In this document: in pieces, positions 1-64,000 of the stretch | How positions within the stretch are numbered: the stretch's first letter is position 1 | Layout of the letters: each line of letters begins with the position of its first letter | Source: an uncultured Porphyromonadaceae bacterium | GTDB lineage: Bacteria > Bacteroidota > Bacteroidia > Bacteroidales > Muribaculaceae | NCBI GenBank assembly: GCA_947575235.1 | Contig: CANPMT010000001.1 | Coordinates: 70,990-134,989 of the forward strand | Direction of reading: 5' to 3' | DNA length: 64,000 bases | Made by a program: the position numbers and the translations under genes | Notes under the pieces: model-generated | Seen by the model: the letters and a program-made list of their open reading frames with translations, nothing else | What the model was told of the DNA's origin: nothing | Database searches by the model: none

Positions 1-2720
1 TTCTTGGGTGTCTTGCCGTCGAGCCATTTGGCTGCCTCTGGCGCTGCCAGAACGGCATCCTCCACAGCGGCCTTGTCGGCATCTGCCGCCACCTCAAGCA
101 TGAAGCGGGTCTTACCGTTGAAGCTTACAGGATATTTCACGCTATCCTCCTTCAGGTTGGCCTCATCCCATTCGGGCCATTCGGCATCCACGACTGAACC
201 CTCTTTACCGAGACGGTGCCAGAACTCCTCTGCTATATGGGGTGCGAAGGGTGCTATGAGGCGTGTGAATATCTCCATTGCCCCGGCATTGGTTGATTTC
301 TGCGCCGTAAGTTCATTGAGAGCCACCATGAAGGCTGAAACCGAGGTATTGAACGAGAAGTTCTCGATATCTCCGGTAACTTTCTTGATGAGCTTGTGCA
401 TTGTCTTGAGCTCCTCTTTGGTCATGGGTGTCTGATCGGCGGGATCCACCTTCTCAAACTGTCCCCAGAGTTTCTTGAGGAAGCGGTTGGCTCCGTCTAT
501 GCCGTTGGTATCCCAGGGTTTCGACTGCTCGATGGGGCCGAGGAACATCTCGTACAGACGCAGTGTGTCAGCTCCGTAACGGTCGACGATATCATCAGGA
601 TTCACCACGTTGAACATCGACTTCGACATCTTCTCCACGGCGTAGCCGCAGTTGTATTTACCATCCTCAAGTATGAACTCGGCATCGGCAAATTCAGGGC
701 GCCATCCCTTGAAGCGCTCCAGGTCGAGCACGTCGTTGCTCACCATGCTTATATCCACGCGGATGGGGGTAACGTCATAGTCACCCTTCAGCCCCTTGCT
801 CACAAAGGTGTTGGTATCTTTGATGCGGTATACGAAGTTGCTCCGGCCCTGGATCATGCCCTGGTTGACCAGCTTTTTGAAGGGCTCCGGCTCAACCACC
901 TCGCCGAGGTCGTAGAGGAATTTATTCCAGAAACGTGAATAGATAAGATGGCCGGTGGCATGCTCGGCGCCACCCACATAGAGATCGACGTTGCGCCAGT
1001 ATTCATCGGCCTCGCGGCTCACGAGCGCTTTGTCGTTGTGGGGATCCATGTAGCGGAGATAATATGCGCTTGAACCGGCGAAACCGGGCATGGTGCAAAG
1101 CTCGATGGGGTATCCTTCGGCTGTCTTCCAGTTCTTGGCGCGTCCCAACGGGGGTTCACCTGTCGAGGTGGGGAGATATGCGTCCACCTCAGGGAGCATG
1201 AGGGGCAACTCGCTCTCATCCATCACGTGGGCCACACCATCCTTGTAATATACGGGGAAGGGCTCGCCCCAGTAACGCTGGCGAGAGAAGATGGCGTCGC
1301 GCAGACGGTAGTTCACCTTCACACGCCCTATACCCTTCTCCTCGATATATCGTTTGGTGGCTGCGATAGCCTCCTTCACCTCCATGCCGTTGAGATTGAG
1401 GTCATCGTTGGCCGAGTTGATCATCTTACCCTCCTTGGCATCGAAGCTCTCCTCGCTTACGTCAGCGCCCTCGATAAGGGGCACGATGGGGAGGTCGAAA
1501 TGGCGGGCGAAGGCATAGTCGCGCGAGTCATGCGCGGGCACTGCCATGATTGCGCCTGTTCCGTAGCCGGCCAGCACATAGTCGCTCACCCAGATTGGTA
1601 TCTCCTTTCCGCTTATGGGGTTGCGGGCGTAGCTTCCGGTGAAGACGCCTGACACACGTTTGTCAATCTGGCGTTCACGCTCGGTCTTGTGGCTCACCTC
1701 GGCGAGATAAGCATCGACTGCCTCCTTCTGCTCGGGAGTCACAAGACGCTCCACATATTTTGATTCAGGCGCGAGCACCATGAAGGTCACACCGAACGCC
1801 GTATCGGCGCGTGTGGTGAATATCTCGAGGTCGAAGTCCTTTCCAACTACGGGGAAAAGCATCTCGGCACCCTCGCTGCGCCCTATCCAGTTGCGCTGTG
1901 TCTCCTTGAGCGAATCGCTCCACTGCAAGGTGTTGAGGTCGTCGAGAAGACGTGGCGCGTATGCCGACACGCGCAGACACCATTGGTTCATCACCTTCTG
2001 CTCCACAGGATGTCCGCCGCGCACGCTCACACCCTCGCTCACCTCATCGTTGGCGAGCACTGTGCCGAGAGCCTCACACCAGTTCACCATCGTCTCTCCC
2101 TGATATGCTATGCGGTAGTTCATGAGCACGTCAGCCTGCTCCTTCTCGGTCATGGCGTTCCATTCGGCTGCCGTGAAGTTGAGATTGCGTGAGCAAGCCG
2201 CCTCAACACCCTCTGTGCCCTCTTTGGAGAAGTGCTCCACAAGTGCGGCGATCGGCATAGCCTTATTCTCGCGCAGGTCAAAATAGGAGTTGAACATCTG
2301 TATGAACGCCCACTGTGTCCAGCGGTAATAGCCGGGGTCGCAGGTGCGCACCTCGCGGCTCCAGTCGAACGAGAATCCTATCTTGTCGAGCTGCTCGCGA
2401 TAGCGGGCTATGTTGGCGATGGTGGTCTTCTCGGGGTGCTGCCCTGTCTGGATGGCATACTGCTCGGCGGGAAGGCCGTAAGCGTCGTAGCCCATGGGGT
2501 GAAGCACATTGAAGCCCTGCTGACGTTTGAAACGCGAATAGATATCGCTCGCTATGTAACCCAACGGATGGCCTACGTGAAGACCTGCTCCCGAGGGATA
2601 GGGGAACATGTCGAGTACGTAGAATTTCTTACGGCCCGGTTGCTCCGTGGCTTTGTATATCTCGTGGTCGCGCCAGTACTGCTGCCAGCGCTGTTCAATC
2701 TCGCGGTGGTTATACTCCAT
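1..2720 (-). CDS. leuS: Leucine--tRNA ligase (3' end runs off the window)
   Basis: Absent from the ORF track because it has no stop in the window. Manual minus-strand translation from ATG 2720 gives [16 protein letters not shown]...[19 protein letters not shown] (HIGH motif)...[14 protein letters not shown] (KMSKS motif)...[10 protein letters not shown]. Confidence 0.97.
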
Positions 2721-2752
2721 TATCTTGATAAGCTGTTGTTGTTTTTAGACTG

Positions 2753-2790
2753 CAAAGTTACCACTTTTCAATAAAAAATTGGTAACTTTG
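2753..2790. promoter_or_regulatory. Back-to-back Bacteroidetes sigmaA -7 boxes (TAACTTTG) for leuS and panB
   Basis: caaagtta at 2753-2760 (TAACTTTG on minus) and taactttg at 2783-2790 on plus; both match TAnnTTTG. Confidence 0.75.
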
Positions 2791-2865
2791 CAGCCTATTT
2801 TTTAATCAGACTTCGGGCAACCGCAGTCCTTATTAACCAGAATAGTCCCCGCGAGGGAAGTTATC

Positions 2866-3687
2866 ATGTCTACAAATACAACTGACAACGCACGCAAAGT
2901 CACCACCCGACGTCTCGTTGAGATGAAACAGCGTGGTGAGAAAATTTCGATGCTCACGGCCTATGACTACTCATCGGCCAAGATTCTTGACGAGGCGGGA
3001 ATCGATGTCCTGCTCGTCGGCGACTCCGCCTCCAACGTGATGGCGGGCAACGTCACCACCCTTCCGATCACCCTTGACCAGATGATATATCATGCCAAAT
3101 CCGTCATTAAGGGTACGCGCCGCGCTCTCGTGGTGTGCGACATGCCTTTCGGAACATACCAGGGGAATCCTATCGAGGCACTCGCCTCTGCCATACGCAT
3201 CATGAAGGAGAGCCATGCCGAGGCTGTGAAGATGGAGGGAGGCAGCGAAATCCGCGAATCGATCGAGCGTATCCTCAGCGCCGGCATACCGGTGATGGGC
3301 CATCTCGGGCTCACCCCGCAGAGCATCAACAAGTTCGGCACATACAACGTCCGCGCACGCGAGGAGGCCGAGGCTCAGAAACTCATAGAGGATGCCAAGA
3401 TGCTTGAGGAGATTGGCTGCTTCGGAATTGTCATCGAGAAGGTGCCCGCTGAACTGGCCGCACGTGTGGCAAAGGAGGTATCGATACCCATCATCGGAAT
3501 CGGAGCCGGAGGCGGTGTCGACGGCCAGGTGCTCGTGATGCACGATATGCTGGGCATTAACAAGGGCTTCTCGCCCCGTTTCCTCCGCCGCTATGCCGAC
3601 CTCCACGCTGTAATGACCGACGCCGTGCAGAACTACATAGCCGATGTCAAGAGCGGCGACTTCCCCTCGGCCGAGGAGTCGTATTAA
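2866..3687 (+). CDS. panB: 3-methyl-2-oxobutanoate hydroxymethyltransferase
   Basis: [50 protein letters not shown] motifs. Confidence 0.97.
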
Positions 3688-3716
3688 TCTCGGACTACAA
3701 CATTTTACCTATTATA

Positions 3717-3760
3717 AGGGGCGACATATTGCACTTTGCATGTGTCGCCCCTGATATTTT
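3717..3760 (+). terminator. Intrinsic terminator after panB
   Basis: aggggcgacata...tgtgtcgcccct stem followed by an AT/T-rich tract. Confidence 0.7.
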
Positions 3761-3796
3761 AACACTTCGATAATTTATTTTTAACATTCTGTCTGA

Positions 3797-3824
3797 AACA
3801 TTTATTTCTACCCCCTTGTTTTAT
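3797..3824 (+). promoter_or_regulatory. Putative alternative-sigma promoter or operator, AAC-N17-GTT
   Basis: aaca-N16-tgtt(ttat); identical spacing at 12350-12373. No canonical TAnnTTTG seen in this intergenic region. Confidence 0.4.
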
Positions 3825-3990
3825 TCACAAAGCAAGCGGTGATATTTATCAGTTTCACTAATAGATGTTCCTACCTCTACTTTCAAAAAGATTTAGACAT
3901 TACACCTATCTCTTTTATTGTTTTCAATTATCGATTGGCAGGCTTGCCTGACCCAATCATCATTTTAACCTTGTTTTAATTATTCAAATT

Positions 3991-5148
3991 ATGGCACAGA
4001 CACTTCATCCCGTAGTTCAGGAGCTCGTCGACCTCATCAAAGCCAACGGTTGGCAGGAGAAATTCGAAGAGGCTCTCAAGAAAGCCCAGTCTTACAACGT
4101 AGAGGGCTTCGAGGATGTAAAAACTCTTGATGACTACATCAACTGGTGCAACGCACAGCTCTCATGGGTACCTACCGAGAACTTCTATGGCAAGGAGGTA
4201 TACAAACATGTCTGCAAGTTCTACTTCATTCTCGACCAGAGTCCTGTGAAGGAGCTTCAGAATGCAGTCGTACCTCACGACAAGATGGAACCCCTCACCC
4301 CGCTCTCAGCATGGATGAGAAAGTTCGTCACCGAACTCGGCAACTGGATGGATCAGCCCGAATCACTCACCCCGGAATCAGAGAGGACTTTCTACGAGTC
4401 TCCGCTCTACAACATGGATGAGTATATCCGTCCGCGTGGCGGCTGGAAGAGCTATAACCAGCTTTTCGCACGTCGCACAAAACCCGGCTACCGTCCTATC
4501 GCCGACATCTCTGACCAGACAGTAATCGTCTCTCCGGCCGACTCTACTTTCGACGGACAGTGGGAAGTCAACACCAACTCTCACGTCAATATCAAGGGTC
4601 TTGACTGGAAGATCGAGGAGCTTCTCGAAGGGAGCCCGTATGCCGACCGTTTCAAAGGTGGTATCTGGATCCACTCTTTCCTTAACACTTATGACTATCA
4701 CCGTCAGCATGCCCCTGTAGGTGGCAAGATTCTTGAGGCCCGTGTTATCCAGGGCACAACTTATCTGCAGGTTCAGGCCGCTCCCAAACCTGATGATGAG
4801 TTCGGAAAGACCATCCTCGAAGGCAAGCGCGTATTCGACGCCCCCGACGATGCCGGTTATGAGTTCATGCAGACCCGTGGTCTGTTCGTGATCGACAGCC
4901 CGATCGGCCTGGTTGCCGTCCTCCCGATGGGTATGGCTCAGGTTTCATCAATCATTCCTACAGCTGAAGTAGGCCGCACTCTCCAGAAGGGTGAGGAGAT
5001 CAGCTACTTCCAGTTCGGCGGTTCTGATATCGTAATGGTGTTTGAGCAGGCTTCAAACGTCACCATCACAGCTCAGCCCGGTATCCACTACAAAGTCGGC
5101 ACGCAGATTGCGAAAGCCCATCCCGCAGTTCCCGGTTACTTGAAATAA
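3991..5148 (+). CDS. Phosphatidylserine decarboxylase-family (PsiD-like) pyruvoyl-dependent decarboxylase proenzyme, substrate uncertain
   Basis: SPAD (D184), DYHR (H237) and FQFGGSD (G344-S345 autocleavage site); N-terminal LHPVVQELVDLI helix; no hydrophobic membrane anchor. Confidence 0.85.
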   Translation: MAQTLHPVVQELVDLIKANGWQEKFEEALKKAQSYNVEGFEDVKTLDDYINWCNAQLSWVPTENFYGKEVYKHVCKFYFILDQSPVKELQNAVVPHDKMEPLTPLSAWMRKFVTELGNWMDQPESLTPESERTFYESPLYNMDEYIRPRGGWKSYNQLFARRTKPGYRPIADISDQTVIVSPADSTFDGQWEVNTNSHVNIKGLDWKIEELLEGSPYADRFKGGIWIHSFLNTYDYHRQHAPVGGKILEARVIQGTTYLQVQAAPKPDDEFGKTILEGKRVFDAPDDAGYEFMQTRGLFVIDSPIGLVAVLPMGMAQVSSIIPTAEVGRTLQKGEEISYFQFGGSDIVMVFEQASNVTITAQPGIHYKVGTQIAKAHPAVPGYLK

Positions 5149-5177
5149 GATTATCAAAAAAACTTGAAATTACAGAG

Positions 5178-5213
5178 AAGGGAACCGATAACGAGCTTAT
5201 CGGCTCCCTTTTT
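5178..5213 (+). terminator. Intra-operon terminator or stabilising hairpin
   Basis: aagggaaccgataa-cgagc-ttatcggctccctt followed by ttt. Confidence 0.7.
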
Positions 5214-5289
5214 AGATAATCCCGCGTTTTTATAACCGGCATTCGATTCCGTATTTTTTCTTAATTATATTATTAAACACTATTCGATT

Positions 5290-6984
5290 ATGGCATCTAC
5301 ATCTACATCCCCTTCCACATCTTCAGGTAAGGGTGCGGTTGCGAAACCGTCGAAAAAAGCCGTGATCGGCATGTGGGCCATGACCATTCTTGTTGTCACG
5401 AATATCGTCAGCATGCGTGGTCTTGCCTCACAGGCGGAATATGGCTATTCCTCTATTTTCTATTATGTGTTTGCCGCTTTGGTGTTTCTCGTGCCTTACT
5501 CTCTGGTCTGCGCCGAGCTCGCCTCTACATGGACAAAAAGCGGCGGTCTCTTCAGATGGTGCGCCGAGGCGCTCGGCCCTAAATGGGGCTGGGCGGCCAT
5601 GTATTATGAATGGCAGATGGTGGTGATATGGTTCCCCGCCGTGCTGATGTTCGGAGCCGTCACCCTGGCCTATATATTCTGGCCGACGAGTTTCGACGCC
5701 AAACTATCCACCAATGTGATATACACACTGATTGTGGTGCTCGCCGTCTACTGGGTATCAACCCTCAACACATTCCGTGGCATGGGCTATGCCAATAAGC
5801 TCTCCACATTGGGCGGACTCTTCGGTACGATTATCCCGGCTGCCGTGCTCATTGTCATGGGTATCGTCTATGTCTGCATGGGCAATCATATCTTTATCGA
5901 CGCACATCAGTCGTTCTGGCCCGACTTCTCGAAGTTCAGCACAATTGTGTTAGCGGCCTCAATCTTCCTCTTCTATGCTGGCATGGAGATGCAGGCCGTG
6001 CACGTGCCCAACATGAAGAACCCCTCGCGCACCTTCCCTCAGGCTGTGTTCTGGGCTGTGGTGATTATCCTTGTGGTATTCATAGGCGGCACTCTTGCCA
6101 TCGGGTTTGTGATTCCGTCAAAGGATATCAACCTCCTTGCCTCGCTTCTGGTGGCTTACAACAATCTGTTCGCCTCTATCCATTGCGAATGGCTCGGAAA
6201 TGTGCTGGCTCTCTTCCTTACATTCGGTGTCATCGGTCAGGTAAGCTGCGTGATAGCCGCTCCATCAACCGGTATGCTGGCTGTGGGACGCGCCGGGTAT
6301 CTGCCGCGTAAGCTCCAGAAGACCAACAAGAACGACATTCAGGTGCCCATCCTTATCGTACAGGGCGTGCTCGTGTCAATCCTGTCGCTCGTGCTTGTTG
6401 TGCTTCCCAGTGTTGAATCCGCCTATCAGATTCTCAGCCAGATGTCTACCATCATATATCTGGCAATGGTATTCATCATCTATTTCTCCTTCCTGCGTCT
6501 GCGCCGTACGGAGCCTAACGTGAAACGTGGTTTCCGCGTTCCCGGCGGTGAGTTCGGGAAGTGGCTTGTTGCCGGCGTCGGCATCTTGGGAGCTCTCGTC
6601 GCTATGATCCTCAGCTTCGTTCCGCCGAGCCAGATCAATACAGGAAGTCCCTTCGTGTATGTGCTTATTCTTATTGTGGGGTCTGCCCTCTTTATCATCA
6701 TCCCGTTCCTGGTATATGCCAAACGTAAAGCCAACTGGCGCGACCCGTCCACTACTTTCGAGCCGTTTGAATGGGAAATCGAAGGGCGCACACCTGACCA
6801 GATATCCAAATGGCCTGCCGGATATGTGCCTACCGAGGCTCAGATCAAACGTGCCATGGAGTGGGAGGATGGTGAGTTCGGACCCGTCAGCATGAAGACC
6901 GTGCATGAGGTGGCCGACCTCGCGATCAAACCTTCAGTCACCCCGACTGAGAATACCGACACTGCTGATAAACAGAAACCCTAA
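5290..6984 (+). CDS. APC-superfamily amino acid/amine antiporter (GadC-like)
   Basis: About 12 TM segments; IVSMRGL, LVCAELAS..GGLFRW, FYAGMEM, NPSRTFP, KRGFRVPGG motifs; long hydrophilic C-terminal tail. Confidence 0.88.
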   Translation: MASTSTSPSTSSGKGAVAKPSKKAVIGMWAMTILVVTNIVSMRGLASQAEYGYSSIFYYVFAALVFLVPYSLVCAELASTWTKSGGLFRWCAEALGPKWGWAAMYYEWQMVVIWFPAVLMFGAVTLAYIFWPTSFDAKLSTNVIYTLIVVLAVYWVSTLNTFRGMGYANKLSTLGGLFGTIIPAAVLIVMGIVYVCMGNHIFIDAHQSFWPDFSKFSTIVLAASIFLFYAGMEMQAVHVPNMKNPSRTFPQAVFWAVVIILVVFIGGTLAIGFVIPSKDINLLASLLVAYNNLFASIHCEWLGNVLALFLTFGVIGQVSCVIAAPSTGMLAVGRAGYLPRKLQKTNKNDIQVPILIVQGVLVSILSLVLVVLPSVESAYQILSQMSTIIYLAMVFIIYFSFLRLRRTEPNVKRGFRVPGGEFGKWLVAGVGILGALVAMILSFVPPSQINTGSPFVYVLILIVGSALFIIIPFLVYAKRKANWRDPSTTFEPFEWEIEGRTPDQISKWPAGYVPTEAQIKRAMEWEDGEFGPVSMKTVHEVADLAIKPSVTPTENTDTADKQKP

Positions 6985-6996
6985 TAACTCTCCATT

Positions 6997-8238
6997 ATGG
7001 TAAACACCGGTAAAACCCCGATATCCGTAATGACATTACTCGCAATCCTGGCAATTTCACTGGTAGTGAATTTGCCGGGATTGGCCATTACGCCAATGCT
7101 TGGAAACCTCTCGAAGGTGTTCCCGCACACAACGCAGATCGAGGAACAACTCCTTACGGTTCTACCTAATCTGCTTATAATACCCTTTGTTCTCCTTTCA
7201 GGAAAGCTCTCTCTCTCCCGCCATAAAATCGGGATTGTCGTCACCGGTCTACTTATCTTCACCGGCTGTTCGGTATGGTATCTTTTTGCCAATTCAATGC
7301 TGCAGCTCATCATAATAAGCTGTCTGCTCGGATGTGGCGCCGGATTGCTCATACCGCTCGCCTCCGGCCTTATCTCCGACACATTCACCGGAAAGTACAG
7401 AGTCAGGATGATGGGGGTGAAATCAGGCATATCCAACTCCTCGCTCGTGGCAGCCACATATCTCATCGGCTGGCTGAGCGGAGCCAACTGGCATGTCCCC
7501 TTCGCTGTCTATCTCATCTGTCTCATTCCGTTGGTCATGACCTTGTGGCTGAGGAAAATTCCTGATTCCGACCTTTATCCCGCTCCGGCCTCCGCCGCCT
7601 CAGACAAGACCGATGTGGCGCAACCGGGACACCCGGACACACATGACGGTTTCTATCCGGGTCGACTGTGGAGCCTGATCGGCGTGTATTTTTTTATAAC
7701 ATTCGCCACAATCACAATCTCCTATTACTGCCCCTTCCTCGTTGAGAAAAAGGGCTGGAGCACAACACTTACCGGAACTGTCACCGCTCTTTTCTTCCTC
7801 TTTATCCTTATCCCCGGATACTCCCTCCCCTTCTTCCTGCGCCATCTCAAAGGGAACACTTTTTTCTTCTGCGGTGTTATAATGACGATAGGGATGGGAC
7901 TCTTCGCCTTCGTCCCCGTTGCTTGGGTGATGTGCGTCGGTGCGTCGCTGGCCGGATTGGGCTACGGCATATGCCAGCCTCTTATCTACGACAAGGCGAG
8001 CCGGGCTGTGACATCGGAAAGCAAAGCCACTCTTTCGCTGGCTTTCGTGCTCGCGGCCAATTACATATCAATTGCGGTGACACCTTTTATCATCGACTTC
8101 TTCCGCAACATCCTCCATGCCTCCAAGGTGACTACCTTCGCGTTCATCGTATGCTTCGTGCTTCTTGTAGGATACACGGTCATCACCTTGATTCTCAAAA
8201 AGAAGTTTATATTTAATATCGACAACACGTATTATTAG
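6997..8238 (+). CDS. MFS transporter
   Basis: 413 aa, 12 hydrophobic segments in two halves separated by a central hydrophilic loop; starts 12 bp after the antiporter. Confidence 0.85.
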   Translation: MVNTGKTPISVMTLLAILAISLVVNLPGLAITPMLGNLSKVFPHTTQIEEQLLTVLPNLLIIPFVLLSGKLSLSRHKIGIVVTGLLIFTGCSVWYLFANSMLQLIIISCLLGCGAGLLIPLASGLISDTFTGKYRVRMMGVKSGISNSSLVAATYLIGWLSGANWHVPFAVYLICLIPLVMTLWLRKIPDSDLYPAPASAASDKTDVAQPGHPDTHDGFYPGRLWSLIGVYFFITFATITISYYCPFLVEKKGWSTTLTGTVTALFFLFILIPGYSLPFFLRHLKGNTFFFCGVIMTIGMGLFAFVPVAWVMCVGASLAGLGYGICQPLIYDKASRAVTSESKATLSLAFVLAANYISIAVTPFIIDFFRNILHASKVTTFAFIVCFVLLVGYTVITLILKKKFIFNIDNTYY

Positions 8239-8257
8239 AATAATTATAGATAAGACT

Positions 8258-9529
8258 ATGAAACACATTTCTCTGCTTGCAGCCGCATTGATTCCTATGG
8301 CAGCGGCTGCCGCCAATTCATCTGATGAATCTGACGTAAAGATTGTACATTCAGCTGATTCCACCTCCGTTTTCAATGCCATGCATGAGAATGCGCCCCA
8401 TTATATGAACATCCCGGATGTGCCCCGTTTCGCACTTATCGGCAAGGAGGGTAAGTTCTACATGGGTATTGGTGCCAATATAAAGGCCATCGGCGTTTAT
8501 GACGCCGGACACCCGGTCAGCAACGCCAACGCGTTCATTACCTCGGCCATCCCTATGGAGATAGCCCCGGGCAATGGAGGTCAGTTCCGTGTCTCGGCCC
8601 AGCAGAGTAATATCTATCTCAACGTCGTGGCTCTCCCGGGCACCAAGAACCAGCTCGGTGCTTATGTCGATATCAATTTCACAGGCAACGGTTATGCCCC
8701 CACCCTTTTCCAGGCATATCTGAAATACAGGGGAATCACTGCAGGTTACGCTTTCTCTATCTTCTCTGATGCCGCCGCTGCCCCGTCCACTATCGATTAT
8801 GAGGGTGTTAACGCCTTCACCGGTGTGATCCACGGCATGGTGGCCTATGAGCCTAAATTCGGAAAGAACAAGGAGTGGGGCGTCGGTATCGGTCTTGACA
8901 TGCCTACCGAATCTTACACAAATGCCACACATACAACCACTGTGACACAGCGTGTGCCTGACATACCATTCTATGTGCAGCGCTCATGGGCCGGTGGGAA
9001 AGGATGGCTGCGTCTCTCTGGTATTGTGCGCAATCTCTATTACCGCGACCTTAACGCCAATAAAAACTTCGACAAGGTGGGATGGGGTATCAAGGCAAGC
9101 GGCACCACACCTATCTACGGCGGTCTGTCGGCTTATTACCAGGCGGTCTATGGCAAAGGTATAGCAAGCTATATCCAGGACCTTACCGGCACGGGGATGG
9201 ACCTTATGCCTGACCCTTCCAATTCCGGCAAACTCGATGCCGTGAAGGTATGGGGTGCCTATGGCGGTTTCCAATATGACTTCAACTCGCGTATCTCCTC
9301 CACAATAGCCTATAGCCACGTGCGCACTTATGCCAAGGATTTCGCCGACTCATCCGTGTCGTGGAAATCGGGCTACCGCTATGCGCAGTATCTCGTCGCC
9401 AATGTGTTCTGGAATGTCAACAGCATCGTGCAGGTAGGCGCCGAATACCTGTATGGCCGTCGTGTCGACTTCGATGGCCGCCAAGCCCACGACAACCGTA
9501 TCGAGGCAATGCTGCAGGTAAGTTTCTGA
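8258..9529 (+). CDS. DcaP-like outer-membrane porin
   Basis: Signal peptide, amphipathic beta-strands, PSTIDYEG and RVPDIP motifs, GAEYLYGRR, C-terminal Phe (LQVSF). Confidence 0.72.
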   Translation: MKHISLLAAALIPMAAAAANSSDESDVKIVHSADSTSVFNAMHENAPHYMNIPDVPRFALIGKEGKFYMGIGANIKAIGVYDAGHPVSNANAFITSAIPMEIAPGNGGQFRVSAQQSNIYLNVVALPGTKNQLGAYVDINFTGNGYAPTLFQAYLKYRGITAGYAFSIFSDAAAAPSTIDYEGVNAFTGVIHGMVAYEPKFGKNKEWGVGIGLDMPTESYTNATHTTTVTQRVPDIPFYVQRSWAGGKGWLRLSGIVRNLYYRDLNANKNFDKVGWGIKASGTTPIYGGLSAYYQAVYGKGIASYIQDLTGTGMDLMPDPSNSGKLDAVKVWGAYGGFQYDFNSRISSTIAYSHVRTYAKDFADSSVSWKSGYRYAQYLVANVFWNVNSIVQVGAEYLYGRRVDFDGRQAHDNRIEAMLQVSF

Positions 9530-9558
9530 CGCAGTTATTTCCCCTCCGATAAAAGATA

Positions 9559-9588
9559 TCACGCTTTTCTTACGTTATAAAAGCGTGA
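9559..9588. repeat. 10-bp inverted repeat (operator or hairpin)
   Basis: tcacgctttt-N10-aaaagcgtga between the porin and lipoprotein genes. Confidence 0.55.
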
Positions 9589-9618
9589 CCATGTGGGTCG
9601 CTGTAAATCGGACACATT

Positions 9619-10113
9619 ATGAACAAAACCGTTTTTTTATTACCCGTGATGGCTATCCTGTGGGGATGCTCGCACAAGACGTCGGATAATACCACCTCTT
9701 CTGACGGTGACGCACCTGTGCCTATCGCCGTGAGTTTGCCCCCGGCCGCATTCATGCCTAAGGCTACCGCCATAAAGATCGATTCCCGTTATGCCGACAA
9801 GGTGGCCGTCACTCTCGATGGCTCCGGCAAATTATCATATTTCCCGGCACCCTCCGACATCTCGGCATCGTCAGCTCCGCTGGAACTGTGTGGCGGATGG
9901 TGGCTCAACCGTCAGGGTATCAGCGAGAATTCCGTTTTCACAACTTATACTTTCGCTGAATATGCGGCTCTCAAGGAGGTGCCCTCACCTCAACAGCTTA
10001 TACAGGCTGTGATCCCCGGTTCGGGTGTCGAGGAGATGATGCAGTTGCCCTTCACCATTTCGGAGGCCCAGGGTCATCTTGATGACATCAGGAAGATTGT
10101 GTGTCCGCAGTGA
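9619..10113 (+). CDS. Hypothetical lipoprotein
   Basis: MNKTVFLLPVMAILWG-C lipoprotein signal followed by a low-complexity Ser/Thr/Asp linker. Confidence 0.75.
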   Translation: MNKTVFLLPVMAILWGCSHKTSDNTTSSDGDAPVPIAVSLPPAAFMPKATAIKIDSRYADKVAVTLDGSGKLSYFPAPSDISASSAPLELCGGWWLNRQGISENSVFTTYTFAEYAALKEVPSPQQLIQAVIPGSGVEEMMQLPFTISEAQGHLDDIRKIVCPQ

Positions 10114-10133
10114 CAGTTTGAAATAAAATAACT

Positions 10134-11396
10134 ATGAAAAATAAAGTGACTCCCGTGCTGCTTCTCACCGGTTATCTGGGAAGCGGCAAAACCACTCTTC
10201 TCAACCGGATCCTCAACAATAAGAAGGGGATCCGTTTTGCCGTTATCGTAAATGATATCGGCGAGGTAAACATCGATGCCGACCTTATTGCCAAAGGTGG
10301 CGTGGTGGGGAACGACGACGACAGTCTCGTGGCTCTGCAGAACGGTTGCATATGCTGCACCCTGAAAATGGACCTCATGCAGCAGCTCTCCGACCTTATC
10401 GACGGTGGCTTCGATTATATCGTAATCGAGGCAAGTGGAATATGCGAGCCTGAGCCGATTGCACAGACCATCTGCTCCATGCCTGTGATGGCCCCGAATC
10501 TGGTGCGCAACGGCATGCCGAAGCTCGACTGTATCGTAACTGTGGTTGACGCCCTCCGCCTTCAGAGCGAGTTCGCCAACGGCGACCGTCTCACCTCTCC
10601 TAAAATTGCCGAGGAGGATATCGAAAGTCTCGTTATTCAGCAGATTGAATTCTGCAACATCATCATCCTCAACAAAATTTCGGAGGTTACCCGCGAGGAG
10701 GCCGACCATATCAGGCAGGTAATCCGGGCAATCCAGCCAAAAGCTGAGATTATAGAAGCCGACTATTGCGACTTCAACCTCGACCGGATTCTCAACACCG
10801 ATATGTTCAATTTCGAGAAAACCGTCACCTCAGCCACCTGGATCCAGGAGATTGAGAAACCTCTCGATGATGAACATGAGCATCACCATCATCATCACCA
10901 TGATGAGGAGGAACATGAGCATCATCATCACCATCATGATGAGGAGGATCATTCACACTGCGATCATGAGCATGGCGTGTGCCACTGCCATCACCACCAT
11001 CATCATGAGGGTGGCGAAGTGGAGGAATACGGCATTGGCACATTTGTATATTACCGTCGCCGCCCGTTCGATATCAACAAGTTCGATTACTTCGTGGCGA
11101 AGCACTGGCCGGCGAGTGTGATCCGCGCCAAAGGTATATGCTATTTCAACGACAATACCGATATGTCGTATCTCTTCGAGCAGGCCGGTGTGCAGAAGAA
11201 GCTCACCGAGGCCGGACAATGGTATGCCACGGCCCCTGAGGATGAACTCCAGCGTATGCTCGCCACAGAACCGGGTCTCGCCCGCGACTGGGATGAAACC
11301 TACGGCGACCGTATGGAGAAGATTGTATTCATCGGCCAGAAGATGGACCGCGAGGCTATCACCGCCGCTCTCGACGCCTGCCTGACAGATTTATAA
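10134..11396 (+). CDS. COG0523/CobW-family metallochaperone GTPase
   Basis: GYLGSGKTT Walker A, VNDIGE, GCICC, EASG, NK motif, His-rich insert, CobW_C-type tail (IRAKG, WDETYGDRMEKIVFIG). Confidence 0.93.
   Translation: MKNKVTPVLLLTGYLGSGKTTLLNRILNNKKGIRFAVIVNDIGEVNIDADLIAKGGVVGNDDDSLVALQNGCICCTLKMDLMQQLSDLIDGGFDYIVIEASGICEPEPIAQTICSMPVMAPNLVRNGMPKLDCIVTVVDALRLQSEFANGDRLTSPKIAEEDIESLVIQQIEFCNIIILNKISEVTREEADHIRQVIRAIQPKAEIIEADYCDFNLDRILNTDMFNFEKTVTSATWIQEIEKPLDDEHEHHHHHHHDEEEHEHHHHHHDEEDHSHCDHEHGVCHCHHHHHHEGGEVEEYGIGTFVYYRRRPFDINKFDYFVAKHWPASVIRAKGICYFNDNTDMSYLFEQAGVQKKLTEAGQWYATAPEDELQRMLATEPGLARDWDETYGDRMEKIVFIGQKMDREAITAALDACLTDL
10872..10952 (+). repeat. Tandem duplication encoding the His-rich insert
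   Basis: Two near-identical ~39-bp units encoding EHEHHHHHHHDEE and EHEHHHHHHDEE. Confidence 0.75.
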
Positions 11397-11432
11397 AATA
11401 ACTGGCAGGTTTATAAAATAAGAGATATAACT

Positions 11433-11473
11433 AAGAGGGAGCCGTATCAATCAGATTCGGTTCCCTCTTTTTT
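11433..11473 (+). terminator. Intrinsic terminator
   Basis: aagagggagccg...cggttccctctt plus T tract. Confidence 0.8.
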
Positions 11474-11509
11474 ATCTCCACAAACAGAGCAAATCTAATA
11501 AATATGTAT

Positions 11510-11517
11510 TAACTTTG
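11510..11517 (+). promoter_or_regulatory. sigmaA -7 box for tyrA
   Basis: TAACTTTG about 50 bp upstream of the ATG. Confidence 0.65.
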
Positions 11518-11566
11518 CACCATCAATCAATAATTCTGTTTCTCAGGTAATATAACTGACATCAAT

Positions 11567-12340
11567 ATGAAAATCCTTATACTCGGAGCCGGAAAGATGG
11601 GCTCCTTCTTCTGCGACCTCCTCTCTTTCAACCACGACGTGGCCATATTCGACCCCGACCCTCAGCGTCTACGCTTCACCTTCAATGTGCAGCGTTTCCA
11701 GAAACCGGAAGAGGCCCGTGAGTTTGATCCCGACCTCGTGCTCAACGCAGCGACAGTAAAATACACTATCCCCGCATTCGAGGCTATCCTCCCATACATC
11801 CGTGAGAACGCCATCCTCAGTGATATCGCTTCCGTAAAGACAGGTCTCCCTGAATTCTACGCAAACGCCGGACATCCTTTCGTGAGCACACATCCCATGT
11901 TCGGCCCCACCTTTGCCTCGCTCTCAAACCTGCGCAATGAGAATGCCGTAATCATCAAGGAGGGCGACCACCTCGGGCGTGTTTTCTTCAAGGATATCTA
12001 CAACCAGCTCAAACTTAACGTTGTGGAATACACATTCGAGGAGCATGACGAGACCATCGCTTACTCCCTCTCCATACCATTCGCCTCCACCTTTGTCTTT
12101 GCCGGTATCATGAAGCATCAGGATGCCCCCGGCACCACTTTCAAACGCCATTTCGACATCGCACGTGGCGTTTTAGGCGAGGATGACCATCTGCTTACAG
12201 AAATCATGTTCAATCCTCACACCGCTTCCCAACTTGAGAAAATACGTGAGCAGCTCGGCACTCTCCAGGAGATTGTGAGCCAGCATGACTATGATGCCAT
12301 GAAGGCCTATCTTACACGCCTTCGCGGCAACATACGCTGA
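11567..12340 (+). CDS. tyrA: Prephenate dehydrogenase
   Basis: GAGKMG Rossmann motif, DIASVK, FVSTHPMFGP, EEHDETIAY. Confidence 0.92.
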   Translation: MKILILGAGKMGSFFCDLLSFNHDVAIFDPDPQRLRFTFNVQRFQKPEEAREFDPDLVLNAATVKYTIPAFEAILPYIRENAILSDIASVKTGLPEFYANAGHPFVSTHPMFGPTFASLSNLRNENAVIIKEGDHLGRVFFKDIYNQLKLNVVEYTFEEHDETIAYSLSIPFASTFVFAGIMKHQDAPGTTFKRHFDIARGVLGEDDHLLTEIMFNPHTASQLEKIREQLGTLQEIVSQHDYDAMKAYLTRLRGNIR

Positions 12341-12349
12341 CTTTATCAG

Positions 12350-12377
12350 AACCCCTTCTTGGTCTGAAACGTTATAT
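12350..12377 (+). promoter_or_regulatory. Putative alternative-sigma promoter, AAC-N17-GTT
   Basis: aacc-N16-cgtt(atat), same geometry as 3797-3820. Confidence 0.4.
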
Positions 12378-12444
12378 CCATGTGAATACCTTGTTATTCG
12401 CATGGATTTTTCACATCTTGATTATACTAAACACACATTCTACT

Positions 12445-13398
12445 ATGATCGAAAAGGTTTCCAACAAGATCAGGCACTTCTTCCATGTAGTGTCTAATAT
12501 CCGTCCTATCTTCTGGATTGGGCTCTATATTGCAATCACGCCGGTCTTTGCATTAATTTACTGGGCTCTTCCCGACGGACAGTTCCGCATACCGGATAAC
12601 GCCGGAACCGACTTTGGCTCCTGGCTCTATTACAGCATAGTCACTATCACAACTCTCGGCTTCGGTGATTATACCCCGGCTCACGGCTGGGCACAGGCCG
12701 TCACTGCCATTGAAGTGGTGTGTGGCCTGAGTATTTTTGGGTTCTTCCTTAACGCTGTCGGATCGATGAAGTCTGAGATTGATGTCGAATCGGAAGTTGT
12801 GAAACAGAAACAGGCCCACTTCGAGATGGAGAAACGGAAACTGCTTCTCACCATACCATCCATCATTCACAACCTGAATATATTCCTCTCTTATTGCTAC
12901 GCCCTGACCACCCCTGTTGACCGACGCAGCGACGACCAGCCTCAATATAATCCTGAATTCCAATTCAATGATATGGCCGACCTCTTCAAGCCATCCGGCT
13001 TATCATTCGATAATACCCGTCTCCCGGCTGTGGCCCGTTTTGTAAAATCTGCCGCTCAGACTTCTCTCAACCTCGATTCGCTCCAAACAAAGGTCGACCT
13101 TACCCTCTGGCCCGATATCCTGGAGAATTGCTTCGCTTTCGTGGCTAACTACCAGATGTTCTCCGCCACTGATGTCCTATCTCAGAAAGCGGATGCATTA
13201 CTTGCTGAAGGTGAAGAGATAAGTGCCGATAAAGCCGAAGCTAAGGTTGCCTCACAGATAGCCAACTGGACAGGCCCAGTCGACGTGAAGAAGGAACAGA
13301 ATCTCCAGCCAGTTATCGAACTCTATTTCTTTATCAAAGACAACGCGTCGCTTGCCCGTAAACTTGAAACAGCCCTTACCAAAATAGCCAATTCCTGA
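12445..13398 (+). CDS. Potassium channel family protein (2TM pore plus cytoplasmic domain)
   Basis: LYYSIVTITTLGFGDYTP selectivity-filter signature between two TM helices; ATG 12445 preferred to GTG 12382. Confidence 0.88.
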   Translation: MIEKVSNKIRHFFHVVSNIRPIFWIGLYIAITPVFALIYWALPDGQFRIPDNAGTDFGSWLYYSIVTITTLGFGDYTPAHGWAQAVTAIEVVCGLSIFGFFLNAVGSMKSEIDVESEVVKQKQAHFEMEKRKLLLTIPSIIHNLNIFLSYCYALTTPVDRRSDDQPQYNPEFQFNDMADLFKPSGLSFDNTRLPAVARFVKSAAQTSLNLDSLQTKVDLTLWPDILENCFAFVANYQMFSATDVLSQKADALLAEGEEISADKAEAKVASQIANWTGPVDVKKEQNLQPVIELYFFIKDNASLARKLETALTKIANS

Positions 13399-13400
13399 TT

Positions 13401-14633
13401 ATGACCACTCCTGCCACTAAACCACAGGCTGCCCCTCAGCAGTCGCAAGGACCCACAGGAGGCTATTACGCTTTCCTGATTCTTTATCTCGTGCTCCTCA
13501 GCGCGTTCGGTTCGTTTGTCAACGATATGTATCTCCCCACTCTCCCGGAGATGGTGAAATCTTTCCATACCAATGTGCCCACCGTGCAATTGGGCCTCAC
13601 ATCCGGTATGATCGGTCTCGGGTTCGGCGAATTGATTCTCGGCCCTCTCAGCGACCGTTATGGCCGCAAACCTATCCTGATCGGTGCGTTGATTGTGTTC
13701 TGCATAGGTGCAATGTGCAGCGTATGGTCAAAGACAATCCACGTCTTTATCTGGTGGAGACTCGTCCAGGGTCTCGGCGCATCAGGTGGCTATTTCCTCG
13801 CTCGCACCATACCGGCCGACCTCTACCAGGGACGCGCATTGGCCAAGGTAATGGCTCTTGTGGGTGCCATCAACGGTTTCGCGCCGGCAAGCGCGCCTGT
13901 CCTCGGTGGTCTCGTCGCTCGCTCGATAGGCTGGCAAGGTATCTTCTGGATTCTCTTCGGGTTCAGCGCACTTCTCCTTATGCTGGCCGTCCCCTTCCGT
14001 GAGTCGCTTCCCCCTGCCAGGCGTGTCAAGGGTCATTTCGGTGCCGCCTTCAGGAACTATGTCATATTGGCGAAAAACCGTCACTTCGTCACCCACGTCA
14101 TGCTGAAGGGCACAGCCCTCGGAGTTCTCTTCGCCTATATCTCCTCAATCCCGTTCATAATCCAGACCCATTACGGCTACACTCAGCTGCAGTTCGGACT
14201 CTTCATGGGTTTCAATGCCCTATTTGTGGCCACAGGCGCTATGGTGGCGCTCAAGTTCAAGCCATTGAAGCGCGCGGCGGTTGTGGCGGCACGCACCCTT
14301 ACTGTGGTGGTGATTGCCCAGGGAATATGTTTCTTCACCGTCGACAGTGTGTGGGTGTATGATGCGCTGAATCTTCCGATGCTCTTCTGCCTCGGAATGC
14401 TCTTCACTGTGGGTAACACCCTCGCCATGAACGAGGGTCGGGAGTGTGCCGGCGATGCCTCCGCACTTATCGGACTGGCAGGTTACATCTTCGGAGCCAT
14501 CGTGAGCCCGCTCGTCGGACTCGGCGACATACTCCACTCGACCGCCATTACAATCCTTGTGCTGAGCCTCCTCACTCTCCTCTTCGCCCACCTCTCGCGC
14601 GACCTCACACCCGACCTGGTGAAACAATCCTGA
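13401..14633 (+). CDS. Bcr/CflA-family multidrug efflux MFS transporter
   Basis: DMYLPTLP, GPLSDRYGRKP, APVLGG, WQGIF, F.ESLP motifs. Confidence 0.92.
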   Translation: MTTPATKPQAAPQQSQGPTGGYYAFLILYLVLLSAFGSFVNDMYLPTLPEMVKSFHTNVPTVQLGLTSGMIGLGFGELILGPLSDRYGRKPILIGALIVFCIGAMCSVWSKTIHVFIWWRLVQGLGASGGYFLARTIPADLYQGRALAKVMALVGAINGFAPASAPVLGGLVARSIGWQGIFWILFGFSALLLMLAVPFRESLPPARRVKGHFGAAFRNYVILAKNRHFVTHVMLKGTALGVLFAYISSIPFIIQTHYGYTQLQFGLFMGFNALFVATGAMVALKFKPLKRAAVVAARTLTVVVIAQGICFFTVDSVWVYDALNLPMLFCLGMLFTVGNTLAMNEGRECAGDASALIGLAGYIFGAIVSPLVGLGDILHSTAITILVLSLLTLLFAHLSRDLTPDLVKQS

Positions 14634-14651
14634 AAAAAAATAGAAAAAAAT

Positions 14652-14678
14652 TGTAACAAATGGTGCAATGCAACGTCT
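14652..14678 (+). promoter_or_regulatory. Putative ECF sigma promoter
   Basis: TGTAAC-N16-CGTCT directly upstream of ATG 14701. Confidence 0.5.
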
Positions 14679-14700
14679 TTTAAGAAAAGTCCATTGCATC

Positions 14701-17136
14701 ATGAATTTCTATAGACTGCTGACTGTTATAATCACCCTTTCATGCCTCCGGTTAAGCGCGGAGGCTTATTCGGTAAAGGGTGTGGTGACCGATTCTGTCG
14801 GTCAGCCGGAGAGTTTCGCCACTTTGCGTGTGTATCATCTTCCCGACTCCATACATCCCTCCACCTCCGCTCTCAGCGGCGAGGATGGAGGGTTCGCTAT
14901 CCCGCTCGACTCCTGTGGCGACTACCGCCTCAACCTCCTCTCTTTCGGAAAGGGTGAGCGAAATATAGATTTCTCAATCTCAACCTCAGCCCCCGTGGCC
15001 GATTTGGGCAAGATTGAAATGGCAAACTCCGGCAGCACTCTGGATGAGGTGGTGGTCACCGCACAGCGACCTCTCATCTCCAAGGAGATTGACCGTATCG
15101 GCTATGATGTGCAGGCCGACACCGAGGCAAAGACCTCACAGCTCGACGAGATTCTTAAGAAGGTGCCCCTGGTAAGCGTCGACCCTGACGGCACAATAAA
15201 GGTAAAAGGATCCACCGACTTCAAAATCTATAAGAACGGCCGCCCCAACAATTCCTTCTCGCGCAATGCCAAGGATATATTCAAGGCCCTCCCGGCTTCC
15301 ATGATAAAGAAAATCGAGGTTATAACCGACCCGGGCTCACGCGAGGACGCCGAGGGAACTGCCGCCATACTCAACATCGTCACAATGGAGAATACTGTCA
15401 TCAAAGGTGTCATGGGTAATGTCGGCCTAACCTATCGCACCAATAATGATAGTTATCCGGCTCCGAATATCTGGCTCTCGACCCAAATCGACAAGTTCAC
15501 CCTGTCGCTCTACGGTGGATCTCACGGCATGTCCCGCAAAGGGAACCGGAGCCGTTCGGAAAGTTTGCAGAAATACGAGGATTCCGGCAATGAACTCTAT
15601 TCCGAGAGCAACGGCGATGCCAAAGGTGATATCTATTATTTCGGCATAGACACAAGTCTCGAACTTGACACACTAAACCTGTTCACTGCTGAGTTCGGCG
15701 GATACGCATATAATTTCAACTCTGATTCCCACGGTTTTACACGTATGCTTGATGCCGCAGGCAACACCCTGTATTCATACAACACTCTAAACCATACCTC
15801 TCCCAACCGTTACTTCGATTTCAACGGAAATTTCAATTACCAACGCTCCACCCGCCGTAAGGATGAGACCATCATCTTCTCCTACATGATCTCTACCACC
15901 GACCAGAAACAGCATTCCTACTCTCTCTATGAGGATATCTTCAACCTCCCTGTTCCATACACCGGCACTGACAATGATTTCCATCTTAATTTCATCGAGC
16001 ATACCGGACAGATTGACTGGAGCCATCCAATCAATGAGCACAACAAGTTTGACTTAGGTGCGAAATATATCAACCGCAGCAACCATTCGATCAACAACCA
16101 GACCTATTTCGACTATAAGGACGAGTATACCAACTTCCTCCATCGCACTCAGGTGCTGGCTCTATATTATGACTACCGTATTAAGTATGGGCGCTTCGGT
16201 GCGCGTGCCGGTCTGCGTTATGAATACTCCCACCTCTCTGCCAAGTATAAAGATGGCAGCGGTGATCCTTTCTCAAGCAACCTCTCTGACTGGGTGCCGA
16301 ATGCTTCAGTATCTTACGATATAAATGATGCGAACACAATCAAATTTTCATACTCCACCCGCATCAACCGCCCGGGAATAAGCCAGTTGAACCCGGCGGT
16401 AGTCAGCTCTCCAAGCTCTATCTCATCGGGCAACCCTGACCTCTCCTCATCGCGTCACCAATCCATAGGATTCAACTATAATTTCCTGAGCCGGAAAATC
16501 AACCTCGATTTCAACGCATCCTATAGTTTCTCTAACAATGCCGTGATTTTCACACAGGAACTCATTGACGGCGACATTACACGAAGCTCATACGCCAATG
16601 CCGGGCGTAACCGCAATTTCAGTATGTCGCTCTGGACTCAATGGACAGTCAGCGCCAAGACCTCCCTGATGCTCAACGGAGGAGCTCAGTACAACCATAA
16701 TGAGAACGGTATGGCCGGTCTCTTCTCTTCCGGTTGGTCATACAACGCATATCTCCGCTTACGTCAGCAGCTCCCTTGGGAAATCAGCCTCTCGGCTTAC
16801 GCCGGAATGTGGAAATCCGGACCGAATGTCTACAGTTATACCCCATTCCATCTATCTGACCTCATCTTCTACGGTCTATCGCTCGACCGTTCTTTCCTCA
16901 AAGAGAGACGACTGAATATCCGTATCGACATCTCAAATCCATTCGGGAAGTCGGAACGTCTGTATGAATCAATTCCTCGCAACACCGGTTACACCGGATA
17001 TTCACGAAATTACAATACCAACTCGACCAATGTCGTCGGTTTCTCAGTAAGCTACCGTTTCGGCTCCCTGAATGCCTCCGTCAAGAAAACGGCCAAGTCA
17101 ATCTCAAACGACGACCTTGAAGGACGCAAAAACTGA
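14701..17136 (+). CDS. TonB-dependent receptor-like outer-membrane beta-barrel protein
   Basis: Signal peptide, N-terminal carboxypeptidase-regulatory-like domain, LDEVVVTA, plug motifs (LKKVPLVSVD, IKKIEVITDP), GNPDL, SYRFG near the C-terminus. ORF track start is 14668; 14701 preferred. Confidence 0.85.
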   Translation: MNFYRLLTVIITLSCLRLSAEAYSVKGVVTDSVGQPESFATLRVYHLPDSIHPSTSALSGEDGGFAIPLDSCGDYRLNLLSFGKGERNIDFSISTSAPVADLGKIEMANSGSTLDEVVVTAQRPLISKEIDRIGYDVQADTEAKTSQLDEILKKVPLVSVDPDGTIKVKGSTDFKIYKNGRPNNSFSRNAKDIFKALPASMIKKIEVITDPGSREDAEGTAAILNIVTMENTVIKGVMGNVGLTYRTNNDSYPAPNIWLSTQIDKFTLSLYGGSHGMSRKGNRSRSESLQKYEDSGNELYSESNGDAKGDIYYFGIDTSLELDTLNLFTAEFGGYAYNFNSDSHGFTRMLDAAGNTLYSYNTLNHTSPNRYFDFNGNFNYQRSTRRKDETIIFSYMISTTDQKQHSYSLYEDIFNLPVPYTGTDNDFHLNFIEHTGQIDWSHPINEHNKFDLGAKYINRSNHSINNQTYFDYKDEYTNFLHRTQVLALYYDYRIKYGRFGARAGLRYEYSHLSAKYKDGSGDPFSSNLSDWVPNASVSYDINDANTIKFSYSTRINRPGISQLNPAVVSSPSSISSGNPDLSSSRHQSIGFNYNFLSRKINLDFNASYSFSNNAVIFTQELIDGDITRSSYANAGRNRNFSMSLWTQWTVSAKTSLMLNGGAQYNHNENGMAGLFSSGWSYNAYLRLRQQLPWEISLSAYAGMWKSGPNVYSYTPFHLSDLIFYGLSLDRSFLKERRLNIRIDISNPFGKSERLYESIPRNTGYTGYSRNYNTNSTNVVGFSVSYRFGSLNASVKKTAKSISNDDLEGRKN

Positions 17137-17181
17137 GCGATAATTTTTGCAACCCCGCATTTTTTCCGTAATTTTGTGCTT

Positions 17182-17811
17182 ATGAAACTACTATCAGCAA
17201 TTTCCGGAATAATCCGGGTAAGATTATTATTGCTGCTGTTGGCTTTAGGCTGCACCACGGCCGCCACGGCACAATTGCGCTACGGCTTCCGTTTCGGAGG
17301 TGAGTTCGCGGCGGCATCGCTGAAGAATGCCGCCGGTTACCGGCTCGAGAACCGGAGCGGTTTCAGCGGGGGTCTCGCCCTTGAATATCAGGTGCCCGTA
17401 AATGGTCTTGCCGCCGACATAGCCGTGCTCTACACACGCTATAACACACGCATCGCCAACCCCGGCGAGGATAACCTGCATAGCTTCGGACGCAACTTCA
17501 TCGAGGTGCCCATTCATCTGAAATACAAATTCTGGCTTCATAGCACCAAAGATCTCTTCGGCCCCCTGGTCTACACCGGACCCTCTTTCATGATGGCTGT
17601 AGGGAGCAAGTCTGACAATCCTCTCTCAACTAAGCGTTTTCAGCCGGGCTGGGACGTGGGTATCGGGTTCGATATAATCAATTTCATACAGATAACCGGC
17701 GGCTACCGTTTCGGATTAGGGAATGCTGTCGATGCATTCAGCGCGGCCCCCGACGCCACCCTCCGCACAAACGGCTGGAATATCTCGGCCACCCTCCTGT
17801 TCGATTTCTAA
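17182..17811 (+). CDS. Outer-membrane beta-barrel (porin-family) protein
   Basis: Signal peptide, FIEVPIHLKYKF, YTGPSF, GGYRFGL, terminal Phe; TAATTTTG box at 17169-17176. Confidence 0.8.
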   Translation: MKLLSAISGIIRVRLLLLLLALGCTTAATAQLRYGFRFGGEFAAASLKNAAGYRLENRSGFSGGLALEYQVPVNGLAADIAVLYTRYNTRIANPGEDNLHSFGRNFIEVPIHLKYKFWLHSTKDLFGPLVYTGPSFMMAVGSKSDNPLSTKRFQPGWDVGIGFDIINFIQITGGYRFGLGNAVDAFSAAPDATLRTNGWNISATLLFDF

Positions 17812-17857
17812 GTTTCTCAGGGGTAATACCTGAATCTTTAAAAAACAATTACAAGAC

Positions 17858-18124
17858 ATGAATACAGATAAATTCATCAGTCTCCTCCGCGAGACAGTCA
17901 GCGAATATATCGCCGACGAGGAAGCATACAGCGATGACGCTCAGCTGCAGATCAACACCACAACGTGGGAGATGGAGATCGCCGACCCTGAGAACGACCT
18001 TCCCAACTGCGACTACTATCCCGTGATGGACCTCGTGCGCATGAGCACCACCCACCCCGGCAAGTGGGAACCCGACGAGGAGGCTATCGCCGATGTGGCG
18101 GCTGAATACGTCTTCACCGAATAA
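17858..18124 (+). CDS. Small acidic hypothetical protein
   Basis: 88 aa, host-like codon usage, AT-rich leader, fills the gap between co-oriented genes. Confidence 0.7.
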   Translation: MNTDKFISLLRETVSEYIADEEAYSDDAQLQINTTTWEMEIADPENDLPNCDYYPVMDLVRMSTTHPGKWEPDEEAIADVAAEYVFTE

Positions 18125-18241
18125 AAATAGGCTACCCGCCATCTTTTTACACTTCCGCTTACCTCAATTGTCACAAATATTGAGTAATTTTGCACCCAGA
18201 AAACAAGTGTGTCACCACACTCCCAAATAAACTATACAGCA

Positions 18242-19192
18242 ATGGCAACAACTTTGGTCAAGACTTCATTTGACTTTCCCGGACAGACCTCCGAGTATCA
18301 TGGCAAGGTGCGCGACGTCTATACCATCAACGATGACAAGATGGTGATGATCGCCACCGACCGCATCTCCGCATTCGACGTTATCCTCCCTGAAGGTATC
18401 CCCTACAAGGGTCAGGTGCTGAATCAGATCGCGGCATACTTCCTCGACGCGTCTGCCGAAATTGTCCCCAACTGGAAACTCGCCGTTCCCGACCCCATGG
18501 TCACCGTAGGCGTCAAGGCTGAGTCTTTCCCCGTTGAGATGATTATCCGTGGCTACCTCACAGGCAGCGCATGGCGCGAGTATCAGAACGGTTGCCGCGA
18601 ACTATGCGGTGTGAAACTTCCCGACGGTATGCGCGAGAACGAACGCTTCCCCGAACCCATCATCACCCCTACAACCAAAGCGGCCGAGGGTCACGATGAG
18701 AATATCTCACGCGAGGAGATTATCGCCCAGGGCCTCGTGAGCGAGGAGAATTACAAGGTGATGGAGGAGTACACCCGCAAGCTCTTTGAACTCGGTTCAA
18801 AGATGGCTGCCGACAAGGGACTTATTCTTGTCGACACCAAATATGAGTTCGGTCTCCGCGACGGCAAGGTTATCCTCATCGACGAGATCCATACTCCCGA
18901 CTCTTCACGCTATTTCTATGCCGACGGCTATCAGGAGCGTTTCGAGAAGGGTGAGGCCCAGCGTCAGCTCAGCAAGGAGTTCGTGCGCCAGTGGCTTATC
19001 GATAATGGTTTCATGGGTAAGGAGGGTCAGAAAGTGCCCGAGATGAGCCCCGAATTCATCCAGAGTGTCTCTGAACGCTACATCGAACTCTATGAGCATA
19101 TCACAGGCCAGAAATTCGTGAAGGCTGACGGCCAGGACCTTACCTACCGCATCTTCCGTAACGTCTCTGTCTGCCTCAATTCCCTGTCATAA
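18242..19192 (+). CDS. purC: Phosphoribosylaminoimidazolesuccinocarboxamide (SAICAR) synthase
   Basis: [53 protein letters not shown]; -7 box TAATTTTG at 18185-18192. Confidence 0.97.
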
Positions 19193-19237
19193 CTCAGAGA
19201 GTTCTGAGTCCTCTGAGAACTCTGAGAACTCTGAGAA
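19192..19237. repeat. 9-bp tandem repeats plus short inverted repeat
   Basis: actcaga-gagt-tctgagt followed by (ctctgagaa)x3. Confidence 0.8.
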
Positions 19238-19251
19238 AAATCCAGACACAA

Positions 19252-21390
19252 ATGGAAAAAAACTATATCACAGTGGCGGAAAGACTCGGTCTTTCCGCCA
19301 CTTCTGTTAAAGCCACTGCCGAACTCCTCGCCGAAGGGGCCACAGTCCCCTTCATAAGCCGTTACCGCAAGGAGCGCACCGGCTCGCTCGATGAGGTGGC
19401 TATCCGCTCTATCGAGACAACTCTCCGACTCGTCACCGAACTGGAGGCCCGCAAGGCTTTCGTGACAGAGGCCATCGAGAACGCCGGGGCCATGAACCCT
19501 CAGCTCTTGAAACGGATCGGTGAGGCAGCCACGATGACAGAAATAGAGGATATCTATGCTCCCTTCAAACCGAAGAAACGCACCCGCGCCACAATAGCCC
19601 GTGAGAAGGGACTCGAACCCCTCGCCCGCATGATTATGTCGGGAAAGGTCGACAACTGCGACTCAACCGCCACCCGGTTTGCCGGAAAGAACGGCGTGGC
19701 CGACAGCAAGGAGGCCCTGGAGGGTGCCTCGGATATCATTGCAGAATGGGCTTCCGAATCAACACGCCTGCGCAACATAACCCGCAACACCTATCGCCGT
19801 ACATCGGCTATCGAATGTTCTCCGGTGAAAGGTAAGGAGAGTGAGCTGGAATCATCCTCCTTCGCCCAATATGGCGGTTTCTCACAGTCGGTGCGCCGTA
19901 TGTCATCACATCAGTATCTGGCATTGCGTCGTGCCGAACGCGAAGGACTTCTGAAAGTGAAATTCGCTCTTGACGACACAAAAGGACTGGATGAGGCACT
20001 GAGCCGCGCTTTCACACCGCAGCAGGCCTCAAAAGATGCCGCCAAAGTTATCGGTGCGGCTGTGGCAGATGCCTCGAAACGTCTGCTCCGACCCTCGGTA
20101 GAGAATGAGATTTCGGCCGACCTGAAAGAGGAGGCCGACCGTGTAGCCATAGATATCTTCGCTGATAATCTGCGCCAGCTTCTGCTCGCATCGCCGCTGA
20201 AAGGCCACCGTATACTCGCCCTCGACCCCGGATTCCGCACAGGTTGCAAAGTCGTGGCTCTCGATGCCCAGGGGAATCTTCTGGCCGACACGGTCATCTA
20301 TCCCGTCCCTCCGAAGGCCGACATCGAGGGTTCACGACGCACTGTGGAGCGCCTGCTGCGCACATATAACCTCGATGTCATAGCCCTCGGAAACGGCACC
20401 GCATCACGCGAGACTGAGAGCTTCCTGCGCCAGACAAAGGTTATCGACCCGAACAAGATCTTCATTGTGTCGGAAAACGGTGCGTCGGTCTATTCCGCCT
20501 CAGAGATTGCCCGGCAGGAGTTTCCCGACAAGGATGTGACGGTGCGCGGCGCCGTATCCATCGGACGCCGTCTCATAGACCCTCTCGCCGAATTGGTAAA
20601 GATCGATCCCAAATCAATCGGTGTCGGGCAGTATCAGCATGATGTCGACCAGCCACGGCTCAAGAACGCGCTCGACTATACAGTGATGAGTTGTGTGAAT
20701 GCTGTGGGCGTAGATGTCAACACAGCCTCCGAGAAGCTCCTCTCATACGTTTCCGGCATCGGGCCTGCATTGGCGGCCAATATCGTGGCCTACCGTGCCG
20801 CCAACGGCGACTTTGAGACGCGCCGTCAGCTGAAGAAGGTACCCCGCCTCGGCGACAAGGCGTTTGAATTGGCTGCCGGGTTCCTCCGTGTGCCGGGAGG
20901 TAAGGAGCCGCTCGACAACACCGGAATACATCCGGAGAGTTATCATATCGTCACTGAGATGGCACGTCGGCTCAACGTCACTCCGGCACAGCTACCGGCA
21001 AATGACGCGCTTCTCGACAAGATTGATGCCGGCGCGTTGGCAAAGGATGGCGTCGGAGGTCTGCAGACCATCACCGACATAATCGCCGAGCTGCGCAAAC
21101 CCGGACGCGACCCGCGCCTCGACGACAGCAGCGATGCCTTCGTGCCCGGAGTTGAATCGTTCGAGCAACTTACCGTGGGGCAGACTCTCCCCGGCGTGGT
21201 CAACAACATCACCGCTTTCGGAGCCTTCGTCGACCTCGGCATAAAGGAGAACGGCCTCCTCCACATCTCTCAGCTATCGCGCAAACGTGTCAATGCCGTA
21301 TCCGACGTTCTGAAATTAGGACAGAAGCTTCAGGTAAAGGTAATCGACATCGACCCGTCGCGCCGCCGCATCTCCCTCTCCCTCCTCTGA
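19252..21390 (+). CDS. tex: Tex-family RNA-binding transcriptional accessory protein
   Basis: TVPFISRYRKERTGSLDE, LDPGFRTGCK, GNGTASRET, GASVYSAS, IGVGQYQHDV, HhH motifs, C-terminal S1 domain. Confidence 0.95.
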   Translation: MEKNYITVAERLGLSATSVKATAELLAEGATVPFISRYRKERTGSLDEVAIRSIETTLRLVTELEARKAFVTEAIENAGAMNPQLLKRIGEAATMTEIEDIYAPFKPKKRTRATIAREKGLEPLARMIMSGKVDNCDSTATRFAGKNGVADSKEALEGASDIIAEWASESTRLRNITRNTYRRTSAIECSPVKGKESELESSSFAQYGGFSQSVRRMSSHQYLALRRAEREGLLKVKFALDDTKGLDEALSRAFTPQQASKDAAKVIGAAVADASKRLLRPSVENEISADLKEEADRVAIDIFADNLRQLLLASPLKGHRILALDPGFRTGCKVVALDAQGNLLADTVIYPVPPKADIEGSRRTVERLLRTYNLDVIALGNGTASRETESFLRQTKVIDPNKIFIVSENGASVYSASEIARQEFPDKDVTVRGAVSIGRRLIDPLAELVKIDPKSIGVGQYQHDVDQPRLKNALDYTVMSCVNAVGVDVNTASEKLLSYVSGIGPALAANIVAYRAANGDFETRRQLKKVPRLGDKAFELAAGFLRVPGGKEPLDNTGIHPESYHIVTEMARRLNVTPAQLPANDALLDKIDAGALAKDGVGGLQTITDIIAELRKPGRDPRLDDSSDAFVPGVESFEQLTVGQTLPGVVNNITAFGAFVDLGIKENGLLHISQLSRKRVNAVSDVLKLGQKLQVKVIDIDPSRRRISLSLL

Positions 21391-21424
21391 CAATTTTCCA
21401 CAATAGACTCTTTTGACTTCAAGG

Positions 21425-21468
21425 CAGTCCCGACTATAGCTTACACTATTTCAGCGGGACTGTTTTTT
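21425..21468 (+). terminator. Intrinsic terminator
   Basis: cagtcccg...cgggactg followed by tttttt. Confidence 0.7.
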
Positions 21469-21639
21469 AATTGAATTCCTTATACATTTAAGTCCTAATC
21501 ACACCCCGGACGACTCATTATTTTTTAAAATTAAAATCAACTGAGATAAGTATTTATCCAAAAATTATATATATCTTTGCCACCGATAGAGAATCCTCAG
21601 CTGTTCTCATTTATTACCTAACCATTTTATCCGCACATT

Positions 21640-22920
21640 ATGAAAAAATCTTTACTACGAAAAATGTCGGTGGCCGGGGTTGCATCAGTTGCCCTATTAT
21701 CCACACAAACCGCACAAGCCGACTGGGAGCAGGTTTACTCACTCCCGACCACCTATGCACATTTCATTACTTCCGAGGGGTTGCACCTTATGTCGGATTA
21801 CAGAGATAACCGCGACGGTGGAATATATTATTCAGACGACAGCGGCGCTACATGGACAAAGACAGCCGTGCGTGATTACTGGTTCAGCAATTTCTACGAA
21901 GCTGACGGATACCTCTTCGCCATAGGTGCCGGTTGCCGTATCGCCCGCAGTGAAGACGGAGGCCGCACTTGGGATCTTCTAAATTATTCAAAGACAGTCG
22001 AGGAATGGATTCCCAAAGGAGCCACAGAAGAATCTGTATGCTATGGCATAACTGTGCTTGACGGGGTGCTGTATGCCGCCGATTTCTCCGGAGGCGGCAT
22101 AATATCATCACCTGATTACGGCGAGACATGGGAGATGACCGACCGTGAATCTCTCTACATCTATCTCCAAGGTGACACCCAACCTTATATGGATAATTTC
22201 TACCATCTTGAGGCATATAAGGGGAAGGTATATGCTTTCGGAATGTATTCAATCCATTCATATTCACCCGATGAGAAGATATGGAAAGTCATCCCCATCA
22301 ACAGCAACTTCATGGGATCTGTCACAATTTTCAACGATAAGCTAATCTGTGCGAGGGCGGTGGCAAACGATGATATAAACGCCGACTATATGTTCTGTTG
22401 TGACGGTGAGACATGGAGTGTGCTCGACCGTCCTGACACCAAAGACAACAACGTGCGTTTCCTTTGGAGTGACGACAGATACATCTACTCCATGCATCAT
22501 GAAGGCCCCATGTATTACACTGATGACATGGGTGCCACATGGAATGTATCCTCCAACTTTCCCGGTGGCCTCTACCCTCTGACGATTGCCACAGATAATG
22601 ACTACGTCTATGCCGGTGTATACTCACCTATTCCTTCCGAGACACAAAGCGGCCTCTGGCGCATGTCAAAATCGGAATTGAAATCATCAGGGATTGACCT
22701 CACTGTTGCCGAAGGGCACACTACTCCCGCAATCACTGACGATCGTCTTATCTGTGGTGGACAAGCTTTGTCAGTGAACGTTTTCTCAACAGATGGCCAA
22801 CTCATCGTCTCGGCAAATAATGTGGCCGAAATTGATTTGTCTGAACTTCACAAGGGGATATATATCTATAATGTGAACTATAGCTCACACTCAATCAGCG
22901 GTAAATTCGTAAGACAATGA
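21640..22920 (+). CDS. BNR/Asp-box beta-propeller protein with T9SS C-terminal domain
   Basis: Signal peptide; Asp-boxes SDDSGATW, SEDGGRTW, SPDYGETW, TDDMGATW; CTD-like VFSTDG...LHKGIYIY...KFVRQ; -7 box at 21572-21579. Confidence 0.8.
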   Translation: MKKSLLRKMSVAGVASVALLSTQTAQADWEQVYSLPTTYAHFITSEGLHLMSDYRDNRDGGIYYSDDSGATWTKTAVRDYWFSNFYEADGYLFAIGAGCRIARSEDGGRTWDLLNYSKTVEEWIPKGATEESVCYGITVLDGVLYAADFSGGGIISSPDYGETWEMTDRESLYIYLQGDTQPYMDNFYHLEAYKGKVYAFGMYSIHSYSPDEKIWKVIPINSNFMGSVTIFNDKLICARAVANDDINADYMFCCDGETWSVLDRPDTKDNNVRFLWSDDRYIYSMHHEGPMYYTDDMGATWNVSSNFPGGLYPLTIATDNDYVYAGVYSPIPSETQSGLWRMSKSELKSSGIDLTVAEGHTTPAITDDRLICGGQALSVNVFSTDGQLIVSANNVAEIDLSELHKGIYIYNVNYSSHSISGKFVRQ

Positions 22921-24797
22921 AACTCCTGTCCCTTATATTGTCAGCCGCCGGCCTGACATATGGAATATTGCCTTCCGCTGCCTTGTCTCCCTCTGCCAAA
23001 ACCTACTTCAACTGTGGTTTCGAAGAGGGCATTCCGGAAGACTTCACATTTCATGATGTAGACTCACGTGAATTGCATTTCACAATGGTGCAACTCGGAT
23101 TCAACCAGACTGATTCCTGGACTCTGCTCCGCGAGGAGGGCACCGAGAATCACTACATGGCCTCGGCCTCACGTTTCAAGACTACGAAAGGGGAGACTCC
23201 ATCTCCTGCCCAGGACTGGATGATTACCCCTCCCATATGGATACGCGATGCCGACGCCACTATGTCCTGGCGCGGAATGTCGGTCAACGACCGCAGCTCG
23301 GCCACCTCCTCATACAAGATATGCGTATCAACCAAAGGCGCAGGGACTGAAGACTTCATTTCTGACCCTGTGGCGGTTTTAGACAGTGAGGAAATCGGAC
23401 TATGGACTAACCACGAGATCAGTCTCGGCCAGTTTGTGGGTGAAAGGATTTACATAGCTTTTGTCAATACATCCACCGACAGCGATGTGCTCGCAATCGA
23501 TGATATAACTGTCAAAGGAAGTGCGGGATTGGCTGACCTTGAGATTATACCCGGGGAATACACCCTTGGATCGGAAGAGATTGCTCTCGGAGGCAGACTC
23601 ACCGCCACATCTGCCGAAATTGTCAATACCCTTTCCATCACTTTCGATGTGGCAGGAGAGAAATACCATGCCGATTACTCCTCTCTGAATCTTTCGGAAG
23701 GTGACTCTTTCGAGTTTGAACTGCCTGAAAAGATATCGGCAGACTATGGCGAGACTATAAGCTATTCAGTAAGTTCCGAGGTAAACGGCGTCAAATTTGA
23801 CGACATGCACCTCAACACAACTCTCCTGGCTTTCATGCCTACAAAGAGAGTCGTTGTGGAGGAGGCCACCGGAATGTGGTGCGGCTATTGTCCGGAGGGA
23901 ATCGCTGCAATGGAGATCATACAACAGCGCCATCCCGACACGTTCATCGGCATTGCCGTGCATGTAGAGGATCCTCTCACCGTCACCGGATATGGCGACT
24001 CCATGTCTTTCCCGTCAGGTGCCCCGACGGCATGGGTCGACCGTAAAGATTATTGCGACCAGCCTCTCACACCTGTCACCGATGCCGGGAAGCACACCTA
24101 CACAACGTTGAAAGGGGGTCTGGAATCCATGTTCCTTGACCGTATGTCGCAGCAGACGTTTGCCGATGTCGAAGTGAAGTCTTTATTTGATCAGGCCGAC
24201 CGGTCGCTCAAAATTGATGTCACAAGCAGTTTCGCCATGAAATTTACCGACCAAGACTTCCGCATAGCTCTTCTTCTTACCGAAGACAAGGTGTGGAAAC
24301 CGGGGTATTATCAGACCAACTACCATAGTGGCCGCGATGAGAATCTGTTCGGATTCGAAGCACTCCCCTCAATGATTGTCTCCGATTTTGAGTTCAATCA
24401 TGTGGCACGTGGTGTGTATGAAAGTTTCCAGGGCATAAAAGGCTCCCTCCCCTCTGATATTGACCCGGGGAAAGACTATTCTTATTCCATTGAATGGGTA
24501 CTTCCTCAAGATGTTGATCCCATTAATGCCAAAGCAGTGGCAATGGTGGTTGACGCCCGCAACGGAGAAGTGCTTAATGCAAACACTGTATCGCTGGTAA
24601 ATTCCGGTGTAGACCCAGCACTACAAGACTCTGAATACGCGAATATCACAGTATATGATATGGCCGGAACCATGGTGATGAAAACAAAAGGAAGTGTAAA
24701 CTCTCTCTTCTCAACCCTTTCCGGTGGACTGTATGTCGTGAGGATTGTGACAAACGAAGATATAGTGACAAGAAAGATAACCATACCGTCCAGATAA
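22917..24797 (+). CDS. Omp28-related thioredoxin-fold protein with cleaved-adhesin-like N-domain and T9SS CTD
   Basis: FEEGIP..DWMITP..IYIAF..IDDITV adhesin-like domain; VVEEATGMWCGYCP; FNHVAR; CTD VYDMAG..GLYVV..RKITI; ATGA overlap with the previous gene. Confidence 0.82.
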   Translation: MKLLSLILSAAGLTYGILPSAALSPSAKTYFNCGFEEGIPEDFTFHDVDSRELHFTMVQLGFNQTDSWTLLREEGTENHYMASASRFKTTKGETPSPAQDWMITPPIWIRDADATMSWRGMSVNDRSSATSSYKICVSTKGAGTEDFISDPVAVLDSEEIGLWTNHEISLGQFVGERIYIAFVNTSTDSDVLAIDDITVKGSAGLADLEIIPGEYTLGSEEIALGGRLTATSAEIVNTLSITFDVAGEKYHADYSSLNLSEGDSFEFELPEKISADYGETISYSVSSEVNGVKFDDMHLNTTLLAFMPTKRVVVEEATGMWCGYCPEGIAAMEIIQQRHPDTFIGIAVHVEDPLTVTGYGDSMSFPSGAPTAWVDRKDYCDQPLTPVTDAGKHTYTTLKGGLESMFLDRMSQQTFADVEVKSLFDQADRSLKIDVTSSFAMKFTDQDFRIALLLTEDKVWKPGYYQTNYHSGRDENLFGFEALPSMIVSDFEFNHVARGVYESFQGIKGSLPSDIDPGKDYSYSIEWVLPQDVDPINAKAVAMVVDARNGEVLNANTVSLVNSGVDPALQDSEYANITVYDMAGTMVMKTKGSVNSLFSTLSGGLYVVRIVTNEDIVTRKITIPSR

Positions 24798-24802
24798 GAC
24801 TA

Positions 24803-24857
24803 ATATGATAAAATAAATCCTTAAACTACAAGAGTTTAAGGATTTATTTTATCATAT
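24803..24857. terminator. Perfect 25-bp inverted repeat, probable bidirectional terminator
   Basis: atatgataaaataaatccttaaact-acaag-agtttaaggatttattttatcatat between convergent genes. Confidence 0.75.
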
Positions 24858-24869
24858 ATTCAGACTACA

Positions 24870-25613
24870 TCAGAATATCACTTTACATGTTGATACAGAG
24901 CCGTCGGTATAACTGATACGCTTCACATAAATACCCTCCGAGGGAGAATCCACCTGCTTGCCCGAGAGGGTATAGTAGCTAATCTGATCCACGTTCCTGA
25001 CAGCCTCCTTCACACTTTCCACACCCGAACCGGTATCCGGGACAAACTGCATCTTGTTCTCCATCACACAATACCAGCTCATGTCAGGACTCTTCATCAA
25101 AGCTATCCCATATCCCTCCTCAAGAGCATCAAGGGTGATCGTATCCTCATTGTCTATCGAGAATGTAATTGTCTGTTCGCCATCATCCGACACCATGGTG
25201 AAGTTGCCATTCTGCTCAACCTCCTTGGCAAGATTCACATCAATCTCAAGGATAAATCCCCATGAATCACTGTATGACACGACCTGCGGCAATGTCACTG
25301 TAATCTTGTCACCGCTCCGGATTCCTTTCACATATGAAAGCATAGGCATCTTTGAGAGAAGATCCAGAAAATACACTTCGTTGTCGTCGCCAAACACTAT
25401 CTTGGCAGCAGTCTTCTCGTTCTCATACCAGTCAAGCTGGAACATCTCCATACATCCGCTCCATGTCTTTGAGTACTCTACCACATTGCCATCCACAGAA
25501 GTTATCACATCGTCGGCAGAAGTGCGTGTGCTGGCGGCCACTGCACGGGGAACTGAGAATCCACTTAGGGAAACAATAGCCATGACGGCCCAGGGAGTAA
25601 AACGTTGTCTCAT
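24870..25613 (-). CDS. Secreted hypothetical protein with T9SS-type C-terminal domain
   Basis: Signal peptide; SGVESV...YYTLSGKQVDSPSEGIYVKR...KVIF tail. Confidence 0.75.
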   Translation of the reverse strand: MRQRFTPWAVMAIVSLSGFSVPRAVAASTRTSADDVITSVDGNVVEYSKTWSGCMEMFQLDWYENEKTAAKIVFGDDNEVYFLDLLSKMPMLSYVKGIRSGDKITVTLPQVVSYSDSWGFILEIDVNLAKEVEQNGNFTMVSDDGEQTITFSIDNEDTITLDALEEGYGIALMKSPDMSWYCVMENKMQFVPDTGSGVESVKEAVRNVDQISYYTLSGKQVDSPSEGIYVKRISYTDGSVSTCKVIF

Positions 25614-25827
25614 AGGCTTGAGTTTTATAGTTAACGTTTACAAAAATATAGCTAATAATTTACATATGCAAATTATTAATCCAAATTTTCTTCATAATCA
25701 TCTTTCTTAACTACAATAAACAGGTACCTCCCATAATCTCATCTCTGACGATTACTATAATTAAAATTTGCTTTTGCCAAAGTTAAAAAGTAAATTTGCA
25801 ACCATAACACACTTAACCTTTATTGAC

Positions 25828-26577
25828 ATGAAGAAAATAGCTTTGGTAACCGGTGCCACCAGCGGTATTGGAGAAGCAATTTGTCGTACATTCATCGGAG
25901 CCGGATTTCACGTGATAGCCACCGGACGCAACCGCGACCGCCTCAACAATCTTAAATCCGAATTCGCCGACGCCATACTCACGCTCTGCTATGATGTCCG
26001 GGATGTAGAGGCAACAAAAAGCACAATCGATTCAATACCTGAAAATTGGCAGGCAATCGATGTTCTGGTCAACAATGCCGGATTGGCATTGGGACTTGAG
26101 CCCGAATATGAGGGTAGCTTCGATGATTGGTTCACTATGATTGACACCAACATCAAAGGTTTGTTGACAATGACCCGTTACATTGTGCCGGGAATGATAG
26201 AACGCAATCACGGACATATCATCAACATCGGCTCGATAGCAGGTGATGCGGCGTACGCCAACGGTGCCGTATACTGCGCCACAAAAGCTGCTGTAAAGAC
26301 CCTTACCGATGGTCTGAGAATAGATGTCGCCCATACCCCCCTTCGCGTCACGTTGTTGAAACCGGGGCTTGTGGAGACCAACTTCAGCAATGTCCGCTTC
26401 CATGGCGACAATGAACGTGCCGATAATGTTTATAAAGGCATCACGCCCCTGACAGCTGAAGACATCGCCTCAGCTGCCCTATACGCAGTCCAGGCACCCG
26501 AACATGTCCAGATAGCCGAGATGCTTATCCTCGCCACCCATCAGGCAAACGGCAGCATAATCGTCCGCAACCGGTAA
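25828..26577 (+). CDS. SDR oxidoreductase, YdfG-like
   Basis: TGATSGIG, NNAGLALG, YCATK, PGLVETNFSNVRF; ATG 25828 preferred; TAAATTTG box at 25791. Confidence 0.9.
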   Translation: MKKIALVTGATSGIGEAICRTFIGAGFHVIATGRNRDRLNNLKSEFADAILTLCYDVRDVEATKSTIDSIPENWQAIDVLVNNAGLALGLEPEYEGSFDDWFTMIDTNIKGLLTMTRYIVPGMIERNHGHIINIGSIAGDAAYANGAVYCATKAAVKTLTDGLRIDVAHTPLRVTLLKPGLVETNFSNVRFHGDNERADNVYKGITPLTAEDIASAALYAVQAPEHVQIAEMLILATHQANGSIIVRNR

Positions 26578-26603
26578 TCAGCCGAGCGTCTTCACTCTTT
26601 CAA

Positions 26604-27392
26604 TCAATCGAGCGTCTGCACCCCGCCTCCGTTCACCATCAGTGTCTGGCCGCTTATCCATGCTGAGACCGGAGCCGCAAAGAAGAGGATGGCTCCGGCA
26701 ATATCCGACACTTTACCCAAACGGTGAATCGGTGTGCGGGCGAGCATACGCGCCTCTATCTCGGGAGTCAGCACCGTGGCCAAGGCTGCTGTATGCGTCG
26801 CTCCCGGACCGACACAATTTATACGTATCCCCATCGGACCGTAATCGTGCGCCAGGTTTGCCGACATATGGTTGAGCGCCGCTTTCGATGATCCGTAGAT
26901 TGCCATATTGGGGTCAGCGTTGATACTGCTCATCGACGTCACATTCACAATCGACCCGTATCCTGATTGCTTCATGTGCGGAGCTGCTAACAGCGCCAGC
27001 CGCCATGGAGCAATCACATTTATTGAATAGATTCTCTCCACGTATTGGCGGTCAATCTTATAGGGGTTCTCACGTCCGCCACCTCCAAGGCCGGCATTAT
27101 TTACCAGTACGTTGACAGTGCCGAAAGTCTCGACGGCAAAATCAATCAAGCGTTCAAGGTCATCATCATCCAGCACATTGCATACAATCGAGGCAGCTTT
27201 CCCTCCGGAGGCATTGATTCCGTCAGCCACTGCGGCAGCCTTCTCCCCGTTGATATCACTCACGATAACAGAGGCTCCTGCTGAAGCCAAAATCTCACAC
27301 GCACCCTTACCGATGCCATCGCCACCACCTGTGACGACAGCCACCTTACCGGTCAGGTCAAACAACTTGTCAACGTCAATCAACTTATCCAT
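26604..27392 (-). CDS. hdhA: 7-alpha-hydroxysteroid dehydrogenase-like SDR
   Basis: ASAGASVIVSDIN, NNAG.GGG, TSM, YGSSKAA, LTPEIEARMLARTPIHRLG, SAWISGQ..GGGVQTLD closely parallel E. coli HdhA as I recall it; ATG 27392 preferred to 27467. Confidence 0.78.
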   Translation of the reverse strand: MDKLIDVDKLFDLTGKVAVVTGGGDGIGKGACEILASAGASVIVSDINGEKAAAVADGINASGGKAASIVCNVLDDDDLERLIDFAVETFGTVNVLVNNAGLGGGGRENPYKIDRQYVERIYSINVIAPWRLALLAAPHMKQSGYGSIVNVTSMSSINADPNMAIYGSSKAALNHMSANLAHDYGPMGIRINCVGPGATHTAALATVLTPEIEARMLARTPIHRLGKVSDIAGAILFFAAPVSAWISGQTLMVNGGGVQTLD

Positions 27393-27532
27393 AGCACTTA
27401 AAATTCGTTTTGTCGGTAAATCACCTTCTATTACAACACCATCGGCAACTTGCTGGTTCAATGGCATTTTTTTATCCCTCAGATACTTGACAATCCAATT
27501 AAAAACATTATCTTTGCAAAAAACAATGGCTT

Positions 27533-29089
27533 ATGGAAGCAGGAAAAGTGAAATACCCGATCGGTGACCAGAATTTCAAATCAATCCGGGAAAATGGTTT
27601 TATATACGTGGATAAAACCCGATTCATCACCAAGATACTTGAGGGCAACAAGTATCTCTTCCTTGCACGCCCACGACGTTTCGGCAAAAGTCTTTTCCTG
27701 TCAATGCTCCGCTATTTCTTTGAAGGTGAACGCAAACTCTTCAAGGGTCTGCACATTGACTCCACAGATTGGGACTGGGAGCCATATCCAGTGTTACATC
27801 TTGATCTGAACACTGACAAATATGCAGAGCCTGGTATTTTGGATGGCGTTATGGACAATCTTTTCAGATCCTGGGAGGAAAAATATGAAGTGGTCGTGAG
27901 AGACACTGAATTTTCTCAGAGATTCAAGACCATTATCGAGAGAGCCCATGAAAAAACCGGCAAGCAAGTAGTTATTCTCGTGGATGAATACGACAAACCA
28001 TTGGTAGGGAATCTCCATAACGACGAGAATTTCCAGCACTATCGCATGAAATTAGCGAGCCTTTATTCCAACTTCAAAAGTTCTGCCGAGCATATCCGCC
28101 TCGTCTTGCTTACAGGTGTGAGCCGCTTCAGCAAACTCAGCGTCTTCTCCGACCTCAACAACCTCAAAGATATCACCTTCAGTGAAGATTTCGCCGATAT
28201 ATGCGGAATCTCGGAAAAAGAATTGCTCGAGAATTTCCAGACAGGAATCATGCAGTTAGCTGATAAAAGGAGAGTTTCATACGAGGAAGCCTGCCGGATA
28301 ATGAAGCATAACTATGACGGCTATCGCTTCACTCCCGAGGGGAGCGACATCTACAATCCCTGGTCTGTATTGAATGCCCTCTCAGATTTGAGGATAGGAA
28401 GCTATTGGAACGCAACCGGAGCCACTTCCATTGTGGCAGAAGCCCTTCATGGAGCTGACGTAGATATCGAGTCAACTCTCAATGCCAGCTGGAATCTTGA
28501 TGACCTTGCAGGTCTTGACCTAATGAATGCCGATCCGACAGCGTTGCTCTATCAGACGGGATATCTCACCATCGGCGATTATGACTTTGATACGGATACC
28601 GTACGTCTAAAAGTTCCCAATGAAGAGGTTAAGAAAGGTCTGTTCAACGACCTTTTGAAGTGCTATGTAAAAGTGAAACATGGCACCCTTAAGAATCTTC
28701 TTGACGGAATCAACGAGGGCATTAAATCAGGTGAGCCGGATAAGTTCATGAAGTATCTCGATGCCTATTTCTCAAGTGTTCCCTATGACATGAAGATGGA
28801 CAACGAGAACAATTTCCATAATGCTTTCTATATCCTGACTACACTGCTGGGCATTGACACCAAAGCCGAAGCACACACTTCTGACGGAAGAATTGACATT
28901 CTCATTGAGACTCCGAAATACATTTATATCGTCGAATTGAAATACGACTCCACTCCAGAGGAAGCACTACGGCAGATTGAGGATAAGGAATACGCACGTC
29001 AATTCTCTACCGATAACCGTCAAATCTTCCGGATCGGAGTCAACTTCTCCTCAAAGACCCGTCGCATAGATTCCTGGGCTATTTCCTAA
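27533..29089 (+). CDS. AAA-ATPase-like protein with C-terminal PD-(D/E)XK nuclease domain
   Basis: YPIG.QNF, YVDKT, RPRRFGKS, LVDEYDKP, YDGYRF, GRIDILI..IVELK..ALRQI; -7 box at 27509-27516. Confidence 0.92.
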   Translation: MEAGKVKYPIGDQNFKSIRENGFIYVDKTRFITKILEGNKYLFLARPRRFGKSLFLSMLRYFFEGERKLFKGLHIDSTDWDWEPYPVLHLDLNTDKYAEPGILDGVMDNLFRSWEEKYEVVVRDTEFSQRFKTIIERAHEKTGKQVVILVDEYDKPLVGNLHNDENFQHYRMKLASLYSNFKSSAEHIRLVLLTGVSRFSKLSVFSDLNNLKDITFSEDFADICGISEKELLENFQTGIMQLADKRRVSYEEACRIMKHNYDGYRFTPEGSDIYNPWSVLNALSDLRIGSYWNATGATSIVAEALHGADVDIESTLNASWNLDDLAGLDLMNADPTALLYQTGYLTIGDYDFDTDTVRLKVPNEEVKKGLFNDLLKCYVKVKHGTLKNLLDGINEGIKSGEPDKFMKYLDAYFSSVPYDMKMDNENNFHNAFYILTTLLGIDTKAEAHTSDGRIDILIETPKYIYIVELKYDSTPEEALRQIEDKEYARQFSTDNRQIFRIGVNFSSKTRRIDSWAIS

Positions 29090-29146
29090 CCACAATATAT
29101 CTTCACAAAATAAAAAAACCGTGCAGACTTCGATAAAGAAACCATC

Positions 29147-30277
29147 TTGACTACCGACAACAACATACTCGACCGGCAAAGTGTGCTCTCACGCACTTTC
29201 TCCGCGCTGAAATGGTTTCTTGCCCTGACTGTCGTGGCCGACCATTTCCTGCGCCCTATTGATGTAGACACACCTTCCCTCACTTTCCATACCCATACAT
29301 ATCCTCTCTTCCCGGAAATATACTTCTTTATCGTTAGTTTCCTCAAAAACTATGCAGTGCCGGTTTTCTTCTTCATGTCGGGTTATCTTCTATACACTTC
29401 CACCCCTTTCTCTACAAAGAACTATCTCCCGATGCTACGTAAAAGGATCCGCCGGCTCGGTATCCCATTCCTGATATGGAGCATCTTCGGTTTCATAACA
29501 GCATCTCTATTCGCGGCTATCCTGATTCTTTATCTCGATGCCGACCTCTCGGTTTTCCCCTTTCATGATGGCAATTCTCTAAATACACCTCTCCTCATAC
29601 GCAGCTTATTCGGCATACGGGCTTTCCCTGACACCAACGTACCTCTCTGGTATATGCGTGACTTGATTCTGATTCTATGCCTCATCCCACTCCTGCGCTC
29701 GGCTATACGTCACATCGACTGGAGGATATTCACTACCGCTCTCATCCTGATTTTCATACTTCTGTTTGATGACTCCGACGGTTGGCGGTTTGAAGTGGCG
29801 GCGCTCTTCTTCTCTACCGGCTATTTCCTGCGGCTGCATAACATTGACTTTATCGATGTTTTCAAACGGGTGTTCCCTTTCTCGGCAGCCTTGTACATTA
29901 TTCTCGGCTCGACCCATTTCTACCTCGTCTATAACGAACTGAATCCCCTCGCTGCCTCTGTTGTCAAGAACATCAATATATGCAACGGTGTCCCTTTCTT
30001 TATCTATCTCTTCTATCTTCTTGTTGAACGTGGTTGGGTAAAAGGGAGCGCATGGTTCGCGTCGGCATCTTTCTTTATCTATGTCACACACTATCCTCTG
30101 CAGCGTATACTGTATCACACAGTCATAGCTACATTCAAGCCGGCCGACGGTTCCCCCTCCGGAACAGTTATGATTCTCCTTTCTTACGTAATATTAGTTG
30201 GTGGAATCACAGCACTCTATGCCTTACTGCATAAATTCTTTCCGAAATTCATATCTCTCACATCCGGCGGCCGATAA
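29147..30277 (+). CDS. Acyltransferase family 3 membrane protein
   Basis: VVADH, AVPVFFFMSGYL, KRIRRLGIPFLIWS, PLWYMRDL, SFFIYVTH; start codon uncertain. Confidence 0.88.
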   Translation: MTTDNNILDRQSVLSRTFSALKWFLALTVVADHFLRPIDVDTPSLTFHTHTYPLFPEIYFFIVSFLKNYAVPVFFFMSGYLLYTSTPFSTKNYLPMLRKRIRRLGIPFLIWSIFGFITASLFAAILILYLDADLSVFPFHDGNSLNTPLLIRSLFGIRAFPDTNVPLWYMRDLILILCLIPLLRSAIRHIDWRIFTTALILIFILLFDDSDGWRFEVAALFFSTGYFLRLHNIDFIDVFKRVFPFSAALYIILGSTHFYLVYNELNPLAASVVKNINICNGVPFFIYLFYLLVERGWVKGSAWFASASFFIYVTHYPLQRILYHTVIATFKPADGSPSGTVMILLSYVILVGGITALYALLHKFFPKFISLTSGGR

Positions 30278-30302
30278 ATCCTATACCTGATAACCCATAG
30301 CT

Positions 30303-32006
30303 TTATCTTTCGCGGTCATATTTCCAGATTACCTCATCCACATAACGCCGACGTTCCTTAAACTGTGGTGACAGGACATCATCCTCACCGTCATATCCAT
30401 TGTACTCTGTACCGGTAAGAGTCATCAACGTGTAGCCTACGTTGGCTGTAGAGATTCTCTTTCCTACAGACTCCCGCAAGGCTTCCATCATCTCCGGATT
30501 CTCCCTGCGGTATGCCTCATTGGCATACACTACATACGGCACCTCCACGAATCTCTCATCCCGTCCTCTGAAATCACTGTAATCGTAAACACACTCTCCA
30601 TGATCGGAAAAATATATGGCTACCGCAGGCTCTTTCAGCAGCGCCACATCCCTGAATATACAGCTCACTATTGAATCTGAATACCTGATGGAATTGGAAT
30701 AGGTGGCATCCACCTCATATTTCTCAGGAGTCATCCAAGCCCGCGGCATTGCCCGCTCCACATCTTTACCGGTGAAATATCTCCTTTCACCCGGATAACG
30801 CTTCTTGTATGCTGTGTGTGACCCATACATGTGCACCCCGATAAATCTGGCTCTGTCTCCATCCGCCAATGCCTTCCTTACCTCGGGCAATAATGCTTCG
30901 TCATATTTCTGAAGCAACGCATCTTCCGAACTCTCCACCCCCACATAATTCACCACGTCAGCTCTCCCGGCTATCACTCCTGAACTGTTTGACCATATTC
31001 CCGTCCGTTCCTGATTTGAAAGCCAATAAGTCTTGTAACCGGCCCCCTTGAAGATATCGATAAGCAACGGATAGTTCCACCAATCTCCATCCACCGTATC
31101 ATCTTTCTTCAATGTGAGGATCCTGGCCATGTTGCCGGAGGTTGTCACTGATGAACCTATCGCCTCCGTATACACAAACAGGGAGTCGCGCATGGCCTCC
31201 AACCGCGGACTCGTAGGCAACGGATAGCCATAGAGCGACAACCGTCCTCTTGATGCAGATTCCCCAACTATCATCACCACCGTGTGCGCCTTATAGGTGG
31301 AGCTGGCCACATAGTCCCGGTCATTATCATTAATTTTGGCGAGCAGCAATGCAATCTCGCGTTGCTCCCGTCTCACCTCCACAATATTCTTGACAGTACG
31401 CACCGTCAGGAAGAATGAATTCCGTCCGTTGTGCAAACCTGCCATGTATGACACTAATGCCACAACTCCCGCTACAGAACCTGCTAATATAACCCCTGCT
31501 GACAATTTCGGTCTCATTCTTACCATCAGGAGATCTCCGGCTATTATGCCAGCTGTCCAGCACCAGAATCCTGTTGTGAAGACGGCGGCTGAAAGATTGT
31601 TCCACAGACCGGGCAGAAACTCTTTGGTCTCATCGCCGTTGGTCTGCAGAACCACTACCATCAGTTTGTGTGAAATTCCAAAACCGTAGAATTCAAAGCT
31701 TACGAAATTCACCACGCAAAGCAATACGTGAAGCGCTGTCAACAGCCATGCCATGATGGAGGCGAACCTCCATCTCCGGCATAGCCGCAGCAAAACCACA
31801 AAAACGGTGGCTTTCAGAAACGCAATCAGTACGATACAAATCCACTGGATACAGAGAGGACTGGTTAGTAGCCGCGACCCGGGTATGTCCATCATACCCA
31901 AGACCGAAACCACCATCAGGAGATACCATAACTGACGGTTACCTCCTTCTCCAAACCTCCTTATGTAAGCCGACAAAAGATTATGTATCGACGTGAATCG
32001 TTTCAT
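30303..32006 (-). CDS. Phosphoethanolamine transferase (EptA/CptA-like sulfatase fold)
   Basis: N-terminal TM helices, QTN..E..EF, MIVGESA, LYGY...TSP, WLSNQ, HMYGSH, YSNSI, YFSDHGE. Confidence 0.9.
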   Translation of the reverse strand: MKRFTSIHNLLSAYIRRFGEGGNRQLWYLLMVVSVLGMMDIPGSRLLTSPLCIQWICIVLIAFLKATVFVVLLRLCRRWRFASIMAWLLTALHVLLCVVNFVSFEFYGFGISHKLMVVVLQTNGDETKEFLPGLWNNLSAAVFTTGFWCWTAGIIAGDLLMVRMRPKLSAGVILAGSVAGVVALVSYMAGLHNGRNSFFLTVRTVKNIVEVRREQREIALLLAKINDNDRDYVASSTYKAHTVVMIVGESASRGRLSLYGYPLPTSPRLEAMRDSLFVYTEAIGSSVTTSGNMARILTLKKDDTVDGDWWNYPLLIDIFKGAGYKTYWLSNQERTGIWSNSSGVIAGRADVVNYVGVESSEDALLQKYDEALLPEVRKALADGDRARFIGVHMYGSHTAYKKRYPGERRYFTGKDVERAMPRAWMTPEKYEVDATYSNSIRYSDSIVSCIFRDVALLKEPAVAIYFSDHGECVYDYSDFRGRDERFVEVPYVVYANEAYRRENPEMMEALRESVGKRISTANVGYTLMTLTGTEYNGYDGEDDVLSPQFKERRRYVDEVIWKYDRER

Positions 32007-32027
32007 GAAACCAATTTGATAAGCAGT

Positions 32028-33890
32028 TTAATTTTCAAGGATATAAAGGGCGCGTGGAGCGAATGTCATCTTCTCGGTTATGGTGACAGGCTCTCCGGTG
32101 AGCATATCGGTGAGCTTCGTGCCGTAAGGTAATATCTCCAGCGTCTGCTCCATATCCATTGTCACCTCGTCATCATTGCCATTCATCATGACAACAACCT
32201 GACGGTCGCCCAACCTGCGCTCGTAGACGTAGACACCCTGATATGGCATGAAATGGCGCAGACTCCCCTTCGCTATCACATCGTTACCCTTACGCCAATG
32301 AAGCACCCTCTTCATGAAGTCGAGGGCCTCCTTCTGTTTCGCGGTCAGGCCCTTACCGGTAAAGGCATTCACCTCTCCGCTGTCGTCAGGGAAACCGCCC
32401 GGCATATCCAGACGTATGTAGCCGTCGCTCTTCTCCTTCGAACCGTTCATCAGTATCTCGGTGCCGTAATATAGCTGGGGTATGCCGCGCGAGGTGAGCA
32501 GGAACGCGAGCGCCTGTTTCCACCATCCTAAATTTTCCGGCTCCTCGAGCAGGAATCGGTCGGTGTCATGGTTATCGAGGAAGGTAAGTATCTTCGACGG
32601 ATTCGGGAAAAGGTAATCAAGGGCGAGATGGTCATATATCTTGTTAAGTCCTGTCCATTCACCCGTCTCGCCTGAGAAGGCGTCGCGGGCCTTCTGCGAC
32701 AGCACGAAATCCATGACTGTCTCAAGCTCCGGATCACCCTGACGGTTGGTATAGGAACCCCTCTGCCAGAAGGCCTCGCCACCCTCATTTTCATACCAGC
32801 ACTCACCCACGATATTGAAATCGGGATACTCCTTGCGGACAGCCTTGAGCCAGGAAACCATACCGTTGAAATCGGCATAGGGATACGTATCCATGCGAAT
32901 CCCGTCGATACCGGCATCCTCTATCCACCAGATTGAGTTCTGAATCAGATACCTCATCAGGTGCGGATTACGTTGGTTCAGGTCGGGCATACCCTTCACA
33001 AACCAGCCATCGACGGTGCGGCTCTTGTCATAATCGCTCACATAGGGGTCATGAAGCGTGGAGAGACGGTAATTTGTCTGCACATATTTCTCGGTGTTGT
33101 TATACCAGTCTTTCGAAGGCATATCCTTCATCCAGGGATGGTTGTCGCCCGAGTGGTTGAATATCATATCCATCACCACCTTTATGCCCCGCTGGTGGGC
33201 CTCGTCGATAAATTCGCGCCACTCCTCATTAGTGCCCAGACGGGGGTCAATTCTGTAATAGTCGGTAGTGGCATAGCCATGATAGGCACCACCCTTCATA
33301 TCATTCTCAAGCACCGGGCATACCCATACGGCGGTCACGCCGAGCGAGTCGATATAATCGAGATGCTGACGCAGACCTCCGATATTGCCACCATGCCGGC
33401 CATTGGGATTGCTGCGGTCGGCGGTGACCGGGTAATCCAAATCCTTCACGGCTTTCCTCTCATCGCGTCCGTCTGAGGCGAAGCGGTCGGGCATGATAAG
33501 ATAGAGCACATCTGACGAGTCGAAACCTTTCCGGTTTTCCGACCCGGCCTTACGCGCTTTCAGAGTATAGGGCACCTTGACACTCCTCTTACCCTCCGAG
33601 AGTTTCAGATCAAGTGTGCCGGGACGGGCATCGCGGTCAATCTGAAGATAGAGGAAGAGATAATTCGGATTGTCGAGTTTCACCTGCTCGATGATTCTCA
33701 CATCAGGATACTCAAGCGAGGCGGTAGCTCCGGCGATATCCTTGCCATGAAGCATCAGCTGGAGAGTATCCTGCCGCATTCCGGTCCACCAGTAAGGCGG
33801 CTCCACGCGGTCGACAGTAAACGGCGCGTTGGCTGCCGTGCCCGTCAATGAGGCTGCCATCATGGCAAGCGATGATAATAGATGTTTCAT
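32028..33890 (-). CDS. GH13 neopullulanase/cyclomaltodextrinase (SusA-like)
   Basis: RVEPPYWW, YLIMPDRF, YHGYATTDYY, DMIFNH, GIRMDT, VGECW, FLDNHD; -7 box at 33916-33923 (minus). Confidence 0.93.
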   Translation of the reverse strand: MKHLLSSLAMMAASLTGTAANAPFTVDRVEPPYWWTGMRQDTLQLMLHGKDIAGATASLEYPDVRIIEQVKLDNPNYLFLYLQIDRDARPGTLDLKLSEGKRSVKVPYTLKARKAGSENRKGFDSSDVLYLIMPDRFASDGRDERKAVKDLDYPVTADRSNPNGRHGGNIGGLRQHLDYIDSLGVTAVWVCPVLENDMKGGAYHGYATTDYYRIDPRLGTNEEWREFIDEAHQRGIKVVMDMIFNHSGDNHPWMKDMPSKDWYNNTEKYVQTNYRLSTLHDPYVSDYDKSRTVDGWFVKGMPDLNQRNPHLMRYLIQNSIWWIEDAGIDGIRMDTYPYADFNGMVSWLKAVRKEYPDFNIVGECWYENEGGEAFWQRGSYTNRQGDPELETVMDFVLSQKARDAFSGETGEWTGLNKIYDHLALDYLFPNPSKILTFLDNHDTDRFLLEEPENLGWWKQALAFLLTSRGIPQLYYGTEILMNGSKEKSDGYIRLDMPGGFPDDSGEVNAFTGKGLTAKQKEALDFMKRVLHWRKGNDVIAKGSLRHFMPYQGVYVYERRLGDRQVVVMMNGNDDEVTMDMEQTLEILPYGTKLTDMLTGEPVTITEKMTFAPRALYILEN

Positions 33891-34048
33891 AATCTAACGA
33901 ATTTATTCAGTAATGCAAAGTTACGAATTTTAGGATTAAAACCTATTCCTGGCACAATTAAAATTTCAGTCTACGCATTTCCACTATTTTTTATTATCTT
34001 TGCACACCCTGCCCATCTTTCAACCCGATGGCAGGGTGTGTTGTTGTT

Positions 34049-34936
34049 ATGGAAGAGATTATCGACAGATTAGGATGGATTCTCTGCGGCGCGCTGGCTC
34101 TGCTGCTTCTCTCAGTATGGGGGATGTGGCGTTGGCGTCGCGGACGCGCTGCACGTAACGGTCGGCGCGGTGAAAAGCGCGTCAGCCGCGAGTTGCGCCG
34201 TCTGCGCAAACGGAGCAATATCCTTATCGACGACCTCCTGATTGCCGACAAGGATGGGCGCACTGTGCAGATTGACCATATCCTGCTGAGCACCCGGGGG
34301 GTATTCGTAATCGAGACCAAGAGCCATAAGGGTCGGATCTCCGGCTCCGAGCATTCGCAATATTGGCAGCAGAAGCTCTGGATGCAGACCCGTTCATTCT
34401 ATAACCCGCTCCTGCAGAATGCCACCCATATCCGGCTGTTGTCAAAGCTTCTTCCGGGTATCGAGCCGGTTTCGATGGTGGTCTTCACCGAGGCATCGCG
34501 CCTTGAGATCGAGGCCGACGACATAGTGGAGCACCGCACATTGCTGCGCGACAAGCATACGTCGCGCACGTTCAATCCCGAGGAGAGCGTAAGCCGCAGC
34601 TGGTGGCGCCGCCGTAAGGCTGTCGTGCTCGATGAGTCGAAGATTGTGACCCGTCTCCAGGGACTGCGCAATGAGATAAAACGGCGCGACTGCATATATG
34701 AGCAGGATGAGATTGAACTTCTGGCCACACGCCTGCGTGAGCTCAACGACAAGAGCCGTAAATCGCGCCGCGACCATACACGGTATGCCCGGGAGGCGGC
34801 CTCGAAATCGTCGCGCCTTATCCGACAGGGTGTCTGCCCGCGATGCGGCAGCGCGTTAGGTATACGTAAAGGTACTCATGGTGAGTTCTTAGGGTGTACG
34901 GCCTATCCCTCATGCCGGTTCACATCACAATTATAA
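34049..34936 (+). CDS. NERD-domain nuclease-related protein with C-terminal topoisomerase-type C4 zinc ribbon
   Basis: N-terminal TM helix, G..GE, QIDHILL..GVFVIETK, NPLLQN..H, CPRCG..FLGCTAYPSC; -7 box at 33995-34002. Confidence 0.88.
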   Translation: MEEIIDRLGWILCGALALLLLSVWGMWRWRRGRAARNGRRGEKRVSRELRRLRKRSNILIDDLLIADKDGRTVQIDHILLSTRGVFVIETKSHKGRISGSEHSQYWQQKLWMQTRSFYNPLLQNATHIRLLSKLLPGIEPVSMVVFTEASRLEIEADDIVEHRTLLRDKHTSRTFNPEESVSRSWWRRRKAVVLDESKIVTRLQGLRNEIKRRDCIYEQDEIELLATRLRELNDKSRKSRRDHTRYAREAASKSSRLIRQGVCPRCGSALGIRKGTHGEFLGCTAYPSCRFTSQL

Positions 34937-34949
34937 AACTTGTTTCAGT

Positions 34950-35504
34950 ATGGCAGATAATTACCTTGAACAACGTATGGAGGATTTACGCACAGGCCGT
35001 CTACGGTCATCTCTCTCGGCGGCCTCAAGACCCTCGGCAGTGAAACGCCGCGTGCTCGTGGCAGCCGGCACCACTCCCTTGGGGATGGATATCGCCCGCA
35101 GGTATCTGCGCAGGGGTTTCCGCGTGGCCATATTCGGTTTCGACGCGGAGGCAGGTCGTGAGATGGCCTACCGCGAAGGGGTGCGCTTCCATCACCTCCC
35201 CTCAGGTGAGGACCGCGAGGCTACGGAGGCCGCTTTCGCCAATCTGCTGAAGGCCTGGCGCGATGTGGATATCGTGATTATACCCCACGTAGCCGAGCAT
35301 CAGGAGAGGATGGCTGAGACACTTGCCGCCATGTGGGACGCACATCGCAGACGCTACCCTATCCCCACCGATTTCGGAGGTGAGTTTATCCTGCTTCATC
35401 CCGACGGGGAGACACCCTCCGGGATTCCTCAGATTTCCACCCTCCTCTCGCAGCATGATATAACCACTAAATATATATCAACCTCTCAATTTATTGATTT
35501 GTAA
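34950..35504 (+). CDS. Degenerate SDR/Rossmann-like protein
   Basis: MADNYLE N-terminus; [11 protein letters not shown] Rossmann remnant; no YxxxK motif; TAATG overlap with copA. Confidence 0.6.
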
Positions 35505-37699
35505 TGCCGAAAAGTATCAAAAATAATTTCCCTGTCACCGGTATGGCTTGCGCCGCATGTGCGGCCCATGTGGAGAGGACCCTCAAGGGCACACCGGGTG
35601 TGAAGAGCGCGGGGGTGAATTTCGCCACCTCGACAGCCAACGTGGAGTATGACCCCTCGCAGACCTCACCCCTCCGGCTGCAGCAGGCTGTGCGCGATGC
35701 CGGCTACGACCTCCTCTTCAACGAAGCCACCGAGGAGGTGGAACGCCGTCAGGCTGAGAATTACCGGCAGTTGAAGACCGCCACCATATGGGCCATTGTC
35801 CTTTCAGCTCCTGTGGTAGTGATCGGTATGTTCTTCATGCACATGCCCTTTGCCAACCTTATAATGCTCATACTCTCCACTCCGGTCGTGTTCTGGTTCG
35901 GGCGCCGTTTCTTTGTGGGTGCCTGGAAACAGCTGCGCCACAAGTCGGCCAACATGGATACCTTGGTGGCATTGAGCACCGGCATAGCATGGCTCTTCAG
36001 CGTTGCCAACATGCTCTGGCCCTCCTACTGGCTCTCGAAGGGGATACATCCCCACGTTTATTTTGAAGCCGCCGCTGTGATTGTGGCCTTTATCCTCTTG
36101 GGCCGCATGATGGAGAGCAAAGCCAAGGGTAACACCTCTTCTGCCATCAAGAAACTGATGGGACTTCAGCCTAAGACAGTCATGGTGATTGACGGAGAGG
36201 GAGCCCAGGTGGAGATTCCTGTCGAGCAGCTTAAAGAGGGTGACACGGTGATGGTGCGTCCCGGTGAACGGATTGCCGTTGACGGAGTTGTCACCGACGG
36301 CTCATCGTATGTCGACGAGTCGATGCTCAGCGGCGAACCGATACCGGTTGAGAAACAGGCCGGGGCGAAGGTCTATGCCGGCACAATCAACGGCACAGGC
36401 TCATTCCGTTTCCGGGCTGAGAAGACCGGCAGCGACACTCTTCTCTCCAAGATTATCCGCATGGTGCAGGATGCCCAGGGGAGCAAGGCTCCGGTGCAGC
36501 AGCTTGTCGACAAGATAGCGGCTGTCTTCGTGCCAGTTATTATCTCGATAGCGGTGATAGCATTTATAATCTGGATTACCTGCGATCATTCGGAGGGATT
36601 CTCCCATGGACTTTTGGCGGCGGTGACAGTGCTTATCATAGCTTGCCCCTGCGCCTTGGGTCTGGCCACCCCCACCGCCATAATGGTGGGGATAGGGAAA
36701 GGAGCCGAGAAGGGTATACTGATAAAGGATGCGGAGTCGCTTGAGGCCGCACCCCGCATAAATGCCGTGGTACTGGATAAGACCGGCACAATCACCGAGG
36801 GGCATCCTGTGGTGGAGAATGTGGCACGATTCCGCGAGGTAGCCGACAGCGACGCTATTCTCGTGGCTATGGAGAGCGCGTCGGAACATCCCTTGGCGCG
36901 GGCCATAACCGACCATTTCAAAGCGGCGCATTCGGTTGAGGTCAGCGGTTTCGACAGCGTCACCGGACGCGGTGTCAAGGCCACCTTCAACGGAGTGACA
37001 TATTATGCCGGCAACCGTCGTATGATGGAGGAGAACAACATCCCGATGACGGCTGAGGTTGCAGCGGAGGCGAAGCGGCTCTCTGACGAGGCGAATACAT
37101 TGGTATGGTTTGCCGACGCCTCCGGAGTCATATCCCTCATCGGCATAACCGATCCTATAAAACCGGGGTCAGCCAAAGCGGTGGCCGAACTTGAGAAGAT
37201 GGGGATAGAGGTGTATATGCTCACCGGCGACAATGAGGCCACCGCACGCGCCATAGCGCGCAAGGCGGGTATAACCCACGTCAAGGCCGAGGTGCTCCCT
37301 CAGGATAAATCCGAGTTTGTGGAGAAGCTGCAGAACGAAGGGAAACATGTGGCCATGGTGGGCGACGGCATCAACGACAGTGCGGCATTGGCGGTGGCCG
37401 ACCTGAGCATTGCCATGGGCACCGGGAGCGACATAGCCATTGAAGTCGCCAAGATGACAATTGTATCGGCCGACCTCACAAAGATTCCGGAAGCGATACG
37501 CCTCTCCAAGGCCACAGTGCGCACCATACGCCAGAACCTCTTCTGGGCATTCATCTACAACATTATCGGTGTGCCGTTGGCCGCCGGTGTGCTCTACCCT
37601 GTCAACGGATTCCTTCTCAACCCGATGCTTGCCGGAGCCGCAATGGCCTTCAGCAGTGTGTCGGTGGTAACAAACTCACTTCTGCTTAAACGACGTTAA
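35504..37699 (+). CDS. copA: Copper-translocating P1B-type ATPase
   Basis: GMACAAC metal-binding domain, SGEP, CPC, DKTGT, SEHPLA, GDGIND, YN and MAFSS motifs. Confidence 0.95.
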
Positions 37700-37700
37700 A

Positions 37701-39071
37701 ATGGCAACTCCCAAATTCTCGATACGCGAAAACATCGCTATCGTGGCCATACTTCTGGTGCTGGTCATGACGGTGCTCGACGTCACGTTGGTAAATGTGG
37801 CCGTACCGGTAATGGCCGTGAAGTTCGGCATATCGGATTCAGCAGCCGTATGGATAATAACCATCTATCAGCTGTTCATAACGATGCTGTTGCTTCCGGT
37901 GTCGTCGATGGGCGACCTCTTCAGTTACAAGCGATGTTTTCTGACTGGAGTGGCCATATTCACCATCTCCTCCGGACTGTGCGCCGCCTCGCAGTCATTC
38001 ACCATGATAATCATATCGCGTGCCTTGCAGGGGTTCGGGGCAGCCTGCATCATGGGTGTCAACATAGCATTGACCCGCATCATATATCCCCGCGAGGTAT
38101 TGGGGCGTGGTCTGGCACTCAATGCCATGGTGATAGCCATAGCCACGGCGGCCGGGCCGTCGATAGCGGGAGCGCTTCTCTCGATAGCCTCCTGGCATTG
38201 GCTCTTCATAATCAACCTCCCCATCGGTGTGGTGGTGTTCATATTGGGCTACCGTCTTCTGCCGCAGAATCCGCCGCGCGACAAAGTGCGCCGCTACGAC
38301 TGGATAAGCGCTATCGAGAACGTGCTGACTTTCGGCCTTATCTTCTATGCCTTGGGATCGTTTGCCCGCAAAGGCGACCTTCACGTTGTGGCACTTCTGC
38401 TGATTGCCGGTATTGTAATCGGTATATTCTATGTGAGGCGTCAGCTCCACCGCGAATATCCTATGCTGCCTGTCGACCTCTTCCGCATCAAGCTCTACAG
38501 CCAGAGCATCGTCACCTCAACCTGCTCATTCATAGCGCAGAATCTGGCGATGATCTCCCTCCCCTTCCTCTTTCTGAACCTGCTCGGATTCTCGGAGATA
38601 ATGACCGGCTTGCTGATGACCCCATGGTCGATCGCCACGATGATTGTGTCGCCATTGGCTGCGCGGTTTATCGAACGGCATAATCCGGCCATCACGGCGG
38701 CCTGCGGCATGGGTGTCTACGCCATAGGTGTTGTACTGATGCTGCTTGTGACTCCGGGCTGCAGCCATTGGGATATAGTGTGGCGCATGACCATCTGCGG
38801 CATAGGGTTTGGCCTCTACCAGACCCCCAACAACATAGTCATGGTAATGGCCACGCCGATAAAGCGCACCGGGGGAGCCGGTGGGATGCAGAGCACGGCG
38901 CGCCTTGTGGGACAGACCTTGGGAGCCACATTCGTGACTCTGATCTTCGCCATCACGGCGCCCATGACAGTCTCGGTGAGATTCTGTCTCGGAGGAGCCA
39001 TCTTCTTCGGTCTCGCAGCCGGCGCCCTCTCCCTTCTCCGCGCCTCCGGCAGCCGCCGCCCCGCCGCCTGA
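37701..39071 (+). CDS. DHA2-family MFS transporter
   Basis: LDVTLVNVA, SRALQG, GPSIAG, WHWLFIINLPIG; about 14 TM segments. Confidence 0.9.
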   Translation: MATPKFSIRENIAIVAILLVLVMTVLDVTLVNVAVPVMAVKFGISDSAAVWIITIYQLFITMLLLPVSSMGDLFSYKRCFLTGVAIFTISSGLCAASQSFTMIIISRALQGFGAACIMGVNIALTRIIYPREVLGRGLALNAMVIAIATAAGPSIAGALLSIASWHWLFIINLPIGVVVFILGYRLLPQNPPRDKVRRYDWISAIENVLTFGLIFYALGSFARKGDLHVVALLLIAGIVIGIFYVRRQLHREYPMLPVDLFRIKLYSQSIVTSTCSFIAQNLAMISLPFLFLNLLGFSEIMTGLLMTPWSIATMIVSPLAARFIERHNPAITAACGMGVYAIGVVLMLLVTPGCSHWDIVWRMTICGIGFGLYQTPNNIVMVMATPIKRTGGAGGMQSTARLVGQTLGATFVTLIFAITAPMTVSVRFCLGGAIFFGLAAGALSLLRASGSRRPAA

Positions 39072-39085
39072 CCATGAAGCGAAGA

Positions 39086-39118
39086 AAAGGCCCGGATTTC
39101 AGATGAATCCGGGCCTTT
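39086..39118. terminator. Bidirectional terminator
   Basis: aaaggcccggatt-N7-aatccgggccttt between convergent genes. Confidence 0.85.
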
Positions 39119-39182
39119 GCTGTTATGACTTTTTATTTCTCACACGTGCCAGATTAATTTCCGCGCGTGCCGGGATTATTTC

Positions 39183-40781
39183 TCACACGTGGTGGGCTAC
39201 GGCGGCCTCCTCCACGGGGAGCGACTTGAGGTAGCTCTCGATGTAGGCGTTGAAGCCGGCTACATCCTCCTCTGTCGGGGAGATGCTCAAGCCGGTGTTC
39301 CCTCCGAATACCTCCATCTCAAGATAGTCGGCCAAGTTGCGATGGTTGACATTGTTGACCATGTAACCGGCCAAGAGTGCCATACCCCAGGCTCCACCCT
39401 CGCCAGCTGTCTCCATTACGGAGATGGGCGAGTTGAGCGCGGCTGCAAGGATACGCTGCCCTACTCCGGGTGTCTTGAAGAGTCCACCGTGACCGGTGAT
39501 ACGGTCTACCTTGATCTTCTCGTCGTTGAAGAGGATGTCGTTGCCAATCTTCAGACAGGCAACTGCGGCATGAAGGTTGGCCCGCATGAAGTTGGCAAGA
39601 GTGAAACGGTTACCTACCGTACGTATTACCAACGGACGACCCTCTGCCAACCCGGTGATAGGCTCTCCGGAGAAGTAGTTGTAGGAAAGCACTCCGCCAC
39701 AGTCAGGATCTCCCTTCAGGGCATTGTTGTAAAGCTTGCCGTAGATCTCGTTCATGTCAACCTCAACTCCGAGCAGTTCAGTAAACTCACGGAAGAGACC
39801 TACCCAGGCATTGAGGTCGGATGTGCAGTTGTTGCAATGCACCATGGCCACAAGACTGCCGTCGGGAGTCGTAACCATATCGATCATCTCATAGGGCTTG
39901 CTCAACTCCTTCTCAAGCACAATCATTGAGAAGGATGATGTGCCGGCCGACACGTTACCGGTGCGCTGCTTCACAGCGTTGGTGGCAACCATGCCGGTGC
40001 CTGCGTCACCCTCGGGAGGACATACAGGCACACCTGCCTTCAGATTGCCGGAGATGTCGAGGCGTTTCGCACCCTCCTCTGTAAGCGTGCCGGCATTCTC
40101 TCCGGCAAGCTTGATCTTGGGAAGAATCTCCTCGAGCTTCCAGCTATAACCCTTGTCGGCTACAAGATGGTCAAACTTCTCGACCATCTTCGCTGAATAA
40201 TTCTTGGTCTCGGGGTCAACGGGAATCATACCGCTGCCATCACCTATGCCGATTACCTTCTCACCGGTAAGCTGCCAGTGGATGTAGCCTGCAAGTGTGG
40301 TTATGAAATCAATCTCGCTCACATGCTCCTCACCGTTGAGGATGGCCTGATAGAGATGCGAGATGCTCCAGCGGAGCGGGATGTTGTATTCGAAAAGCTC
40401 GGAAAGTATCTTGGCTGCCTCTCCGGTGTTGGTGTTGCGCCAGGTGCGGAAGGGTGCCAACATATTCCCCTCTTTGTCGAAGGGCATATAGCCGTGCATC
40501 ATCGCGCTCACGCCAATGGCTGCCAGCTCGGTAAGCTCAACGCCATACTGCGATTTCACATTCTCGCGCAGGTCGCGGTAGCAGTCCTGCACACCAAACC
40601 AGATTGCCTCCAGACTGTAGGTCCACAGACCGTTCACAAGCTGGTTCTCCCATTCATGGCTACCCTGGGCTATGGGGTTGTTGTTCTCGTCGATGAGAAC
40701 AGCCTTGATACGGGTAGAGCCAAACTCTATGCCGAGGATGGCTTTACCCGATTCGATGGTTGCTTTTGCTTTTTCAGGCAT
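39183..40781 (-). CDS. araB: L-ribulokinase (FGGY family)
   Basis: [36 protein letters not shown]; lies in the ara operon; ATG 40781 preferred. Confidence 0.9.
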
Positions 40782-40792
40782 GACGCGGGAAT

Positions 40793-42322
40793 TTAGCAAA
40801 GTGACTTGTTGAGCATGTAGTATACCTCATTCCAGCGGAGCGAATCCTTGAATGCCGGAATTGTGGTGTGGGCGTTGATGTGTGCCATCTCGATACCTGC
40901 GATCTCGGCATAGTCCTCCCAATATTCGGGGGTGAGCTCGTAAGAGAAGCAGGAGTGGTGTGTTCCACCTGCGAGAATCCAGGCAGCTGCGCCTGTCTCG
41001 AAGTTGGGCATAGGAATCCAGAGAGCGGAAGCCACCGGGAGCTTGGGAAGGGGTTTCGACTTGATGCACTCAACGTCGTTGGCGATCAGACGGAAACGGT
41101 TGCCGAGGTCAACCACAGTGGCAGTGATGCCGGGCTGCGGACGAGATGTGAACACGAGACGTGCGGTGAGGCTCTTGCGGATACCGATTCCGAGGAAGTG
41201 AACCTCCAGACGGGGTTTCTCCTCAGCGATGAGCGGACATACCTCAAGCATGTGTGCCTGGAGGATAGAGCTCTTCTCGCCGTCGAAGTTGAGGGTGTAA
41301 TCCTCAAGGAATGAGCAACCCTTACCCTCCGACATCACCCATACAGTGCGGTAGAGGGCAGCGCTCTTCCAGTCGCCCTCTGCGCCGAAGCCATAACCCT
41401 CGGCCATGAGACGCTGTGAGGCAAGACCCGGAATCTGGTCGAAACCTACAAACTTGGGATCGTTGATATCGGCTGTGCCGAGGTCGTCGAAGTTGGTTGT
41501 GAAGCCCTTCGCGCCCTTGGCGGTGAGGATGGCGCGGAGAGTAAGCTCGGCATGTGCGGCGTTCCAGATCTTCTTGTAACCCTCTGAAGCGGGATCCTTG
41601 AGGTCGTCAGCCACTACATACTCGTTGAAGTAAGTCTCCACGAGAGCCTTGATATCCTCCTCCTTGATTTTCTTATGATACTCCATGAGCTCGCTCACCG
41701 GAGTGTAGTCAACATGATAGCCGAGACGCTGTTCAGCCTCAACCTTGTCGCCGTCGGTAACGGCCACATTGTTCATCTGGTCGCCGAAACGGAGAATTAG
41801 GCAATCCTGAGAGTCAGCCCATGCCACAGCCACGCGCTCCCATACGGCAATCTTCTTCTGAGCCTCGGGATCAGTCCAGTGACCTACGACCACCTTGCGA
41901 CGGATACGCATACGGGTGCAGATATGGCCGAACTCACGGTCGCCATGGGCGCTCTGGTTGAGGTTCATGAAGTCCATATCCATGTCGTTCCATGGAATCT
42001 CGGCGTTATACTGTGTGTGGAAATGGAGCAGAGGTTTGTTGAGCTGCTGCAGACCGCGGATCCACATCTTCGCGGGAGAGAATGTGTGCATCCAGGTTAT
42101 CACACCCGCACACTTGGGGTCGTTGTTGGCAGCGAGCATGATCTCGCTTACCTCTTTCGAGGAGTTGGCTGTGCCTTTATATACAACTTTCACGGGGAGG
42201 TTGCCTGACTTGTTGAGGCCGTCCACCATCTCACGTGAATGAGCGTCTACTTTCACTACGGCATCGCCTCCGTAAAGGAGCTGGGCGCCGGTTACCCACC
42301 AGATTTCATAATTCTCAAACAT
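40793..42322 (-). CDS. araA: L-arabinose isomerase
   Basis: [41 protein letters not shown]. Confidence 0.97.
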
Positions 42323-42398
42323 GGTTGTTAGCTTTATGAGGATTTAACTGAATTATTATCTTATTTGACTTTGTCGGTTAGTTGTTATGTCGCCTTAT

Positions 42399-43088
42399 TT
42401 ATTTCTGACCGTAATAGGCGTTGGGGCCATGCTTGCGGTTGAAGTGCTTCTCAACCAGCAGGGGGTTCATCGTAAGCTGTGGATTGATGGTGAAGGCTAT
42501 GAACGCCATCTTCGCCACCTGCTCCAGCACAACGGCGTTGTGTACAGCCTCGTGCGGGTCCTTGCCCCATGTGAAGGGGCCATGGTTGCTTACCAGCACA
42601 CCCGGGGTATGCACGGGGTTGAGCCCCTTGAATGTCTCCACAATCACGTTACCCGTCTCCAGCTCATAGTCACCCTTGACCTCTGTCTCTGTCATGGGTC
42701 GGGTGCAGGGCACCGCGTCATGGAAATAGTCGGCATGAGTTGTCCCGATGTTGGGAAGGTCCTTGCCGGTCTGCGCCCACGCTGTGGCGAAGGTTGAATG
42801 GGTATGCACCACACCGCCGATTTCAGGGAATGCGCGGTAGAGGGCGAGATGTGTGGGGGTGTCGGATGATGGTTTGAGGGTGCCTTCCACCACCTTGCCG
42901 GTGGCGAGGTCAACCACTACCATATCCTCGGGCTTCATGTTGTCGTAGCTTACGCCGGAGGGCTTGATTACCACGAGACCCTTCTCACGGTCAATGCCGG
43001 AGACATTGCCCCAGGTGAAGATCACCAGGCCATGGGCCACGAGTTCGAGGTTAGCGTCGCAAACCTCTTTTTTCAACTGTTCAAGCAT
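42399..43088 (-). CDS. araD: L-ribulose-5-phosphate 4-epimerase
   Basis: [40 protein letters not shown]. Confidence 0.97.
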
Positions 43089-43111
43089 ATCTTATGATAT
43101 TGTTATCAGGT

Positions 43112-43768
43112 TTAATTCTGTATGTAATGATAGAGCCGCGCTCCCCGTTTCGACGATTCCTTGTCGATAAGGTCAGTCTGCTCCACCCCGGGAATCTCCG
43201 CTATGCGTTTGCGGAAGTTCCGTTTATCGAGTTCCTTTCCGGTCACTGTCTCCACGAGTGTCTGGAGCTGGGTGAGTGTGAAAAACTCCGGAAGGAGATT
43301 GAATGCCAGGGCATCGGCCAATATCTTGCGTCGCATCACCGACAGAGCCTGCCGTATCATCAGGGGATGGTCGAAACCGAGCTCAGGAAGATCGTCTACA
43401 TCAACCCATACGGCCTTATGGGCATTTACCTCACCCATATCGACATCCTGCATGTTGAGCAACGCGAAATATGCCACTGATATAACCCTCGCGCCCGGGT
43501 CACGGTCAATCTCGCCGAAGGCACCTATCTGCCGGATGAAGACGTTGTCGAGTCCGGTAAGATCGCGGAGCACCCTCTGGGCTGCCTCATCGACACTCTC
43601 GTTGTTGCCGACGAAACCACCTATGAGCGACCATTTACCCTTTTCAGGTTCAAAATCCCTCTTTACCAACAGAACATTCAGTCTGTCATGATTCACGGCG
43701 AAGATTATGCAGTCGACGCCCACATGAAACTTCGGGACTGAACTGTAGGCATGATTTTGAGTTGTCAT
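43112..43768 (-). CDS. araR: NUDIX-wHTH (NrtR-family) arabinose regulator
   Basis: VDCIIF, WSLIGGFV, DRDPGARVIS, FDH, FTLTQLQ, DKRNFRK; embedded in the ara operon. Confidence 0.88.
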   Translation of the reverse strand: MTTQNHAYSSVPKFHVGVDCIIFAVNHDRLNVLLVKRDFEPEKGKWSLIGGFVGNNESVDEAAQRVLRDLTGLDNVFIRQIGAFGEIDRDPGARVISVAYFALLNMQDVDMGEVNAHKAVWVDVDDLPELGFDHPLMIRQALSVMRRKILADALAFNLLPEFFTLTQLQTLVETVTGKELDKRNFRKRIAEIPGVEQTDLIDKESSKRGARLYHYIQN

Positions 43769-43810
43769 AACTTAAAACGATGTTTACAGAATAGTAGTTG
43801 AGGAGGGACT

Positions 43811-43865
43811 GGTTATCTTACCGTTATTTAACGGTTGCTCAACCGTAGCCAACGGTAAGATAACC
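43811..43865. repeat. Long nested hairpin between the symporter and araR
   Basis: Perfect 15-bp arms ggttatcttaccgtt/aacggtaagataacc enclosing acggtt-gctc-aaccgt. Confidence 0.75.
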
Positions 43866-43881
43866 CTCTTTAACAAACTGT

Positions 43882-45561
43882 TTACCAGAAGTAGATATAG
43901 AACGCTACGGTTATGCCCAAGATGATGATGGAGTTGAGCACATCCCAGCCGTTCCAGCTCTGGCGTGTGGCCAGACGCTGCTCGGGTGTCGACGTTCCGA
44001 ACACCAGACCCTGTATCTTGGCCGGATCCGGAGCCTTTGTGCAGAGACTCACAACAAACACCACTGCAAGGCAGAAGAGGAGCATCCATCCGCAGAAGAA
44101 GAGCCAGTTGCAGTCGAAGAAGAGGTATTTGAACCAGTTGTCGGCAGGCTCAACTGCGTTGCTGTAGAATATCTTCGCGCCAAGACGGGTGCAACCGATG
44201 ATAAGACCTGAGAGAAGACCCCACATACCACCCTGGGCTGAGGTGCGTTTCCACACGATACCCATGAGGAAGGCCGAGGCGATACCCGGAGCAAGAACCG
44301 ATTGCACATCCTGCAGATAGAGATAGAGCACATCGCCGACCGAACGCATCACCGGAATCCAGAGGATACCGAGAATCACAATCACCACTGTGGCAGCCTG
44401 GCCGATTGCAACAAGCTTCTTCTGAGGTGTGTTGGGACGGAAACGCTGATAGAAGTCGATGGTGAACAGTGCGGAAGATGAGTTGAAGAGCGAAGCCAAT
44501 GAGCTCATGAGGGCGGCGAGGATACCGCACACAATCAGACCCTTCACACCGGCGGGGAGCAGCTTGGCCACCAGTGTCGGGAAAGCAGCGTCGCTGTTGG
44601 GCATGCCGCTGGGGAGCATCGGAAGGAATGAACCCATTTTCTGATGCAGAGCGAAGGCGATCATACCGGGGATAAGGAAGAGGAATACAGGGAGAAGCTT
44701 GAGGTAAGCGCCAAAGATGGTACCGCGGCGGGCCTCCTTCTCATTCTTGCCTGAAAGCACACGCTGTACGATGAACTGGTCGGTACACCAGTACCAGAAA
44801 CCGATTACAGCTGAGCCGATAAGGGCACCGAGCCAGGGATACTGGCCGTCGCGGTTGTCGCGGATAAGATTTGTCATGGTGTCGCCATACTCATTCACCT
44901 CTACGGCAGAGCAGATGCGCATCATCTCATCCCAGCCGCCAAGTTCCTTCAGACCGAGTACGAGGATAATGATTGAACCGAGCAGAAGGATCGGTGTCTG
45001 CAGAATTGAGGTGTAGAGCACCGATTTCATACCGCCGATGATGGTATAGACTGCGGTAATGAGCACAAGACCTACAGCTGCAATCCAGAAGAAGTCGATG
45101 CCCCAGAGTGTGTCGATGCCGAACACCTGCTGGAACACGAGGCCGCCGGCATAGACTGTCACAGCCACCTTGGTGAGCACGTAGCTGATCAGCGAGATTA
45201 CAGAGAGGATGGTACGCGACTGCGGGTTGAAACGACGCTCGAGGAACTCAGGCATTGTGATTACCATCGAACGTGTGTAGAACGGCACAAACACCCAGCC
45301 GAGAAGCAGGATCATCCAGCCCTGGATCTCCCAGTGGGCCATGGCCATACCGCTTGATGCGCCGGAGCCGGCAAGACCGATAAGATGCTCCGAACCGATA
45401 TTGGACGCGAAAATCGACGCACCGATTGCAATCCAGGTAGCGTCCTTACCACCCAAGAAGTAGTCGGCCGCGTTGTTTTGTTTCTGACGCATCACCCACC
45501 AGATGATGGCAATGAGCGCCAAGGCGAATAGTCCGACGACTATCCAGTCTAAGGTATGCAT
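43882..45561 (-). CDS. Sodium:solute symporter (probable arabinose permease)
   Basis: YFLGG, SNIGSEHLIGLAG, TMPEFLERRF, WYWCTDQ..VQR, AALMSSL. Confidence 0.92.
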   Translation of the reverse strand: MHTLDWIVVGLFALALIAIIWWVMRQKQNNAADYFLGGKDATWIAIGASIFASNIGSEHLIGLAGSGASSGMAMAHWEIQGWMILLLGWVFVPFYTRSMVITMPEFLERRFNPQSRTILSVISLISYVLTKVAVTVYAGGLVFQQVFGIDTLWGIDFFWIAAVGLVLITAVYTIIGGMKSVLYTSILQTPILLLGSIIILVLGLKELGGWDEMMRICSAVEVNEYGDTMTNLIRDNRDGQYPWLGALIGSAVIGFWYWCTDQFIVQRVLSGKNEKEARRGTIFGAYLKLLPVFLFLIPGMIAFALHQKMGSFLPMLPSGMPNSDAAFPTLVAKLLPAGVKGLIVCGILAALMSSLASLFNSSSALFTIDFYQRFRPNTPQKKLVAIGQAATVVIVILGILWIPVMRSVGDVLYLYLQDVQSVLAPGIASAFLMGIVWKRTSAQGGMWGLLSGLIIGCTRLGAKIFYSNAVEPADNWFKYLFFDCNWLFFCGWMLLFCLAVVFVVSLCTKAPDPAKIQGLVFGTSTPEQRLATRQSWNGWDVLNSIIILGITVAFYIYFW

Positions 45562-45604
45562 AATTGTTAGGTTTTAAAGGTATTATGGTAGTTAGTTGAA
45601 AAGA

Positions 45605-46768
45605 TTACTGCTTAACCGAGAATTTATATATGCACTCCGAATTGTAGGTCTCGCCCGGGTTGAGACGAATGCTCGGCCACTGCGGCTTGTTGGGGCTGTC
45701 GGGATAGTGCTGGGTCTCGAGGCAGATGGCGTCATGCTGCTGATATACCTTTCCCTTCTTTCCTGTCACTGAACCGTCAAGGAAGTTGCCGGAATAGATC
45801 TGGATGCCGGGCTCGTTGGTGTAGACATCCATCTGGATTCCGCTCGTGGGGCTGTAGAGACTGGCGGCGAGGGTGTTGATGTCGCAGTTGTTGTCAAGCA
45901 CGAAGTTATGGTCGTAGCCATTGCCGTTCTTGATCTGCTCGTTTGAGAAGTCTTTTATATGCGTACCCAACTGAGAGGGTGTGCGGAAGTCGAAAGGTGT
46001 GCCCTCAACCGAGGCTATCTCGCCGGTGGTCATATAAGTTGAATCAACCGGTGTGTAACCTGAAGCCACAACCTGCAGGAGGTTGTCGGTGACGGGATGG
46101 GAGGGATCGCCCGAGAGGTTGAAATAAGAATGGTTGGTGAGATTTACAATAGTGGGCTTGTCGGTAGTGGCGCTATACTTGATGTCGAGCGCATTGTCAT
46201 TGCGCAGAGTGTAGGTCACCACAGCTGTGAGATTACCCGGGAACTTGTTGTCGCCGTCGGGCGATTTCATTGTCAGTTCCAGAGTGGAGTCATTGAGCTG
46301 GCGAGCCTGATACACACGGTATTGCCAGCCATAGTCGCCAAGTTCTCCGCCACCGTGGAGGCAATGGCCGAAGTTATTGCGGGGCAACTGGATGGTGTCG
46401 CCGTCGATAACAAACTGTCCCTGGTTGATACGGTTGGCGTAGCGGCCGATCGATGCACCGAAATCGGAGAGATTGTTCTCGGGGAAGTAAGCCTGCACGC
46501 TGTCGAAACCGAGCACGACATCCTGCATCTTGCCGTTTTTATCGGCCACCATCAGCGACACAAGGCGTCCGCCGAAGTTGGTGATGCACGCCTCGGTGCC
46601 TTTCTCGTTAGTGAGAGTGTAGAGGGCTGTAGAGTCGCCTCTGTACTCAGCCTTGAAATTCTCGGGGTTCAACCCTGACTTTGTAAGCTTCGCTGTGTCA
46701 TGGCCTGTGCCGCATGCGCCTAACGCCAACAGCATTCCCAGGCCTGCTGCAATGGGAAGTTGTTTCAT
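45605..46768 (-). CDS. Aldose 1-epimerase (mutarotase), lipoprotein
   Basis: Lipobox LGAC; GRYANRI, HCLHGG, NLTNHSYFNL, GYDHN, CLETQHYPDSPN. Confidence 0.93.
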   Translation of the reverse strand: MKQLPIAAGLGMLLALGACGTGHDTAKLTKSGLNPENFKAEYRGDSTALYTLTNEKGTEACITNFGGRLVSLMVADKNGKMQDVVLGFDSVQAYFPENNLSDFGASIGRYANRINQGQFVIDGDTIQLPRNNFGHCLHGGGELGDYGWQYRVYQARQLNDSTLELTMKSPDGDNKFPGNLTAVVTYTLRNDNALDIKYSATTDKPTIVNLTNHSYFNLSGDPSHPVTDNLLQVVASGYTPVDSTYMTTGEIASVEGTPFDFRTPSQLGTHIKDFSNEQIKNGNGYDHNFVLDNNCDINTLAASLYSPTSGIQMDVYTNEPGIQIYSGNFLDGSVTGKKGKVYQQHDAICLETQHYPDSPNKPQWPSIRLNPGETYNSECIYKFSVKQ

Positions 46769-46837
46769 ATTGCTTGATGTTTAAGGTTATTCATCTTGCT
46801 GGTTTGTAGAAATCGCCTGTCATAGGTGCCATTCTGA

Positions 46838-46864
46838 TTTTGGGTGTAAAATTAACACTCAAAA
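46838..46864. promoter_or_regulatory. Putative AraR operator overlapping the ara promoter
   Basis: Near-palindrome ttttGGGTGTAAAATTAACACTCaaaa about 70 bp upstream of the first ara gene; includes a minus-strand TAATTTTA -7-like box. Confidence 0.75.
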
Positions 46865-47010
46865 ATTCGCCACCAAATTATTTTTATATGTTATAAAACA
46901 TATTTTTCAAATATCAGACTTATAGAACACCAAATCGGATATATTTACCAATCACTCACCCCCTTTCTCATCCTGTTTCCCTGCGAATTCTCCGGGATTG
47001 ACGCCAAACT

Positions 47011-47043
47011 TAAACACCTGCCTACATATATGCGGGCAGGTGT
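47011..47043 (-). terminator. Terminator of the metalloprotease gene
   Basis: acacctgcc-N12-ggcaggtgt with a T-rich tail on the minus strand. Confidence 0.65.
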
Positions 47044-47102
47044 CCTTCATTAACATTATCCTACGATCCGGTGTAAAGCTCATTTCTTAATTTGCATTTA
47101 CC

Positions 47103-48863
47103 TCAACAGCAATTGGCACAATTATATATTCTGAACCATAATATATATAAAGCACCATTGTATCTGTTAACTGCAACTGTTGCACCACAGTTAAATGTAT
47201 GTCCTCCTGCTGGCACTTTTACCAAAGCCTGATTCATTAGAGTAATATTGACATCTTCATTAGTAATGCCACATGCGTCTGAGAAATAGAACTGCACAGT
47301 ACTCTCCTTCAAAGCTTTTATTGTTTGTGTCACTCCTGAGATCGCAATGGTGCCACTACTATATACAGTCCCATCATACTTACTGCATACATATTTAAGC
47401 CGAGAGGAAGGTGAAGTAAACACTAAATTATAGGCAGTCACTGCAGGTGTGGCAAAAACGTATCCTTTGGAAGTTTTTCTTATTGCCTTAACTGAAAATC
47501 TCTGAGAATTAGTTGATGAAACCAATGAGGATAATGATATCTCCCTATCAGATAGAATGACACTCTTTGAAGTTGTCTGTGTAGAACTTGTATACGTGGT
47601 ATAATCAACCTTCCAACTAACATCTCCCTCCTCAGGAAAATTAGTTTTAAACAATGTGGTAGATTTAGCAGACTTTGGGCCTGTTATCGTGTATGGATAA
47701 AGCATGGTTCTTGAACTTCTCCAATCCGCGCTATTCGCAAGTACTTCATTCATTTTCTCCAACTGACCAGCAGTTACATTGGTTCGCAAATCTTTTCTAT
47801 TGTAACTCATCATGTTGTAGATATCTGGCTTATAGGCATCCCCATTTGCATCAACTCCAAAATCGCTACCGTCCCAGATACAAGGGTCTGCAGGTGTATC
47901 CCGAATACTATCACCTGCCACATCACTATTACTTCCATTTACCAATTCAGGGATTCCCCTTTCGTTATTTCCAGTTCCATGATGCGTATGATAGAGCCCT
48001 AATGCATGTCCAACTTCATGAGGTACCGTTGAGGCATTATTATAATATGCCAGATTTGTCACAACCTGTCTTCCTCCAATACTGATAGTTACCCCTGCTA
48101 CTCCTAAATATTTTACGGTTGTTTGTATAAAGATATCCAAACCATCATCATGCGCATATCTTTGGGTAAATGCAAAAATGTTTGAATAACTACTTTTATT
48201 GAATACTGAATTCATTATGAGGTTCAATCCCTTTCCGACAAAGGACAAACCGGTTTCTTTATAATATGAATTCAATTTTGAGATTACCTCCTCCTGCGCA
48301 TTTGGCAGCGATGTAACCATTCCTTCTCCAACTATAACATGCACATATACATTGATGCTATAATGATTGAACTCACGATTCTCAGAAGGGTATGGTGCTC
48401 GTGTCAGCGGAAGTACGGGATTGTCATTCAGCACTACGCAGTCTATGTCATCAATCTCCCTATTCTCAACCTCTTCAGCTGTCTGAATCTTGTAGGGGTT
48501 AATCTCAGAGACCTGAAGAATATATCTTCTGCTCTGCGAGACTTCCTCCGTCTCATTCTCCACAAGTTCATACTTACCTTGTATAAGGCATCCTTCCGTA
48601 TACTCTTCGTATGAAGTATCCCCATTCAGCACTTCCACATAGTCATCCTCCCCGAAAGGATTGTCATATCCCTCTGCAGGCACAAACAACCATCCGGTTC
48701 CTGACTCTGAGGGTCGCAGATAACCAACCAGGTCCATACCCTCTACTCCATTTACAATCTCTTGATTCCTCTCTGGCATTGTCTCTTCCGAGCAACCTGC
48801 AAATATGCAGCAACTCACAACCGAGAGAATGACACCAATACACACTCGAATAAAGTTTTTCAT
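47103..48863 (-). CDS. M43 (pappalysin-family) zinc metalloprotease, lipoprotein
   Basis: Lipobox FAG-C; HEVGHALGLYH zinc motif; GDSIRDTPADP; NMMSY Met-turn; AT-rich; ATG 48863 preferred; C-terminus probably frameshifted. Confidence 0.85.
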   Translation of the reverse strand: MKNFIRVCIGVILSVVSCCIFAGCSEETMPERNQEIVNGVEGMDLVGYLRPSESGTGWLFVPAEGYDNPFGEDDYVEVLNGDTSYEEYTEGCLIQGKYELVENETEEVSQSRRYILQVSEINPYKIQTAEEVENREIDDIDCVVLNDNPVLPLTRAPYPSENREFNHYSINVYVHVIVGEGMVTSLPNAQEEVISKLNSYYKETGLSFVGKGLNLIMNSVFNKSSYSNIFAFTQRYAHDDGLDIFIQTTVKYLGVAGVTISIGGRQVVTNLAYYNNASTVPHEVGHALGLYHTHHGTGNNERGIPELVNGSNSDVAGDSIRDTPADPCIWDGSDFGVDANGDAYKPDIYNMMSYNRKDLRTNVTAGQLEKMNEVLANSADWRSSRTMLYPYTITGPKSAKSTTLFKTNFPEEGDVSWKVDYTTYTSSTQTTSKSVILSDREISLSSLVSSTNSQRFSVKAIRKTSKGYVFATPAVTAYNLVFTSPSSRLKYVCSKYDGTVYSSGTIAISGVTQTIKALKESTVQFYFSDACGITNEDVNITLMNQALVKVPAGGHTFNCGATVAVNRYNGALYILWFRIYNCANCC

Positions 48864-49154
48864 CTCTTTTCTCGTTAGGTTATACAATAGGTTATTACAA
48901 TCTCTGTTAATATAGATAAAAACTATCTAATTAAACTTTTTCAAAGGCTTAGACAAATAGTTTACGGCCATTTATGCCGTCAGTGATTATTCAATGATTG
49001 AGAAGTAAAGTATTTAACTTACAAATACCGCCTTCACAATCTCAATATTTTCCGACAGCAAAAATAGGCATTATATTTTATAGTTACAAATAATTCTATA
49101 AATATTTTAATCAAAAACTGATTTTTTCAAACTTTAAACTAACGTTAACCTATA

Positions 49155-51563
49155 ATGAAAAGACTTCTGACTGGGGCGTTGATCGCCTCCCTCGCCTTGC
49201 CGGCGATGGCCAAATCTTCCAAGTCAGCCCATGGCTACCCTATCGACCCGGTGCCTTTCACAGCGGTGAAAGTGACCGACAATTTCTGGGGACAACGCCT
49301 GAAGGCCAGCCGCGAGACCACTATTCCACTCGCTTTCAGCAAATGTGAGGAGACGGGACGTTACGAGAATTTCGTGAAGGCTGCCCACCCTTGCGACACT
49401 ATCCACGTGGGGGGCTTCTCGTTTGACGACACCGACGTGTACAAGACCATCGAGGGTGCGAGCTATCTGCTCCAGACCTATCCCGACAAACGCCTGGAGA
49501 ATTATATCGACAGCGTACTGGTGATTGTGGCGGCCGCACAGGAACCTGACGGTTATCTCTACACTGCCCGCACCATGAACCCGAAGCATCCGCATGAATG
49601 GGCCGGTTCGAAGCGCTGGGAGGCTGTGGAGGATCTCAGCCATGAGTTCTATAACCTCGGCCATATGATCGAGGGTGCCATTGCCCACTATCAGGCCACA
49701 GGGAAGCGTAATTTCCTTGACATCGCCATAAAATATGCCGATTGCGTCTGTCGCGAGATCGGTGACGGTCCGGGTCAGGTGGCCCGTGTGCCGGGACATC
49801 AGATTGCCGAGATGGCTCTTGCCAAGCTCTATCTGGTGACAGGCGACAAGAAGTATCTCGACCAGGCTAAGTATTTCCTCGACAAGCGCGGATATACATC
49901 GCGCACAGATGAGTATAGCCAGGCCCACAAACCGGTGATTGAGCAGGATGAGGCCGTAGGCCATGCCGTACGTGCCGCTTATATGTATGCCGGAATGGCC
50001 GACGTGGCTGCCCTCACGGGCGATTCCGCCTATATCAAGGCTATCGACCGTATCTGGGATAATATCGTCGGTAAGAAGTATTATATCACCGGCGGTATCG
50101 GAGCCACAAGCAATGGCGAGGCTTTCGGTGCCAATTATGAGCTTCCAAATATGTCGGCCTATTGCGAGACCTGCGCCGCTATCGGCAATGTCTACGTAAA
50201 CCACCGTCTCTTCCTGCTGCATGGCGACTCGAAGTATTATGACGTGCTCGAACGCACTCTCTATAACGGCCTTATCTCGGGTGTGGCTCTTGATGGAGGC
50301 AGCTTCTTCTACCCTAACCCGCTTGAGAGCATGGGGCAGCATCAGCGCCAGCCCTGGTTCGGATGCGCCTGCTGTCCCTCTAACATAGCCCGTTTCATCC
50401 CCTCTCTTCCGGGCTATGTCTACGCCGTGAAGGGTGACGACGTGTATGTCAACCTCTTCATGTCGAACACCGGCGACCTGAAGGTGAACGGTAAGGATGT
50501 GACTCTGTCGCAGAGTGCGAATTATCCCTGGAACGGCGATATCGACCTGACTGTGGATAAGAACAAGGCCGGGAAGTTCGACCTTAAGATCCGCATACCG
50601 GGCTGGGTGAAGAATCATCCCGTGCCGAGCGACCTCTACACCTATTCCGACGGGAAACGCGCCGGCTACACTGTTATGGTGAACGGGAAACCGGCCGAGG
50701 GGAGCATCACTCCCGACGGCTATTTCACTATCGGCCGCAACTGGAAGAAGGGTGACAAGGTGCAGCTGCACCTCGACATGGAGCCGCGCACTGTCAGGGC
50801 TAACAATAAGGTGGAGGCCGACCGTGGCCGTATCGCCGTCGAGAGAGGTCCGGTGGTGTACTGTGCCGAATTCCCGGACAATGATTTCGATGTGCTCAGT
50901 ATCTTCGTCAACCAGAAACCGCAGTTTACCGTAACCGAGAAGCCGGATATGCTCTACGGTCTGGTGGAGCTCTCGACCGATGGCCAGGTGCTCAGCTATG
51001 ACGACAAGGGACGTCTTCAGACCCGTGACGTGCAGCTTAACCTCATACCTTATTACGCATGGTGCCACCGTGGCAGCGGCAATATGGCTGTATGGCTCCC
51101 CCAGGAACTGAGTGCCTCACGCCCCGTGATGCCCCCCACACTGGCCTCCACAAGTAAGATCAATTCATCTTCCGAGATGTATTCGCTGAGCTCGCTCAAC
51201 GACCGTCTTGTGCCGAAGGATGAGAACGACCGTTCGGTGCCCTACACCCACTGGTGGCCGAAGCAGGGCTCTACTGAATGGCTCAGCTATGAGTTCCCCG
51301 AGGAGCAGAGTGTTCAGAGTGCTACCGTCTATTGGTATGACGATGGCCCGTGGGGTGGCTGCCGTGTGCCGAAGGAGTGGAAGATCTACTATCAGGATGC
51401 CTCGGGCAACTGGCAGCCTGTGACCGGCGCCGACAGATATGGCACAGTCAAGGGTGCGGCCAACACCGTCAACTTCGACCCTGTCAAGACCCGCGCTATG
51501 AAACTGGAGGTAACCCTCCCCGACGACAATTCAGCCGGCATTTTCGAATGGCAGCTCGACTGA
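49155..51563 (+). CDS. GH127 beta-L-arabinofuranosidase with C-terminal F5/8-like module
   Basis: Signal peptide; FDDTDVYKTIEG, HEFYNLGH, GHAVRA, YCETCA, CACCPSN, RGPVVYC, IPYYAW. Confidence 0.92.
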   Translation: MKRLLTGALIASLALPAMAKSSKSAHGYPIDPVPFTAVKVTDNFWGQRLKASRETTIPLAFSKCEETGRYENFVKAAHPCDTIHVGGFSFDDTDVYKTIEGASYLLQTYPDKRLENYIDSVLVIVAAAQEPDGYLYTARTMNPKHPHEWAGSKRWEAVEDLSHEFYNLGHMIEGAIAHYQATGKRNFLDIAIKYADCVCREIGDGPGQVARVPGHQIAEMALAKLYLVTGDKKYLDQAKYFLDKRGYTSRTDEYSQAHKPVIEQDEAVGHAVRAAYMYAGMADVAALTGDSAYIKAIDRIWDNIVGKKYYITGGIGATSNGEAFGANYELPNMSAYCETCAAIGNVYVNHRLFLLHGDSKYYDVLERTLYNGLISGVALDGGSFFYPNPLESMGQHQRQPWFGCACCPSNIARFIPSLPGYVYAVKGDDVYVNLFMSNTGDLKVNGKDVTLSQSANYPWNGDIDLTVDKNKAGKFDLKIRIPGWVKNHPVPSDLYTYSDGKRAGYTVMVNGKPAEGSITPDGYFTIGRNWKKGDKVQLHLDMEPRTVRANNKVEADRGRIAVERGPVVYCAEFPDNDFDVLSIFVNQKPQFTVTEKPDMLYGLVELSTDGQVLSYDDKGRLQTRDVQLNLIPYYAWCHRGSGNMAVWLPQELSASRPVMPPTLASTSKINSSSEMYSLSSLNDRLVPKDENDRSVPYTHWWPKQGSTEWLSYEFPEEQSVQSATVYWYDDGPWGGCRVPKEWKIYYQDASGNWQPVTGADRYGTVKGAANTVNFDPVKTRAMKLEVTLPDDNSAGIFEWQLD

Positions 51564-51621
51564 CCTACGACTTCCCCAAGGCTCTTACGCCTTGACATCA
51601 CTCATGATAATTTGGTTTGTA

Positions 51622-51652
51622 CCCCCGTCTCGCCTGAGAGACGGGGGCTTTC
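51622..51652 (+). terminator. Intrinsic terminator
   Basis: cccccgtctc-N6-gagacggggg followed by ctttc. Confidence 0.75.
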
Positions 51653-51663
51653 TATAATGGTAG

Positions 51664-51705
51664 GTTTTTCTGTAAAGAGTGGGTGTTTTTCTGTAAACGG
51701 AGGGT
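51664..51705 (+). promoter_or_regulatory. 21-bp-period direct repeat, putative HTCS/AraC activator site
   Basis: gtttttctgtaaagagtgggt followed by gtttttctgtaaacggagggt, upstream of a TATTTTTG box at 51780-51787. Confidence 0.6.
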
Positions 51706-51863
51706 GCGGGATAGTTTTTTAGCCGATTTACATCCCATCATTGATTGATTTACGTATGGTAGGTTTGGGAAGTTTTTTATATTTTTGTAAAAATTTTCAC
51801 GGCTCCCGCTGCGGATGCCTCTGAAACCAACCTAACAACAGATAATACCAACCATACCTGATC

Positions 51864-54251
51864 ATGAAAAGACTACCTTTATTGTCGCTGCTGACCGTCA
51901 TGGGTCTGTTCGGCTCAACGCAGGCCTTCTGTGCCTCGCAGCCTCAACAGGCCAAGGAGGTGACTGCCCTCAATACGTTCAAGGCCGGCGACGGCACATT
52001 TCTTCTCAACGGCGAACCTTTCGTGGTGAAAGCTGCCGAACTTCATTATCCCCGTATTCCGCGTGAGTATTGGGACCACCGTATCAAGATGTGCAAGGCT
52101 CTCGGCATGAACACCGTCTGCCTCTATGTGTTCTGGAACGCCCATGAGAGTGAACCTGACAAATTCGATTTCACCGGACAGAATGACCTGGCTGAGTTTA
52201 TACGCCTCTGCCAGGCCAACGATATGTATGTGATTCTCCGTCCCGGCCCCTATGTGTGTGCCGAATGGGAGATGGGTGGCCTCCCCTGGTGGCTGCTTAA
52301 GAAGAAGGATATCCGCCTGCGCGAACAGGACCCCTATTTCATGGAGCGCGTTGATAAATTCCAGAAAGCGGTGGCCGACCAGGTTTCTGACCTCACTATC
52401 GACAAGGGTGGCCCGCTGATTATGGTGCAGGTGGAGAATGAATATGGCTCCTATGGCACCGACAAGGCTTACGTGAGCGAGATCCGTGACCTGCTGCGCA
52501 AGAATTTCGGCGATGAGGTGACCCTCTTCCAGTGCGACTGGTCGTCGAACTTCCTCAACAATGGTCTTGACGACCTTATCTGGACGATGAACTTCGGAAC
52601 CGGTGCGAATATCGACCAGCAGTTTGCCAAACTTAAGGAGGTGCGCCCCGACAGCCCGCTGATGTGTTCGGAGTTCTGGAGCGGATGGTTCGACAAATGG
52701 GGTGGCAACCATGAGACACGTCCTGCGGCCGACATGGTGGAGGGTATCGACGAGATGCTCTCAAAAGGGATCTCTTTCAGTCTCTACATGACTCACGGCG
52801 GAACCAACTGGGGTCACTGGGCCGGTGCCAACTCACCCGGATTCTCGCCCGATGTGACATCTTATGATTATGACGCCCCTATAAGCGAATCGGGTGTGGC
52901 CACTCCGAAGTATCATGCCCTGCGCAATACTTTGGCAAAATATTCCGACAAGAAACTCCCCGCCGTGCCGAAGGCCATACCTACCATAGCCATCAAGCCT
53001 TTCGACTTCACTGAGGTGGCCCCGCTCTTCGCCAACCTGCCGGAGAGCAAGAGGGAGACCGACATCAAGACAATGGAGGAGTTCAACCAGGGATTCGGCT
53101 CCATACTCTACCGCACCCAGCTCCCTGAGCTCACATCACCTTCGCTCCTTACCATAAGCGACCCGCACGACTTCGTGCAGGTGTTCATCGATGGCAAGTA
53201 TATCGGGAAGCTCGACCGCCGCATGGGTGAGACAGCCCTGCAGATTCCGGCGGTAAAGAAAGGGGCGCAGCTCGACCTCCTCGTGGAGGCCATGGGCCGT
53301 ATCAACTTCGGACGTGCCATAAAGGATTTCAAGGGTATCACCGATAAGGTGACCGTGACTGAGGTGCGCGACGGACATTCCTTTGTGTGCGACCTTAAGA
53401 ACTGGGAGGTATTCAACCTTGAGGATACCGAGGAGTTCTACGATTCGATGGAGTATTTCCCCATCGGAAGTTTCACCCCGGGTGATGACGGACGTTTGCC
53501 GATTGGCGTTTACCGCGCCACTTTCAATGTGAGCAAACCGGGCGACACTTTCCTGAATTTCGAGTCCTGGGGTAAGGGTCTGGTCTACGTCAACGGCCAC
53601 CCCATGGGACGTATCTGGGAAATCGGTCCGCAACAGACTCTCTATATGCCGGGATGCTGGCTGAAGAAGGGTGAGAACGAGATCATGGTGTTCGACATCG
53701 TGGGTCCCCGCAAGGCTTCTTCCGAAGGTTTGAAGACCCCGATACTCGACCAGCTCCAGACACCGCGCCGGCTCGTGCACCGTGAGGATGGGGAGAATCT
53801 CTCACTCGCCGGACTGACTCCGGCCGCCTCAGGCAGTTTCAAACGTGTGAACGGATGGCAGGAGACAACCTTCAACTCTCCGGTGAAGGGGCGCTTCGTA
53901 TGCCTCGAGATGCTCTCGGCTGCCGGCAATGACAACGACGCCGCCATAGCTGAGATGTATCTGGTTGATGATAAGGGTAACCGTCTGTCGCGTGAGCCGT
54001 GGACCGTGCGTTACGCCGACTCAGAGGAGGTGAAGGATGGCAATTACTCAGCCGACAAGATTTTCGACCTCCAGGAATCAACTTACTGGAAACCGGTGAA
54101 GGGCACACCCTATCCTCATGCCGTGGTAATCGACTTAGGTGCGGAGCATACCCTGACAGGGCTGCAGTATCTCCCCCGCATGGAGAAGGATGTGCCGGGT
54201 GCCATCGGCGAGTATAAGGTTTATGTGAGCAGTGACGATTTCAAATATTGA
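51864..54251 (+). CDS. GH35 beta-galactosidase with C-terminal F5/8 (CBM32-like) domain
   Basis: ELHYPRIP, LRPGPYVCAEW, QVENEYG, SEFWSGWFD, YMTHGGTN, TSYDYDAP, GPQQTLY. Confidence 0.94.
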   Translation: MKRLPLLSLLTVMGLFGSTQAFCASQPQQAKEVTALNTFKAGDGTFLLNGEPFVVKAAELHYPRIPREYWDHRIKMCKALGMNTVCLYVFWNAHESEPDKFDFTGQNDLAEFIRLCQANDMYVILRPGPYVCAEWEMGGLPWWLLKKKDIRLREQDPYFMERVDKFQKAVADQVSDLTIDKGGPLIMVQVENEYGSYGTDKAYVSEIRDLLRKNFGDEVTLFQCDWSSNFLNNGLDDLIWTMNFGTGANIDQQFAKLKEVRPDSPLMCSEFWSGWFDKWGGNHETRPAADMVEGIDEMLSKGISFSLYMTHGGTNWGHWAGANSPGFSPDVTSYDYDAPISESGVATPKYHALRNTLAKYSDKKLPAVPKAIPTIAIKPFDFTEVAPLFANLPESKRETDIKTMEEFNQGFGSILYRTQLPELTSPSLLTISDPHDFVQVFIDGKYIGKLDRRMGETALQIPAVKKGAQLDLLVEAMGRINFGRAIKDFKGITDKVTVTEVRDGHSFVCDLKNWEVFNLEDTEEFYDSMEYFPIGSFTPGDDGRLPIGVYRATFNVSKPGDTFLNFESWGKGLVYVNGHPMGRIWEIGPQQTLYMPGCWLKKGENEIMVFDIVGPRKASSEGLKTPILDQLQTPRRLVHREDGENLSLAGLTPAASGSFKRVNGWQETTFNSPVKGRFVCLEMLSAAGNDNDAAIAEMYLVDDKGNRLSREPWTVRYADSEEVKDGNYSADKIFDLQESTYWKPVKGTPYPHAVVIDLGAEHTLTGLQYLPRMEKDVPGAIGEYKVYVSSDDFKY

Positions 54252-54266
54252 TTGCATATCAAGAAG

Positions 54267-56234
54267 ATGAGACATACAGGTTATTTAGCCGCTCTGATGC
54301 TCGGGGCTGTCGTTCAGACAGCCTCGGCAGCGGCGCCTGCCAACGGCAGCGCATCAATCTCGGGTCCTGACGGGAGGGTCCGGCTTACCCTTACCTGCGC
54401 CAAAAGCAACGGAGGGGTGCCCACTTACACCGTCACTTATGACGGCAAGACCATCATAGCCCCCTCGCAGTTAGGCTTCACCAGCAATATCGGAGATTTC
54501 GAGAAGGGACTATCTTTCACCAATGTCAGCACCGACAAGGTGAGCGAGCATTACACCCTCAGCCATATCAAAAAGTCGGAGATCGATTTCAACGCCAATA
54601 AGATGGTGTGCGATTTCACGGCAGCCGACGGTGCCAAGATGAGCATAGAGTTTCTCGTGGCTGACAATGACGTGGCTTTCCGCTATTGCATACCGAAGCA
54701 GAACGACCGCGGGAGCATACGTATAATGGATGAGAAGACCTCTTTCGCCTTCCCCGAAGCCACCACCACGTTCCTCACTCCGCAGAGCGACGCCATGATT
54801 GGCTGGAAACGCACCAAACCGAGCTACGAGGAGGAGTATGTGCTCGATGCCCCGATGACGGCGAAGTCGCAGTATGGCCACGGCTATACCTTCCCGGCCC
54901 TCTTCCGGATAGGTGAGGATGGCTGGGCACTCGTTAGCGAGACCGGGGTAGACAGCAAGTATTGCGGATCGCGCCTCGGCGACTACTCAGCAGCCTCCGG
55001 TTATAAGGTGGAGTTCCCTATGGCTGAGGAGAACAACGGCAACGGCACTCCGGAACCGGCATTCGCACTCCCCGGCAATACACCCTGGCGCACCATCACC
55101 TTAGGCGCCACACTGAAACCTATCGTGGAGACCACCATCACATGGGATGTGGTGAAACCTCTCTACGAACCGTCGGCTGAGTATAAACCGGGACGCGGCA
55201 CATGGAGCTGGATTCTCTGGCAGGATAACAGCATCAATTACAATGACATAAAGACCTATATCGACTTCGCGGCCGAGATGGGTTATGAGTATACGCTGAT
55301 CGACAACTGGTGGGACAACAATATCGGACGCGCAAAGATGGAGGAGCTTATCCGTTATGCCAAGTCGCGTGGCGTGGAGCCTGTGATATGGTATAGCTCA
55401 AGCGGCTATTGGAACGACATTGAGCAGGGGCCCATCAACCGTATGGACTCACCCATTGCACGACGTGCCGAGATGGACTGGCTGAAGAGGAATGATGTCA
55501 AGGGTATAAAGGTTGACTTCTGGGGTGGCGACAAGCAGGAGACAATGCGTCTTTACGAGCAGATATTCACTGATGCCGACGACCATGGCATTTCTGTAGT
55601 GGTGCATGGCTGCACACTCCCACGTGGCTGGGAGCGGATGTATCCCAACTATTTCGGCAGTGAGGCTGTGTTGGCTTCGGAGAATCTTGTCTTCAACCAG
55701 CATTTCTGCGACGAGGAGGCTGTGAACGCCACCACCCATCCCTTCATACGCAATGCCGTGGGGTGTATGGAGTTCGGTCCGGTCTTCCTCAACAAGCGTC
55801 TCAACAAGGGTAACGACGGGGGTACTGTACGCAAGACCACCGATGTGTTTGAGGTGGCCACAGCCATACTTTTCCAGAATCCCGTGCAGATGTTCGCGTT
55901 GGCTCCCAATAATCTTCAGGATGCCCCGGCAATCATGATGGATTTCATGAAGGAGGTGCCCACCACCTGGGATGAGACTCTTTTCATTGACGGTTATCCC
56001 GGAAAGTATGTTGTGCTGGCACGCCGTCATGGCACCCAGTGGTATGTCATGGCTCTCAATGCCGACAAGAAGGAGCGCAAGATCGAGGCCGAGCTCCCCA
56101 TGCTGGCCGGGAAGAGCGTGACTCTCTATAATGACAAGAAGGACCGCACGCCTGTAATGTCCACCCTCAAGGTGCCGGCATCGGGCAAAGTGAAACTCAC
56201 TCTTCAGCCGGAAGGAGCGGCTATTTTAAAATGA
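54267..56234 (+). CDS. GH97 glycoside hydrolase (retaining type)
   Basis: VAFRY, TPWR, YIDFAA, GIKVDF, HGCTLPRGWERMYPN, PTTWDET; ATG 54267 preferred. Confidence 0.92.
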   Translation: MRHTGYLAALMLGAVVQTASAAAPANGSASISGPDGRVRLTLTCAKSNGGVPTYTVTYDGKTIIAPSQLGFTSNIGDFEKGLSFTNVSTDKVSEHYTLSHIKKSEIDFNANKMVCDFTAADGAKMSIEFLVADNDVAFRYCIPKQNDRGSIRIMDEKTSFAFPEATTTFLTPQSDAMIGWKRTKPSYEEEYVLDAPMTAKSQYGHGYTFPALFRIGEDGWALVSETGVDSKYCGSRLGDYSAASGYKVEFPMAEENNGNGTPEPAFALPGNTPWRTITLGATLKPIVETTITWDVVKPLYEPSAEYKPGRGTWSWILWQDNSINYNDIKTYIDFAAEMGYEYTLIDNWWDNNIGRAKMEELIRYAKSRGVEPVIWYSSSGYWNDIEQGPINRMDSPIARRAEMDWLKRNDVKGIKVDFWGGDKQETMRLYEQIFTDADDHGISVVVHGCTLPRGWERMYPNYFGSEAVLASENLVFNQHFCDEEAVNATTHPFIRNAVGCMEFGPVFLNKRLNKGNDGGTVRKTTDVFEVATAILFQNPVQMFALAPNNLQDAPAIMMDFMKEVPTTWDETLFIDGYPGKYVVLARRHGTQWYVMALNADKKERKIEAELPMLAGKSVTLYNDKKDRTPVMSTLKVPASGKVKLTLQPEGAAILK

Positions 56235-58129
56235 GACTCATAAATCATAGCATGGCCGCGGCTCTGCTGATGAGCGCCGCCGGAGTGCAGGCTGCCGACA
56301 CGGAACCTTGCACCGCCTACCTCTTCACATATTTCACCGGAAATGACAAGCTCGACGAGGCAATACGGTTCGGAGTGAGCCGCGACGGACTGAATTTCAC
56401 CGCCCTCAATGACAACGCCCCCGTGATTGACTCGCGCCTGATCAGCGAGACCGGTGGCGTGCGCGACCCCCATATACTCCGCACTGAGAATGGGAAGCAT
56501 TTCTATATGGTGGTGACCGATATGGTGTGCGCCAACGGCTGGGATTCCAACCGCGGTCTGACGCTGCTGAAATCGGACGACCTTGTGAACTGGACCTCAT
56601 CGGTAATCAACATACAGAAGCGCTACAAGGGGCATGACAATCTGAAACGTGTGTGGGCTCCGCAGACTATCTACGACCATGACGCGGGGAAGTATATGGT
56701 GTATTTCTCAATGCAACATGGCGACGGACCGGATATCATCTATTATGCCTATGCCAACGACGACTTCACGGATTTCATCGGTAAACCGAAGCCGCTTTTC
56801 ATCCCGAAGGATAAGAAATCGTGTATCGACGGCGACATCATATATAAGGATGGGGAATATAACCTCTTCTATAAGACCGAGGGACATGGCAACGGCATAA
56901 AGAAGGCCACCACATCAAAACTGACCTCCGGGAAGTGGGTGGAGTCGCCCGACTACAAGCAGCAGACCGACAAGGCTGTGGAGGGCTCCGGAATATACAA
57001 GATGAACAATTCGGATAAGTATATCCTGATGTATGACGTGTATATGAACGGCCAGTACCAGTTCACCGAATCGACCGACCTTGATAATTTCAAGGTGATC
57101 GATTCTGACGTGTCGATGGATTTCCATCCCCGCCACGGCACCATCATGCCTATCACTGATGCAGAGTATGACCGTCTGGTGAAGGCTTTCCCCTCGTATC
57201 TCAAAGGGCGCAAAAATCCGGTGCTGCCGGAGCTTCATGCCGACCCGGAGGTGCTCTATTCCAACAAGACCAACCGTTACTATATCTATTCCACCACCGA
57301 CGGTTTTCCCGGCTGGGGAGGCTCGTATTACACCTGCTATTCGTCGCCCGACCTGAACGAGTGGAAGTATGAGGGGATTGTGCTCGATGCCGCCACCGAC
57401 CAGGTGCCCTGGGCCGACGGCAGTCTCTGGGCTCCGGCCGCCGAGGAGAAGATGATTGACGGTGAGTATAAGTATTTCCTCTATTTCAGCGCCAACCCGA
57501 AGAGCAATGACGGAAAGCAGATCGGTGTGGCTGTGGCCGATTCTCCCAAGGGACCGTTCAAGGCTATGGATAAACCGATGATTACAAAATCTCCAGCCGG
57601 CAAGGGGCAGCAGATTGACGTGGATGTATTCACCGACCCCGTGAGCGGCAAGTCTTACCTTTACTGGGGTAACGGCTACATGGCAGGTGCCGAGCTGCAG
57701 CAGGACATGACCTCAATCGTGGAGAGCACTGTCACCGTGATGACGCCCGAGGGGGGGACGCTGCAGGATTACGAATTCCGCGAGGCTCCTTATGTGTTCT
57801 ACCGCGACGGGAAGTATTACTTCATGTGGTCGGTCGACGACACGGGCTCGCCTAACTATCATGTGGCTTACGGCACATCCGACTCACCGTTGGGACCGAT
57901 TGAGGTGGCCGCGCATCCTGTAATACTCTCGCAGAAGGATAACCGCATCCTGGGTCCGGCGCATAATTCGGTGATACAGATTCCGGGCACCGATGACTGG
58001 GTGACGGTATATCACCGCATCAACCGAAACTACCGCGACAGCTCGCCGGGTGTACACCGCGAGGTGTGCATAGACCGTCTGCAGTTCAACCCTGACGGCA
58101 GCATCATACCGGTGACCTGCACCAACTGA
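56231..58129 (+). CDS. Two-domain GH43 glycoside hydrolase
   Basis: Domain 1: GVRDPHI, VWAPQ, CIDGD, VEG. Domain 2: HADPEV, LWAP, QIDVD, REAP, GPAHNS. ATGA overlap with GH97. Confidence 0.9.
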   Translation: MRLINHSMAAALLMSAAGVQAADTEPCTAYLFTYFTGNDKLDEAIRFGVSRDGLNFTALNDNAPVIDSRLISETGGVRDPHILRTENGKHFYMVVTDMVCANGWDSNRGLTLLKSDDLVNWTSSVINIQKRYKGHDNLKRVWAPQTIYDHDAGKYMVYFSMQHGDGPDIIYYAYANDDFTDFIGKPKPLFIPKDKKSCIDGDIIYKDGEYNLFYKTEGHGNGIKKATTSKLTSGKWVESPDYKQQTDKAVEGSGIYKMNNSDKYILMYDVYMNGQYQFTESTDLDNFKVIDSDVSMDFHPRHGTIMPITDAEYDRLVKAFPSYLKGRKNPVLPELHADPEVLYSNKTNRYYIYSTTDGFPGWGGSYYTCYSSPDLNEWKYEGIVLDAATDQVPWADGSLWAPAAEEKMIDGEYKYFLYFSANPKSNDGKQIGVAVADSPKGPFKAMDKPMITKSPAGKGQQIDVDVFTDPVSGKSYLYWGNGYMAGAELQQDMTSIVESTVTVMTPEGGTLQDYEFREAPYVFYRDGKYYFMWSVDDTGSPNYHVAYGTSDSPLGPIEVAAHPVILSQKDNRILGPAHNSVIQIPGTDDWVTVYHRINRNYRDSSPGVHREVCIDRLQFNPDGSIIPVTCTN

Positions 58130-58141
58130 GAATAACCGGCC

Positions 58142-59068
58142 TCACAACCGGATACCGTTGCGCAGCAATGTACGCTCCAACATATCTGAGGGCATAAACT
58201 TCTTCATTGTGTCGGGAATAGTATTGAGCATACGCTCCCTTACATAATCTTCCCGGATGTATATCGATACTTTACGCAATGACAAGTGATCCCCCTCTAT
58301 GTTGCGTACATTGCTGCGTTGCTGTGGTGTGAGCATGGGAAGATGCATCTCCGGTATGATGGTATAGCCTCCGTTCGTGTCGACAATTCTTATGAGGGTG
58401 TCTATATTTCCTGCCTCATACACATGACGCCGCCCTATACGTCCCTTGCAAAAACTGAACGCGCTCTCCCTGAGACATTGCACCTCTTTCATCACCCAGA
58501 GATGCTCATGCTCAAGTTCCGCCGGATTGAACACGGGCAACTTACGCTGGCAACTCTCCGAGAGATATACGAAGAAACGTTCTGTATAAAGCGGAATCTC
58601 GTAAAGTCCGGCACATATATGGCCGGTGGAAGCGATTCCCGCATCTATATCCGAATCACGGAGTGCCTTTATCATTGCCTCGGGGCGCATCTCCTCAACC
58701 GACAGTTGCACATCAGGATAATCCTTCATATAGTTGCGGATGAAATCGGGCAGTATGTAGGGGGCTATGCTCGGTCCGACCGCAAAATGGAACTCACCGG
58801 TCAGTCCTCCCTTAATATCAGCCACCATCTCCTTTATCCTGTCGGCTTCCATAAGTGTCTTGCGTGCCTGCTGAATTATCTTCTCACCTATGAGAGAGGT
58901 TGTGACTTTACGGCTCGTACGGTCGAACAGCCTTACGTCAAGTTCCTCCTCAAGTTTGCTCACCATCGCGCTGAGAGTAGGTTGTGTCACATCAAGAGCC
59001 TCGGCGGCGGCGGCAAAACTGCGGTATCGGTCGATTGCCTCTGCATATTTAAGTTGCTGCAATGTCAT
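58142..59068 (-). CDS. oxyR: OxyR-like LysR regulator
   Basis: LysR HTH (VTQPTLS..LEEEL..LFDR); IAPYILP; C-X8-C pair in QCLRESAFSFC. Confidence 0.8.
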   Translation of the reverse strand: MTLQQLKYAEAIDRYRSFAAAAEALDVTQPTLSAMVSKLEEELDVRLFDRTSRKVTTSLIGEKIIQQARKTLMEADRIKEMVADIKGGLTGEFHFAVGPSIAPYILPDFIRNYMKDYPDVQLSVEEMRPEAMIKALRDSDIDAGIASTGHICAGLYEIPLYTERFFVYLSESCQRKLPVFNPAELEHEHLWVMKEVQCLRESAFSFCKGRIGRRHVYEAGNIDTLIRIVDTNGGYTIIPEMHLPMLTPQQRSNVRNIEGDHLSLRKVSIYIREDYVRERMLNTIPDTMKKFMPSDMLERTLLRNGIRL

Positions 59069-59072
59069 ATCT

Positions 59073-59138
59073 ATAGTTTTTATCTATGCAAAGATAATAA
59101 AAACCGTTTGTTTCTCTATTATTTTATCTCTACCTTTG
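59073..59138. promoter_or_regulatory. OxyR/LysR box and divergent promoters
   Basis: ATAGtttttatCTAT at 59073-59087 fits ATAGntnnnanCTAT; TATCTTTG on minus at 59089-59096; TACCTTTG on plus at 59131-59138. Confidence 0.7.
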
Positions 59139-59163
59139 TGGCAGAAATAAAAAACGACACACT

Positions 59164-61599
59164 ATGAAATATCTGATAATAGGCGGAGTGGCCGGCGGAG
59201 CCACAGCCGCGGCAAGAATAAGACGACTGACTGAAGAGGCGGAGATAATCCTTTTTGAGAAAGGGGGTTACATCTCGTATGCCAACTGCGGACTCCCCTA
59301 CTACATCGGCGGAGTAATAGAGGAGCGCGACAAGCTGCTCGTGCAGACACCGCAGGGTTTCGGAAAGAGATTTAACGTTGACGTAAGGGTGCAGTCGGAG
59401 GTCACAGCTATCGACACAAAGAACCGTACCGTCACCGTGAAAGGGCCTGACGGCGCCACCTATACCGAAAGCTATGACCGTCTGCTTCTCTCGCCGGGAG
59501 CCTCACCTGTGCGTCCTCCGCTGCCGGGAATCGACCTCGAGGGGATATACACCCTGCGCAACGTGGAGGATACAGATATCATAAAGGCGCGTGTCGCCAC
59601 AGGCAAAATCCGTAAGGCCGTGATTGTGGGGGGAGGATTCATCGGTCTGGAGATGGCGGAGAATCTCGCGCATGCCGGTGCGGAGGTGGCTGTTGTGGAG
59701 ATGGCGCCTCAGGTTATGGCTCCGGTTGATTTCTCGATGGCCCAGATTGTGCATTCCCATCTGGCGGAGAAGGGGGTGAGACTATATCTTGAGACTGCCG
59801 TGGAATCATTCTCCCAAAACGGCGATGAGATCGAGATCCATTTCAAGGATGGAAGAAAGATAGCCGCCGACATGGTGATTCTCTCAATAGGTGTGCGTCC
59901 CAACACAGGGCTGGCTACAGATGCAGGTCTCGAAATCGGACCTATGCGCGGCATAAAGGTCAACGACTATCTGCGCACCTCTGACGAGAATATCTATGCG
60001 GTCGGCGACGCCATAGAGTTCACCCACCCCATCACCGGGAAGACATGGCTGAATTATCTGGCCGGCCCCGCCAACCGTCAGGCGCGTATCGTGGCCGACA
60101 ACATGGTGCTCGGCGACACCACAAAATATGAGGGTGCCATAGGCACTTCAATCGCCAAGGTGTTTGACCTGACTGTGGCTGCCACAGGAATGGCCGCGAA
60201 GCGGCTTAAGAGCGAGGGTATCGATTATCTCACCGCCACCATCCACCCCGCCTCTCATGCCGGTTATTACCCAGATGCCCTCCCTATGACAATCAAAGTG
60301 GTGTTCTCGCCTGCCGACGGCCGTTTGCTCGGTGCCCAGATTGTGGGGTATGACGGTGTGGACAAGCGTATTGATGAGATTGCGAGTGTGATAAAGCAGG
60401 GTGGTACGGTGCATGACCTTACACGAATTGAGCAGGCATATGCCCCACCCTACTCCTCAGCCAAGGATCCGGTGGCTATCGCGGGTTATGTGGCCCAGAA
60501 CATCCTGTCAGGGAAGATGAACCCGATATATTGGCGTGAACTCCGTGATGCCAAGGTGGGTGATTTCCTGCTCGTGGATGTGCGCACCCCGATGGAGTTT
60601 GCAGCCGGAGCCATACCGGGAGCCATCAATCTCCCTGTGGACACGCTGCGCGAGCACCTCGACAAATTGCCGAAAGATAAACTAATCGTGCTTTATTGCG
60701 GTGTGGGATTGCGTGGCTATCTGGCCTCGAACATACTCAAGCTCAACGGCTTCAGCAATGTCCGCAATCTTGTGGGTGGTATAAAGACCTATCGGAGCGC
60801 CACGGCCCCGTTGCCGGCACCCAAGCCGTTTACCGCCGTGAATGAGAGCGTGGTAAAATGTGAGGAGAGAAAGGGGGCTTCAGTAAAGATTGATGCCTGT
60901 GGCCTCTCCTGCCCCGGACCAATCATGAAACTGAAGGAGGGTGTGGATAAGATGAATCCCGGAGAGTCGCTCGAGATTACGGCCACCGATCCCGGATTTG
61001 CCCGCGATGCCGAGGCATGGTGCCGCTCCACAGGTAATAATTTTATCTCCTGCGAGTCAGGGAAGGGTAAATACCGCATAATGGTGGAACGTGGTTTCCC
61101 CGGTGCTTCAGAAGGGAAGGTTGAACGTGGCCGTGGAAAGACCTTCGTGCTCTTCAGCGATGACCTCGACAAGACTCTGGCCACTTTTGTCCTTGCCAAC
61201 GGAGCGGCAGCTACGGGTGAGAAGGTTACGATATTCTTCACTTTCTGGGGACTGAATGCGATAAAGAAATCGGTGAAACCGAAGGTGAACAAAGATATTT
61301 TCGGAAAGATGTTCTCATTCATGCTCCCCTCTGATTCAAAGAAGCTCAAGCTCTCTAAAATGAATATGGGTGGCATGGGGAGCAAGATGATGCGCTACAT
61401 AATGAAGCACAAGAACATCGACTCCCTGGAGCAGCTGCGCGATGCAGCCGTCAGCAACGGCGTGGAGTTCATTGCCTGCCAGATGTCGATGGATGTGATG
61501 GGAATCCAGCGCGAGGAACTTCTCGACAACGTCACCATAGGCGGAGTGGCAACCTACATGAACCGCACCGACGACGCCAACCTCAACCTCTTTATCTAA
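59164..61599 (+). CDS. CoA-disulfide/persulfide reductase-rhodanese-TusA-DsrE fusion protein
   Basis: GGVAGG, SYANCGLPY, GGGFIGLE, YAPPYSS; rhodanese DVR..YCGVGLRG; TusA DACGLSCPGP; DsrE FFTFWG..ACQMSMDVMG. Confidence 0.92.
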   Translation: MKYLIIGGVAGGATAAARIRRLTEEAEIILFEKGGYISYANCGLPYYIGGVIEERDKLLVQTPQGFGKRFNVDVRVQSEVTAIDTKNRTVTVKGPDGATYTESYDRLLLSPGASPVRPPLPGIDLEGIYTLRNVEDTDIIKARVATGKIRKAVIVGGGFIGLEMAENLAHAGAEVAVVEMAPQVMAPVDFSMAQIVHSHLAEKGVRLYLETAVESFSQNGDEIEIHFKDGRKIAADMVILSIGVRPNTGLATDAGLEIGPMRGIKVNDYLRTSDENIYAVGDAIEFTHPITGKTWLNYLAGPANRQARIVADNMVLGDTTKYEGAIGTSIAKVFDLTVAATGMAAKRLKSEGIDYLTATIHPASHAGYYPDALPMTIKVVFSPADGRLLGAQIVGYDGVDKRIDEIASVIKQGGTVHDLTRIEQAYAPPYSSAKDPVAIAGYVAQNILSGKMNPIYWRELRDAKVGDFLLVDVRTPMEFAAGAIPGAINLPVDTLREHLDKLPKDKLIVLYCGVGLRGYLASNILKLNGFSNVRNLVGGIKTYRSATAPLPAPKPFTAVNESVVKCEERKGASVKIDACGLSCPGPIMKLKEGVDKMNPGESLEITATDPGFARDAEAWCRSTGNNFISCESGKGKYRIMVERGFPGASEGKVERGRGKTFVLFSDDLDKTLATFVLANGAAATGEKVTIFFTFWGLNAIKKSVKPKVNKDIFGKMFSFMLPSDSKKLKLSKMNMGGMGSKMMRYIMKHKNIDSLEQLRDAAVSNGVEFIACQMSMDVMGIQREELLDNVTIGGVATYMNRTDDANLNLFI

Positions 61600-61604
61600 A
61601 TAGC

Positions 61605-61635
61605 AAAGCGGATCCGGAATTCCGGGTCCGCTTTT
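61605..61635. terminator. Bidirectional terminator
   Basis: aaagcggatccgga-at-tccgggtccgcttt between convergent genes. Confidence 0.85.
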
Positions 61636-61656
61636 GTCATAGCCTGCAAAAGAGGG

Positions 61657-62859
61657 TCACTTCTTCAGATTCGGCAGGAACACTGTGATGAGACCGAGCA
61701 GAGGCATGTAGGCGCATACGTTGTAGACGGCGTCTATGCCGTAATGGTCGGCAAAATATCCGAGTATGGCAGCCGCTATGCCGGCCACACCGAAGGCAAA
61801 TCCGAAGAAGAGGCCCGATACGAGTCCGAGTTTGTTGGGAAGCAATTCCTGGGCATAGAGCAGGATGGCGGGGAAGGCCGAGGAGAGCATGAAGCCCACG
61901 CAGAAGCTCATCACGATTGTGAGCGCCAGTCCGCAGTGAGGCATGACAAGGCTGAAGGGTGCCGCTCCGAGAATCGAGGCCCAGATTACAGGTTTTCGTC
62001 CGTAGCGGTCGCCTACCGGGCCTCCGACGAGTGTGCCGATGGCTGTGGCTGCCAGAAATACGAAGAGGTAGATCTGTGAGGCTTTGATGCTCACGCCGAA
62101 ATGGTCAATGAGATAGAAGGTGTAATAGTTGGTCAGCGACGCCATGTAGATATATTTCGAGAATATCAGCACCATTATCACCCCTATGGCCATGAGTGTG
62201 CGCCGTGTTGAGAGTGGACGCGGAATGTGGACTGCGCGTGTGACGGCTTCGGTGCGTTTTGTGGCCAGATGATGTGAATACCAGCGGCATATGGTGCGCA
62301 TAGCCATGAAGGCCATGGTCGAGACTATGAGGAACCAGGCGATGTAACGGCGTCCGTTGGGGGCCACGATGAAGGCAACAAGCAACGGACCGACCGAGCT
62401 GCCGAAGTTACCACCTACCTGAAAGATTGACTGCGCGAAACCTCTGCGTCCATGACTGGCCAGCGAGGTTATGCGCGATGCCTCTGGATGCAGCGTTGAT
62501 GAACCCATGCCGACGAGAAAGACAGCCACAAGCACGGTGGCCATCGACATGGAGAAGGCGAAAAGTATTATACCGAGCGAGGAGAATATCATACCCATGG
62601 GGAGACTCCCCACAAATGGGCGTTTGTCGAAAATCAGACCCACCACCGGCTGGAATACGGAGGCGGATATCTGATAGACAAGTGTGATGATGCCTATCTG
62701 ACCGAATGTAAGGCCGAGGTCATCCTTCAGCATGGGATACACGGCCGACACTACCGACTGCAGAAGGTCGTTGAAACAATGCACGGCACACAGGGCCATC
62801 AGCACCGGGAATGTGGCTTCCTTAGAGATTGATTTCAGTTTGAAAAGGAGTGTTGACAT
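61657..62859 (-). CDS. fsr: Fsr-like (fosmidomycin resistance family) MFS transporter
   Basis: H..NDLLQS, QPVVG, HPEASR, RRGFAQSIFQVGGNFG, GDRYGRK, YAQELLP; -7 box at 62903-62910 (minus). Confidence 0.85.
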   Translation of the reverse strand: MSTLLFKLKSISKEATFPVLMALCAVHCFNDLLQSVVSAVYPMLKDDLGLTFGQIGIITLVYQISASVFQPVVGLIFDKRPFVGSLPMGMIFSSLGIILFAFSMSMATVLVAVFLVGMGSSTLHPEASRITSLASHGRRGFAQSIFQVGGNFGSSVGPLLVAFIVAPNGRRYIAWFLIVSTMAFMAMRTICRWYSHHLATKRTEAVTRAVHIPRPLSTRRTLMAIGVIMVLIFSKYIYMASLTNYYTFYLIDHFGVSIKASQIYLFVFLAATAIGTLVGGPVGDRYGRKPVIWASILGAAPFSLVMPHCGLALTIVMSFCVGFMLSSAFPAILLYAQELLPNKLGLVSGLFFGFAFGVAGIAAAILGYFADHYGIDAVYNVCAYMPLLGLITVFLPNLKK

Positions 62860-62954
62860 ATTTTTTGCTCTGATTTTATCCTGTCATCTTTGAATCAAGC
62901 TGCAAAGTTAGTATTTCAATTTTACATTTCAGGCTATATTGATGATAAAAGGGG

Positions 62955-62993
62955 GTGGCTGCCACGAAATGACATAATAAATTATTACCTTTG
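62955..62993 (+). promoter_or_regulatory. Promoter of the WYL gene with dyad motif
   Basis: gtggc-t-gccac and TGCCA-N5-TGACA at 62955-62974, upstream of TACCTTTG at 62986-62993. Confidence 0.5.
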
Positions 62994-63013
62994 CGTACTA
63001 AACACTTTTGAAT

Positions 63014-63928
63014 ATGGCTACATCTGTCAGACTCATCAGACGTTATGTATGGCTTGCCGACACTGTAAGGAGTGCCGGTCGGGTCACTCTATCAGAAATA
63101 AATGCGAGGTGGCGCAACAGCAACCTCAACGACATGGGGGAAGATGAGATTCCGGAACGCACGTTTCATCGTCACCGTGAGGCAATCCTGGACCTCTTCG
63201 GGATTGAGATAGTTTGCGACCGTGTGACCAATGAATATCATATCGCGAATCCTGGTGAGGAGATGGAGTCTGGGATAGCTTCCAGATTATTCAACGTTCT
63301 GGCAATTGACAACCGGATTTCCGGGAATCGTGATATAGAGAGACGGATACTTTTTGAGAAGGCTCCCGGAGGGGAGCAACATCTTGGTGTCATCATCGAG
63401 GGGATCTCGCAGAAACGTCGGATGAGGGTCCGGTACAGGAAATTCTCAGCATCCACTCCCCGTGAGATGGAGATTGCCCCATACGGTATACGCCAATGGC
63501 GGCAACGGTGGTATCTGCTTGGCTTGTTTGAGGGTTGCGGACGGCTCACTCCCTTCGGGCTTGACCGAATTTTGGATATCGAGCTGCTGGGGGATGAATT
63601 TGAGTTTTCGGATGAGATTGATATCTGTGATTATTTCTCCGACGTGATCGGTACGAATCTTGACCCGGACTATGATTGTGAGTCGGTGGTGGTGCGTATC
63701 TATGGTCTCCAGCGCAATTACATCGACACGGTTCCGCTTCATCATTCGCAACAAAAAATTAAGGAGACACCGGAATATTCCGACTATGAATTCAGGTTAC
63801 GCCCTGAATGGGAATTCCAGCATGAGCTACTCCGTCTTGGTCCGGATGCGGAGGTCCTCTCCCCGGAGTGGCTGCGCAGCGAACTGCGCAGCCTCACCGA
63901 GCAGACTCTTGACCGATATAAAACTTAG
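63014..63928 (+). CDS. WYL-domain transcriptional regulator (HTH-WYL-WCX)
   Basis: RYVWL..ERTFHRHR HTH; PY..RWYL; GLDRI; PLHHSQ; EVLSPEWLR. Confidence 0.93.
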   Translation: MATSVRLIRRYVWLADTVRSAGRVTLSEINARWRNSNLNDMGEDEIPERTFHRHREAILDLFGIEIVCDRVTNEYHIANPGEEMESGIASRLFNVLAIDNRISGNRDIERRILFEKAPGGEQHLGVIIEGISQKRRMRVRYRKFSASTPREMEIAPYGIRQWRQRWYLLGLFEGCGRLTPFGLDRILDIELLGDEFEFSDEIDICDYFSDVIGTNLDPDYDCESVVVRIYGLQRNYIDTVPLHHSQQKIKETPEYSDYEFRLRPEWEFQHELLRLGPDAEVLSPEWLRSELRSLTEQTLDRYKT

Positions 63929-63965
63929 AATTGTTTAACCGTCCAAATCGCTTTTAGGAATCATT

Positions 63966-64000
63966 CTATTTTCCGGTGCCGAAGCGGGAGGTGTCGATGT
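63966..64000 (-). CDS. Possible 3' end of a convergent gene entering from beyond the window
   Basis: Minus frame reads IDTSRFGTGK-stop with host-like codons; too short to identify. Confidence 0.35.
   Translation of the reverse strand, partial: IDTSRFGTGK

What the first reader, a model, noticed from the sequence alone, without database searches (positions are those of the whole stretch)
3991..9529. PSD-fold (PsiD-like) decarboxylase heading a GadC-like antiporter/MFS/porin operon: candidate new amino-acid decarboxylation system
Seen: a 385-aa soluble protein with the PSD self-cleavage triad (D184, H237, G344-S345, predicting a 41-aa pyruvoyl alpha chain) and no membrane anchor. It is followed by co-oriented APC antiporter, MFS and DcaP-like porin genes (gaps of 141, 12 and 19 bp), and there is no pssA in the window. 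Established: lipid PSDs usually pair with pssA; decarboxylase-plus-APC-antiporter pairs (GadB/GadC, HdcA/HdcP, AdiA/AdiC) consume protons and export amines; fungal PsiD shows that the PSD fold can decarboxylate a free amino acid (L-Trp). Inference: this enzyme occupies the GadB/Hdc position and decarboxylates a free amino acid such as Ser to ethanolamine or an aromatic amino acid to its amine, with porin entry and antiport. That would be an unrecognised acid-resistance or biogenic-amine route in a gut Bacteroidales, probably mis-annotated as lipid metabolism.
Basis: partly seen in the sequence, partly recalled or inferred. Interest (0 to 1): 0.88.

Follow-up and report, generated by a model that had tools for sequence, protein, structure and literature searches.

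The report
PSD-fold decarboxylase–antiporter that excludes GadB
A gut bacterium carries a second, membrane-anchor-free copy of a lipid-enzyme fold beside an amino-acid exchanger, in a module that was never found together with the glutamate acid-resistance enzyme in the related genomes searched, so it is likely an undescribed vitamin-B6-independent way to survive acid by turning an as yet unidentified amino acid into an amine.

Summary
Observation confirmed. The 385-aa protein has the PSD self-cleavage residues, no transmembrane segment, and a model that matches the fungal free-amino-acid decarboxylases PsiD and Ao-ADC1 over residues 3-342. It is an extra enzyme: this genome and 38 of 38 other carriers keep a canonical Psd. 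In 251 Muribaculaceae-family genomes it occurs in 39; all 39 have the antiporter clade, 34 within 2 kb. New here: none of the 39 has an intact gadB (42 genomes do; 6.5 overlaps expected), with both types in 11 genera. The antiporter is not true GadC: it lacks the W308 equivalent and groups with antiporters behind an uncharacterised ~580-aa PLP decarboxylase, which fills the same slot in other genomes. Best reading (0.75): a pyruvoyl amino-acid decarboxylase/antiporter acid-tolerance system; substrate unproven, a basic amino acid leading narrowly (about 0.3), glutamate about 0.15. Qualifiers: a terminator-like hairpin follows the enzyme gene; environmental homologs lack the antiporter; no activity or expression data. 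Ten paper searches found no description. This scan noted the same module before on other DNA (three notes). New variant of a known kind.

The parts
3991..5148 (+). PSD-fold, predicted self-cleaving pyruvoyl decarboxylase (385 aa; D184/D235-H237-S345; FGG|SD motif; F230 in place of the phosphate-binding Tyr of lipid PSDs; N-terminal helical domain as in PsiD/Ao-ADC1)
5023..5148 (+). coding stretch of the predicted 41-aa pyruvoyl alpha chain (S345-K385)
   Evidence: cleavage inferred from PsiD and E. coli Psd (PMC11929908, PMC7952604)
5179..5215 (+). intrinsic-terminator-like hairpin plus T-run after the enzyme gene; similar hairpins at 31 of 54 distinct enzyme-antiporter junctions against 8 of 60 coding control windows
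5290..6984 (+). APC-family amino-acid/amine antiporter-like protein, sister clade to Bacteroidales GadC; V321 at the E. coli GadC W308 position, E107 in TM3
6997..8238 (+). MFS transporter; optional part of the module (10 of 21 GTDB loci); homologs of 41-43% identity also flank two gadB loci
8258..9529 (+). outer-membrane porin-like protein (Porin_2 over cut-off, DcaP below); in 16 of 21 GTDB loci; a distant DcaP porin follows gadB-gadC in G677

Best explanation
The gene at 3991-5148 encodes an extra, anchor-free PSD-fold protein that likely cuts itself at G344-S345 to form a pyruvoyl group and likely decarboxylates a free amino acid, while the adjacent APC transporter would import that amino acid and export the amine, a proton-consuming cycle that likely stands in for the glutamate (GadB/GadC) acid-tolerance system. 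Shown: fold and cleavage residues, a separate canonical Psd in every carrier, linkage to one antiporter clade, interchange with an uncharacterised PLP decarboxylase in the same gene slot, and absence of intact gadB in all carriers searched. Inferred: self-cleavage, free-amino-acid activity, antiport, role in acid tolerance, porin as outer-membrane entry. Substrate, committed with low odds: a basic amino acid such as arginine (about 0.3), ahead of large neutral or aromatic (0.2), glutamate (0.15), small polar or aspartate (0.12). Tandem paralogs with different pocket loops would widen the range of amino acids served by one antiporter.
For: (1) Not the housekeeping Psd: own psd-pssA pair passes NF003678 (250.6/225) and TIGR00473 (110.2/107); 38 of 38 other carriers have NF003678 over cut-off; P0001 passes none of 6 lipid-PSD equivalog cut-offs. 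(2) Model (pLDDT 80.1) aligns to PsiD 8zia Z 16.8, rmsd 5.0, 285 residues, and Ao-ADC1 9jf5 Z 16.3, rmsd 5.1, 299 residues, over residues 3-342; E. coli Psd Z 10.8-12.5, 142-212 residues, from residue 82 onward. (3) E. coli Tyr137, the phosphate ligand (85% Tyr, 15% Arg in PSDs; PMC7952604 passages) is Phe in 60 of 60 antiporter-linked sequences, as in PsiD and Ao-ADC1. (4) Antiporter in 19 of 21 GTDB loci; 39 of 39 carrier genomes hold the antiporter clade, 34 within 2 kb, 33 co-oriented downstream. (5) Intact gadB in 42 of 251, enzyme in 39 of 251, overlap 0; expected 6.5, or 8.9 within genera; both types in 11 genera. Control: 28 of the 39 have a PF04960 match, against 124 of 251 overall (counted by hand). 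(6) The antiporter clade groups (SH-aLRT 97-99) with antiporters directly behind a 570-591-aa PLP decarboxylase in Plesiomonas and Polymorphobacter; the same PLP enzyme occurs in 8 of 251 family genomes, all with this antiporter clade, none with intact gadB, two without the PSD-fold enzyme. (7) For a basic substrate: E63 and D286 invariant in 60 of 60; D286 aligns to an Asp of Ao-ADC1 where PsiD has Pro; acidic residue at TM3 position 107 of the Muribaculaceae antiporters against Gln in gadB-linked GadC; cyanophycinase near 9 of 80 metagenome loci; Ao-ADC1 is an arginine decarboxylase with optimum at pH 4 and no PSD activity (PMC12904898 section 5).
Against: No activity, cleavage, transport or acid-survival data. 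Only 14 of 80 metagenome loci have the antiporter; the 51 sequences I grouped as environmental have none, and 22 of those 51 have Tyr at position 230, so Phe230 is not a clean marker; E. coli Y137F still keeps about 50% PS activity (PMC7952604). In 5 of 39 carriers enzyme and antiporter are unlinked. The catalytic-domain tree leaves the clade unresolved between PsiD-like proteins and lipid PSDs. The rmsd of 5 A is loose and two pocket segments (160-166, 280-292) have pLDDT under 50. Kin are not independent, so the P values (7e-4 pooled, 3e-7 stratified) overstate; no species tree was built. Five g187 genomes, three of them enzyme carriers and one with the antiporter only, hold 252-283-aa GAD-like ORFs below cut-off that I left out of the gadB count. 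Against a basic substrate: E63 maps by a two-step alignment to PsiD Y109, which is not a listed substrate contact, K76 lies next to contact positions, and the Asp at 286 is also present in Caballeronia and Burkholderia PsiD-like proteins, so it may be structural.
Confidence: 0.75

Rival explanations
1. Sub-case of the best explanation: the enzyme is a PLP-independent glutamate decarboxylase that displaces GadB reaction for reaction and makes GABA.
For: Zero overlap with intact gadB in 251 genomes; the antiporter's best family is the Gln/GABA antiporter TIGR03813 at 614 of 650 bits; the genome has a glutaminase elsewhere; MFS and porin relatives also flank some gad loci.
Against: The antiporter is outside the gadB-linked clade and lacks the TM8 Trp kept in all 12 gadB-clade rows and in the E. 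coli, Limosilactobacillus, Frondihabitans and TyrP references; glsA is in 0 of 21 and 0 of 80 enzyme loci but next to gadB in 8 of the 11 fetched gadB-gadC loci by script label; the window's potassium-channel-like gene is unrelated to the gad-linked channel; the partner PLP enzyme in the same slot is not a GAD.
Confidence: 0.15
2. The enzyme decarboxylates a free amino acid or related small molecule for biosynthesis or signalling (an amine exported by the MFS or APC protein), and acid tolerance is not its purpose.
For: Environmental homologs of 55-65% identity sit without antiporter beside cyanophycinase (9 loci), a class I aminotransferase (6), a small protein (13) or the PLP decarboxylase; a terminator-like hairpin separates enzyme and transporters; 5 of 39 carriers are unlinked.
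Against: It does not explain the absence of intact gadB in all 39 carriers, nor the recruitment of a GadC-family transporter in the gut clade, which nests within the environmental homologs.
Confidence: 0.13
3. It is a second, soluble phosphatidylserine or phosphoserine decarboxylase for lipid metabolism, and the transporter link is a supply route for serine or ethanolamine or a coincidence.
For: PF02666 and public names 'phosphatidylserine decarboxylase'; hmmsearch scores to E. coli Psd (106 bits) are close to those to PsiD (116) and Ao-ADC1 (109); helix 7-17 is amphipathic; Tyr at 230 in 22 of 51 environmental homologs.
Against: Canonical Psd in 39 of 39 carriers; no pssA-like neighbour was identified among the annotated neighbours; Phe230 in 60 of 60 linked sequences; acidic N-terminal domain; 2-3 tandem copies in 11 of 21 GTDB loci; interchange with a PLP decarboxylase in the same slot.
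Confidence: 0.08

Closest known systems
Ao-ADC1, pyruvoyl arginine decarboxylase of Aspergillus oryzae (PDB 9JER, 9JF5; PMC12904898)
   Same: PSD-fold catalytic domain plus N-terminal helical region, GGS cleavage motif, Phe at the E. coli Y137 position, Asp at the D286 position; acts on a free amino acid at low pH.
   Different: Fungal, about 20% identity, GGST rather than GGSD; no antiporter link is mentioned in the review section read; membership of one clade not shown (one search used bacterial PsiD-like stand-ins).
PsiD, L-tryptophan decarboxylase of Psilocybe cubensis (PDB 8X4Q, 8ZIA; PMC11929908)
   Same: Best sequence and structure match (E 6e-17; Z 16.8, rmsd 5.0, 285 residues); same triad geometry; 11 of 60 linked paralogs even have Glu at the D184 position as PsiD does.
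   Different: Biosynthetic enzyme with a hydrophobic pocket; PF12588 not hit by P0001; pocket loops differ.
Bacteroidales GAD system gadB-glsA-gadC-(K+ channel) (PMC8082179)
   Same: Decarboxylase gene followed by a TIGR03813-type transporter; occupies the complementary set of genomes in this family.
   Different: PLP enzyme of another fold; glutaminase and channel are not linked here; transporter clade and TM3/TM8 residues differ.
Chlamydia aaxABC arginine:agmatine exchange system (PMC2720952 abstract; PMC8503770 listing)
   Same: Architecture: self-cleaving pyruvoyl decarboxylase plus inner-membrane antiporter plus porin.
   Different: AaxB belongs to a different pyruvoyl fold (recalled; P0001 hits only PF02666); the transporter here scores 34 of 574 bits on the arginine/agmatine antiporter model.
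E. coli and Bacteroidales lipid Psd (PDB 7CNW, 6L06; NF003678)
   Same: Catalytic domain and D/D-H-S cleavage residues.
   Different: No amphipathic membrane domain alignment before residue 82, Tyr137 replaced, no pssA link, equivalog cut-offs not reached; a true Psd exists elsewhere in the genome.

Membership tests
PSD fold (PF02666) | Profile score over the curated cut-off and D/H/S self-cleavage residues | tested here: met
   153.8 bits against 22; D184, D235, H237, S345
Lipid phosphatidylserine decarboxylase | NCBIfam equivalog cut-off | tested here: not met
   best 100.4 of 371 (NF001941); none of 6 reached
Lipid phosphatidylserine decarboxylase | Phosphate-binding Tyr/Arg at E. coli position 137 | tested here: not met
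   F230; Phe in 60 of 60 antiporter-linked sequences
Lipid phosphatidylserine decarboxylase | Membrane anchor or pssA linkage | tested here: not met
   no transmembrane segment, acidic N-domain; pssA is beside the other psd on contig C47. A monotopic amphipathic anchor is not strictly excluded.
Lipid phosphatidylserine decarboxylase | Activity on phosphatidylserine | not testable with these tools
   needs purified enzyme
PsiD / Ao-ADC1-like free-amino-acid decarboxylases | N-terminal helical domain superposing on PsiD/Ao-ADC1 | tested here: met
   aligned range 3-342, Z 16.8 and 16.3, rmsd 5.0-5.1, 285-299 residues
PsiD / Ao-ADC1-like free-amino-acid decarboxylases | PF12588 (PsiD-like domain) hit | tested here: not met
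   no hit at E<=0.001; the Atlas nearest cluster of homolog P0110 has PF12588 on 83% of members, a lead only
PsiD / Ao-ADC1-like free-amino-acid decarboxylases | One clade with PsiD-like proteins to the exclusion of lipid PSDs | tested here: inconclusive
   own clade of 18 rows (SH-aLRT 97) in an open fork with PsiD-like stand-ins and lipid PSDs; fungal sequences not in the tree
PsiD / Ao-ADC1-like free-amino-acid decarboxylases | Decarboxylation of a free amino acid | not testable with these tools
   needs assay
GAD system (GadB/GadC) | PLP glutamate decarboxylase GadB | tested here: not met
   no PF00282 or TIGR01788 match in this genome (89.9% complete)
GAD system (GadB/GadC) | Transporter over TIGR03813 cut-off, inside the gadB-linked clade, TM8 Trp kept | tested here: not met
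   614 of 650 (gadB-linked example 788.5); sister clade; V321
Amino-acid decarboxylase/antiporter acid-tolerance systems (general kind) | Decarboxylase gene conserved next to an APC antiporter-family gene | tested here: met
   34 of 39 genomes within 2 kb; 19 of 21 GTDB loci
Amino-acid decarboxylase/antiporter acid-tolerance systems (general kind) | Substrate/product exchange, low-pH activity, substrate-dependent survival | not testable with these tools
   indirect only: no co-occurrence with intact gadB
Chlamydia aaxABC | AaxB-type pyruvoyl arginine decarboxylase and AdiC-type antiporter | tested here: not met
   P0001 hits only PF02666; transporter 34.3 of 574 bits on NF007929; analogy in architecture only

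The most novel reading that the evidence does not exclude
Muribaculaceae have replaced the PLP-dependent GadB system, repeatedly and within many genera, by a PSD-fold pyruvoyl decarboxylase recruited from environmental bacteria and plugged into an antiporter taken from a second, uncharacterised PLP-decarboxylase system. Tandem paralogs form a panel for several amino acids, making these abundant gut commensals an unrecognised, B6-independent source of bioactive amines (or, in the boldest sub-case, of GABA) hidden under the label 'phosphatidylserine decarboxylase'.
Probability: 0.4. Interest if true: 0.8.

Novelty: new variant of a known kind. Interest (0 to 1): 0.64.

Why it matters
If true it is a bacterial case of the PSD fold working on a free amino acid inside a decarboxylase/antiporter cycle; the known cases I could read about are fungal. 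About 16% of the family genomes sampled (39 of 251) carry it under a lipid-enzyme label, so surveys of amine or GABA production that rely on PLP-decarboxylase, hdcA or gadB annotations would miss it. The exclusion with gadB gives a ready comparison of carrier and gadB strains, and the shared antiporter clade ties it to a second orphan decarboxylase family found in Bacteroidales and Proteobacteria, so one substrate screen could settle two unannotated families.

Tried and rejected
Glutamate as default substrate: raised by the gadB exclusion, lowered by transporter tree and TM8 residue. Replacement of PanD, suggested by panB upstream: the genome has panD and panB is near only 3 of 21 GTDB loci. 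Truncated GAD-like ORFs of genus g187 as decaying gadB: 43-45% identity to family gadB and other neighbours, so not read as decay. Window Ion_trans_2 gene as the gad-linked channel: no similarity. Pyruvoyl histidine decarboxylase search: no match, but the control rang nowhere, so uninformative. Class-wide transporter search: 3 of 261 genomes, little use. Phylum search: besides G000, 29 of 400 genomes have only distant homologs (25-37% identity), none with an APC gene within the 1.5 kb flanks. Naming the partner PLP decarboxylase: only weak, sub-cut-off hits (TyrDC, DABA decarboxylase, PanP) and generic names. Substrate from structure: no coordinates available for docking; pocket mapped by alignment only. 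Bacteroidota promoter motif (recalled TAnnTTTG and variants): none printed upstream of the enzyme or the antiporter. Papers PMC11107147 and PubMed 39321488 (primary Ao-ADC1 work) are not held, so Ao-ADC1's agmatine contacts are unchecked. No complex prediction was run. Literature: 10 searches listed no paper on a bacterial PSD-fold decarboxylase with an antiporter; 'PsiD-like' with 'bacterial' gave 0 papers, 'Muribaculaceae' with 'phosphatidylserine decarboxylase' 1 unrelated listing; subscription journals are not covered and no supplements were read.


Full report
Observation. The four ORFs, their sizes, orientation and gaps are as described. ORF1 is a PF02666 protein with D184, D235, H237 and FGG-SD; ORF2 an APC permease nearest to the Bacteroidales-type GadC model (614 of 650 bits); ORF3 an MFS protein; ORF4 a porin-like protein with DcaP below cut-off. 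Close relatives are labelled Muribaculaceae. G+C of the four genes (0.51-0.53) matches the genome (0.51). A hairpin with T-run follows ORF1, and similar hairpins occur at 31 of 54 distinct junctions against 8 of 60 coding control windows, a control that does not match intergenic base composition. The enzyme may therefore be made in excess of the transporters; one transcript is not shown.

It is not the housekeeping lipid enzyme. Contig C47 carries a 222-aa Psd beside pssA, both over their equivalog cut-offs. All 38 other carrier genomes tested have the canonical Psd over cut-off. P0001 reaches none of six lipid-PSD cut-offs, has no transmembrane segment and an acidic N-terminal third. Its model (pLDDT 80.1; segments 160-166 and 280-292 under 50) superposes on PsiD (Z 16.8, rmsd 5.0, 285 residues) and on the Aspergillus arginine decarboxylase Ao-ADC1 (Z 16.3, rmsd 5.1, 299 residues) over residues 3-342, but on E. 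coli Psd only from residue 82 onward (Z 10.8-12.5). E. coli Tyr137, which binds the lipid phosphate (PMC7952604, passages), aligns to F230, as in both fungal enzymes; Phe is found in 60 of 60 antiporter-linked sequences but Tyr in 22 of 51 that I grouped by hand as environmental. So it is built like PsiD/Ao-ADC1, but membership of their clade is not shown.

Linkage. Of 21 GTDB loci, 19 have the APC gene, 16 the porin, 10 the MFS gene, and 11 carry two or three tandem copies of the enzyme. In 251 family genomes, 46 matched the enzyme profile; I counted 39 as the close clade (E at most 1e-138) and dropped 7 distant ones (E 1e-57 to 1e-67; none of them has intact gadB either). The transporter matched 81 genomes: 43 with a copy of at least 57% identity, 37 at 45-50%, one at 38%. 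All 39 enzyme carriers are among the 43; 34 have the two genes within 2 kb, 33 co-oriented with the transporter downstream. Outside the gut clade the link is absent: 14 of the best 80 metagenome loci (of 484 found) have the APC gene; others of 55-65% identity sit by cyanophycinase (9 loci), a class I aminotransferase (6), an unassigned 150-aa protein (13) or a group II PLP decarboxylase (5). The gut sequences nest within these, which suggests later recruitment to the antiporter.

Exclusion with gadB. TIGR01788 is over cut-off in 42 of the same 251 genomes, 36 of them among the 37 with the 45-50% transporter. None of the 42 has the enzyme or the 57%-plus transporter; 6.5 overlaps are expected overall and 8.9 within genera, and both types occur in 11 genera. 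The P values (7e-4; 3e-7) overstate because kin are not independent, and no species tree was built. Fourteen genomes with sub-cut-off TIGR01788 matches were left out, among them five g187 genomes with 252-283-aa GAD-like ORFs. As a control, glutaminase-family matches are not depleted in carriers (28 of 39 against 124 of 251). GadB with its antiporter protects Bacteroides from acid (PMC8082179, passages). I infer that the two modules do the same physiological job.

The transporter is not GadC. In trees of 96 and 34 rows the window's clade is sister to the gadB-linked clade and groups, with SH-aLRT 97-99 from a quick search without bootstrap, with transporters lying directly behind a 570-591-aa PLP decarboxylase in Plesiomonas and Polymorphobacter; Sphingomonas (split genes) and Escherichia albertii show the same gene pair but were not in the tree. 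The E. coli GadC W308 position is Trp in all gadB-linked rows and TyrP but V321 here and a non-Trp residue across the clade; TM3 position 107 is Glu/Asp in the Muribaculaceae rows and Gln in gadB-linked rows (the gating role of W308 is recalled, not read). That PLP enzyme (54-60% identical across phyla, no family cut-off reached) occurs in 8 of 251 family genomes, all with this transporter clade and none with intact gadB: alone before the transporter in G486, G563 and G646, and before enzyme-plus-transporter in G408, G490, G519 and G560. A PLP decarboxylase and the PSD-fold protein thus fill the same slot, which is the strongest indirect evidence that the latter is an amino-acid decarboxylase. 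glsA is at 0 of 21 and 0 of 80 enzyme loci.

Mechanism. Likely: self-cleavage at G344-S345 gives a pyruvoyl alpha chain; an amino acid enters through the porin and the APC protein, forms a Schiff base, loses CO2 with uptake of a proton, and the amine leaves by exchange. All of these steps are inferred from PsiD, Ao-ADC1 and known decarboxylase/antiporter systems. Substrate: invariant E63 and D286, the match of D286 to an Ao-ADC1 Asp, the acidic TM3 residue and cyanophycinase neighbours lean to a basic amino acid (about 0.3); E63 maps to a PsiD position not listed as a contact, K76 is close by, and D286 is shared with other bacterial PsiD-like proteins, so this is weak. Tandem paralogs differ at 75-76, 184, 232-234 and 313-317, as expected for divergent specificity.

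Comparison and novelty. It works like GadB/GadC, AdiA/AdiC or, in architecture, the chlamydial aaxABC porin/pyruvoyl decarboxylase/antiporter cluster (PMC2720952, abstract), but is a member of none. The enzyme precedents are fungal (PMC11929908: outline, first part of Results and of Discussion; PMC12904898: abstract, section 5, passages). PMC6250119 (passages) lists gad loci and mentions no porin or MFS. PMC12484125, a survey of gut amino-acid decarboxylases, was seen only as a listing. Ten searches listed no description of this module; subscription journals and supplements were not seen and could hold one. Three earlier notes of this scan describe the same module in other genomes, and a fourth gave the lead to Ao-ADC1, which I checked. 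Verdict: real, conserved, new variant of a known kind; interest 0.64, limited by the unknown substrate and the lack of any functional data.

Noticed in passing
L026:8801-10405 (G000:C28), minus strand: A second transporter of the same clade (59% to P0002) with no decarboxylase beside it, about 800 bp from the contig end and upstream of a family 4 glycosyltransferase; such stand-alone second copies are common in carrier genomes.
   Followed up: partly
L246:3567-5318; L286:2123-3898; L287:1094-2839; L300:2186-3898: An uncharacterised ~580-aa group II PLP decarboxylase family paired with a 'GadC'-labelled antiporter in Bacteroidales, Plesiomonas, Polymorphobacter, Sphingomonas and E. albertii; at least 605 relatives at E<=1e-100; copies in G519 and G525 contain a stop codon.
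   Followed up: partly
L151-L155 (genus g187): Five genomes carry a 252-283-aa GAD-like ORF (43-45% to family gadB, TIGR01788 165-213 of 380 bits) without gadC beside it; remnant or distinct short protein, unexplained.
   Followed up: partly
L177, L183, L192, L206, L209, L217, L230: Environmental homologs cluster with cyanophycinase, a class I aminotransferase, a 150-aa protein of no known family, DUF155 and stress genes (catalase, DUF4142); one locus has cyanophycin synthetase.
   Followed up: partly
L243 (G677): gadB-gadC followed by a DcaP porin; in B. finegoldii (L289) and G605 (L137) an MFS gene 41-43% identical to the window's flanks the gad genes, so porin and MFS accessories are shared between decarboxylase cassettes.
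   Followed up: partly
window 9619-11396: A 164-aa lipoprotein-like ORF with no Pfam hit and a CobW/ZigA-like GTPase with a long His-rich insert follow the porin; both are near the module also in L013 and L014, probably local synteny.
   Followed up: no
window 12382-13398: Ion_trans_2 potassium-channel-like gene 2.9 kb downstream; not similar to the gad-linked channel of Parabacteroides.
   Followed up: yes
L147-L150 and G639, G569: Six genomes have gadB over cut-off but no match to the transporter query; in four fetched loci gadB stands without glsA or gadC.
   Followed up: no
L029-L057: Distant 400-585-aa homologs (25-37%) with the same FGGSD motif are scattered through the phylum, mostly as stand-alone genes; function unknown.
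   Followed up: no
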